From the IMG/VR virus record IMGVR_UViG_2675903661_000003: a DNA stretch of 8,213 nt; one strand, given 5' to 3'. Every line of letters starts with the position of its first letter. Within the stretch, counting starts at the first letter, position 1. The position numbers and the translations under genes were made by a program. The notes under the pieces were generated by a model. It saw nothing but the letters and a program-made list of their open reading frames with translations, was not told where the DNA came from and searched no databases. Positions 1-8,213 of the stretch are shown one piece after another. This stretch comes from a virus (taxonomy: Duplodnaviria > Heunggongvirae > Uroviricota > Caudoviricetes).

Positions 1-75
1 TGATTCTGCTCTGGAGTGTACGAAGCTGAGCCATGTAAAATCCCCGTCATATGGCAATCAGTAAAGGAAATAAAT

Positions 76-276
76 ATGTCATCGAAAAACCGGACCCGCA
101 GAACCACAACCCGCAATATCCGTTTCCCCAATCACATGATTGAACAGATCAACATCGCCCTTGAGCATAAAGGGTCCGGTAACTTTTCAGCGTGGGTTAT
201 TGAAGCCTGCCGGAGAAGGCTGGCAACAGATGCAACGCATCTGCGTCCGGCCAGCATGACAAATAACGAGAAATGA
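76..276 (+). CDS. Small ribbon-helix-helix-like DNA-binding protein (66 aa), putative transcriptional regulator
   Basis: ATG at 76 preceded by AAGGAA about 8 nt upstream; the ORF-track start at 16 is GTG with no obvious RBS. The stretch RNIRFPNHMIEQINIALEHKGSGNFSAWVIEACRRRL fits a beta-strand/helix/turn/helix layout typical of Arc/MetJ/CopG folds. Family assignment is from memory, not a search. Confidence 0.5.
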   Translation: MSSKNRTRRTTTRNIRFPNHMIEQINIALEHKGSGNFSAWVIEACRRRLATDATHLRPASMTNNEK

Positions 277-407
277 ACGTTCGGTTACAGGAGCAGCTAC
301 CCACTGTCCTCCAACAATATTTCATCTTCATACCCGGCGGAACAAGACTTACCCAGCCGGGATGTACAGAATAACAACAGAGTGATAATTAATTTCTGAT
401 GAAATAA

Positions 408-740
408 TCAGGGTGCAGAAGGACTAAAGATAAACGTTTTCTTCACGCCTTTACGCGGCCTGTCCTTCTCAAATCGCCATTTTGCCATCGCCTTTACAAC
501 CTGCTCATCAAACAGATGGTGTGGCTCTGAACGGATAAACTCAATTCGGGTGACAGTACCATCAGCACCAATATCAAACTTCACATCAACCCGTCCCTTT
601 ATATAATTTGCCGCTGCATAGGCCGGATATTGTGGTAATGCCTTAACCAACTGTCGGGGCATATCTGTTTTATGTTGCGTACAGCCCATAACCAGAGAAG
701 ACAACAAAATAATTAACGGAAGATTTCTTTTCATTTTCAT
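408..740 (-). CDS. TonB C-terminal-domain lipoprotein (moron-like accessory gene)
   Basis: ATG starts at 740 or 734; the track start at 749 is GTG. N-terminus MKMKRNLPLIILLSSLVMGC has a signal peptide and lipobox-like LVMGC. The C-terminal part (LPQYPAYAAANYIKGRVDVKFDIGADGTVTRIEFIRSEPHHLFDEQVVKAMAKWRFE) matches the TonB_C pattern. A GGGA motif lies upstream. Confidence 0.7.
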   Translation of the reverse strand: MKMKRNLPLIILLSSLVMGCTQHKTDMPRQLVKALPQYPAYAAANYIKGRVDVKFDIGADGTVTRIEFIRSEPHHLFDEQVVKAMAKWRFEKDRPRKGVKKTFIFSPSAP

Positions 741-759
741 TCCCGGCACAGATAAGAAT

Positions 760-800
760 AAGTCTTATTCTAACAATGCCACCCTGTCGGCCATCAATCC
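760..800 (-). promoter_or_regulatory. Candidate sigma70-type promoter for the TonB-like lipoprotein gene
   Basis: On the minus strand an extended -10-like TGTTAGAAT (plus coordinates about 767-775) sits about 25-30 nt upstream of the ATG at 740; the -35 is poor. The 750-1079 interval has no convincing ORF. Confidence 0.2.
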
Positions 801-1079
801 TCTGCTTAATGGCAACGACAATTATCCGACTTAAATCACAAATCAGACACATGACATAACAGGTCATGCGAGGTAACACATCGTCCGGTTTCTTCCACCA
901 TCGCACCGGACCAGCGACCATGAGGGGACAACGCCGCGCTCCGTTAACGCGGTAAACCCCGGTGTGTATCGTTTTTGATTATCCCCGCACACTCGCGCAG
1001 AGGAGTCTCCCTGTCGGGCTGCGGTCTCTGTTAATACGGGAATACGGCGACAATACCGCGCCATGGATAATAAGGTCGC

Positions 1080-1304
1080 TCAACACACTGGCTGTAATGC
1101 AGCGGATACCATGCGGCATTTAGCGGCATTCATCGTACACTCAACGGTTAGCTCTTCATTCGTGGCATTCACCTGAAAGGTCCGGGAGTGTAATTGCGTA
1201 CATTTACCACTGAACGAACCTTCAACAAGAACACGACCACGCTGCAAAATACGGAACGGAATTGTTCCCTGAAAAGGTTCTACGGTTACCCGTAATTTCT
1301 TCAT
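1080..1304 (-). CDS. Hypothetical 74-aa protein, translationally coupled to Rz
   Basis: Its ATG (1304-1302) overlaps the Rz stop (1303-1301) in an ATGA arrangement, with GGAGG 5 nt upstream. No signal peptide and no recognisable motif. Confidence 0.55.
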   Translation of the reverse strand: MKKLRVTVEPFQGTIPFRILQRGRVLVEGSFSGKCTQLHSRTFQVNATNEELTVECTMNAAKCRMVSAALQPVC

Positions 1305-1804
1305 GTATCCTCCGGATAATAAAAAGCCAGCTTAGTGCACTGAGTGCGTATATATTCCTGCGCCCCTTCCAACTGCTTCTGCATTGTCATCAACCGTTCT
1401 CTGAGGATGAAATAATCCCGTTCAGCGGTGTCTGCCAGTCGGGGGCCGGTTGCATTATCCACGCCGGAGGTGCCGGTGGCTTCACGCACGGTACCGGTGC
1501 AGGTGGCGTTGATCCGCAGGCGCTTACGACCAGCGGCAATATCAGCACGCAGAGTTTCATTTTCAGCTCTCGCATCGGCTAATTCCCTCGAGTATTTTGC
1601 ATCGAGCGCAGCAACATCACGCTGGCGCACCTGCATGTCAGTAATGGTGGCATTCGCCTGTTCCAGCTCTCTGGCTTTTTTATCGCGCTGCGCTTTGTAG
1701 GTGATGGCGTTATCGCGGTAATGATTCAGCCCCAGACTAAGCGCACCACAGACCACCAGCAGAATAACAGTAAACGCGGAAAGAATTCGGTTTATGCTCA
1801 CCAT
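1301..1804 (-). CDS. Rz: Rz-type i-spanin (inner-membrane spanin subunit)
   Basis: N-terminal TM helix followed by LNHYRDNAITYKAQRDK...DVAALDAKY...SGVDNA..PRLADTAERDYF.LRERL.TMQKQLEG, closely resembling lambda Rz as I recall it. ATG at 1804. Confidence 0.9.
   Translation of the reverse strand: MVSINRILSAFTVILLVVCGALSLGLNHYRDNAITYKAQRDKKARELEQANATITDMQVRQRDVAALDAKYSRELADARAENETLRADIAAGRKRLRINATCTGTVREATGTSGVDNATGPRLADTAERDYFILRERLMTMQKQLEGAQEYIRTQCTKLAFYYPEDT
1390..1575 (-). CDS. Rz1: Rz1-type o-spanin lipoprotein, embedded in Rz in the +1 frame
   Basis: Fully nested in Rz. Signal peptide with lipobox (LVVSAC) and a proline-rich mature region CVKPPAPPAWIMQPAPDWQTPLNGIIS nearly identical to the lambda Rz1 motif. 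Alternative start at 1560 (MKLCVL...). Confidence 0.85.
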   Translation of the reverse strand: MRELKMKLCVLILPLVVSACGSTPPAPVPCVKPPAPPAWIMQPAPDWQTPLNGIISSSENG

Positions 1805-1812
1805 GCCCCCTG

Positions 1813-2580
1813 TCAGAAATTGCAGATTATCAGCTCGCTGACACTGCTTGTCTTACCACGTGGTACAGTATAACGATGAGCAACATGATGAATATTCATC
1901 CCCTCAAACAATCGTCTCATTTCCTGCGTATCGTTCAGGGATATAATCATTTTGCCTTTTATTGTGCGGGCAAGTTCTGCCATGCGCTCATAATTGCAGA
2001 ATGAAAAATCAATGCCGTAACCACCATCCAACCAATACGGAGGATCGCAGTAAAACAGCGTTGTCGGGCGGTCATACCGTGCGATACAGACCTCCCAGTC
2101 AAGGTGTTCAATAGTTGCCCGCGCCAGCCGATCACGGGCTTCCTGCAATAACTGCTCTGTATTCCCGGGGATTATCTGCGGTCTGTGAGTTTTAACTCCA
2201 AATGCCCGACTGTATGCTCTTCCGCCATACGCGCACTTCTGGATAAAAAAGAAACGGACAGCCCGCTGGATATCCGTCATGTACTCCGTGTGCTGATTTA
2301 TCACCTCATTCCACATCTCACGACTGGCGAGCATCCACTGAAACTGGCGGGAAAATTCCTCCTGGTGGTACTTCACCACACGGTAGAGATTAACGATATC
2401 ACTGTTTATATCGTTGATGATTTCAGCGCAGCTCGGTTTTTTCATAAAGAACAGTGCCGCACCGCCACAGAACGGTTCCACATACAGAGTGTGCTCAGGA
2501 AATAACGGCAGAATATGTTTTGCCAGACGACGCTTCCCTCCTAACCACGGGAGAAACGGTTTTGCAGAGTTATTATTCAT
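1813..2580 (-). CDS. dam: Dam-family N6-adenine DNA methyltransferase (orphan, phage-encoded)
   Basis: PWLGGKRRL near the N-terminus, EPFCGGAALFF (AdoMet-binding motif I-like) and a DPPY catalytic motif. ATG at 2580 with GGTGGTG upstream. No adjacent restriction endonuclease candidate is visible. Confidence 0.85.
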   Translation of the reverse strand: MNNNSAKPFLPWLGGKRRLAKHILPLFPEHTLYVEPFCGGAALFFMKKPSCAEIINDINSDIVNLYRVVKYHQEEFSRQFQWMLASREMWNEVINQHTEYMTDIQRAVRFFFIQKCAYGGRAYSRAFGVKTHRPQIIPGNTEQLLQEARDRLARATIEHLDWEVCIARYDRPTTLFYCDPPYWLDGGYGIDFSFCNYERMAELARTIKGKMIISLNDTQEMRRLFEGMNIHHVAHRYTVPRGKTSSVSELIICNF

Positions 2581-2849
2581 TTCACCACCAGCGGATTTCC
2601 CGGATTAGAACCGCAATTGCCACAATGCGAATGGCAAATGCCGTTGCCCGAATAAATTCAGTACTCATCTGTTTAAATAAATTGTCGTCATCAGTCACTG
2701 TCACCCCACCAGCCCTGCCGAACTCAACGCCATCCAGGCTATGGAAAGAAAAAGAGCAACCATCATTAGCGAAAATGAAACGCCGACAATCACACAGATG
2801 GTCTTCGCCAGCGTTATGAGTTTGCCTGATATCATTAGACGCCACTCCA

Positions 2850-3416
2850 TCAATCCGTCTTTGTGATTTTTCCTTTGCCTGTATCAGCCAGGACAAAACC
2901 AATCAGCAGATTCGCTTCGTTTATCAACGTGCGAATTTTTGATACATGCGCGGCTTTAACCAGTTTCCATTCGTTTAACCCTGTACCAAACAGACTGGCA
3001 ATATTTTTATCCCGTTTCATGTCAGCGCATGCCTGGTTGAGTTCTTCCATCACGCTCATTTGACGAGGATTAACGACAAAACCCTTCGTCCAGTATTCAT
3101 AGAGAACATCGTCGCACTCTTCCTGATACTGGATAACCTTGTCGCGGATTCCGGGTTTTACTTTGTTGGGATTGATGGTTTGTAACCAGCCTGCAAGTTT
3201 TCGAAGTGGCAGGGACACCATATTGCGTCGTTTCCCGTCCTCAGCAACCATAACGATTTCCGTTATAGTTGACGCAAAACGCTGTCTTAACTTAGCCAAC
3301 TGTGATTGCCAGGCCAGCCCCATCCCCGCAACGACAGGTTTGGGAACGTATGGTTCGCCGTTATGGTTAACCACATAAAGAGAATCGCCGTGAAACGGCA
3401 CGGTTATCATATTCAT
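2850..3416 (-). CDS. Phage antirepressor-like protein (P22 AR N-terminal-domain-like)
   Basis: N-terminus MNMITVPFHGDSLYVVNHNGEPYVPKPVVAGMGLAW resembles the conserved start of P22_AR_N antirepressor-family proteins as I recall them. AAAGGAAA RBS about 7 nt upstream of the ATG at 3416. Family assignment unverified. Confidence 0.55.
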   Translation of the reverse strand: MNMITVPFHGDSLYVVNHNGEPYVPKPVVAGMGLAWQSQLAKLRQRFASTITEIVMVAEDGKRRNMVSLPLRKLAGWLQTINPNKVKPGIRDKVIQYQEECDDVLYEYWTKGFVVNPRQMSVMEELNQACADMKRDKNIASLFGTGLNEWKLVKAAHVSKIRTLINEANLLIGFVLADTGKGKITKTD

Positions 3417-3690
3417 CGGTTATTTCCTTTTAGTGATGAACCCTGCGCACAGGAATAACCAGCCCAAAGAGGGTTAACCAGACCACTGCCGGTTATCCAC
3501 CAGGGCTCATCCTGAAAGGTTCTTTGGTTTATTTACGCTTGTGCGAAGCGCAGAAATGCCAAAGGCACCATTACGGTGCCTCTGCGTGAAACAATGTTCC
3601 TGACTTTATTCACTTCGGTTTTGCCAGTTCGCAGGATTTCGTGTTATCCGTCCGCGTTGGCCAACGTCATTTTTCAGCAAAATATTCTGC

Positions 3691-4224
3691 TTATCTGTCG
3701 ATACCCCAGCACGCCAGCGCGCTCTCCTGGTCACGACGGGATACCTGACCATAACAATTATTTGAGCGGATACGGCAGTCCCTGCCACCGTCCTTAATCC
3801 ACCAGCGAATCGCTTCACACGCTCCCCTGCGATCGCCTGCATTAATTCGTTTATAAAACGTCGACGGGAAACACTTACCGGGGCCAATGTTATACGGGCA
3901 GAATGACGCGATCCCCGCTTTCTGGGGTTCAGTCAGTGGCACCCGGATGTTTTTCTCCACCCATGCCAGCGCCTTATCACGCTCAATGGCGTTAACCTGG
4001 TCGCATTTTTTCTTCGACAACTTCATGCCCGGGACGACAGGTTTGCCATCCACCCTGGTGGCACCACGACAAATGGTCCAGATACCCGCACCATCACGGT
4101 ATGCCGTGGTGTGGTTACCTTCTTTTTCATCCAGAAACTGGTCGAGAATATCAGGCGCAGGCGCCCCTGCGGCAATCAGCGCCAGAACGGCAGCCGACAG
4201 GCCGTATTTGATTTTGGTGTTCAT
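3691..4224 (-). CDS. R: GH24 (T4-lysozyme-like) endolysin with N-terminal SAR or signal sequence
   Basis: Catalytic E-x8-D-x5-T triad within EGNHTTAYRDGAGIWTICRGAT. N-terminal Gly/Ala-rich hydrophobic stretch YGLSAAVLALIAAGAPA is typical of signal-anchor-release endolysins that pair with pinholins. Weak RBS. Confidence 0.88.
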   Translation of the reverse strand: MNTKIKYGLSAAVLALIAAGAPAPDILDQFLDEKEGNHTTAYRDGAGIWTICRGATRVDGKPVVPGMKLSKKKCDQVNAIERDKALAWVEKNIRVPLTEPQKAGIASFCPYNIGPGKCFPSTFYKRINAGDRRGACEAIRWWIKDGGRDCRIRSNNCYGQVSRRDQESALACWGIDR

Positions 4225-4278
4225 GGATATTTATCAGGATTTATCGGTTCCGAATCCCTGGATATGTTAAGCCTTCAC

Positions 4279-4293
4279 CCCACCAGTGGTGGG
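4279..4293. promoter_or_regulatory. Palindromic operator-like site CCCACCA-G-TGGTGGG in the divergent intergenic region
   Basis: Perfect 7-bp inverted-repeat arms around a single central nucleotide, lying between the endolysin start (4224, minus) and the plus ORF start (4355). Confidence 0.2.
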
Positions 4294-4354
4294 CACTGGC
4301 GGGTTCTTAATTTCCCCGGATGATCGTGGATTACATTCCACCAGGAGATTACTT

Positions 4355-4987
4355 ATGCTTATCTATCCAGCGGCAGACCTCCGTTTACAGGGACGCAGAG
4401 CACAACCATGGGATAAAACAACCACTCATAAATATCGTCCCGGTCAATATTATGACTTTCGTAAACACCCGGAACTGATCGAGACACACCTTGAGGATTT
4501 TGTTGAATATTCAGACAGACAAGCGATTCAGACCTTTTTTTCTTTTGTTAAGTGGATCAACAGCAATTCATCTGCATTCGAGAGCACGGACTGCATGTTT
4601 TCAGGAACACCAAAGGTTGATGAATACGCCCCGGTATTTGGTTGCACCCATGCGTCATCTGGCCGCTTCGAATTTTTGTTTCGCGATACGAAAATAAACC
4701 AAAATGAGCGAGCTGTCGGATGGGTACTTAACAAACTATCGCTCTACCTTCAGAAAGAACGGCCCGATTTTTGTAAAGGAACCTTTGGCATCGTTCCCCT
4801 CATGACGGAATATACCGACTCCGGCGGTAACGAGTTCACCGGTTATCGTATTTGTGTCTATTTCGATGCTTACGGGAATGGAACAGAGGATACCTGGACT
4901 TCTCTCAACATCATGTTTGATGGCCTCATGAAAGCCACCAAAAGAATGAGCAATGAAACAATCACTGGCGAGATGCGTCCCCTTTAA
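4355..4987 (+). CDS. Hypothetical protein (210 aa), unknown function, opposite strand to the late operon
   Basis: ATG at 4355 with AGGAGA 6 nt upstream; the track ORF begins earlier at 4286 with no convincing start. It is the only long frame across 4355-4735. No TM segment and no motif I can name. A hairpin plus T8 lies about 100 nt downstream. Visibly more AT-rich than flanking phage genes. Confidence 0.5.
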   Translation: MLIYPAADLRLQGRRAQPWDKTTTHKYRPGQYYDFRKHPELIETHLEDFVEYSDRQAIQTFFSFVKWINSNSSAFESTDCMFSGTPKVDEYAPVFGCTHASSGRFEFLFRDTKINQNERAVGWVLNKLSLYLQKERPDFCKGTFGIVPLMTEYTDSGGNEFTGYRICVYFDAYGNGTEDTWTSLNIMFDGLMKATKRMSNETITGEMRPL

Positions 4988-5527
4988 AAAATTATCCAGA
5001 ATCTCACTATTTGCAGAGCGCTCTCTGTTTTTTTGAATACGGAAACACTCTGCGAGATTTCTGCTCATCACTTTCCGGCAATAATCGTAAAACGCCGCGA
5101 ACTGCTCATCACGGCGTTTTTTTTCACCTTCGGAAGGGATCTGCACCGACAGTTTTTTATTCAGTTCAACGACGCTGTTCTCCAGTTTTTCAATGCGTGA
5201 TTCGATATCATCTTTTTCTGACTGTATCGTGTTATATGCATTGTTAATTTGTATGGTATACCGCTCTTCTGAACAGAGGCGCTTTTCCGGCAACGGTTCG
5301 TTCCCTTCACATAACCCGGCAGCAATATCCATGAAAAACTGCTTCGCCTTCTTTTTCGCCTCAGCTTCGTAAAACTCCAGCGGGGCACCTTCAACACGAT
5401 CAAGATCAATCACCACATTTGGCAACAACAGTGACGTATACCCACCAGTTTCCAGCGCCACAGTAACAGTAATCTTATCCGGGTAAATATTTATCCCTTT
5501 AACAACCAGTTCGTATTGTTTATTCAT
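4736..5527 (-). CDS. Hypothetical protein (263 aa) with a central coiled-coil-like segment, immediately downstream of the holin
   Basis: ATG at 5527 lies 3 nt after the holin stop, with GGGAGAG upstream. It is the only long frame across 4988-5527. Contains a heptad-like segment IQSEKDDIESRIEKLENSVVELNKKL. The last 252 nt overlap the plus ORF antiparallel, so the true 3' end is uncertain. Confidence 0.5.
   Translation of the reverse strand: MNKQYELVVKGINIYPDKITVTVALETGGYTSLLLPNVVIDLDRVEGAPLEFYEAEAKKKAKQFFMDIAAGLCEGNEPLPEKRLCSEERYTIQINNAYNTIQSEKDDIESRIEKLENSVVELNKKLSVQIPSEGEKKRRDEQFAAFYDYCRKVMSRNLAECFRIQKNRERSANSEILDNFLKGTHLASDCFIAHSFGGFHEAIKHDVERSPGILCSIPVSIEIDTNTITGELVTAGVGIFRHEGNDAKGSFTKIGPFFLKVER
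5089..5124 (+). terminator. Candidate intrinsic terminator (hairpin plus T8) downstream of the plus ORF, inside the minus ORF
   Basis: AAAACGCCG, a loop of about 14 nt, then CGGCGTTTTTTTT. The A-tract on the other side gives a weaker reverse-orientation terminator. The loop is longer than canonical. Confidence 0.4.
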
Positions 5528-5530
5528 CGT

Positions 5531-5746
5531 CTACTCTCCCCGCGCCGCCTTACGCCGGTCTTCTTTAATTTTGAAATACAGGTTCGTCAGATATGTCAGC
5601 AGCCCAAACAGCAGACTCCCCAGCACGCCTATTGCCGCCCACTGAGACGGGGAAACCCTGTCCAGCAACTGCAGGAACCAGTAGCCCGTTCCCACCGCTG
5701 ACGTGGTGTATGACACACCTGTTGTGATTTTTTCCATCTGGTACAT
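5531..5746 (-). CDS. S: Class II holin / pinholin of the phage 21 S type, with dual-start motif
   Basis: [71 protein letters not shown] matches the S21 pinholin as I recall it. Two Met codons three codons apart (5746 and 5737) give the antiholin/holin dual start. The track start at 5764 is GTG. Confidence 0.85.
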
Positions 5747-5821
5747 ACCCCGTCTCCCGCACACGGAAGCTCACAACATGAAAAAGGCCAGCAGTACTTT
5801 ACTGATGGCCCTGACTCACCC

Positions 5822-6106
5822 TTACAGCATGGTGCCCGGTTCAGGTTGTGCTTCAGTCGCATCAACCACCGGTGATTCCGGTTGAATATCGCCGTTTTCT
5901 GAGGTGATATCTTCCGGTTGCGGTTCCGGCTCTGGCTGTTCGCCTGGCTGCTCTCCCAGTATCGTATCCAGAATCGCATCCACATCTGCTTCTATCTGCG
6001 CTTCAAATGTCTGGCGGACTTTCTGTTTCAGTGCTCCACGCACATCTTCTGAGCGCAGCGCGTCTTTCACTGCATCAGCAGTGACCAGGGGTTTTACTTC
6101 TGACAT
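5822..6106 (-). CDS. Hypothetical acidic protein (94 aa) with a Pro/Glu-rich tail
   Basis: ATG at 6106 (MSEVKPLVTADAVKDALRSEDVRGALKQ...). The longer track ORF from 6268 is GTG-initiated and would overlap the neighbouring ORF. C-terminal low-complexity EQPGEQPEPEPQPEDITSENGDIQPESP. Weak RBS. Confidence 0.45.
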   Translation of the reverse strand: MSEVKPLVTADAVKDALRSEDVRGALKQKVRQTFEAQIEADVDAILDTILGEQPGEQPEPEPQPEDITSENGDIQPESPVVDATEAQPEPGTML

Positions 6107-6131
6107 AGGGTTTTCTCGTTGAAAGGGGTTG

Positions 6132-6314
6132 TTAAGGAGTAATGGGCTCTTCGGGTTTGCTTCCGGCTGACTGACTGGCGCTGATTTTCTCAGCGGCCCT
6201 TTTATCAATCTGCCTGCGCCAGCAATCGCGCACTGCCCTGTACCCACCCGAAAGAAGATACAGCACACAGACCACCGTACAGAAGTACAGCATTAACTGG
6301 TTCAGAAATGTCAT
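6132..6314 (-). CDS. Small putative membrane protein (60 aa)
   Basis: ATG at 6314 with GGTGAGA upstream. A single predicted TM helix LMLYFCTVVCVLYLLSGG followed by a basic region. It conflicts with the GTG-extended version of the 5822 ORF, which is why the ATG-94-aa model was preferred there. Confidence 0.4.
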   Translation of the reverse strand: MTFLNQLMLYFCTVVCVLYLLSGGYRAVRDCWRRQIDKRAAEKISASQSAGSKPEEPITP

Positions 6315-6346
6315 GGTTTCTCACCGTGATAGTTGACATGATTTAC

Positions 6347-6381
6347 TTATTTTTGTAGAAAAACACCGAAGACTTCGGTGT
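6347..6381 (-). terminator. Rho-independent terminator downstream of the esterase gene
   Basis: Perfect inverted repeat ACACCGAAG-A-CTTCGGTGT (6363-6381), followed on the minus strand by TTTTCTACAAAAAT. Located between the esterase stop (6465) and the next minus-strand ORF (6314). Confidence 0.5.
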
Positions 6382-6464
6382 CATCATGGTCGTTTTACCA
6401 GCCGCCAGCATTCATGTAGTGGACAAAGTTCATCCCTTTCCTTCATTGCTGGCGGCCTTTTTTA

Positions 6465-8213
6465 TCATGCCGCGGCATCCGCGTTGTTCACTTCCACCTT
6501 CACACTGTCAATCAGCAACGTATATGTCGCCGCCTTTGATATGTCTGTCAGTTGCAGTTTGTCCGCCGCCCCTGATGCCGGAGATTTCACCAGTGTGAAC
6601 GGTGTACCCCGTTTCTCATCCAGTACCGGCGTCACCTGAATGCTGTTGTTTCCGGCAAACTCAAAAGCCAGTGTGTGCCATCCGTTATCAAAGACCCCGA
6701 ACGTATCCAGCTTCGCATTCTGCTTCTTGTGGTACATCGCGTTCAGGTTCGTCGCATCCGTCTGCAGGAAGAAGGACATCAGCATGTCGTTGCCTTCCTC
6801 TGACAGCGTCACTCCCTCCGGCAGGGACGACAACTGCCAGTAAATACCCAGGGCAAACTGATTCGGCACCAGTGCGCCCGGCACCTTAAACCGTACGCTC
6901 ACACGTCCGCCTTTCTTCAGCAACTCTGCCCCCTGCCCGGCGGCATCATGCTCCAGAAACCAGATGTGGCTTTCCGGTTTGTTCAGTTGCAGGGCCTTAC
7001 CACCGGTGGCACCCTCATCACTGACCACAGCCTCAGCGATGTTTTTATTAACACTGTCTCCGCTCGCCGGTTTGTGATAATAGCGCCAGCCCTGTGATGC
7101 CAGGTCTTCGCCGGACGCCAGCAGACTCATCAGGGTTCGGTTACTGACCGGGGCTTCCGGCTCTCTCTCCGGGCCTTCACCGGAAGGTCCGGTGGGCTTC
7201 ACCGTATCAGGCTGTTTTCCGGTAATGAATTCAGCGGTTCTCCCGGCATGCACCAGAATCGCCGTTGCCAGACGGTCGGAAATAATCCCACGGCGAGCCC
7301 ATGAACTGAAATGGCTGGCCCTGTCTGCTGATGTCCAGGTCTTCTGGTCATTACGCCACTTTGAACCGTAATAACCGACGGTTTCCAGGTCCGGGTCTTC
7401 TGCCGGGTTATTGGTCTGCACATTCGCACCATTCTCATCCGTCATTAACGGTACAAAGAAAATGTTCTGCGACTCCTTCCCCTTATACCCTCCGTATACT
7501 GATGCATACCCTTCCGCATGACGCTGCTTCCAGAAATACGTTGTGTCCCCGCAAATCCACGGTACCGCTGATGCGCTGCCTCCTGTGCTCTGTGATGCCT
7601 GACCGGCAAGCTCCGTTCTGAACTGATTCACCATCGCACTAAACAGCCCCGGATGCTGCGCATGCGTCCCCACTGCCGCATCACCTTCTCCCTGCATCCA
7701 CACCACCGCAAGCAGACGGTTTTTCGGGTTCTTCGCCAGTGCGGCTTTAGTCCGGCTCACCAAATCCTGATACAGCGGCTTACCCACACCCCAGCGCAGT
7801 GAATTTTCCGATGCACCGGCTGATTCGCTGTATGTGCCGTCTGCACCCGTTGTGAATGCCGAAGCACCACGGCAGCACGGAACCAGCAGAATGCCCGCAT
7901 TCGCCGGTATAAACGGCAGCAGTTTTTTGGCGATATGCAGCCCCTGCCCCACGGTTCCGTACTGCCCCTTTGACAGGTCCGCTTTCGGATGGTTAAGACG
8001 GCTCATGTCCTGCACATCATGCAGACAATGGTCCGCCGGAATAATGTCGTTATACTTACAGGCGGCACCGCCCGGTGTCACCGTACTGCGGCGCGCCAGC
8101 TGCTTAATACGCGGGTCCGGACGGTCATATGTCTCCGGCAGCGGAAGGCCTTCACCATACGACATGCCGTTTGACTGCCCTGCCAGAACCACAACAAAGT
8201 AATACTCCGGGTC
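6465..8213 (-). CDS. nanS: NanS-p-like 9-O-acetyl sialic acid esterase (SGNH/SASA-type hydrolase), 5' end truncated by the window edge
   Basis: VVLAGQSNG is a block-I SGNH-hydrolase motif. The frame stays open upstream of the track's GTG at 8192 to the window end (DPEYYFVVVLAGQSN), so the N-terminus lies outside the window. Size, motif and position just upstream of the holin fit the prophage esterases of Stx-type lambdoid phages as I recall them. Confidence 0.75.
   Translation of the reverse strand, partial: DPEYYFVVVLAGQSNGMSYGEGLPLPETYDRPDPRIKQLARRSTVTPGGAACKYNDIIPADHCLHDVQDMSRLNHPKADLSKGQYGTVGQGLHIAKKLLPFIPANAGILLVPCCRGASAFTTGADGTYSESAGASENSLRWGVGKPLYQDLVSRTKAALAKNPKNRLLAVVWMQGEGDAAVGTHAQHPGLFSAMVNQFRTELAGQASQSTGGSASAVPWICGDTTYFWKQRHAEGYASVYGGYKGKESQNIFFVPLMTDENGANVQTNNPAEDPDLETVGYYGSKWRNDQKTWTSADRASHFSSWARRGIISDRLATAILVHAGRTAEFITGKQPDTVKPTGPSGEGPEREPEAPVSNRTLMSLLASGEDLASQGWRYYHKPASGDSVNKNIAEAVVSDEGATGGKALQLNKPESHIWFLEHDAAGQGAELLKKGGRVSVRFKVPGALVPNQFALGIYWQLSSLPEGVTLSEEGNDMLMSFFLQTDATNLNAMYHKKQNAKLDTFGVFDNGWHTLAFEFAGNNSIQVTPVLDEKRGTPFTLVKSPASGAADKLQLTDISKAATYTLLIDSVKVEVNNADAAA

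Follow-up and report, generated by a model that had tools for sequence, protein, structure and literature searches.

The TonB system provides the entry route for siderophores and vitamin B12, for many phages, T1 and phi80 among them, for group B colicins and for Trojan-horse antibiotics of the cefiderocol type. Among phage products that act on this route, Llp of T5 and Cor of phi80, N15 and HK022 are among the closest described systems. They are small lipoproteins of the inner leaflet of the outer membrane that act on FhuA from the periplasmic side and block the receptor of their own phage. Other precedents come from TonB itself. As summarised in PMC9841981, overexpression of the periplasmic TonB domain inhibits TonB-dependent transport and iron import (Howard et al. 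2001), and TonB-box peptides and TonB fragments are competitive inhibitors of TonB-dependent transport. The TonB box binds to the last strand of the domain mainly through backbone hydrogen bonds, by beta-augmentation (PMC6699858, PMC11658791). As for lambda, it carries in the interval between Rz and cos the lipoprotein gene bor, a cargo gene expressed in the lysogen. Our full-text literature search returned no description of a natural inhibitor or modulator protein that copies the receptor-binding domain of TonB on the outer-membrane side, and no functional study of the lipoprotein described here.

The window analysed here is a stretch of 8,213 nucleotides of a Caudoviricetes genome (IMG/VR record IMGVR_UViG_2675903661_000003). 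It is part of a Shiga-toxin-type prophage and harbours, in the lysis-to-terminase interval downstream of Rz/Rz1, a gene for a small lipoprotein with a TonB_C domain. The sequence of the gene is already known: it carries an annotation and occurs very frequently in E. coli prophages. RefSeq lists a 108-aa protein of equal length as "TonB family protein". What we propose concerns its role. The gene may be a prophage moron, transcribed in the lysogen, whose product serves as an unpowered TonB decoy competing at TonB-dependent transporters, a reading to which we assign a probability of roughly 40%.

A predicted lipoprotein with a TonB C-terminal domain and fold

In the list of open reading frames, the frame of interest is open over window positions 408-749 on the minus strand. 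The ATG at 734 is the likely start codon, with GGGA 6 nt upstream and a 108-aa product as in RefSeq; the phage 21 variant keeps AGGA at the position equivalent to GGGA. Other in-frame starts are found at 740 (ATG) and 749 (GTG). The features of the gene and its product are as follows.

408..734, minus strand: coding sequence of the TonB_C lipoprotein, 108 aa, stop codon at 408-410
423..659, minus strand: TonB C-terminal domain, residues 26-104 (Pfam, TIGRFAM, PDB sequence match, structure model)
681..734, minus strand: signal peptide (residues 1-17) and lipobox LVMG-C, with the Cys18 codon at 681-683 (lipoprotein rule)
741..744, minus strand: Shine-Dalgarno-like GGGA, 6 nt 5' of the ATG at 734 (sequence inspection)

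The protein is a probable lipoprotein that has the C-terminal domain and the fold of TonB. The original prediction had described a secreted lipoprotein, with a signal peptide and a lipobox, whose mature part resembles the TonB C-terminal domain, and both parts of this description were borne out. The TonB_C profile PF03544 is matched with 56 bits against a cut-off of 24.6 (E 5.5e-15) and TIGR01352 with 56.5 bits against 27.1, and TonB_C and TonB_2 are the only Pfam matches of the 108-aa protein. Residues 26-104 align without gaps to residues 153-231 of E. coli TonB (39% identity, E about 1e-16, phmmer against the PDB), such that residue i of the lipoprotein corresponds to TonB residue i+127. 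The TonB aromatic residues Y163, F180, F202, W213, Y215 and F230 are thereby aligned with Y36, F53, F75, W86, F88 and F103. The full-length equivalog of NCBIfam, 'TonB system transport protein TonB', is not matched (best score 73 bits vs 315), the similarity to it being restricted to the last ~80 positions of the profile. Both the uncleaved N-terminal anchor and the long proline-rich spacer of the TonB energy transducer are absent from the 108-aa protein.

The AlphaFold2 model of the protein has pLDDT values above 90 across residues 25-105 and comprises predicted strands at 28-30, 47-55, 61-70 and 94-103 and helices at 38-42 and 76-84. Its best Foldseek matches are 1u07, 2gsk_B and 2grx_C, with rmsd values of 1.1-1.3 Å and target-normalised TM-scores of 0.88-0.91. 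It superposes on TonB in complex with BtuB (2gsk_B) and with FhuA (2grx_C) with a TM-score of 0.91 each. The fold of TolA domain III is a weak structural match (Foldseek ranks 18-25), and no viral structural relative was found in BFVD at E <= 0.001.

Compared with the C-terminal domains of E. coli and Salmonella TonB (1u07, 1xx3, 2gsk, 2grx, 8rd6), the lipoprotein thus has the same fold, at rmsd values of 1.1-1.5 Å, and a gapless alignment over 79 residues with 39-42% identity that keeps the YP motif and the aromatic residues. The terminal beta-strand of the model sits where TonB pairs with TonB boxes. Unlike TonB, the phage protein would have a lipid anchor on the outer-membrane side, and as it has neither an N-terminal membrane anchor nor a proline-rich spacer, it cannot couple to ExbB/ExbD. 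It also lacks the last eight residues of TonB, has Tyr and Leu in place of R166 and Q160, respectively, and contains after beta-2 the segment SEPHHLFD where TonB has SAKPANMFE. The Tyr at the position of R166 is invariable across the lipoprotein family, and the motif SEPxHLFD distinguishes this family from TonB. Regarding the Leu aligned with Q160, a Q160L variant of TonB retains function and even rescues TonB-box mutants.

The N-terminal sequence MKRNLPLIILLSSLVMG followed by C18 satisfies the lipoprotein rule, that is, a positive n-region, a hydrophobic core and a lipobox [LVI]-x-[GAS]-C within the first 35 residues. The lipobox Cys is invariant in 13/13 aligned homologues, and 21 of the 24 small homologues that were checked satisfy the rule. 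In E. coli, the +2 rule governs the sorting of lipoproteins to the outer membrane. Because the +2 residue of the phage protein is Thr, and not Asp, sorting to the outer membrane can be predicted; Asp is found at this position in none of the 21 lipobox-bearing homologues. Between Cys18 and the domain, the tether is only about 8-10 residues long.

Genomic setting and expression

The surroundings of the gene in the window comprise the following features.

76..276, plus strand: convergent gene of the YlcI/YnfO family (DUF3950; Pfam, NCBIfam)
329..364, no strand assigned: G+C-rich hairpin between the convergent TonB_C and ylcI-like genes (fold)
755..771, minus strand: perfect 8-1-8 palindrome AGAATAAG-A-CTTATTCT, which overlaps both the -10 element and the predicted start of transcription near 760
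767..775, minus strand: candidate extended -10 element TGtTAGAAT, with TG at 775-774 and TAGAAT at 772-767 (sequence inspection)
848..870, minus strand: terminator-like hairpin upstream of the gene (pattern scan), just inside a mosaic breakpoint at ~884
1080..1304, minus strand: 74-aa ORF with a start codon that overlaps the stop of Rz (ATGA)
1301..1804, minus strand: Rz i-spanin (Pfam Phage_lysis, 1.5e-49)
1390..1575, minus strand: Rz1 o-spanin embedded in Rz (Pfam Rz1, 1.7e-21)

The gene had been placed by the original prediction just past the spanins, in the position that lambda uses for bor. The first point is accurate; between the spanins and the TonB_C gene there are the 74-aa ORF and a non-coding stretch of about 330 nt. 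The ORF matches no more than positions 100-172 of phrog_2571, a profile of 291 positions. The second holds for the interval, which is indeed shared with bor. It does not extend to a replacement of bor, since phage 21 and Perceval carry both genes, side by side. Bor is moreover unrelated to the TonB_C protein, and in lambda its gene is on the opposite strand directly after Rz. The YlcI/YnfO-family neighbour is also present in JLK-2012, Lys8385Vzw and RM10466.

Similarity to prophages without the TonB_C gene begins at position 884. The FHI_NMBU_10 prophage of another E. coli, which is 97% identical over window positions 884-8213, runs straight into the terminase genes and does not harbour the TonB_C gene. 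The gene is found with two different packaging modules, and a cargo position between lysis cassette and terminase is common to three variants, of 99%, 71% and 40% identity. These observations support the view that it is a self-contained prophage cargo gene, or moron. With a dN/dS ratio of 0.12 between the window gene and the phage 21 variant, it is evidently under purifying selection. In phage 21 and Perceval it is carried together with the sitABCD iron/manganese importer. A PADLOC analysis yielded no match to known defence-system models, and membership in such a system was set aside.

As for transcription, the candidate extended -10 element is conserved: TGTyAGAAT is invariant in the 71%-identical variant of phage 21 and Perceval, where it forms part of the island ATTGTyAGAATAAGAC between diverged flanks. 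The single -35-like hexamer near it, TTGATG at 797-792, is 19 nt away, which is why a generic promoter scan missed the element. In RNA-seq data from the LF82 lysogen of Perceval, the 71% homologue reaches log2 values of 5.0-6.6, compared with 2.3-3.7 for Rz and 2.3-4.3 for the terminase (PMC9928086). Transcription of this homologue in the lysogen from its own promoter is therefore supported. Both the promoter with an extended -10 and the expression in the lysogen had been suggested beforehand; the latter is supported for the homologue, and conservation of the -10 element extends to the window. In LF82, expression of the TonB_C gene is unchanged in macrophages, whereas bor is induced about 140-fold (PMC9928086).

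Two further kinds of element were considered. The palindrome at 755-771 might have suggested Fur control of the phage gene, but its 13/19 match to the Fur consensus is not distinguishable from chance. A scan of both strands of the 8.2-kb window gave seven positions with scores of at least 13/19 and 23 with at least 12/19. We discounted the palindrome as evidence for Fur because of these seven equally good positions, because it has no counterpart in the phage 21 variant, and because the right arm of the palindrome belongs to a 13-nt insertion unique to the Stx-phage variant. As terminators flanking the gene, the hairpins at 329-364 and 848-870 have little in their favour, as they fold no better than shuffled sequence (z = -0.9 each). 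The one at 329-364, which no T-run follows on either strand, is weak evidence for a terminator.

Prevalence and chromosomal relatives

Of 5426 complete E. coli genomes, 417 contain the window variant and 1225 the 71%-identical variant, the overlap between the two sets not being counted. The latter is also found in the classical phage 21 and in phage Perceval. Carriers include Shiga-toxin phages, phage 21 and prophages of uropathogenic and adherent-invasive E. coli, with UTI89 and STEC strains among the hosts.

In a neighbour-joining tree, the phage protein groups with small chromosomal lipoproteins that contain TonB_C only, apart from true TonB. These proteins of Enterobacterales (Klebsiella, Raoultella, Salmonella) have ~105-130 aa and 44-52% identity to the phage protein, and like it they combine a signal peptide, a lipobox, a short tether and one TonB_C domain. 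The motifs YPxYA, SEPxHLFD and KWRFE..KP.KG are common to both groups. Unlike the phage copies, the chromosomal genes are found at conserved non-prophage loci, beside lacZ-lacI in Klebsiella and Raoultella. They also differ from the phage copies, which have no strong Fur box, in that the Klebsiella and Raoultella homologues are directly preceded by one, with a 15/15 and a 14/15 match to TGATAATnATTATCA. These are the sole sites that score that high in loci of 16 kb and 12 kb, and they are conserved between diverging flanks. The Fur box suggests that some relatives at least work with iron uptake and not in opposition to it. The Klebsiella and Raoultella genes are probably switched on with those for TonB-dependent uptake, as would be expected of a helper more than of an inhibitor.

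Possible roles of the lipoprotein

According to the decoy model, the product would be cleaved and lipidated at Cys18, and its short tether would hold the domain beneath the inner leaflet of the outer membrane. The exposed last strand (94-103) would then bind TonB boxes by beta-augmentation, as TonB does, with no transmission of energy. The lipoprotein would thereby be a competitor of TonB on the periplasmic side of TonB-dependent transporters and might also capture the TonB boxes of group B colicins on their way in. Phages and bacteriocins that depend on TonB would be expected to enter less readily, at some cost to the uptake of siderophores and vitamin B12. We infer the binding of TonB boxes, the competition with TonB and any resulting phenotype; for binding by the lipoprotein itself, the one support is the predicted strand 94-103, found at the equivalent place in the model. 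As TonB boxes are bound through the backbone, the side-chain differences of the lipoprotein should be tolerated. Conversely, the Tyr in place of R166 and the SEPxHLFD motif imply that its partner may not be a TonB box.

Llp and Cor, which target FhuA from the periplasmic side, offer a precedent for such a decoy by analogy. We also counted in its favour the TonB domain and fold of the protein, the inhibition exerted by overexpressed periplasmic TonB domain, the prevalence of the gene (417 + 1225 of 5426), the dN/dS ratio of 0.12, the lack of Asp at +2 and the independent transcription of the 71% homologue. On the other hand, a constitutive general inhibitor of TonB should be costly, yet the two variants are found in 417 and 1225 of the 5426 genomes, UTI89 and STEC strains included, and pathogens that carry them would be expected to depend on siderophore uptake. 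The Fur-boxed Klebsiella and Raoultella relatives, the lack of a sign of self-exclusion in the J proteins of carriers and the lack of a match to defence-system models also speak against it. Whereas the periplasmic TonB fragments of Howard et al. (2001) were soluble laboratory constructs, the phage protein is natural, diverged and probably lipid-anchored.

Llp and Cor block the receptor of their own phage, whereas a TonB mimic could in principle act on all TonB-dependent transporters. Pfam, PHROGs, the PDB and BFVD gave no hit to Llp or Cor, either by sequence or by fold, and the FhuA:Llp structure 8A60 is absent among the PDB matches listed. A Cor-like self-exclusion at a TonB-dependent receptor was also considered, but there is no phi80, N15, HK022 or T1 match among the J matches listed. 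When compared with all phage records, the J C-termini (last 249 aa) of a Stx2a-prophage carrier and of phage 21 proved to be of the lambda/434 type and different from each other (57-63% identity), so that the idea of self-exclusion has no support.

It is tempting to extend the decoy model to a general brake on TonB-dependent import, with TonB boxes captured at the membrane before TonB can reach them, although we find this doubtful. Such a brake would give the cell wide-ranging protection, from TonB-dependent phages as well as from group B colicins and microcins, and possibly from siderophore-antibiotic conjugates, and the Fur-regulated chromosomal relatives would represent an unrecognised host-encoded regulator of the TonB system.

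The Fur boxes of the Klebsiella and Raoultella homologues (15/15, 14/15) would better suit a helper or modulator of TonB-dependent uptake, whose anchored domain, when iron is limiting, would dock onto transporters or periplasmic binding proteins. By retaining released TonB boxes or by arranging the transporters, it might improve nutrient acquisition, which would make the gene a fitness or virulence cargo for the lysogen. The pairing of the TonB_C gene with the sitABCD importer in phage 21 and Perceval points in the same direction, as does its frequency in pathogens, which argues against a costly inhibitor. Nevertheless, no mechanism is known by which an unenergised TonB domain would promote transport, and the phage variants have no convincing Fur box. 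The LF82 copy shows no change of expression in macrophages (PMC9928086), and the soluble periplasmic domain of TonB is reported to be inhibitory (PMC9841981). On balance, a helper role appears unlikely. Less probable still is that the domain binds peptidoglycan or another envelope protein rather than TonB boxes, which would make the connection of the outer membrane to the cell wall more rigid, or affect the release of vesicles or the resistance to serum or stress, as do other lipoproteins of this interval. [quoted passage not shown] However, TonB domains in the TonB-box-bound state are by far the best structural matches, no peptidoglycan-binding family is matched in Pfam, and no neighbouring gene hints at an envelope structure.

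We consider it very improbable that the gene encodes a lysis or late-function protein or is a decaying fragment of a captured tonB, as existing labels would have it. The protein matches phrog_1267, 'Rz-like spanin', at 2.6e-42 and its gene adjoins the lysis cassette, but genuine Rz and Rz1 genes are intact upstream, and the fold is the globular one of TonB_C, not that of a spanin. Furthermore, the 71% homologue of Perceval is transcribed while the Rz and terminase genes are silent (PMC9928086). Older annotations, 'TonB fragment' and 'partial tonB-like', suggest decay, yet the dN/dS ratio is 0.12, and the protein has just 39% identity to host TonB and groups with the lipoprotein family. Neither label accounts for a signal peptide and a lipobox of its own that are conserved family-wide. 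Intact Rz/Rz1, the TonB_C fold, the conserved lipobox and the dN/dS ratio of 0.12 largely refute both, and the 'Rz-like spanin' label of phrog_1267 looks like an annotation error.

Returning to the decoy model, if the lipoprotein binds TonB boxes, it would represent a new mechanism of exclusion or of protection against bacteriocins. Unlike Cor and Llp with their single receptor, it would target TonB-dependent transporters as a class. Even if the decoy model proves false, the Fur-regulated relatives draw attention to a so far unstudied component of the response of Klebsiella and Raoultella to iron starvation. The chromosomal TonB_C-only lipoproteins are currently annotated merely as 'TonB family protein' or as hypothetical.

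A lipoprotein with a TonB C-terminal domain

Two minus-strand features define the gene under study:

408-749, minus strand: ORF of the TonB_C lipoprotein, from a GTG at 749 to 408 (ORF list)
767-775, minus strand: extended -10 element TG-t-TAGAAT, with TG at 775-774 and TAGAAT at 772-767 (read from the sequence)

In-frame ATG codons are found at 740 and 734. The latter has GGGA 6 nt upstream and yields a product of 108 aa, the same as in the RefSeq annotation. The N-terminus, MKRNLPLIILLSSLVMG followed by CTQHKTDM, comprises a basic n-region, a hydrophobic core of 11 residues and a lipobox with Cys18, in agreement with the lipoprotein rule. The lipobox Cys is invariant in an alignment of 13 homologues, and none of 21 lipobox-bearing homologues has Asp at +2.

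[quoted passage not shown] Residues 36-103 match the Pfam TonB_C profile (56 bits against a cut-off of 24.6, E 5.5e-15), and the TIGR01352 profile is matched as well. The best PDB sequence matches are the C-terminal domains of Salmonella and E. coli TonB, residues 26-104 aligning without gaps to TonB 153-231 (E ~1e-16), with lipoprotein residue i corresponding to TonB residue i+127. The TonB aromatics Y163, F180, F202, W213, Y215 and F230 are thereby matched by Y36, F53, F75, W86, F88 and F103. An AlphaFold2 model with 13 family members as input has pLDDT values >90 over residues 25-105 and superposes on 1u07 and on TonB in its BtuB (2gsk_B) and FhuA (2grx_C) complexes with rmsd values of 1.1-1.3 A and TM-scores, normalised to the target, of 0.88-0.91.

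Existing annotations would make this protein a spanin or, under the database name 'TonB fragment', the decaying remnant of a host tonB gene. We regard both readings as highly improbable. Genuine Rz (1301-1804) and Rz1 (1390-1575) genes are present upstream. As for a decaying fragment, dN/dS is 0.12 relative to the phage 21 variant, identity to E. coli TonB is only 39%, and the protein has its own, conserved export signal. Nor is the protein a TonB: equivalog models give at most 73 bits against that model's cut-off of 315, the match being confined to the last ~80 profile positions, and both the uncleaved anchor and the proline-rich spacer are missing. Only ~8 residues tether the TonB_C domain to the Cys predicted to be lipidated. 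Of note, the PHROGs family that contains the protein (408-734), phrog_1267, carries the label 'Rz-like spanin' and is filed under lysis, apparently by an annotation error that will spread into phage genome annotations.

Relatives and expression

Among 4933 TonB_C proteins retrieved in an exhaustive representative search, only a handful are full-length relatives of similar size; these are lipoproteins of 105-130 aa. A neighbour-joining tree built on the 79-residue domain places the phage proteins with these small lipoproteins of Klebsiella, Raoultella and Salmonella (44-52% identity), apart from true TonB domains. The lipoprotein family departs from TonB in that R166 is invariably a Tyr, SA(K/Q)PANMFE is replaced by SEPxHLFD, and ahead of the last strand KG-x-KT stands where TonB has GSG-x-VN. 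The Klebsiella and Raoultella homologues are found at a conserved chromosomal non-prophage locus, beside lacZ-lacI and a Rick_17kDa-type lipoprotein. Just upstream of their start codon is a Fur 7-1-7 box, perfect (TGATAATTATTATCA) or matching at 14/15 positions (L003:7975-7995 in Klebsiella sp. R445; L006:5975-5995 in Raoultella). Neither locus has another site that scores as high, and the box is kept while the flanking upstream DNA diverges, which points to a Fur-regulated outer-membrane TonB-domain lipoprotein, so far unstudied.

The original prediction also included a promoter upstream of the gene and expression in the lysogen. The extended -10 element stands: the 16-nt island around it, ATTGTyAGAATAAGAC, is invariant in both phage variants, the Stx-phage type of the window and that of phage 21, while the surrounding upstream DNA has diverged. 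A generic promoter scan missed the site because the -35-like TTGATG is 19 nt away and not conserved. In Perceval, a prophage of E. coli LF82, the 71%-identical homologue is expressed in the lysogen from an internal promoter. This gene, LF82_160 (= PERCE_65, 'TonB fragment'), has already been listed as a moron, 8-fold over the local prophage background (PMC9928086), with log2 values of 5.0-6.6 versus 2.3-3.7 for Rz and 2.3-4.3 for the small terminase subunit (PMC9928086, supplementary table). In macrophages it shows no significant change, and bor has a log2 fold change of +7.1 (PMC9928086). For the window's own gene, we infer lysogen expression from the conserved -10 element. A perfect 8-1-8 palindrome, AGAATAAG-A-CTTATTCT (755-771), overlaps both that element and the position where transcription is expected to begin; the right arm falls within a 13-nt insertion that the phage 21 variant lacks. 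The palindrome could be an operator for some regulator. We do not count it as evidence for Fur control, its match to the Fur consensus being no better than chance.

A candidate decoy for TonB boxes

When TonB is complexed with FhuA, BtuB or FoxA, its beta-3 strand, the final one of the domain, pairs in parallel with the TonB box, and this pairing relies chiefly on backbone hydrogen bonds (PMC6699858, PMC11658791). The equivalent strand in the lipoprotein model is formed by residues 94-103, and as the protein ends 5 residues later, TonB's C-terminal extension is missing. TonB Q160 and R158 are replaced by Leu and Lys. As Q160L, Q160K and R158L leave TonB functional and let it interact again with FhuA and colicin M whose TonB boxes are mutated (PMC11658791), these positions are compatible with TonB-box recognition; position 160 is variable within the lipoprotein family. 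An overexpressed periplasmic TonB domain was reported to inhibit TonB-dependent iron import (Howard et al. 2001, as cited in PMC9841981).

It is tempting to speculate that the lipoprotein is an unenergised TonB mimic, which, anchored at the outer membrane, would compete for TonB boxes. We consider this decoy, already part of the original prediction, the best-supported mechanism, with a probability of about 0.4. Several points argue against it. A general inhibitor should carry a cost, which fits poorly with a gene this common in pathogens. Iron starvation probably switches on the chromosomal relatives together with the uptake systems, and the family-specific motifs, among them the invariant Tyr for R166, could mean that the partner is another one. 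We consider it unlikely that the protein is a helper or modulator, and more doubtful still that it tethers the envelope.

The closest systems in function to the putative decoy are Llp and Cor, phage lipoproteins that work at the periplasmic face of FhuA. They share neither sequence nor fold with the TonB_C lipoprotein, and whereas they act on one transporter, it would in principle address every TonB-dependent transporter. A further point against the decoy is that the receptor-binding domains of the carriers are lambda/434-like and variable, so that nothing suggests self-exclusion in the manner of Cor or Llp. Annotations of the gene exist in well over a thousand genomes, and in a curated genome of phage 21 it is called a 'TonB C-terminal domain protein'; our full-text literature search found no functional study. 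That this phage lipoprotein, the product of a cargo gene, targets TonB-dependent transport is still only a hypothesis, albeit a specific one, cheap to test and about a very common gene.

The SitABCD iron/manganese importer is not known to need TonB. Its genes, bor and the TonB_C lipoprotein gene are all present in phage 21 (L015:12968-16417) and in Perceval (PMC9928086, Table 1). A prophage that both dampens import through TonB and brings an alternative entry route for metals would make sense. No sit genes are annotated within the regions examined of the Stx-type prophage of RM10466.

Distribution and neighbourhood

The window's variant is present in 417 of 5426 complete E. coli genomes, always on the chromosome and annotated 'TonB family protein', with many O157, O145, O111 and O103 strains among the carriers. 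It is also found in the Stx1a phages JLK-2012 and Lys8385Vzw and inside the Stx2a prophage of RM10466, where the order is stx2AB, SASA esterase, holin, lysozyme, lysis protein, TonB family protein, ylcI, HNH endonuclease and terminase genes. The 71%-identical variant occurs in 1225 of the 5426 genomes, including UTI89, as well as in phage 21 (CPT_21_73), ev017 and Perceval; a 40% variant is found in a Klebsiella phage. In all these carriers, the gene lies between the lysis cassette and cos or the terminase genes. The position that lambda uses for bor had been proposed, and the cargo-gene hotspot past the lysis cassette is indeed the same. However, bor is not replaced: phage 21 and Perceval have it too, directly after Rz and on the other strand.

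The TonB_C gene behaves as a separable cassette: an E. coli prophage 97% identical over 884-8213 lacks it, and homology breaks at ~884, just outside a hairpin at 848-870; the stability of the flanking hairpins is not above that of shuffled controls. The whole 8.2-kb window was found as a single block in no complete E. coli genome of the collection. Its other genes include:

1813-2580: D12-class (Dam-like) DNA adenine methyltransferase
2850-3416: P22 antirepressor N-domain protein
3691-4224: endolysin
4286-4987, plus strand: 233-aa ORF without family match, overlapping the DUF1327 gene on the opposite strand
4736-5527, minus strand: DUF1327 protein of 263 aa, between holin and lysozyme
5531-5764: holin
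6465-8192: SASA-family sialate O-acetylesterase with a DUF6645 domain (yjhS / DUF1737 protein in JLK-2012)

In RM10466, the counterpart of the SASA esterase comes next after stx2AB and iraM. On this basis, the window probably represents the late region of a Stx-type lambdoid prophage, and stx would be located just past its right end. The lysis cassette is split, the methyltransferase and antirepressor N-domain genes (1813-3416) being inserted between endolysin and Rz. Neither the DUF1327 protein nor the 233-aa ORF product matches known defence-system models, and the latter ORF may be spurious. Finally, the start codon of a 74-aa ORF (1080-1304) overlaps the Rz stop codon (ATGA). Its product aligns to phrog_2571 over positions 100-172 alone, out of 291 in the profile, and may thus be a truncated remnant, still translationally coupled to Rz.

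Follow-up and report, generated by a model that had tools for sequence, protein, structure and literature searches.

A probable nested accessory-gene stack with a structured leader RNA in the lysis cassette of a lambdoid Escherichia coli prophage

The window, the whole 8,213-nucleotide stretch of DNA analysed here, belongs to a lambdoid, Stx-phage-like Escherichia coli prophage. We consider that positions 1813-3690, on the minus strand, are probably a nested stack of accessory genes ('morons') put by recombination into the lysis cassette, between the endolysin gene R and the spanin genes Rz/Rz1, and that this stack would be expressed late and gated by a leader RNA. The older, common layer would be a portable module made of a terminator-like hairpin, an RNA leader of about 140 nt, an ant-like gene and orf49. 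The rarer, younger layer would comprise orf40 and a solitary Dam-family methyltransferase directly before Rz. The genes themselves are ordinary and alone matter little, as both solitary phage methyltransferases and Ant-like genes in the lysis cassettes of Stx phages are well known; the leader RNA is the interesting part. The gene order is SAR endolysin R, Ant-like gene, two small ORFs, Dam-family methyltransferase and Rz/Rz1, with all genes of the block on the minus strand:

3691-4224, minus strand: R, endolysin (Phage_lysozyme PF00959, E 7e-25) with an N-terminal signal-anchor-like hydrophobic segment; upstream boundary of the block
3563-3581, minus strand: terminator-like hairpin, from the sequence and an alignment of copies
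3414-3554, minus strand: structured RNA leader of about 140 nt, from a covariance-model match and helix statistics
2850-3416, minus strand: Ant-like gene, 188 aa, with P22_AR_N and ORF11CD3 domains
2701-2850, minus strand: orf49 (phrog_4906, E 6e-26)
2582-2704, minus strand: orf40, from the sequence; a partial hypothetical protein in PGAP
1813-2580, minus strand: dam, D12-class alpha-group N6-adenine DNA methyltransferase, 255 aa (PF02086, TIGR00571, phrog_56)
1301-1804, minus strand: Rz i-spanin (PF03245, E 1.5e-49); downstream boundary of the block
1390-1575, minus strand: Rz1, embedded in Rz

These positions confirm the placement of the methyltransferase and the Ant-like gene between R and Rz/Rz1 that an earlier sequence-only reading had given. 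The same reading had also described two unusually long non-coding gaps, and this description did not hold: 2581-2849 is coding, and 3417-3690, which is without a conserved ORF, holds the hairpin and the structured RNA. A tRNA scan returned no tRNA.

The evidence for layering comes from related prophages. The common state in E. coli is an Ant-only arrangement, R-leader-ant-orf48-Rz, and compared with this state positions 1768-2687 of the window replace 21 nt. Homology to the Ant-only arrangement resumes at 1767, which implies that the first 12 or so codons of Rz arrived together with the dam segment. The dam gene is rare: of 5,426 complete E. coli genomes only 5 carry it, one of them lacking both ant and the leader. 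The orf49 gene also lies 3' of ant in the Ant-only arrangement of O55:H7 CB9615. The 114-nt segment of orf40 is missing from a dam variant of 86-87% identity and adjoins Rz in a few other E. coli prophages. A search for the donor of dam gave no DNA match to the segment among 50,697 phage records, and the closest phage proteins to the methyltransferase are only 52-58% identical.

An Ant gene is commonly seen between R and Rz, and published Stx phages, BP-4795, Min27 and many others among them, already have it annotated there. Compared with the R-Rz ant of BP-4795, Min27, Shigella phage 7888 and many O157 prophages, the window has the same gene in the same position, with the same upstream spacer and the same small ORF following it, at 82-96% DNA identity; the methyltransferase segment added downstream is the difference, and otherwise there is nothing special here. 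The 188-aa product had been called antirepressor-like from its N-terminus, and a profile search bore this out for that part of the protein, with P22_AR_N (PF10547) matching residues 5-112 at E 1e-41, almost the full length of the domain. The description does not extend to the C-terminus, where no P22_AR_C was found at E <= 0.01 and ORF11CD3 (PF10549), a domain that also occurs on Rha-type proteins, matches residues 121-161 at E 5e-7. The location differs from that of P22 ant as well. The P22 gene sits in the immI region with mnt, arc and sar, whereas the gene in the window sits in the late lysis operon.

Could this protein be a working late-operon antirepressor, one that inactivates the repressors of co-resident lambdoid prophages and so cross-induces them, or that locks the phage's own lytic commitment? 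The strong matches to P22_AR_N and to phrog_524 ('anti-repressor Ant', E 1.5e-104) would fit such a role, as would the retention of the gene at the R-Rz position in hundreds of Stx and lambdoid phages. There is also a precedent in the Gifsy phages of Salmonella, in which trans-acting antirepressors couple prophages. We nevertheless consider this role doubtful. Of P22 Ant the protein has the N-terminal domain alone, and we found no functional study of a lysis-cassette ant in the literature. In addition, the same leader precedes KilA-N, Rha, ANT and HNH cargo, which argues that what is selected at this position is DNA-binding proteins as a class rather than antirepressors in particular.

The leader itself follows the terminator-like hairpin, which reads AGGCACC-GTAAT-GGTGCCT and then TTGGCATTTCT. 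The U-tract is degenerate in the window, and a simple terminator scan did not call the hairpin at 3563-3581. An alignment of 64 unique copies has mostly a GC-rich stem and a T-run 15-30 nt upstream of the leader, with a canonical GC stem and T6 in most of the other copies. Downstream, the leader consists of a P0 hairpin (about 3536-3551), a tail 'a' with the sequence CCAAAGA (3521-3527), the 5' arm of a long stem (3501-3519), an inner three-way region that includes the loop 'a-prime', TCTTTGG (3464-3470), and a 3' arm (3426-3445) that contains the Shine-Dalgarno sequence AAAGGA of ant, the ATG of which is at 3414-3416. The window's leader matches the covariance model at 92.5 bits (E 2e-23) and has a minimum free energy z-score of -3.97. 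RNAalifold independently finds P0, the long stem and the inner hairpin. The inner fold could be drawn either as a three-way junction or with a longer c/e helix; the data do not decide between these and only the three-way junction was counted.

Covariation supports two features of this predicted fold, a long interrupted stem that would pair the Shine-Dalgarno of ant with an upstream arm, and a 7-bp pairing of the 5' tail with an internal hairpin loop, as either a pseudoknot or an alternative fold. Across 56 distinct leader sequences, in an alignment (A5) that was fitted to the nested structure, 96.1% of the cells are paired, compared with 24-48% in slid controls. Half of the 40 pairs (20) change on both sides, a figure reached by none of 500 shuffles, although the copies are for the most part close relatives (effective sequence number 1.31) and the counts thus reflect few independent events. 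Part of the long stem was held constant by the first collection pattern, so that variation in it comes only from a second pattern and from divergent copies that the model brought in; in these divergent copies both arms of the long stem are rewritten with complementarity kept. The tail-loop pairing was not included in the covariance model, and its column pair is AU in 24 sequences, UA in 15, CG in 14 and GC in 2, with none unpaired. There are at least 10 matched variants of a and a-prime, which are the most variable positions of an otherwise highly conserved leader and always change together.

In principle this spacer could be conserved as DNA and not as a functional RNA, either because it links mosaic modules in recombination or because it is an inverted repeat to which a protein binds. 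Sequence conservation is indeed very high across genera, with a mean column identity of 82%, and the leader sits at module junctions with varied flanking genes on both sides, as expected for a recombination hot spot. We regard this explanation as highly improbable, given that compensatory changes keep four separate helices paired and that the long-stem arms rewritten in the divergent copies stay complementary. The column pair 78/107 is G-U in 53 of the 56 sequences, and would be A-C on the opposite strand; all matches to the covariance model lie on the gene strand except for one weak antisense match. The conserved G-U and the strand of the matches point to an RNA rather than a DNA element. Lastly, the Shine-Dalgarno is always covered by the 3' arm and lies 6-9 nt before the start codon. 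With its compensatory helices, strand specificity and fixed distance to the start codon, the leader has the generic properties of a structured cis-regulatory RNA, as judged from the alignments. Its multi-helix core, tail-loop pairing and apparent Shine-Dalgarno sequestration are suggestive, by analogy, of a riboswitch.

Two other candidates were considered for this region and rejected. A hammerhead ribozyme had been prompted by CAGGAUGA, but its core consensus is missing and Rfam returned no hammerhead. Inspection for CsrA or IHF sites in the leader gave no consistent motif, and the GGA of the Shine-Dalgarno is GGU in most copies.

The leader is widespread. More than 260 phage records have it in conserved form, and it was found in at least 120 viral contigs. 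Among species-representative genomes 22 carry it, nearly all of them from Enterobacterales, and hundreds of prophages share it, in hosts such as E. coli, Salmonella, Klebsiella, Yersinia, Edwardsiella and further genera. The cargo that follows is interchangeable and includes KilA-N, KilA-N+P63C, Rha+ORF11CD3, ANT, HNH_3 and P22_AR_N proteins, while an R-type endolysin lies directly upstream in 29 of 89 copies. A search of the whole window against Rfam 15, which includes c4 antisense RNA, isrK, riboswitches and ribozymes, gave nothing at E <= 1, and for the 226-nt region alone the best score, 21.9 bits, stayed below the gathering score of 90 and no relevant family appeared. A full-text literature search, by leader sequence strings and by keyword, found no prior description, and the family is apparently undescribed so far.

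Several known leaders resemble it in part. Antisense RNAs lie upstream of antirepressor genes in P1 (c4), P22 (sar), N15 (CA) and Gifsy-1 (IsrK), and the c4 RNAs of P1 and P7 form heteroimmunity pairs. Such RNAs are an established theme (PMC12197685), and like them the leader in the window is a structured RNA immediately upstream of an antirepressor-type gene. Control would likewise act at the ribosome-binding site, as the predicted pairing indicates for our leader, and complementary segments of one transcript covary as matched pairs. The differences are that our leader has no sequence or structure match to any Rfam family, c4 and isrK included, that its partner 'a' lies upstream of the stem and not over the ribosome-binding site, and that the cargo of the family is not limited to antirepressors. 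The long interrupted stem that pairs the Shine-Dalgarno with an upstream arm also recalls other Shine-Dalgarno-sequestering leaders, such as the lambda N leader with RNase III and RNA thermometers. In contrast to these, the conserved multi-helix interior and the tail-loop pairing bring it nearer to a riboswitch aptamer or a protein-binding platform than to a plain hairpin.

The comparison with c4 raises the question of whether the leader acts in trans. It may be cut from the late transcript and serve as an antisense RNA, with loop a-prime recognising the 'a' tail of matching leaders and the variants acting as specificity types, as in P1/P7 c4. The co-changing variability of a and a-prime within so conserved a leader fits this idea, and where two copies occur together they are of different types, both in all seven tabulated two-copy loci and, from the alignment of copies, in an eighth (L085). 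Pairing within one molecule, however, accounts for the covariation equally well, and the second copies are divergent throughout, so that differing types would be expected anyway. Together with the lack of a match in Rfam to c4, isrK or any other family, this makes a trans-acting antisense RNA distinctly unlikely in our view.

A plausible, if tentative, reading by analogy is that the R-ant spacer represents an undescribed family of pseudoknotted leader RNAs of about 130-140 nt, which would serve as a portable control cassette of temperate phages of Enterobacterales. The parts of the cassette would be the terminator, P0, the tail 'a' and a multi-helix core in which the Shine-Dalgarno is sequestered. 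It would front exchangeable and potentially toxic proteins that bind DNA (Ant-like, KilA-N, Rha, ANT or HNH) in late operons. The a/a-prime pair may be a type-specific address, either to prevent cross-talk between copies in one phage or in co-resident prophages, or for the control in trans of matching copies by a processed leader, comparable to c4 heteroimmunity. The leader could matter more than the genes because it fronts a class of phage regulatory genes, including the ant of many Shiga-toxin phages, whose control and function are poorly understood. Its base-pairing is clear and can be tested. If the leader does gate translation, it would give a handle on how accessory genes of late operons stay harmless, and may be relevant to cross-talk between prophages where a strain has several, as in EHEC.

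For the methyltransferase two corrections are useful, that a GATC target is not to be assumed and that the gene is most likely a late one. The 255-aa ORF at 1813-2580 does carry the motifs originally noted, PWLGGK (aa 11-16), EPFCGGAALFF (aa 35-45) and DPPY (aa 179-182). The AdoMet-binding FxGxG (EPFCGG, aa 35-40) and the catalytic DPPY occur in the alpha-group order and are invariant across 22 relatives, and from the sequence the catalytic motifs are intact. PF02086 matches at 95.9 bits (cut-off 22, E 4e-27), phrog_56 at E 3e-90, and E. coli Dam and DpnM at E 1e-15 to 1e-17. An AF2 model (pLDDT 80, pTM 0.81) gave E. coli Dam as the best Foldseek match (E 3e-18, TM 0.74-0.79), followed by DpnM and T4 Dam. 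With these three enzymes the protein shares the fold, a similar length and the motif order of an N-terminal xWxGGK, FxGxG and DPPY, and with E. coli Dam and T4 Dam also the solitary state. NCBI already has an identical protein under the name 'DNA adenine methylase'.

The protein also falls with a clade of 254-256-aa 'DNA adenine methylases' from Klebsiella phage KP12, Vibrio phage VP882, Halomonas phiHAP-1, Burkholderia phiE125 (gp27, reportedly shown to be an adenine methylase) and many prophages of Enterobacterales. These are 52-61% identical to it over the full length, share its invariant positions, including a proline at the position of Dam Lys9, and are also solitary genes of temperate phage genomes. 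The window's protein and a variant of 87% identity form a small separate E. coli branch, which we found only directly upstream of Rz in lambdoid prophages.

The claim that the enzyme is an orphan stands. No nuclease is adjacent in the window or in the 8 other contigs that encode the identical protein, all 8 of which have the order R-ant-orf49-dam-Rz, and no restriction enzyme is annotated in the complete related prophage (a 43-kb region) of strain FHI_NMBU_10. PADLOC returned only generic methyltransferase models, the best being a type II MTase model, and no system partner. Over the window, the 8 contigs and the one prophage we thus saw no restriction partner nearby, and the motifs gave no sign of catalytic inactivity.

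The name Dam holds at the level of family and fold; GATC specificity does not follow from it. Identity to E. coli Dam and DpnM is only 26-27%. In an alignment with both, the equivalents of Dam K9, N120, L122, R124 and P134, which we take from the Dam-DNA structure to be the residues that read GATC, are not conserved, with the alignment uncertain in the loop. The Lys9 position is the proline that is invariant in the clade. The N-G-L-x-R...F-N-V-P-F/Y-G-R-Y recognition hairpin of Dam and DpnM, YNGLCRYNLRGEFNVPFGRY, is replaced by an unlike sequence, YGGRAYSRAFGVKTHR, again with uncertain alignment in the loop; about 3 residues are missing from the hairpin and about 7 from the stretch that follows DPPY. 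It is from these unconserved contacts and shortened segments, in which the protein differs from Dam and DpnM, that we conclude that GATC specificity is not to be assumed.

A true GATC Dam, topping up GATC methylation on fast-replicating phage DNA and bringing no new specificity, would have precedents in T4 Dam and P1 Dmt. The closest sequence and fold matches of the window's protein among solved structures are the GATC enzymes DpnM, E. coli Dam and T4 Dam, and the TIGR00571 'dam' model is matched at 115.2 bits, just over the cut-off of 114.85. The equivalog model for E. coli Dam (NF008152), however, scores 72 bits against a cut-off of 441. Foldseek also matched chain 7m6b (Mcbe1), which is presumably a non-GATC enzyme, and the recognition hairpin is the lowest-confidence part of the AF2 model. 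Taken with the low identity and the altered Lys9 and hairpin positions, we regard a GATC enzyme as rather unlikely. A D12-class enzyme of an EC958 prophage, M.EcoMIV, is reported to have had no characterised homologue above 65% identity (PMC4659465). The literature gave no target site for the clade, which the Salmonella and E. coli methylome papers omit (including PMC6602927 and PMC4659465); in PMC3091744, phiE125 gp27 appears only as the label of another protein.

The arrangement of the genes bears on when the methyltransferase is made. The ATGA, GTGA and TGA-A-ATG junctions and the spacer of 8 nt between the dam stop codon and the Rz start leave the block tightly packed, with nothing between dam and Rz. 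A simple sigma-70 consensus scan, which could miss a real promoter, found no promoter-like site in 2581-2849 or 3417-3690. This packing, the start/stop overlaps and the absence of promoter-like sites in the scan argue for expression from the late operon rather than in the lysogen, and on this sequence evidence the methyltransferase is most likely a late gene and not a lysogen-expressed regulator. A moron in the strict sense, with its own promoter and terminator, was rejected on the same scan and because the terminator-like hairpin lies upstream and not downstream of the inserted genes.

The second suggestion of the sequence-only reading was an effect on host gene regulation, in which case the methyltransferase would be made in the lysogen and work there as an epigenetic regulator. 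As a general precedent, the phage-borne M.EcoGIII is reported to affect the expression of about 1,900 E. coli genes, but it is part of a restriction-modification system and is not solitary (cited in PMC6602927). The prophage-borne D12 or Dam-like methyltransferases examined in EC958 and O111 strains were silent or undetectable in lysogens (PMC4659465, PMC6602927). Here dam follows the preceding ORF by 1 nt, inside a late lysis operon and with no promoter-like site upstream, and in strain IBS28, a close relative, it is frameshifted, which suggests that the gene is dispensable. A role as lysogen regulator therefore seems very unlikely.

We favour instead the late-expression proposal. The block, without a promoter of its own, would be read within the Q-antiterminated late transcript, and the leader would hold translation of the DNA-binding cargo, which is potentially toxic, at a low or conditional level. 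Coupling to the translation of ant would extend to orf49, and may extend to the genes further downstream. The methyltransferase would then be made late in lytic growth and methylate progeny DNA before packaging, at a site that need not be GATC, and this late methylation may protect the DNA against restriction in the next host.

The two small ORFs of 2581-2849 are chained by start/stop overlaps and are predicted from these to be translationally coupled. The 40-aa orf40 starts with a GTG that overlaps the orf49 stop (GTGA), an alternative ATG giving 28 aa, and its stop ends 1 nt before the dam ATG (TGA-A-ATG). It matches no family, and tblastn against phages returned nothing up to E = 10; in relatives PGAP lists it as a partial hypothetical protein, and its status as a real gene is uncertain. 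The 49-aa orf49, whose ATG overlaps the stop codon of ant (ATGA), is a PGAP CDS in relatives (WP_032151794.1), and from its sequence the product is probably a small hydrophobic membrane protein.

The window is a mosaic lambdoid prophage, with Stx1a and Stx2a phages as its nearest relatives (88-93% identity by megablast), and at most about half of it is covered by any single phage record. All of the long ORFs of importance lie on the minus strand, and the genes are arranged as follows.

6465-8192, minus: SASA/DUF6645 esterase (nanS-p-like)
5531-5764, minus: P21-type holin
4736-5527, minus: DUF1327 fusion protein, 263 aa, between holin and endolysin
3691-4224, minus: lysozyme R (endolysin), N-terminus hydrophobic
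2850-3416, minus: Ant-like gene (ant), 188 aa
1813-2580, minus: methyltransferase (dam), 255 aa
1301-1804, minus: Rz, with Rz1 embedded at 1390-1575
408-749, minus: TonB_C lipoprotein
16-276, plus: YlcI/YnfO (DUF3950) gene, 3' of the lysis genes

The TonB_C-domain lipoprotein occupies the position of bor in lambda, and the same pair with YlcI/YnfO is annotated in relatives.

The antirepressor-like N-terminus proposed for the 188-aa protein in the sequence-only reading was borne out by profile searches, with matches to P22_AR_N (E 1e-41), ORF11CD3 and phrog_524 'anti-repressor Ant'. The same reading had described two non-coding gaps around ant. That at 2581-2849 is not one, as it holds two small ORFs of 49 and 40 aa, while that at 3417-3690 is a spacer of structured RNA and not empty sequence. 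On the minus strand the TGA of ant overlaps the ATG of the hydrophobic 49-aa ORF (orf49; phrog_4906, E 6e-26), which PGAP annotates in relatives. The GTG of the 40-aa ORF overlaps the stop of orf49, its own end falls 1 nt before the methyltransferase ATG, and a further 8 nt separate the methyltransferase stop from the Rz ATG. These overlaps and short spacers indicate that the block from ant to Rz is packed like an operon. Using a consensus promoter scan we found no match in either gap; across 1200-4400 one match was observed against an average of 3.6 in shuffled sequence. This sole match (1826-1854, minus; AAGACA-17-GATAAT, 9/12 positions) falls within the methyltransferase gene, at its 3' end, a short way upstream of Rz.

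The R-ant spacer folds better than its shuffles (z = -3.97), and its conservation extends over more than 260 phage records. Its ant-proximal ~115 nt also precede unrelated genes in Salmonella phage ST104, a Klebsiella phage and a Lambdavirus, where the segment exceeds the surrounding coding sequence in conservation. We refer to the structured RNA of ~140 nt at 3414-3554 as the leader, and to the gene directly 3' of each copy as its cargo. From 5' to 3' the spacer has six conserved parts, the first of which lies ahead of the leader itself.

Part 1 (5' end): intrinsic-terminator-like hairpin
Part 2: short hairpin P0, GCGC-N7-GCGC, with compensated variants GCGU/ACGC, GCAC/GUGC and others
Part 3: tail 'a', 7 nt
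Part 4: 5' arm of a long interrupted stem
Part 5: inner region with two small hairpins, one with 'a-prime' in its loop
Part 6 (3' end): 3' arm containing the Shine-Dalgarno sequence, 6-9 nt before the ATG

The pairing was assessed on copies that are mostly close kin (effective number 1.31), the first search pattern having fixed part of the long stem. In a plain MAFFT alignment of 24 sequences 96.3% of cells were paired, against 33-49% with slid partners, and the covariation score exceeded that of all 500 shuffles. RNAalifold alone also predicts P0, the long stem and one of the inner hairpins. A covariance model derived from the MAFFT alignment picked up 60 gene-strand copies across 53 sources, including that of the window (92.5 bits, E 2e-23), and its single weak antisense match (25.5 bits) overlaps a true copy. 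Some of the model matches are divergent second copies, in which the two arms of the long stem have changed in sequence and stayed complementary. In the model-based alignment, which is biased towards nested structure, 96.1% of cells were paired (24-48% with slid partners), 20 of the 40 pairs had changed on both sides (shuffle mean 7.4; reached in 0/500), and the covariation score was 0.163 against a shuffle mean of 0.066. A conserved G-U pair and the strand bias of the model matches argue for an RNA rather than a DNA element.

The a/a-prime pairing was left out of the model. At one of its column pairs we counted AU 24 times, UA 15, CG 14 and GC 2, with none unpaired, and at least 10 matched variants occur. 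Since a/a-prime crosses the long stem, it must form either a pseudoknot or an alternative fold. One leader (locus L089, 2517-2654) is a recombinant that joins the window-type tail 'a' (CCAAAGA) to the loop of another type (TTCTGTG), which leaves part of its a/a-prime pairing disrupted. Its cargo, an Ant-like ORF, is cut down to 132 aa.

Scanning viral contigs with the leader pattern gave at least 120 loci, with 89 true copies among the matches listed, and a second, independent pattern gave further variants. A scan of one genome per species placed the leader in 22 genomes, from genera that include Salmonella, Citrobacter, Enterobacter, Raoultella, Serratia, Yersinia, Edwardsiella, Pantoea, Erwinia, Tatumella and Arsenophonus. 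A match on a 392-bp contig of Xanthomonas pisi DSM 18956 (L213) closely resembles the E. coli R-ant spacer and ant start, and is most likely assembly contamination rather than a Xanthomonas prophage. The leader had no match in Rfam 15, and its sequence strings did not occur in a full-text literature search.

The cargo is interchangeable, being P22_AR_N+ORF11CD3 in the window and elsewhere KilA-N, KilA-N+P63C, Rha+ORF11CD3, Rha, ANT/KilAC or HNH_3 of two kinds. On the 5' side, among the copies listed, lie endolysin R (29 copies), Rz (18), DUF6246 (12) or tail proteins, all of which mark late-operon positions. Otherwise unrelated KilA-N-type and Rha-type cargo (for example at L014, L037, L039 and L204) have the first codons M-[KNQT]-Y-P-T-[VI] (ATGAAnTAyCCAAC) in common, and the conserved nucleotide element may thus continue into the coding region for a few codons; these codons are lacking in the window's own Ant-like gene. 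The a/a-prime types are shuffled relative to cargo, and wherever a locus has two copies, these are of different types. In E. coli JNEC-KY176, whose prophage carries leader-ant-orf49-dam with a methyltransferase variant of 87% identity, a second, divergent leader (L013, 2522-2659; 62.5 bits) of type CCCCGAG/CTCGGGG precedes a Rha-family gene just downstream of Rz. Four Edwardsiella-type prophages (L027, L033, L203 and L205) have a tandem pair about 300 nt apart, with a KilA-N-like or other gene after the second copy and only an 11-codon ORF after the first. This short ORF appears to be the remnant of a longer cargo gene, since a gene of 260-271 aa is present in a related type.

The motifs quoted for the methyltransferase in the sequence-only reading are present, and profile searches match the protein to PF02086, phrog_56 and, just above cut-off, TIGR00571. 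Among solved structures its relatives are DpnM and E. coli Dam (E 1e-15 to 1e-17), at only 26-27% identity. Superposed on E. coli Dam, its AlphaFold model (pLDDT 80) gives a TM of 0.74-0.79; DpnM, Mcbe1 and T4 Dam come next. Beyond the 87% variant the nearest relatives (52-61% identity; 250-266 aa, most 254-256) come from Enterobacterales prophages, Klebsiella phage KP12, VP882, phiHAP-1 and Burkholderia phiE125-like phages. When the protein is aligned with Dam and DpnM, its catalytic and cofactor motifs are conserved, whereas the positions that read GATC in the Dam-DNA structures are not. The position of Dam Lys9 is an invariant Pro in this clade, a shorter sequence replaces the hairpin N-G-L-x-R...F-N-V-P-F/Y-G-R-Y of Dam and DpnM, and 7 residues after DPPY are absent. 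The recognition hairpin region (residues 118-134) is the low-confidence part of the model. The Dam label therefore stands for family and fold but not as a reading of GATC, and we file the protein as a Dam-family DPPY-type methyltransferase with no GATC site implied. As a DPPY type it is probably an N6-adenine methyltransferase. A D12 methyltransferase from a prophage of strain EC958 was silent in the lysogen and had no characterised homologue above 65% identity (PMC4659465).

In O157, O55, O111 and many Stx phages R and Rz are usually separated by ant and a small ORF, and ant is already annotated there in BP-4795, Min27 and others; Ant was counted in 126/279 Stx phages (PMC8136144). By comparison dam occurs in 5 of 5,426 complete E. 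coli genomes, three at ≥99.8% identity and two at about 86%. One of the latter has dam without ant, and there the leader is also absent, which marks the methyltransferase as a later passenger and not part of the leader module. Against the Ant-only arrangement, 1768-2687 of the window stands in place of 21 nt, and the first ~12 codons of Rz arrived with the dam segment. The order R-ant-orf49-dam-Rz is constant on 8 further contigs and no restriction enzyme is annotated in a complete related prophage, in agreement with the proposal of a methyltransferase lacking a cognate nuclease. The enzyme is thus solitary, and belongs to a set of accessory genes that recombination has nested one within another. 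NCBI already has an identical protein, under the name 'DNA adenine methylase [Escherichia coli]'. In E. coli IBS28 (NZ_CP049979.1; L001, 6614-7382) the 99.8%-identical dam is annotated as frameshifted, making one of the three near-identical complete-genome copies a pseudogene.

The anatomy, pairing and distribution are shown here, and a possible mode of working can be proposed. Given the terminator upstream and the lack of a promoter match, we infer that the block would be transcribed only within the Q-antiterminated late transcript. The leader may hold back or condition translation of a DNA-binding, probably toxic cargo, and the small ORFs would be translationally coupled. The methyltransferase would be made late and mark progeny DNA before packaging. 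The leader might be opened by RNase III cutting the long stem, by a protein or a ligand, by temperature, or by a matching RNA acting in trans. The sequence-only interpretation is thus supported in part. At the gene level the result is an ordinary one, in which a large clade of solitary methyltransferases of phages gains a rare new member, beside a well-known Ant-like gene. What the analysis adds is the correction of the GATC and non-coding readings, and a widespread structured leader that, if confirmed as new and regulatory, is of more interest than the genes alone.

The 263-aa protein between holin and endolysin has an N-terminal DUF1327 domain followed by a long extension without known family. 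In relatives the protein is shorter or truncated, and about 1 kb of the DNA at this site lacks annotation; the site is a further accessory-gene slot within the lysis cassette. A plus-strand ORF of 233 aa (4286-4987) lies between R and the DUF1327 gene, overlapping the 3' end of the latter. Its composition is balanced, and it had no match in Pfam, NCBIfam, PHROGs or PADLOC. PGAP calls only the DUF1327 gene over this stretch in 12 identical E. coli genomes among those listed. The stretch is ≥99% identical in 113 E. coli genomes. The ORF may be either a gene that annotation has missed or one that arose by chance.

Follow-up and report, generated by a model that had tools for sequence, protein, structure and literature searches.

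Which genes lie between the holin and the endolysin of this phage, and how they came to be there, is the question raised by the 8,213-nt stretch of Caudoviricetes DNA analysed here (the window). Its lysis genes are those of a phage-21-type cassette, namely the pinholin S (a class II holin; 5531–5764, minus strand; Pfam PF04971, E 9.5e-33), which ends with the TAG at 5533–5531 and is labelled as a holin in LC567819 and in RefSeq, the SAR-type endolysin R (3691–4224, minus strand), and Rz (1301–1804) with the embedded Rz1 (1390–1575). PF04971, PF00959 (in R), PF03245 and PF06085 all matched, and the SAR segment was assigned only by reading of the sequence, in which the N-terminal hydrophobic stretch of R is YGLSAAVLALIAAGA. 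Shorter pinholin starts at 5746 or 5737 are found in the databases. The gap from S to R (4225–5530) measures 1306 nt, close to the 1.3 kb given in an earlier note on this DNA, and the search of 4100–5600 against Rfam returned zero matches. The gap contains a 263-aa ORF on the minus strand (4736–5527) that starts 3 nt past the holin stop (TAG-ACG-ATG), and a 210-aa ORF on the plus strand (4355–4987) with an apparent Shine-Dalgarno sequence AGGAG (4343–4347) placed 7 nt before its ATG; both observations of the earlier note were confirmed. These ORFs are convergent and overlap by 252 nt (4736–4987), and this overlap had escaped attention there.

The 263-aa ORF was found to be a composite of a long form of YdfR up to aa ~170, a linker of ~10 aa, and an ORF named here N at aa 181–263. 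The YdfR part consists of a DUF1327 domain (aa 1–96; 5240–5527, minus strand), which matched Pfam PF07041 with E 7.5e-34 and 116.3 bits against a cut-off of 25, and a coiled-coil-like region reaching aa ~170. The PHROG matches cover aa 1–168 (phrog_2091) and aa 1–171 (phrog_1085), and the homology stops there. The C-terminus and stop codon typical of this family, which occurs in forms of 103–183 aa, are missing in the 263-aa ORF; there is no stop codon at aa 168–171, and the tail is antisense to the 210-aa gene on the other strand, which is named here T. The RefSeq PGAP call for ydfR at this place is a pseudogene “missing C-terminus.” The YdfR of K-12 Qin and the Stx-phage homologues are like the window protein in the N-terminal 96 aa, matching at 116 bits, and in starting 3–4 nt past the stop codon of a class II holin, with a lysozyme gene downstream. 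They differ from it in length, the K-12 form being 103 aa and the O157 form 114 aa as against 263 aa, and the window protein has in addition the long-form coiled region and a tail encoded antisense to another gene. The gene order S-ORF263-R of the window is the same as that with ydfR in K-12 Qin (essQ-ydfR-rrrQ) and in O157:H7, and the 5′ end of ydfR was found in 1401 of the 5426 complete E. coli genomes, about a quarter, so the assumption of the earlier note that S and R are as a rule direct neighbours is wrong where E. coli prophages are concerned.

The same evidence bears on the reading in which S and R were separated by the joint insertion of two independent unknown genes of cargo type, such as a toxin/antitoxin or Abi pair. 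Such an insertion would account for the AT-rich interval and its two long ORFs, both with favourable start contexts, but the minus-strand ORF is the resident YdfR/DUF1327 protein for its first ~170 aa, ydfR sits between S and R without T in K-12, O157 and the 1401 genomes, and the DNA breakpoints fall within ydfR and not at its ends. The domain and breakpoint data have already refuted this model for the 263-aa ORF as a whole, and we regard it as very improbable. These results together showed that the resident lysis-cassette gene in the gap is the long form of ydfR, whose 3′ end has given way to a mobile cassette, and that the 263-aa ORF is ydfR fused in frame to an antisense ORF nested in a cargo gene, and is not cargo as a whole. 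The 263-aa ORF runs 252 nt into T because N, having no start codon of its own in the window, continues the reading frame of YdfR. The resulting YdfR::N fusion may be a deletion accident rather than a functional protein.

The extent of the replaced DNA was mapped by blastn. The segment differing from PhiR12_1 spans 4301–5077 and comprises the 5′ UTR of T, T with N, and the divergent 3′ end of the long ydfR; PhiR12_1 has 303 nt in its place, and phage 86 has 931 nt with other ORFs in place of 4302–5277. The suggestion that the S-R junction is a variable cargo site was thereby borne out among the relatives surveyed. The GC content of 4301–5077 is 44.4%, as compared with 50.1% in the window, 54.7% in R and 55.6% in S; the AT-richness ascribed earlier to the insert is therefore real but modest, and the 5′ part of ydfR, with 43.6% GC, is equally AT-rich. 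T was detected in 119 of the 5426 complete E. coli genomes and in 8 of 50,697 phage records. The region 4091–5088 is 100% identical to that of the Stx2 phage L002, a comparison between Stx1 and Stx2 phages in which the flanks have diverged, R by 24 differences and ydfR by 11. T is read against the phage genes around it in four kinds of location: the S-R junction as in the window, the Q-holin region adjoining Kiwa genes (L008), the junction of tail genes I and J (groups B and C of T) and that of tail genes K and I (group D), and in Gammaproteobacteria nearly all the recovered copies lie within prophage late operons. These findings showed that T is a mobile, horizontally acquired, AT-rich cargo gene that is read against the late operon. 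The proposal of a horizontally acquired two-ORF module thus holds for T, which is sporadic and identical across diverged flanks, and fails for the 263-aa ORF, which begins as resident ydfR.

Morons are independent transcription units inserted in late operons, lambdoid examples being bor and lom of lambda and gp15 of HK97. T is like them in its insertion between genes that adjoin each other in related phages, in its deviant base composition (44.4% GC vs 55% in S and R), and in having its own translation signals and an orientation independent of the late operon. It is unlike them in that its product is predicted to be cytoplasmic rather than a membrane or surface protein, and in that a second gene is nested within the first, on the other strand of the unit.

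T has homologues spanning its full length with 53–65% identity, and the profile search among 1.84e9 representatives returned 251 clusters at E ≤ 1e-3. The gene is under purifying selection (pN about 0.2–0.3 vs a saturated pS of 0.7–0.86), and the AF2 model of its product, a predicted cytoplasmic alpha/beta protein, has a pLDDT of 95.4 and a pTM of 0.91. On these bases, T is a real gene. The search with T against Pfam (E ≤ 10), PHROGs, NCBIfam and PADLOC matched no family, the Pfam run on 109 members of the T family was empty, the PDB sequence profile search gave no match, and the fold search with the T model (BFVD Foldseek) gave a best TM ≤ 0.36. The profile search and structure prediction proposed in the earlier note therefore identified ydfR and gave a confident fold for T, but brought T neither a family nor a structural match. 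Of the two proteins not recognised there, T indeed matches no family, while the N-terminus of the 263-aa ORF is the Pfam DUF1327/YdfR domain.

Relatives of T showed that its last 83 codons (4736–4987) carry a second conserved ORF, the putative gene N, on the opposite strand. In the window N forms the tail of the 263-aa ORF and ends with ...KIGPFFLKVER; elsewhere it is 89–107 aa long and ends with GPFYL, and in most relatives it is a separate gene with its own SD and ATG, in the same orientation as the late operon. The frame of N is free of stops in 38 of 39 unique T sequences, giving an antisense open run of 81–97 codons, with shuffle P values of 0.0004 to 0.05 in most of the low-GC copies. 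In the neighbouring tail genes of the same loci, used as control, the median antisense run is 9–43 codons (range 1–222). An SD-like tetramer precedes the ATG of N in 22 of 24 distinct contexts, in spacers that are otherwise unalignable, and the frame terminates at one and the same codon across four groups sharing about 40% identity. The second frame is open, with start signals, across divergent relatives, as is looked for in overlapping genes. N stands as a separate 104-aa gene directly after the holin, 4 nt past one of the S21 kind, in L105 and L106, it is intact in L103 despite an internal deletion in T, and it is occasionally called as a gene by pipelines, as in P0286. It is broken in Salmonella L005 and has no obvious start in L008. 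The non-phage homologues of T do not have N.

The substitution patterns were then compared inside and outside the overlap. Third-position diversity drops within the overlap, within groups, from 0.48 to 0.32, from 0.40 to 0.30 and from 0.54 to 0.38, and first-position diversity does not drop; the pN/pS of the antisense frame falls from 1.2–1.27 in the control part to 0.60–0.83 in the overlap. The third positions of the codons GTA-GAA-NGG-CCC are frozen, and the changes seen there (GTA/ATA, AGG/CGG and CAG/CAA) leave the protein sequence of N as it is. Substitutions within the GPFYL motif are N-synonymous even when they alter the T protein (V/I, plus K in the window), and the sense motif LQxER of T is kept only within the N-bearing clade. 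Dual-coding constraint, that is constraint on sense-synonymous sites together with purifying selection in the second frame, is present within each of groups B, C and D. In group A, to which the window belongs, no such constraint could be demonstrated (antisense pN/pS of 1.00 in the control vs 0.95 in the overlap), on E. coli variant counts that are small. The arrangement resembles Rz/Rz1, in which likewise a conserved gene lies wholly or largely inside the coding sequence of another and is inherited with it as a unit. The difference is one of strand and frame: Rz1 shares the strand of Rz and uses the +1 frame, whereas N runs antisense to T in the codon-aligned frame, and transcription of the two genes is convergent.

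An alternative explanation is that only T is a gene, the open antisense frame and the fewer synonymous changes at the 3′ end of T reflecting an RNA- or DNA-level element or codon bias, and the 263-aa tail being meaningless read-through of a truncated ydfR pseudogene, as in the RefSeq view. The PGAP call of a pseudogene missing its C-terminus, the missing dual-coding signal in group A and the failure of N to match any Pfam or PHROG family agree with it, and a frame that runs antisense in register with the sense codons is by its nature the likeliest to be open. Yet the shared end codon in the four ~40% identical groups, the ATG and SD in 22 of 24 contexts, the different behaviour of control genes from the same loci, the GPFYL-motif changes that are synonymous for N even where the T protein is altered, and the survival of N where T is internally deleted all argue against this explanation, and we consider it unlikely. 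We conclude from these sequence patterns that N is a real nested gene with a predicted product. The overall architecture, consisting of ydfR, the T cassette and the nested N, is held with high confidence.

The leader of T was also compared among the relatives. A conserved block upstream of T (4232–4268, plus strand), made up of TATCAGGAT, 22 nt and TATGTT, is a candidate promoter or regulatory site; its parts recur with unchanged spacing upstream of T in the group B and C loci and also in PhiR12_1 and phage 86. The sigma-70 consensus promoter scan upstream of T called none; the conserved TATGTT is −10-like. The palindrome CCCACCAGTGGTGGG (4279–4293), which had been described as operator-like and as lying at the edge of the insert, is present, but it belongs to a conserved 5′ leader common to phages with other cargo at the same site and does not mark the insert edge. 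It was rejected as an operator, being conserved but without compensatory change, and as an RNA hairpin it was excluded by its 1-nt loop. An overlapping conserved hairpin, CCAGTG-GTGGG-CACTGG (4283–4299, plus strand), with 97.9% of cells paired and one compensatory UA↔CG pair, suits the data slightly better on only 8 sequence variants, and its score was reached by 17 of 500 shuffles. Downstream, a weak terminator-like hairpin with a T-run (5013–5038, plus strand) lies 26 nt past the T stop and inside the chimeric ORF; it is not significant, as 1 such site was found against 1.8 expected.

The earlier note had likened the gap to late-operon slots that often carry abortive-infection, exclusion or toxin-type genes. 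Such a content remains a guess here, as the PADLOC search matched no known defence, Abi or toxin family: the PADLOC-DB v2 models gave no match to T or ORF263 at E ≤ 0.1, and no similarity to known defence, toxin or anti-defence families was detected. Tail-assembly-interference (Tai) systems were considered for the identity of T and rejected; they lie upstream of the packaging module and have no link to T. The majority of the T family comes from free-living Myxococcota, Acidobacteriota and Pseudomonas, where its chromosomal surroundings are ordinary, and neither a conserved partner nor a defence-island signature was seen around the homologues of environmental bacteria. When the T-flanking ORFs of 29 loci (28 homologue loci and the window) were clustered by blastp, no partner was found beyond closely related genomes. 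In a single Myxococcota-type contig T shares 4 nt with an Exo_endo_phos gene, which is not recurrent.

A phage-conflict role for either T or N is only inferred. T may be a lysogenic-conversion or host-fitness gene outside phage defence, such as a small metabolite or nucleotide enzyme, with N an unrelated small late protein or a mere regulator of T expression. Some 16 residues of T are nearly invariant and many carry a charge (R15, E47, D48, N69, E76, D79, R104, R110 and N115 are among the 16), which resembles an enzyme or ligand site, and the ordinary neighbourhoods in free-living bacteria and the empty PADLOC result fit with such a role. On the other side, the recovered Gammaproteobacteria copies lie nearly all in prophage late operons, a typical place for conflict or exclusion morons, one copy adjoins Kiwa genes, and the sporadic distribution with recent horizontal spread suits conflict genes better than metabolic ones. 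We regard the host-fitness role as possible and rather doubtful. A defence-type role in phage–phage conflict is our tentative first choice of function.

In such a role, T would be transcribed from its own promoter in the lysogen and may be an exclusion or abortive-infection type effector that is kept on there. Late-operon transcription must traverse the cassette to reach R, and this transcript, antisense to T, would yield N as a late-expressed partner, for example a self-immunity or antagonist protein. The proposed logic is analogous to that of BstA, a prophage defence factor that must spare the lytic cycle of its own prophage; the self-immunity of BstA is provided by a DNA element (aba) inside the bstA gene and not by a protein (PMC8585504), and T and N have neither sequence nor fold similarity to it; the comparison is by analogy only. 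As for YdfR, residues 1–72 of the K-12 protein bind the RNase E catalytic domain, and the functional data are limited to this binding and to possible RNA binding (PMC13232886). A speculative and improbable extension would see in T and N a prophage module not described before, whose two proteins share one stretch of 250 bp but are read from its two strands. T, expressed in the lysogen, would be an effector of new fold directed against phages (or against host defences), and N, born by overprinting in the phage-borne clade and made from late transcripts only, would switch T off in the lytic cycle of its own phage, the N of Stx phages being delivered fused to the RNase E-binding YdfR. Taken as a whole, a ydfR with a replaced end, a mobile T, a nested N and an inferred conflict role seems to us a fairly probable explanation of the locus, and the best one.

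The locus has been missed or misread by current annotation, as only the 263-aa ORF is annotated in the GenBank records of Stx phages, and in RefSeq ydfR is given as a pseudogene and about 1 kb is left blank. T represents a family of about 250 clusters with a confident predicted fold that is nameless in Pfam and PHROGs. T and N would form a rare long antisense overlapping pair, evolutionarily well supported from Enterobacterales to Pseudomonas prophages; N is absent from the non-phage relatives of T, and the pair would therefore give a clear natural example of a gene born by overprinting. In Shiga-toxin phages, the T/N module is flanked by the genes that set the timing of lysis and of toxin release, and any effect of it on lysis timing, superinfection or, via the YdfR fusion, RNA decay would, if true, be medically relevant.

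The window is taken up by late genes of an Stx-type lambdoid prophage, nearly all of them on the minus strand. In the order of transcription, a SASA/nanS-p esterase gene (6465–8192) comes first and is followed on this strand by DUF1378 (6132–6314), DUF826 (5822–6268), the phage-21-type pinholin gene S (5531–5764), a 263-aa ORF (4736–5527) whose ATG lies 3 nt from the holin stop, the lysozyme gene R with a SAR-like N-terminus (3691–4224), an Ant-like gene (2850–3416), a D12-class DNA adenine methylase gene (Dam, PF02086; 1813–2580) between the Ant-like gene and Rz, and Rz with embedded Rz1 (1301–1804 and 1390–1575). Downstream of Rz, an ORF of 113 aa (408–749, minus), whose lipoprotein-like product has a TonB C-terminal domain (PF03544), occupies the position at which phage 86 has bor. 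The plus strand carries a DUF3950 (YnfO-like) ORF at the left end (16–276), placed downstream of the lysis genes as in K-12 Qin, and a 210-aa ORF, named T (4355–4987), with AGGAG 7 nt upstream of its ATG. At the Dam position, the Stx1a phage LC567819, in other respects identical, carries no more than an ORF of 147 nt, and thus the R–Rz interval is a second variable cargo slot of the cassette. The S–R gap measures 1306 nt, and the GC content is 44.4% in 4301–5077 against 50.1% for the whole window and ~55% for S and R. The earlier note was correct on the 3-nt spacing, the 210-aa ORF and its ribosome-binding site; both of its ORFs are present, but it had missed that they converge and overlap by 252 nt.

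E. coli prophages do not bear out the assumption that S and R are as a rule neighbours. In K-12 Qin, essQ, ydfR (103 aa) and rrrQ are contiguous with ydfR between holin and lysozyme, the same placement is seen in O157:H7 (YdfR of 114 aa), and the 5′ 250 nt of ydfR were found in 1401 of 5426 complete E. coli genomes; adjacency is therefore not the norm. The 263-aa ORF, earlier taken for cargo of unknown kind, is this resident gene: its residues 1–96 match Pfam DUF1327 (116 bits) and two PHROG families cover residues 1–168 and 1–171, with no Pfam or PHROG match beyond residue 171. An inverted repeat, AAAACGCCGCGA / TCACGGCGTTTT (5089–5120), with A and T runs on either side, lies in the coiled region of this long ydfR and looks like a bidirectional terminator, yet it is inside the coding sequence.

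Comparison with related phages revealed a mosaic junction. PhiR12_1 has 303 nt in place of 4301–5077, and phage 86 has 931 nt in place of 4302–5277, containing a different plus-strand ORF and a different YdfR C-terminus. In the Stx2a phage, 48 nt replace the DUF1327 domain (5169–5522) and the rest is retained; its identity with the window is 100% over 4091–5088, just outside which 24 differences occur in R and 11 in ydfR. An identical interval with differing flanks indicates that the cassette has recently been exchanged horizontally. Among 5426 E. coli genomes, 119 carry the complete insert; 50,697 phage records contain it eight times, each time in an Stx phage. GenBank annotates only the 263-aa (or a 161-aa) ORF there, and RefSeq lists ydfR as a pseudogene “missing C-terminus” and leaves the T region without annotation. 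The 75 nt from the R start codon to the left breakpoint (4225–4300) are common to the window, PhiR12_1 and phage 86, and in the latter two they precede other plus-strand ORFs, of 86 aa (2612–2872 of the PhiR12_1 locus) and 104 aa (2629–2943 of the phage 86 locus), neither with a Pfam match. This suggests that these ORFs and T are alternative cargo genes under one common upstream region, and the S–R site thus looks like a cargo slot.

T is a real gene of a family without a name. Full-length homologues with 53–65% identity occur in Salmonella and metagenomes, and a profile search of 1.84 billion representatives returned 251 clusters at E ≤ 1e-3, with 183 remaining at E ≤ 1e-10; almost without exception their lengths lie within 200–215 aa. 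Synonymous sites are saturated (pS 0.7–0.86) against a pN of 0.2–0.34, and about 16 residues are near-invariant among 109 members (R15, P18, P39, I42, L46, E47, D48, F61, N69, E76, D79, R104, R110, N115, G163 and G174). None of these 109 is covered by a Pfam family, and T had no match in PHROG, NCBIfam, PADLOC or PDB sequences; the libraries searched hold no name, fold relative or function for the family. Its members come from Gammaproteobacteria (E. coli, Salmonella, Hafnia, Symbiopectobacterium and Pseudomonas) as well as Myxococcota, Acidobacteriota, Verrucomicrobia and Leptospirales, a spread that argues against T being an animal-host-specific effector.

In Gammaproteobacteria T is prophage cargo. 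IMG/VR contains 61 loci encoding T relatives, and the phage-borne genes are divided into groups A–D. Groups B and C, from Enterobacterales, have T at the I–J junction of the tail genes (GpJ confirmed by Pfam), and Pseudomonas group D has it between K and I; in these three groups, context clustering showed T always to be read counter to the tail operon. Group A, comprising the window and two Salmonella copies, has relocated to other sites of the late operon, namely the S–R junction in the window, the Q–holin region of a P22-like Salmonella prophage, where KwaA and KwaB of Kiwa (9618–11257 of that locus) share the interval, and a prophage remnant near sodC. Homologues from environmental bacteria stand alone, their neighbourhoods are unrelated, and the same clustering showed no recurring partner. 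On one environmental contig (L016, 4853–6004), a gene for a 383-aa Exo_endo_phos protein shares 4 nt with the 5′ end of the T homologue; this gene is a possible operon partner, not seen at other loci.

The 4225–4300 region also resembles the region upstream of T in groups B and C. The conserved block reads TATCAGGAT, exactly 22 nt, and then TATGTT or TATGGT, followed by a leader hairpin, YCAGYG-GTGGGN-CRCTGR, that is 97.9% paired with one compensatory UA/CG pair (8 variants); 17 of 500 shuffles reached the observed score, and its G-U pairs suit a plus-strand RNA. The operator-like palindrome of the earlier note, CCCACCAGTGGTGGG (4279–4293), overlaps this hairpin and showed no compensatory change among variants. 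No consensus sigma-70 promoter was called in the upstream region and no Rfam match was obtained, so that the T promoter is a putative one. The tail-operon versions carry, on the late strand, a strong terminator-like hairpin, AGCCACC-loop-GGTGGCT with a T-run after it (L067, 4873–4890; L088, 3043–3060; both minus). It closely precedes the start of J and lies a short way past the putative T promoter region; the S–R version of the window, in which the leader directly adjoins the start codon of R, has no such hairpin.

An unexpected antisense ORF, named N, was found nested in the last 83 codons of T, and the 263-aa ORF has to be read anew in its light. Counted from the T stop, 81–97 codons of the codon-aligned antisense frame contain no stop in 38 of 39 unique genes of groups A–D, and the frame terminates at the same place in all of these. 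When synonymous Leu and Ser codons were shuffled within each gene, this openness had P of 0.0004–0.05 for most low-GC copies; antisense runs in the neighbouring tail genes I, K and L had medians of 9–43 codons (ranges 1–222). In groups B, C and D, the ATG of N lies 3–12 codons past the T stop, giving ORFs of 89–107 aa, and an SD-like tetramer precedes it in 22 of 24 distinct contexts. Within groups, third-position diversity is lower in the overlap (0.48 to 0.32, 0.40 to 0.30 and 0.54 to 0.38), the first position shows no such drop, and second-position diversity falls in all three, being roughly halved in B and D. The antisense-frame pN/pS is 0.60–0.83 in the overlap against 1.2–1.27 in the first 127 codons, and the sense pN/pS rises slightly. 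N is most conserved at its C-terminal GPFYL, opposite which the sense codons are fixed at third positions (GTA GAA NGG CCC); the changes seen (GTA/ATA, AGG/CGG, CAG/CAA) are synonymous for N even when T is changed, and in the window T has K against V or I elsewhere, with no change in N beyond Y to F. The wider family does not conserve LQxER, the matching motif of T. No such frame exists in the environmental homologues: the stretch over which their antisense strand stays open varies between 1 codon and the entire gene, and none has the GPFYL end, which suggests that N was born by overprinting in the phage-borne clade. N is sometimes called as a gene (89-aa P0286 of Enterobacter asburiae), and only 21 candidate N clusters were found, not all of which need overlap a T gene. 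Set against the frame conservation and the GPFYL codons, the alternative in which N is no gene seems improbable.

In the window N lacks an ATG; the corresponding codons read ...SEILDNF and share the frame of the long ydfR, which lacks its usual stop at about residue 170, and the 263-aa ORF results. In two E. coli loci N stands by itself as a gene of 104 aa, 4 nt behind an S21 holin, in others the coiled region is fused to N (161 and 178 aa), and in another (L103) N is intact between Q and a different holin and T has an internal deletion of residues 16–96. For the three group A sequences, antisense pN/pS was 1.00 in the control and 0.95 in the overlap, dual-coding constraint was not demonstrable with the small E. 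coli variant counts, and N is broken in one Salmonella locus (L005); the fused N tail may thus be functional in this phage or not. The case for a nested gene is an evolutionary one and is weakest in the window's own lineage.

R transcription must run from the late promoter through the cassette, and late transcripts are thus antisense to all of T and would serve as mRNA for N (YdfR::N in the window). T would be expressed in the lysogen from its own promoter and silenced in lytic growth, while N is made. The late-operon position of T, its sporadic and recently mobile distribution, and the Kiwa adjacency in one locus lead us to prefer, tentatively, a phage-conflict module in which T may be the effector and N a late antagonist or self-immunity factor; that T is a host-fitness enzyme is about equally likely. 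The locus, with ydfR, T and antisense N, can be likened to morons and to overlapping genes. The earlier observation stands and its interpretation holds in part: in place of two unrecognised cargo genes there is the widespread ydfR, to which one member of an antisense gene pair not described before is fused.

Follow-up and report, generated by a model that had tools for sequence, protein, structure and literature searches.

The window, that is, the whole 8,213-nt stretch of DNA analysed here, is part of a Shiga-toxin-type (Stx-type) prophage. It carries two long reading frames on opposite strands, placed between the gene of a class II holin, S (5531..5746, minus strand; PF04971, E = 7e-33, with holin annotation in related records), and that of an endolysin (lysozyme), R (3691..4224, minus strand; PF00959, with the annotation of related records). 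The Rz/Rz1 spanin genes occupy positions 1301-1804 and 1390-1575. The plus frame extends over 4286-4987 and ends with the TAA at 4985-4987, and the minus frame extends over 4736-5527 with a stop read from CTA at 4736-4738, the two stops lying where a preliminary description of this DNA had placed them. The sharing of one codon register, also proposed there, is confirmed: the triplets of both frames start at 2 mod 3, which gives an antiparallel overlap of 84 triplets, or 252 bp (4736..4987, both strands). Hereafter, A denotes the plus-strand gene and B the C-terminal part of the minus frame, which corresponds to a separate gene in relatives. Codons 128-210 of A and the A stop oppose the last 83 codons of B and the B stop, and each stop is a sense codon of the partner, the TAG of B being the CTA of A Leu128 and the TAA of A being a TTA (Leu) of B. 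Codon position 2 of A faces position 2 of B, because of which the amino acid conservation of B is partly imposed by A. Holin S adjoins the minus frame upstream, while endolysin R, also on the minus strand, lies 511 nt past the B stop.

Gene A (4355..4987, plus strand) encodes 210 residues and belongs to an uncharacterised family. Its likely start is the ATG at 4355, preceded by an AGGAG Shine-Dalgarno sequence at 4343-4347, and such a sequence is found upstream of the A start in all clades. Full-length homologues of 210 residues share 53-65% identity with A, and the length stays at about 210 residues down to 36% amino acid and 49% nucleotide identity, with the invariant residues located mostly in the overlapped C-terminal half. 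The gene was found at 60 viral loci and in genomes of Symbiopectobacterium and Pseudomonas, and a profile search extended the family to 253 cluster representatives; in Salmonella and in tail-gene contexts it is present without any DUF1327 gene. The AlphaFold model reaches a pLDDT of about 80 for residues 53-210. Taken together, these comparisons indicate that A is a real gene along its full length.

Searches of Pfam, PHROG, NCBIfam and PADLOC with A, B, the fusion described below and divergent members returned nothing except DUF1327; in particular, no defence or toxin-antitoxin component was matched by A, B or the fusion in PADLOC, Pfam or NCBIfam, and structural searches gave no informative match pointing to a function of A or B. 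An Rfam search of the window gave no match, and no consensus sigma-70 promoter was detected 5' of A in the window or in 22 relatives, whatever the clade. A pattern scan located a weak terminator-like hairpin (GCAGAG/CUCUGU followed by T7; 5013..5035, plus strand) 26 nt past the A stop and within the N-terminal coding part of B; its predicted fold of -8.2 kcal/mol (z = -0.44) is not significant by itself.

Genomic setting and integrity of the locus

The order holin, DUF1327 gene, endolysin is that of a lambdoid lysis cassette and recurs in three related loci (L010-L012). Apart from its site between S and R in the window, the A/B pair is observed upstream of holins (L007, L080), directly after S (L082), beside a tail-I-like gene (L017, several viral loci) and, in L004, next to sodC within a prophage remnant. 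Its placement thus varies among conserved phage genes and its orientation is independent of the neighbours, which is the positional behaviour of a moron. In nearly all loci where a flanking open reading frame was called, a gene lies just upstream of B on the B strand; it is usually an open reading frame of about 200 codons, with a weak tail-I Pfam match in L017. B starts 20-50 nt after this late-operon gene, in the same direction, and A is turned against it.

Of the 28 independent loci compared, taken from phages, genomes and IMG/VR, most agree over segment 4355-5035 at 100% identity, and the locus is carried by 119 of 5,426 complete E. coli genomes. The T7 run at 4535-4541 shows 1-nt deletions in three other loci, the window having the intact form. 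The preliminary description had considered a frameshift or pseudogene artefact as one origin of the overlap. As far as a sequencing or assembly frameshift artificially extending one frame is concerned, the agreement between independent assemblies, the number of complete genomes with the locus and the match of both frame lengths to those of homologues leave it a practically negligible probability. The artefact reading retains one true element: the minus frame is a recombinant fusion, which PGAP treats as a pseudogene.

Conservation of gene B and signs of selection on its frame

Taken singly, the open antisense frame of the window is not exceptional. About five codons (TCA/TTA) that would be stops on the other strand had been counted by hand in the unique part of each frame. 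These counts are approximately right, with eight TTA/TCA codons 5' of the overlap in the plus frame, or five from the ATG at 4355, and five in the minus frame; inside the overlap neither frame has any except the partner's stop. The wording "mildly improbable" used for this pattern is adequate for the single sequence, for which an exact synonymous permutation gives P = 0.095 and a looser one P = 0.04. Such values would suit a chance or codon-bias shadow frame, as long open stretches arise most readily in the in-register antisense frame, in the manner of dnaK, and many long antiparallel frames avoid stops without selection (bioRxiv 10.1101/724807).

The relatives provide a different picture. The comparison covered 24 gene A representatives, any two of them less than 95% identical in nucleotide sequence. 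No stop interrupts the in-register antisense frame over the last ~82 codons of A in 22 of these, whereas the first 127 codons contain 2-12 antisense stops per representative. Among the Leu and Ser codons, 124 of 431 are antisense stops 5' of the overlap and only 4 of 310 inside it, all four belonging to two Salmonella copies. Fisher's test on these pooled, non-independent data gives P = 8e-28, and the product of P values calculated with one sequence per deep clade ranges from 1.5e-4 to 7e-8. Expressed per 100 codons, antisense stops fall from 4.0 in the first 127 codons of A to 0.2 in the overlap, where the B frame (0.20) contrasts with the other four alternative frames (3.9-9.1).

The limits of the open segment are conserved as well. 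Outside the window, about 20 of 22 representatives have an in-frame ATG (GTG in L061) 9-36 nt past the A stop, most often with GGAG, GAGG or AGGA 6-10 nt upstream. The exceptions are both from Salmonella: L004 has no start, and L007 has an ATG at 57 nt without Shine-Dalgarno sequence. The B stop falls at aligned A codon 128 in 16 of 24 representatives, even where Ser (TCA) replaces Leu (CTA/TTA). The resulting proteins are usually 89-107 residues long, share an amphipathic pattern in the N-terminal part encoded outside A and end, across clades, with GPF[YF]L..R. The structure model of B, with a pLDDT of 36, is unusable.

B also persists without A. Standalone genes of 104 codons, with ATG and Shine-Dalgarno sequence, are found directly after holin S (L082/L083), and an intact B remains at loci whose A has undergone a deletion and a frameshift (L080/L081) or a truncation (L009, identical to L057). 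Conversely, of the Salmonella loci, L004 has a broken B and L007 an altered one. In distant A homologues from a metagenome scan, low-GC ones included, the B frame is not kept open, which serves as a negative control for composition and suggests that B arose by overprinting. The confinement of stop depletion to one segment of A, the conserved start, Shine-Dalgarno and stop positions, the persistence of B without A and the closed frame in distant homologues all speak against a shadow frame, which we consider very improbable. The overlap is neither a chance shadow nor a sequencing error. The earlier statement that neither frame is a simple shadow of the other proved right, the overlap being a conserved A/B pair in relatives, and dual coding, the other origin envisaged at first, is borne out to the extent that the overlapped part of the minus frame is, in those relatives, a conserved gene with its own start, Shine-Dalgarno sequence and stop. 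On this comparative evidence, A and B are a genuine pair of antiparallel overlapping genes, maintained in evolution and present in many temperate phages.

The comparison of synonymous and nonsynonymous variation in both frames, suggested in the preliminary description, gave a divided answer. In three clades, the synonymous divergence of A (pS) decreases from 0.73-0.83 outside the overlap to 0.48-0.53 within it, and the antisense pN/pS is 0.65-0.86 in the overlap as against 1.13-1.30 in the non-overlap control. Same-codon identity is higher in the overlap in 9 of 11 phylogenetically independent pairs (sign test P = 0.03), and between the window and the clade at 53% identity it amounts to 0.58 in the overlap against 0.41 outside. 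In contrast to the constraint on B in three clades, none is detected between the window and Salmonella L007/L004: the synonymous rate of A is not lowered in the overlap and the antisense pN/pS is near 1.

The modest purifying selection on B amino acids, the unconfident model of the protein and the start of B 20-50 nt after a co-directional late gene would also be expected if translation mattered for its own sake, ribosomes on the antisense late mRNA guarding it against Rho-dependent polarity or RNA decay and the polypeptide being functionless. Several observations make this quite improbable. B covers only ~40% of the antisense stretch and has the same end in most clades, leaving ~400-500 nt untranslated; its length, C-terminal GPF[YF]L motif and amphipathic N-terminal pattern are conserved; and the control frame has a ratio above 1 where that of the overlap is below 1. 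Moreover, Q-antiterminated late transcription of lambdoid phages resists Rho.

The DUF1327-B frame of the window

The minus frame of the window comprises 263 codons, the first of which, the ATG at 5525-5527, follows the holin stop at a distance of 4 nt. It is composed of two unequal parts, a DUF1327/YdfR core (codons 1-165; 5033..5527, minus strand) recognised by Pfam, PHROG and DNA identity to the long-form locus L010, and a segment homologous to gene B (residues 166-263, that is, 98 codons, plus the stop at 4736-4738; 4736..5032, minus strand) recognised by alignment to B proteins. The match to PF07041 (DUF1327) covers residues 1-96 with E = 7.5e-34 and 116.3 bits, for a cut-off of 25, and that to PHROG 2091 covers residues 1-168 only. 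At the DNA level, the window is 98.7% identical to L010 down to position 5031 and unrelated beyond. The junction between the core and B, near 5031/5032, is in frame and falls exactly at the B N-terminus, the B of the window aligning to the standalone 104-residue proteins P0128 (86%) and P0129 (76%), in both of which the match extends from residue 7 to the last residue. It can also be aligned with the B frames of every other clade. An end of the minus gene near 5000-5100 in homologues had been named as what would speak against the overlap; homology to DUF1327 does stop at ~5031, where short forms have their end, but the remainder is a different conserved gene.

The end of the minus frame is accordingly unlike those of the DUF1327 family, without the ...SKSLQ of the short form or the C-terminal domain ending ...TYLKVRI of the long form. 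A relationship between B and this long-form domain was tried, since both end with ..YLKV.R, and rejected, as the hhalign probability is 0.4%. A microhomology, CATAA..AATGATAA, is found between the linker of the long-form DUF1327 gene and the 5' end of standalone B; it is insufficient to order the recombination events. The predicted peptides of the minus frame include SPGILCSIPVSIEIDTNTITGELVTAGVGIFR in the B part, and the junction peptide contains AECFRIQK. Altogether, the alignments show the minus frame to be a DUF1327-B chimera that resulted from recombination and in which the B start was lost. In the window, B has no start or Shine-Dalgarno sequence of its own, and no in-frame start occurs between the ATG at 5068 and the overlap. 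The PGAP annotation (NCBI) describes the minus frame as a C-terminally truncated DUF1327 pseudogene with the note "missing C-terminus", and in the two RefSeq records of the full-length form that we inspected A is unannotated and the minus frame marked as pseudogene.

This state of B raises the question of whether it is still functional here. Under a relic read-through, the ancestral B would have been real and dead in this E. coli lineage, the 98-codon tail would be functionless and only A functional, and the B frame would still be open because the event is recent and A constrains the sequence. The loss of the B start and Shine-Dalgarno sequence, the pseudogene annotation, the unconstrained B frame in the enteric trio and the decayed B of Salmonella L004 agree with such a relic, as does an open frame that is unremarkable in a single sequence (P ~0.1). 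Relative to the closest B-bearing relatives, the B frame of the window has undergone 14 nonsynonymous and 5 synonymous changes, a neutral-looking pattern based on small counts. Identity among the E. coli copies is 99.5% or more, which would make the fusion a young event; with variation this scarce, polymorphism within E. coli does not allow a selection test.

On the other side, the in-frame junction lies precisely at the B N-terminus, the invariant B residues (P38, G82, P83, F84 and L86) are all retained, and the excess of codon identity in the overlap relative to the 53% clade (0.58 against 0.41) includes the window itself. Every E. coli architecture keeps B whole, whether in fusions of 263, 305 or 161 residues or in the L009/L057 form, which has a truncated A and in which the DUF1327 core and its C-terminal domain flank B in frame. 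We therefore regard a dead B as possible in this lineage and, on balance, rather unlikely. The 5,426 complete E. coli genomes contain no L009-type junction and no standalone S-B arrangement, and a search of GenBank phage records gave no additional A/B clades.

Proposed scenario and known systems

The explanation that we consider probable is that of a conserved mobile A/B module with a shared 3' part, found in temperate phages among tail genes as well as within or beside the lysis cassette, in which B has here been fused to the DUF1327 core. A is encoded on the plus strand, and B on the opposite strand in the same register, starting a few codons past the A stop. Recombination has attached codons 1-165 of a long-form DUF1327/YdfR gene to the N-terminus of B, so that ribosomes from the DUF1327 ATG would translate on into B as far as the stop at 4736. 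A is presumably the older gene, B having been born on its antisense strand by overprinting. In lytic growth the late transcript would supply B, which here would take the form of a fusion protein, and A would come from a promoter of its own. Convergent transcription would then render the two largely mutually exclusive, and the module might report or act on the lysogeny-versus-lysis state, most likely through an A protein expressed in the lysogen and a late-expressed B that is its partner or antagonist.

A more specific proposal, which we advance tentatively and consider unlikely as a whole, is a strand-switch module in which lysogenic-side transcription yields A, and late read-through yields B and silences A by convergent transcription and antisense RNA. 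A could then be a host-benefit or exclusion protein of the lysogen and B a late antagonist or replacement, and, because of the overlap, recombination would be unable to separate the two. The observed distribution agrees with this proposal, with A alone in a dead remnant (L004) and B alone in late operons (L080/L081, L009/L057). If it were true, B would be a well-supported antisense protein born by overprinting and later recruited as a DUF1327-B domain.

Functional protein coding on both strands is disputed in bacteria and phages (PMC7457138; bioRxiv 10.1101/724807). The cases put forward are for the most part young, strain-specific and derived from ribosome profiling alone; the evidence for A/B is of the opposite kind. 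Over ~250 nt, the antisense frame, its start, ribosome-binding site and stop are kept across phages sharing about half of their nucleotides, there exist natural "knock-outs" of each partner, and the antisense product also occurs naturally fused to another protein. This combination could make the pair a tractable system for the function of antisense proteins, gene birth by overprinting and strand-dependent expression in lysogeny and lysis. Neither A nor B has a model in Pfam, PHROG, NCBIfam or PADLOC.

Antisense overlapping genes have been described in enterohaemorrhagic E. coli (asa, ano and three genes of EDL933) and in P. aeruginosa (olg1/olg2) (PMC6294744, PMC5960689, PMC9927249, PMC8850804). 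As in these cases, a coding frame lies antisense to a coding gene over a long overlap and only one partner is annotated by gene callers and PGAP. For the earlier examples, the main support is RNA-seq and Ribo-seq data from a single strain, and they have been described as genes that are embedded and young in evolution, whereas A/B is known from sequence, with comparative support down to 49% nucleotide identity, and forms a convergent 3'-3' overlap that moves as a unit between phages. The shadow frames opposite dnaK ("glutamate dehydrogenase", PF10712), whose translations reportedly show no negative selection (bioRxiv 10.1101/724807), likewise avoid stops in the in-register antisense frame in many genomes. 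Unlike them, A/B has a depletion confined to a segment bounded by a conserved start with Shine-Dalgarno sequence and a conserved stop, a lowered synonymous rate in A and no depletion in distant homologues.

For the other half of the fusion, YdfR of the E. coli K-12 Qin prophage binds RNase E's catalytic domain by way of its first 72 residues and may bind RNA (PMC13232886). The minus frame resembles this family by the PF07041 match of its first 96 residues and by the usual position between holin and endolysin; DUF1327/YdfR proteins normally stop at 169-183 residues (short form) or continue into a C-terminal domain of about 120 residues (287-296 residues in total), in place of which B is found here. 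Rz/Rz1 is the classic example of two phage proteins made from one DNA segment, Rz1 being an embedded gene in the +1 frame of the same strand. It lies in the same lysis region as A/B, which differ in using opposite strands in register.

The closest analogue to the life-cycle reading of A/B is the olg1/gene 10 pair of the temperate Pseudomonas phage Fc02, both proteins of which exclude superinfecting phages experimentally (PMC9936078). There too, the partners lie on opposite strands, one transcribed in the lysogen and the other part of a lytic operon, a likeness drawn from the description of the system rather than from sequence comparison. The Fc02 pair is located in the lysis-lysogeny regulatory region, and A/B in the late region.

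Overlap geometry and gene A

The plus ORF (4286–4987) and the minus ORF (4736–5527, minus strand, 263 codons) share 252 bp (4736–4987) in which their codons occupy identical triplets, as the preliminary description had proposed. Its count of about five codons per ORF that would be stops on the opposite strand is also borne out outside the overlap: five are found in the minus ORF and five to eight, depending on the start chosen, in the plus ORF. The likely start of the latter is the ATG at 4355, seven bases after AGGAG, giving a 210-aa protein, A (4355–4987), whose codons 128–210 and stop make up the overlap.

A has no match in Pfam, PHROG, NCBIfam or PADLOC. Its homologues are full-length proteins of 210–219 aa with 53–65% identity, and they also occur in four contexts without any DUF1327 gene: in a Salmonella prophage remnant, where it adjoins sodC, upstream of the holin of a Salmonella phage, adjoining a tail-I-like gene in the metagenomic phage contig L017, and on the short contig L016, where a 200-aa gene that carries no annotation lies alongside on the opposite strand. 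IMG/VR and GTDB genome scans brought in 60 viral loci, together with one further locus from Symbiopectobacterium and one from Pseudomonas, and 253 clusters emerged when a profile was searched against 1.84 billion representatives. The overlapped, C-terminal half of the protein holds most of the family's invariant residues. Judged by this conservation, the plus gene A is real along its whole length. Its structure model is a generic α/β sandwich with no significant match in the PDB, and it resembles uncharacterised jumbo-phage proteins only weakly. In three other loci (L014, L039, and L040), a T7 run within A (4535–4541) has lost 1 nt, which would frameshift A and could reflect either genuine inactivation or a sequencing error at the homopolymer.

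The surroundings are those of the late region of a lambdoid, Shiga-toxin-type prophage, with mostly minus-strand genes: a SASA/DUF6645 esterase (6465–8192), holin S (5531–5746), the minus ORF, endolysin R (3691–4224), a P22-type antirepressor (P22_AR_N, 2850–3416), a D12 N6-adenine DNA methyltransferase (1813–2580), and Rz (1301–1804) with Rz1 nested within it (1390–1575). The antirepressor and the methyltransferase separate R from Rz, so that the lysis cassette (1301–4224) is split by extra genes. At the left end, downstream of Rz, lie a small ORF that resembles a lipoprotein and bears a TonB_C domain (408–749, minus strand) and a DUF3950 ORF (16–276, plus strand). The 130-bp gap between the starts of R and A holds a perfect palindrome, CCACCAGTGGTGG (4279–4291), near which no promoter consensus was found. 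Other lambdoid phages carry another convergent pair at the corresponding site: in phage PhiR12_1 (locus L003, 1637–2354), a DUF1823 gene overlaps by 53 bp with a DUF1327 gene of 169 aa on the other strand.

A conserved antisense gene, B

The antisense frame was also found open in the divergent homologues of A. We compared 24 representatives of A, each below 95% nucleotide identity to the others and reaching down to 36% amino acid and 49% nucleotide identity to the window. In 22 of them, no in-register antisense stop occurs across the last ~82 codons of A, whereas the first 127 codons of every one contain 2–12. Pooled, TTA, CTA, and TCA account for 29% of the Leu and Ser codons upstream and for 1.3% in the overlap, where the four antisense-stop codons all come from two Salmonella copies. 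With one sequence per deep clade, the product of P values for this depletion is 1.5e-4 to 7e-8; the depletion is specific to the in-register antisense frame, and the four remaining alternative frames lack it. A distant A subfamily rules out that amino-acid composition causes it: there the frame is not kept open (77 analysable metagenome loci, low-GC members included), many loci having a stop 8–17 codons from the end.

The boundaries of the frame are conserved as well. The antisense stop lies at aligned codon 128 of A in 16/24 representatives, even where Ser (TCA) replaces Leu (CTA/TTA) in A. At the other end, about 20 of the 22 representatives outside the window have an in-frame ATG (GTG in L061) 9–36 nt beyond the stop of A, in most cases with GGAG, GAGG or AGGA 6–10 nt upstream. 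Both exceptions are from Salmonella: L004 lacks a start, and L007 has an ATG at 57 nt without a Shine-Dalgarno sequence. The product has 89–107 aa and ends in an invariant GPF[YF]L motif; its structure model is unconfident. The most conserved motif of A, YLQ[KVI]ERP[DE]F (4751–4777, codons 133–141), is the antisense of GPF[YF]L (B residues 82–86), and it is degenerate in distant homologues without B (e.g. LQLYRKDF, LMAASPSF).

In three clades, the synonymous divergence of A falls from 0.73–0.83 upstream to 0.48–0.53 in the overlap, while antisense pN/pS is 0.65–0.86 in the overlap versus 1.13–1.30 upstream in the same frame. The overlap effect is seen in 9 of 11 phylogenetically independent pairs (P = 0.03). 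B also occurs as a gene of its own: in L082 and L083, a standalone B with its own Shine-Dalgarno sequence starts 4 nt after holin S, exactly at the DUF1327 start site of the window, and in L080 and L081 an intact B lies upstream of holins where A is disrupted by an internal deletion and a frameshift. Taken together, these comparisons identify the tail of the minus ORF as a second gene, B, that is itself conserved. Since distant A homologues lack it, B would be younger than A, as one would expect of overprinting.

The minus ORF as a DUF1327–B fusion

The Pfam DUF1327 match of the minus ORF spans residues 1–96 and the PHROG 2091 match residues 1–168. DUF1327 proteins come in a short form of 169–183 aa and a long form of 287–296 aa with a separate C-terminal domain. 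As far down as 5031, the window DNA shares 98.7% identity with a long-form locus (L010), to which it is unrelated beyond that point. The preliminary description held that homologues ending near 5000–5100 would count against dual coding; the long-form match does stop there, but the sequence beyond it is B (4736–5032, minus strand). The minus ORF is thus a chimera, and it belongs to the DUF1327 family only through its N-terminal 165 residues. A tail-only search retrieved standalone 104-aa proteins (P0128 and P0129, 86% and 76% identical) to which the window tail aligns from their residue 7 onward, which indicates that the DUF1327 core was joined to B at its N-terminus, replacing the start of B.

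Window-type B also follows different DUF1327 fronts in E. coli (the 305-aa P0009 and the 161-aa P0024). In L009, 287 nt corresponding to window 4743–5031 carry B in frame between the DUF1327 core and the normal long-form C-terminal domain, replacing 5 nt and keeping only the last 81 codons of A; the same sequence (L009 1–733) recurs in the independent IMG/VR contig L057. The window locus is present at ≥80% coverage in 119 of 5,426 complete E. coli genomes; the L009-type and standalone-B forms were found in none of the 5,426. The PGAP annotation of the RefSeq records of L013 (NZ_AP018808) and L014 (NZ_CP045209) is confined to the first 83 codons of the minus ORF, called a DUF1327 pseudogene "missing C-terminus", and has no entry for A; in GenBank Stx-phage records the 792-bp minus ORF is annotated, and A is again missing.

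Translation of the DUF1327 ORF, if it occurs, necessarily takes in the B segment. That the fused B is a recent, functionless relic in the lineage of the window seems to us possible though rather doubtful. Comparison of the window with Salmonella, whose B is disrupted in L004 and changed in L007, revealed no constraint on B, and the B-frame changes relative to the closest B-bearing relatives look neutral, on small counts. The E. coli copies carry no information on selection because they are at least 99.5% identical. Against the 53% clade, codon identity of the window is 0.58 in the overlap versus 0.41 outside.

Proposed expression and comparison with known antisense pairs

In nearly all loci with a flanking ORF called, the nearest upstream gene shares the strand of B, which starts 20–50 nt after it, while A points the opposite way. 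From this co-direction we infer that the late transcript would be the source of B. A would need a promoter of its own; no consensus promoter was found for it. Convergent transcription across the shared 250 bp would make the two products largely alternative, A being expressed in the lysogen and B in the lytic phase. Such a division fits the distribution, in which a dead prophage remnant retains only A, and late operons retain only B. The structure models of A and B indicated no function. As for the fusion partner, the N-terminal DUF1327 domain of K-12 YdfR binds RNase E's catalytic domain and may bind RNA (PMC13232886).

The nearest experimental analogue of the pair is found in Pseudomonas phage Fc02, where olg1, on the lysogenic strand, and the oppositely oriented gene 10, in a lytic operon, overlap; superinfecting phages are excluded by both (PMC9936078). 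Long antiparallel ORFs turn up often, most of them not under selection, and the shadow ORFs of dnaK are the textbook warning (bioRxiv 10.1101/724807). Unlike these shadows, the A/B pair has its stop depletion limited to a bounded segment and conserves the start, Shine-Dalgarno sequence, and stop of B; the synonymous rate of A falls in the overlap, the B ORF is missing from distant A homologues, and B outlives the loss of A. A and B are two unnamed protein families, found in the window in combination with a gene fusion, and we file them as a probable member of a known but rare kind, the antisense overlapping protein-coding gene pair. For the antisense overlapping genes of EHEC and P. aeruginosa, which have been described as young, the evidence consists mainly of expression data, whereas for the A/B pair it is comparative and deep.
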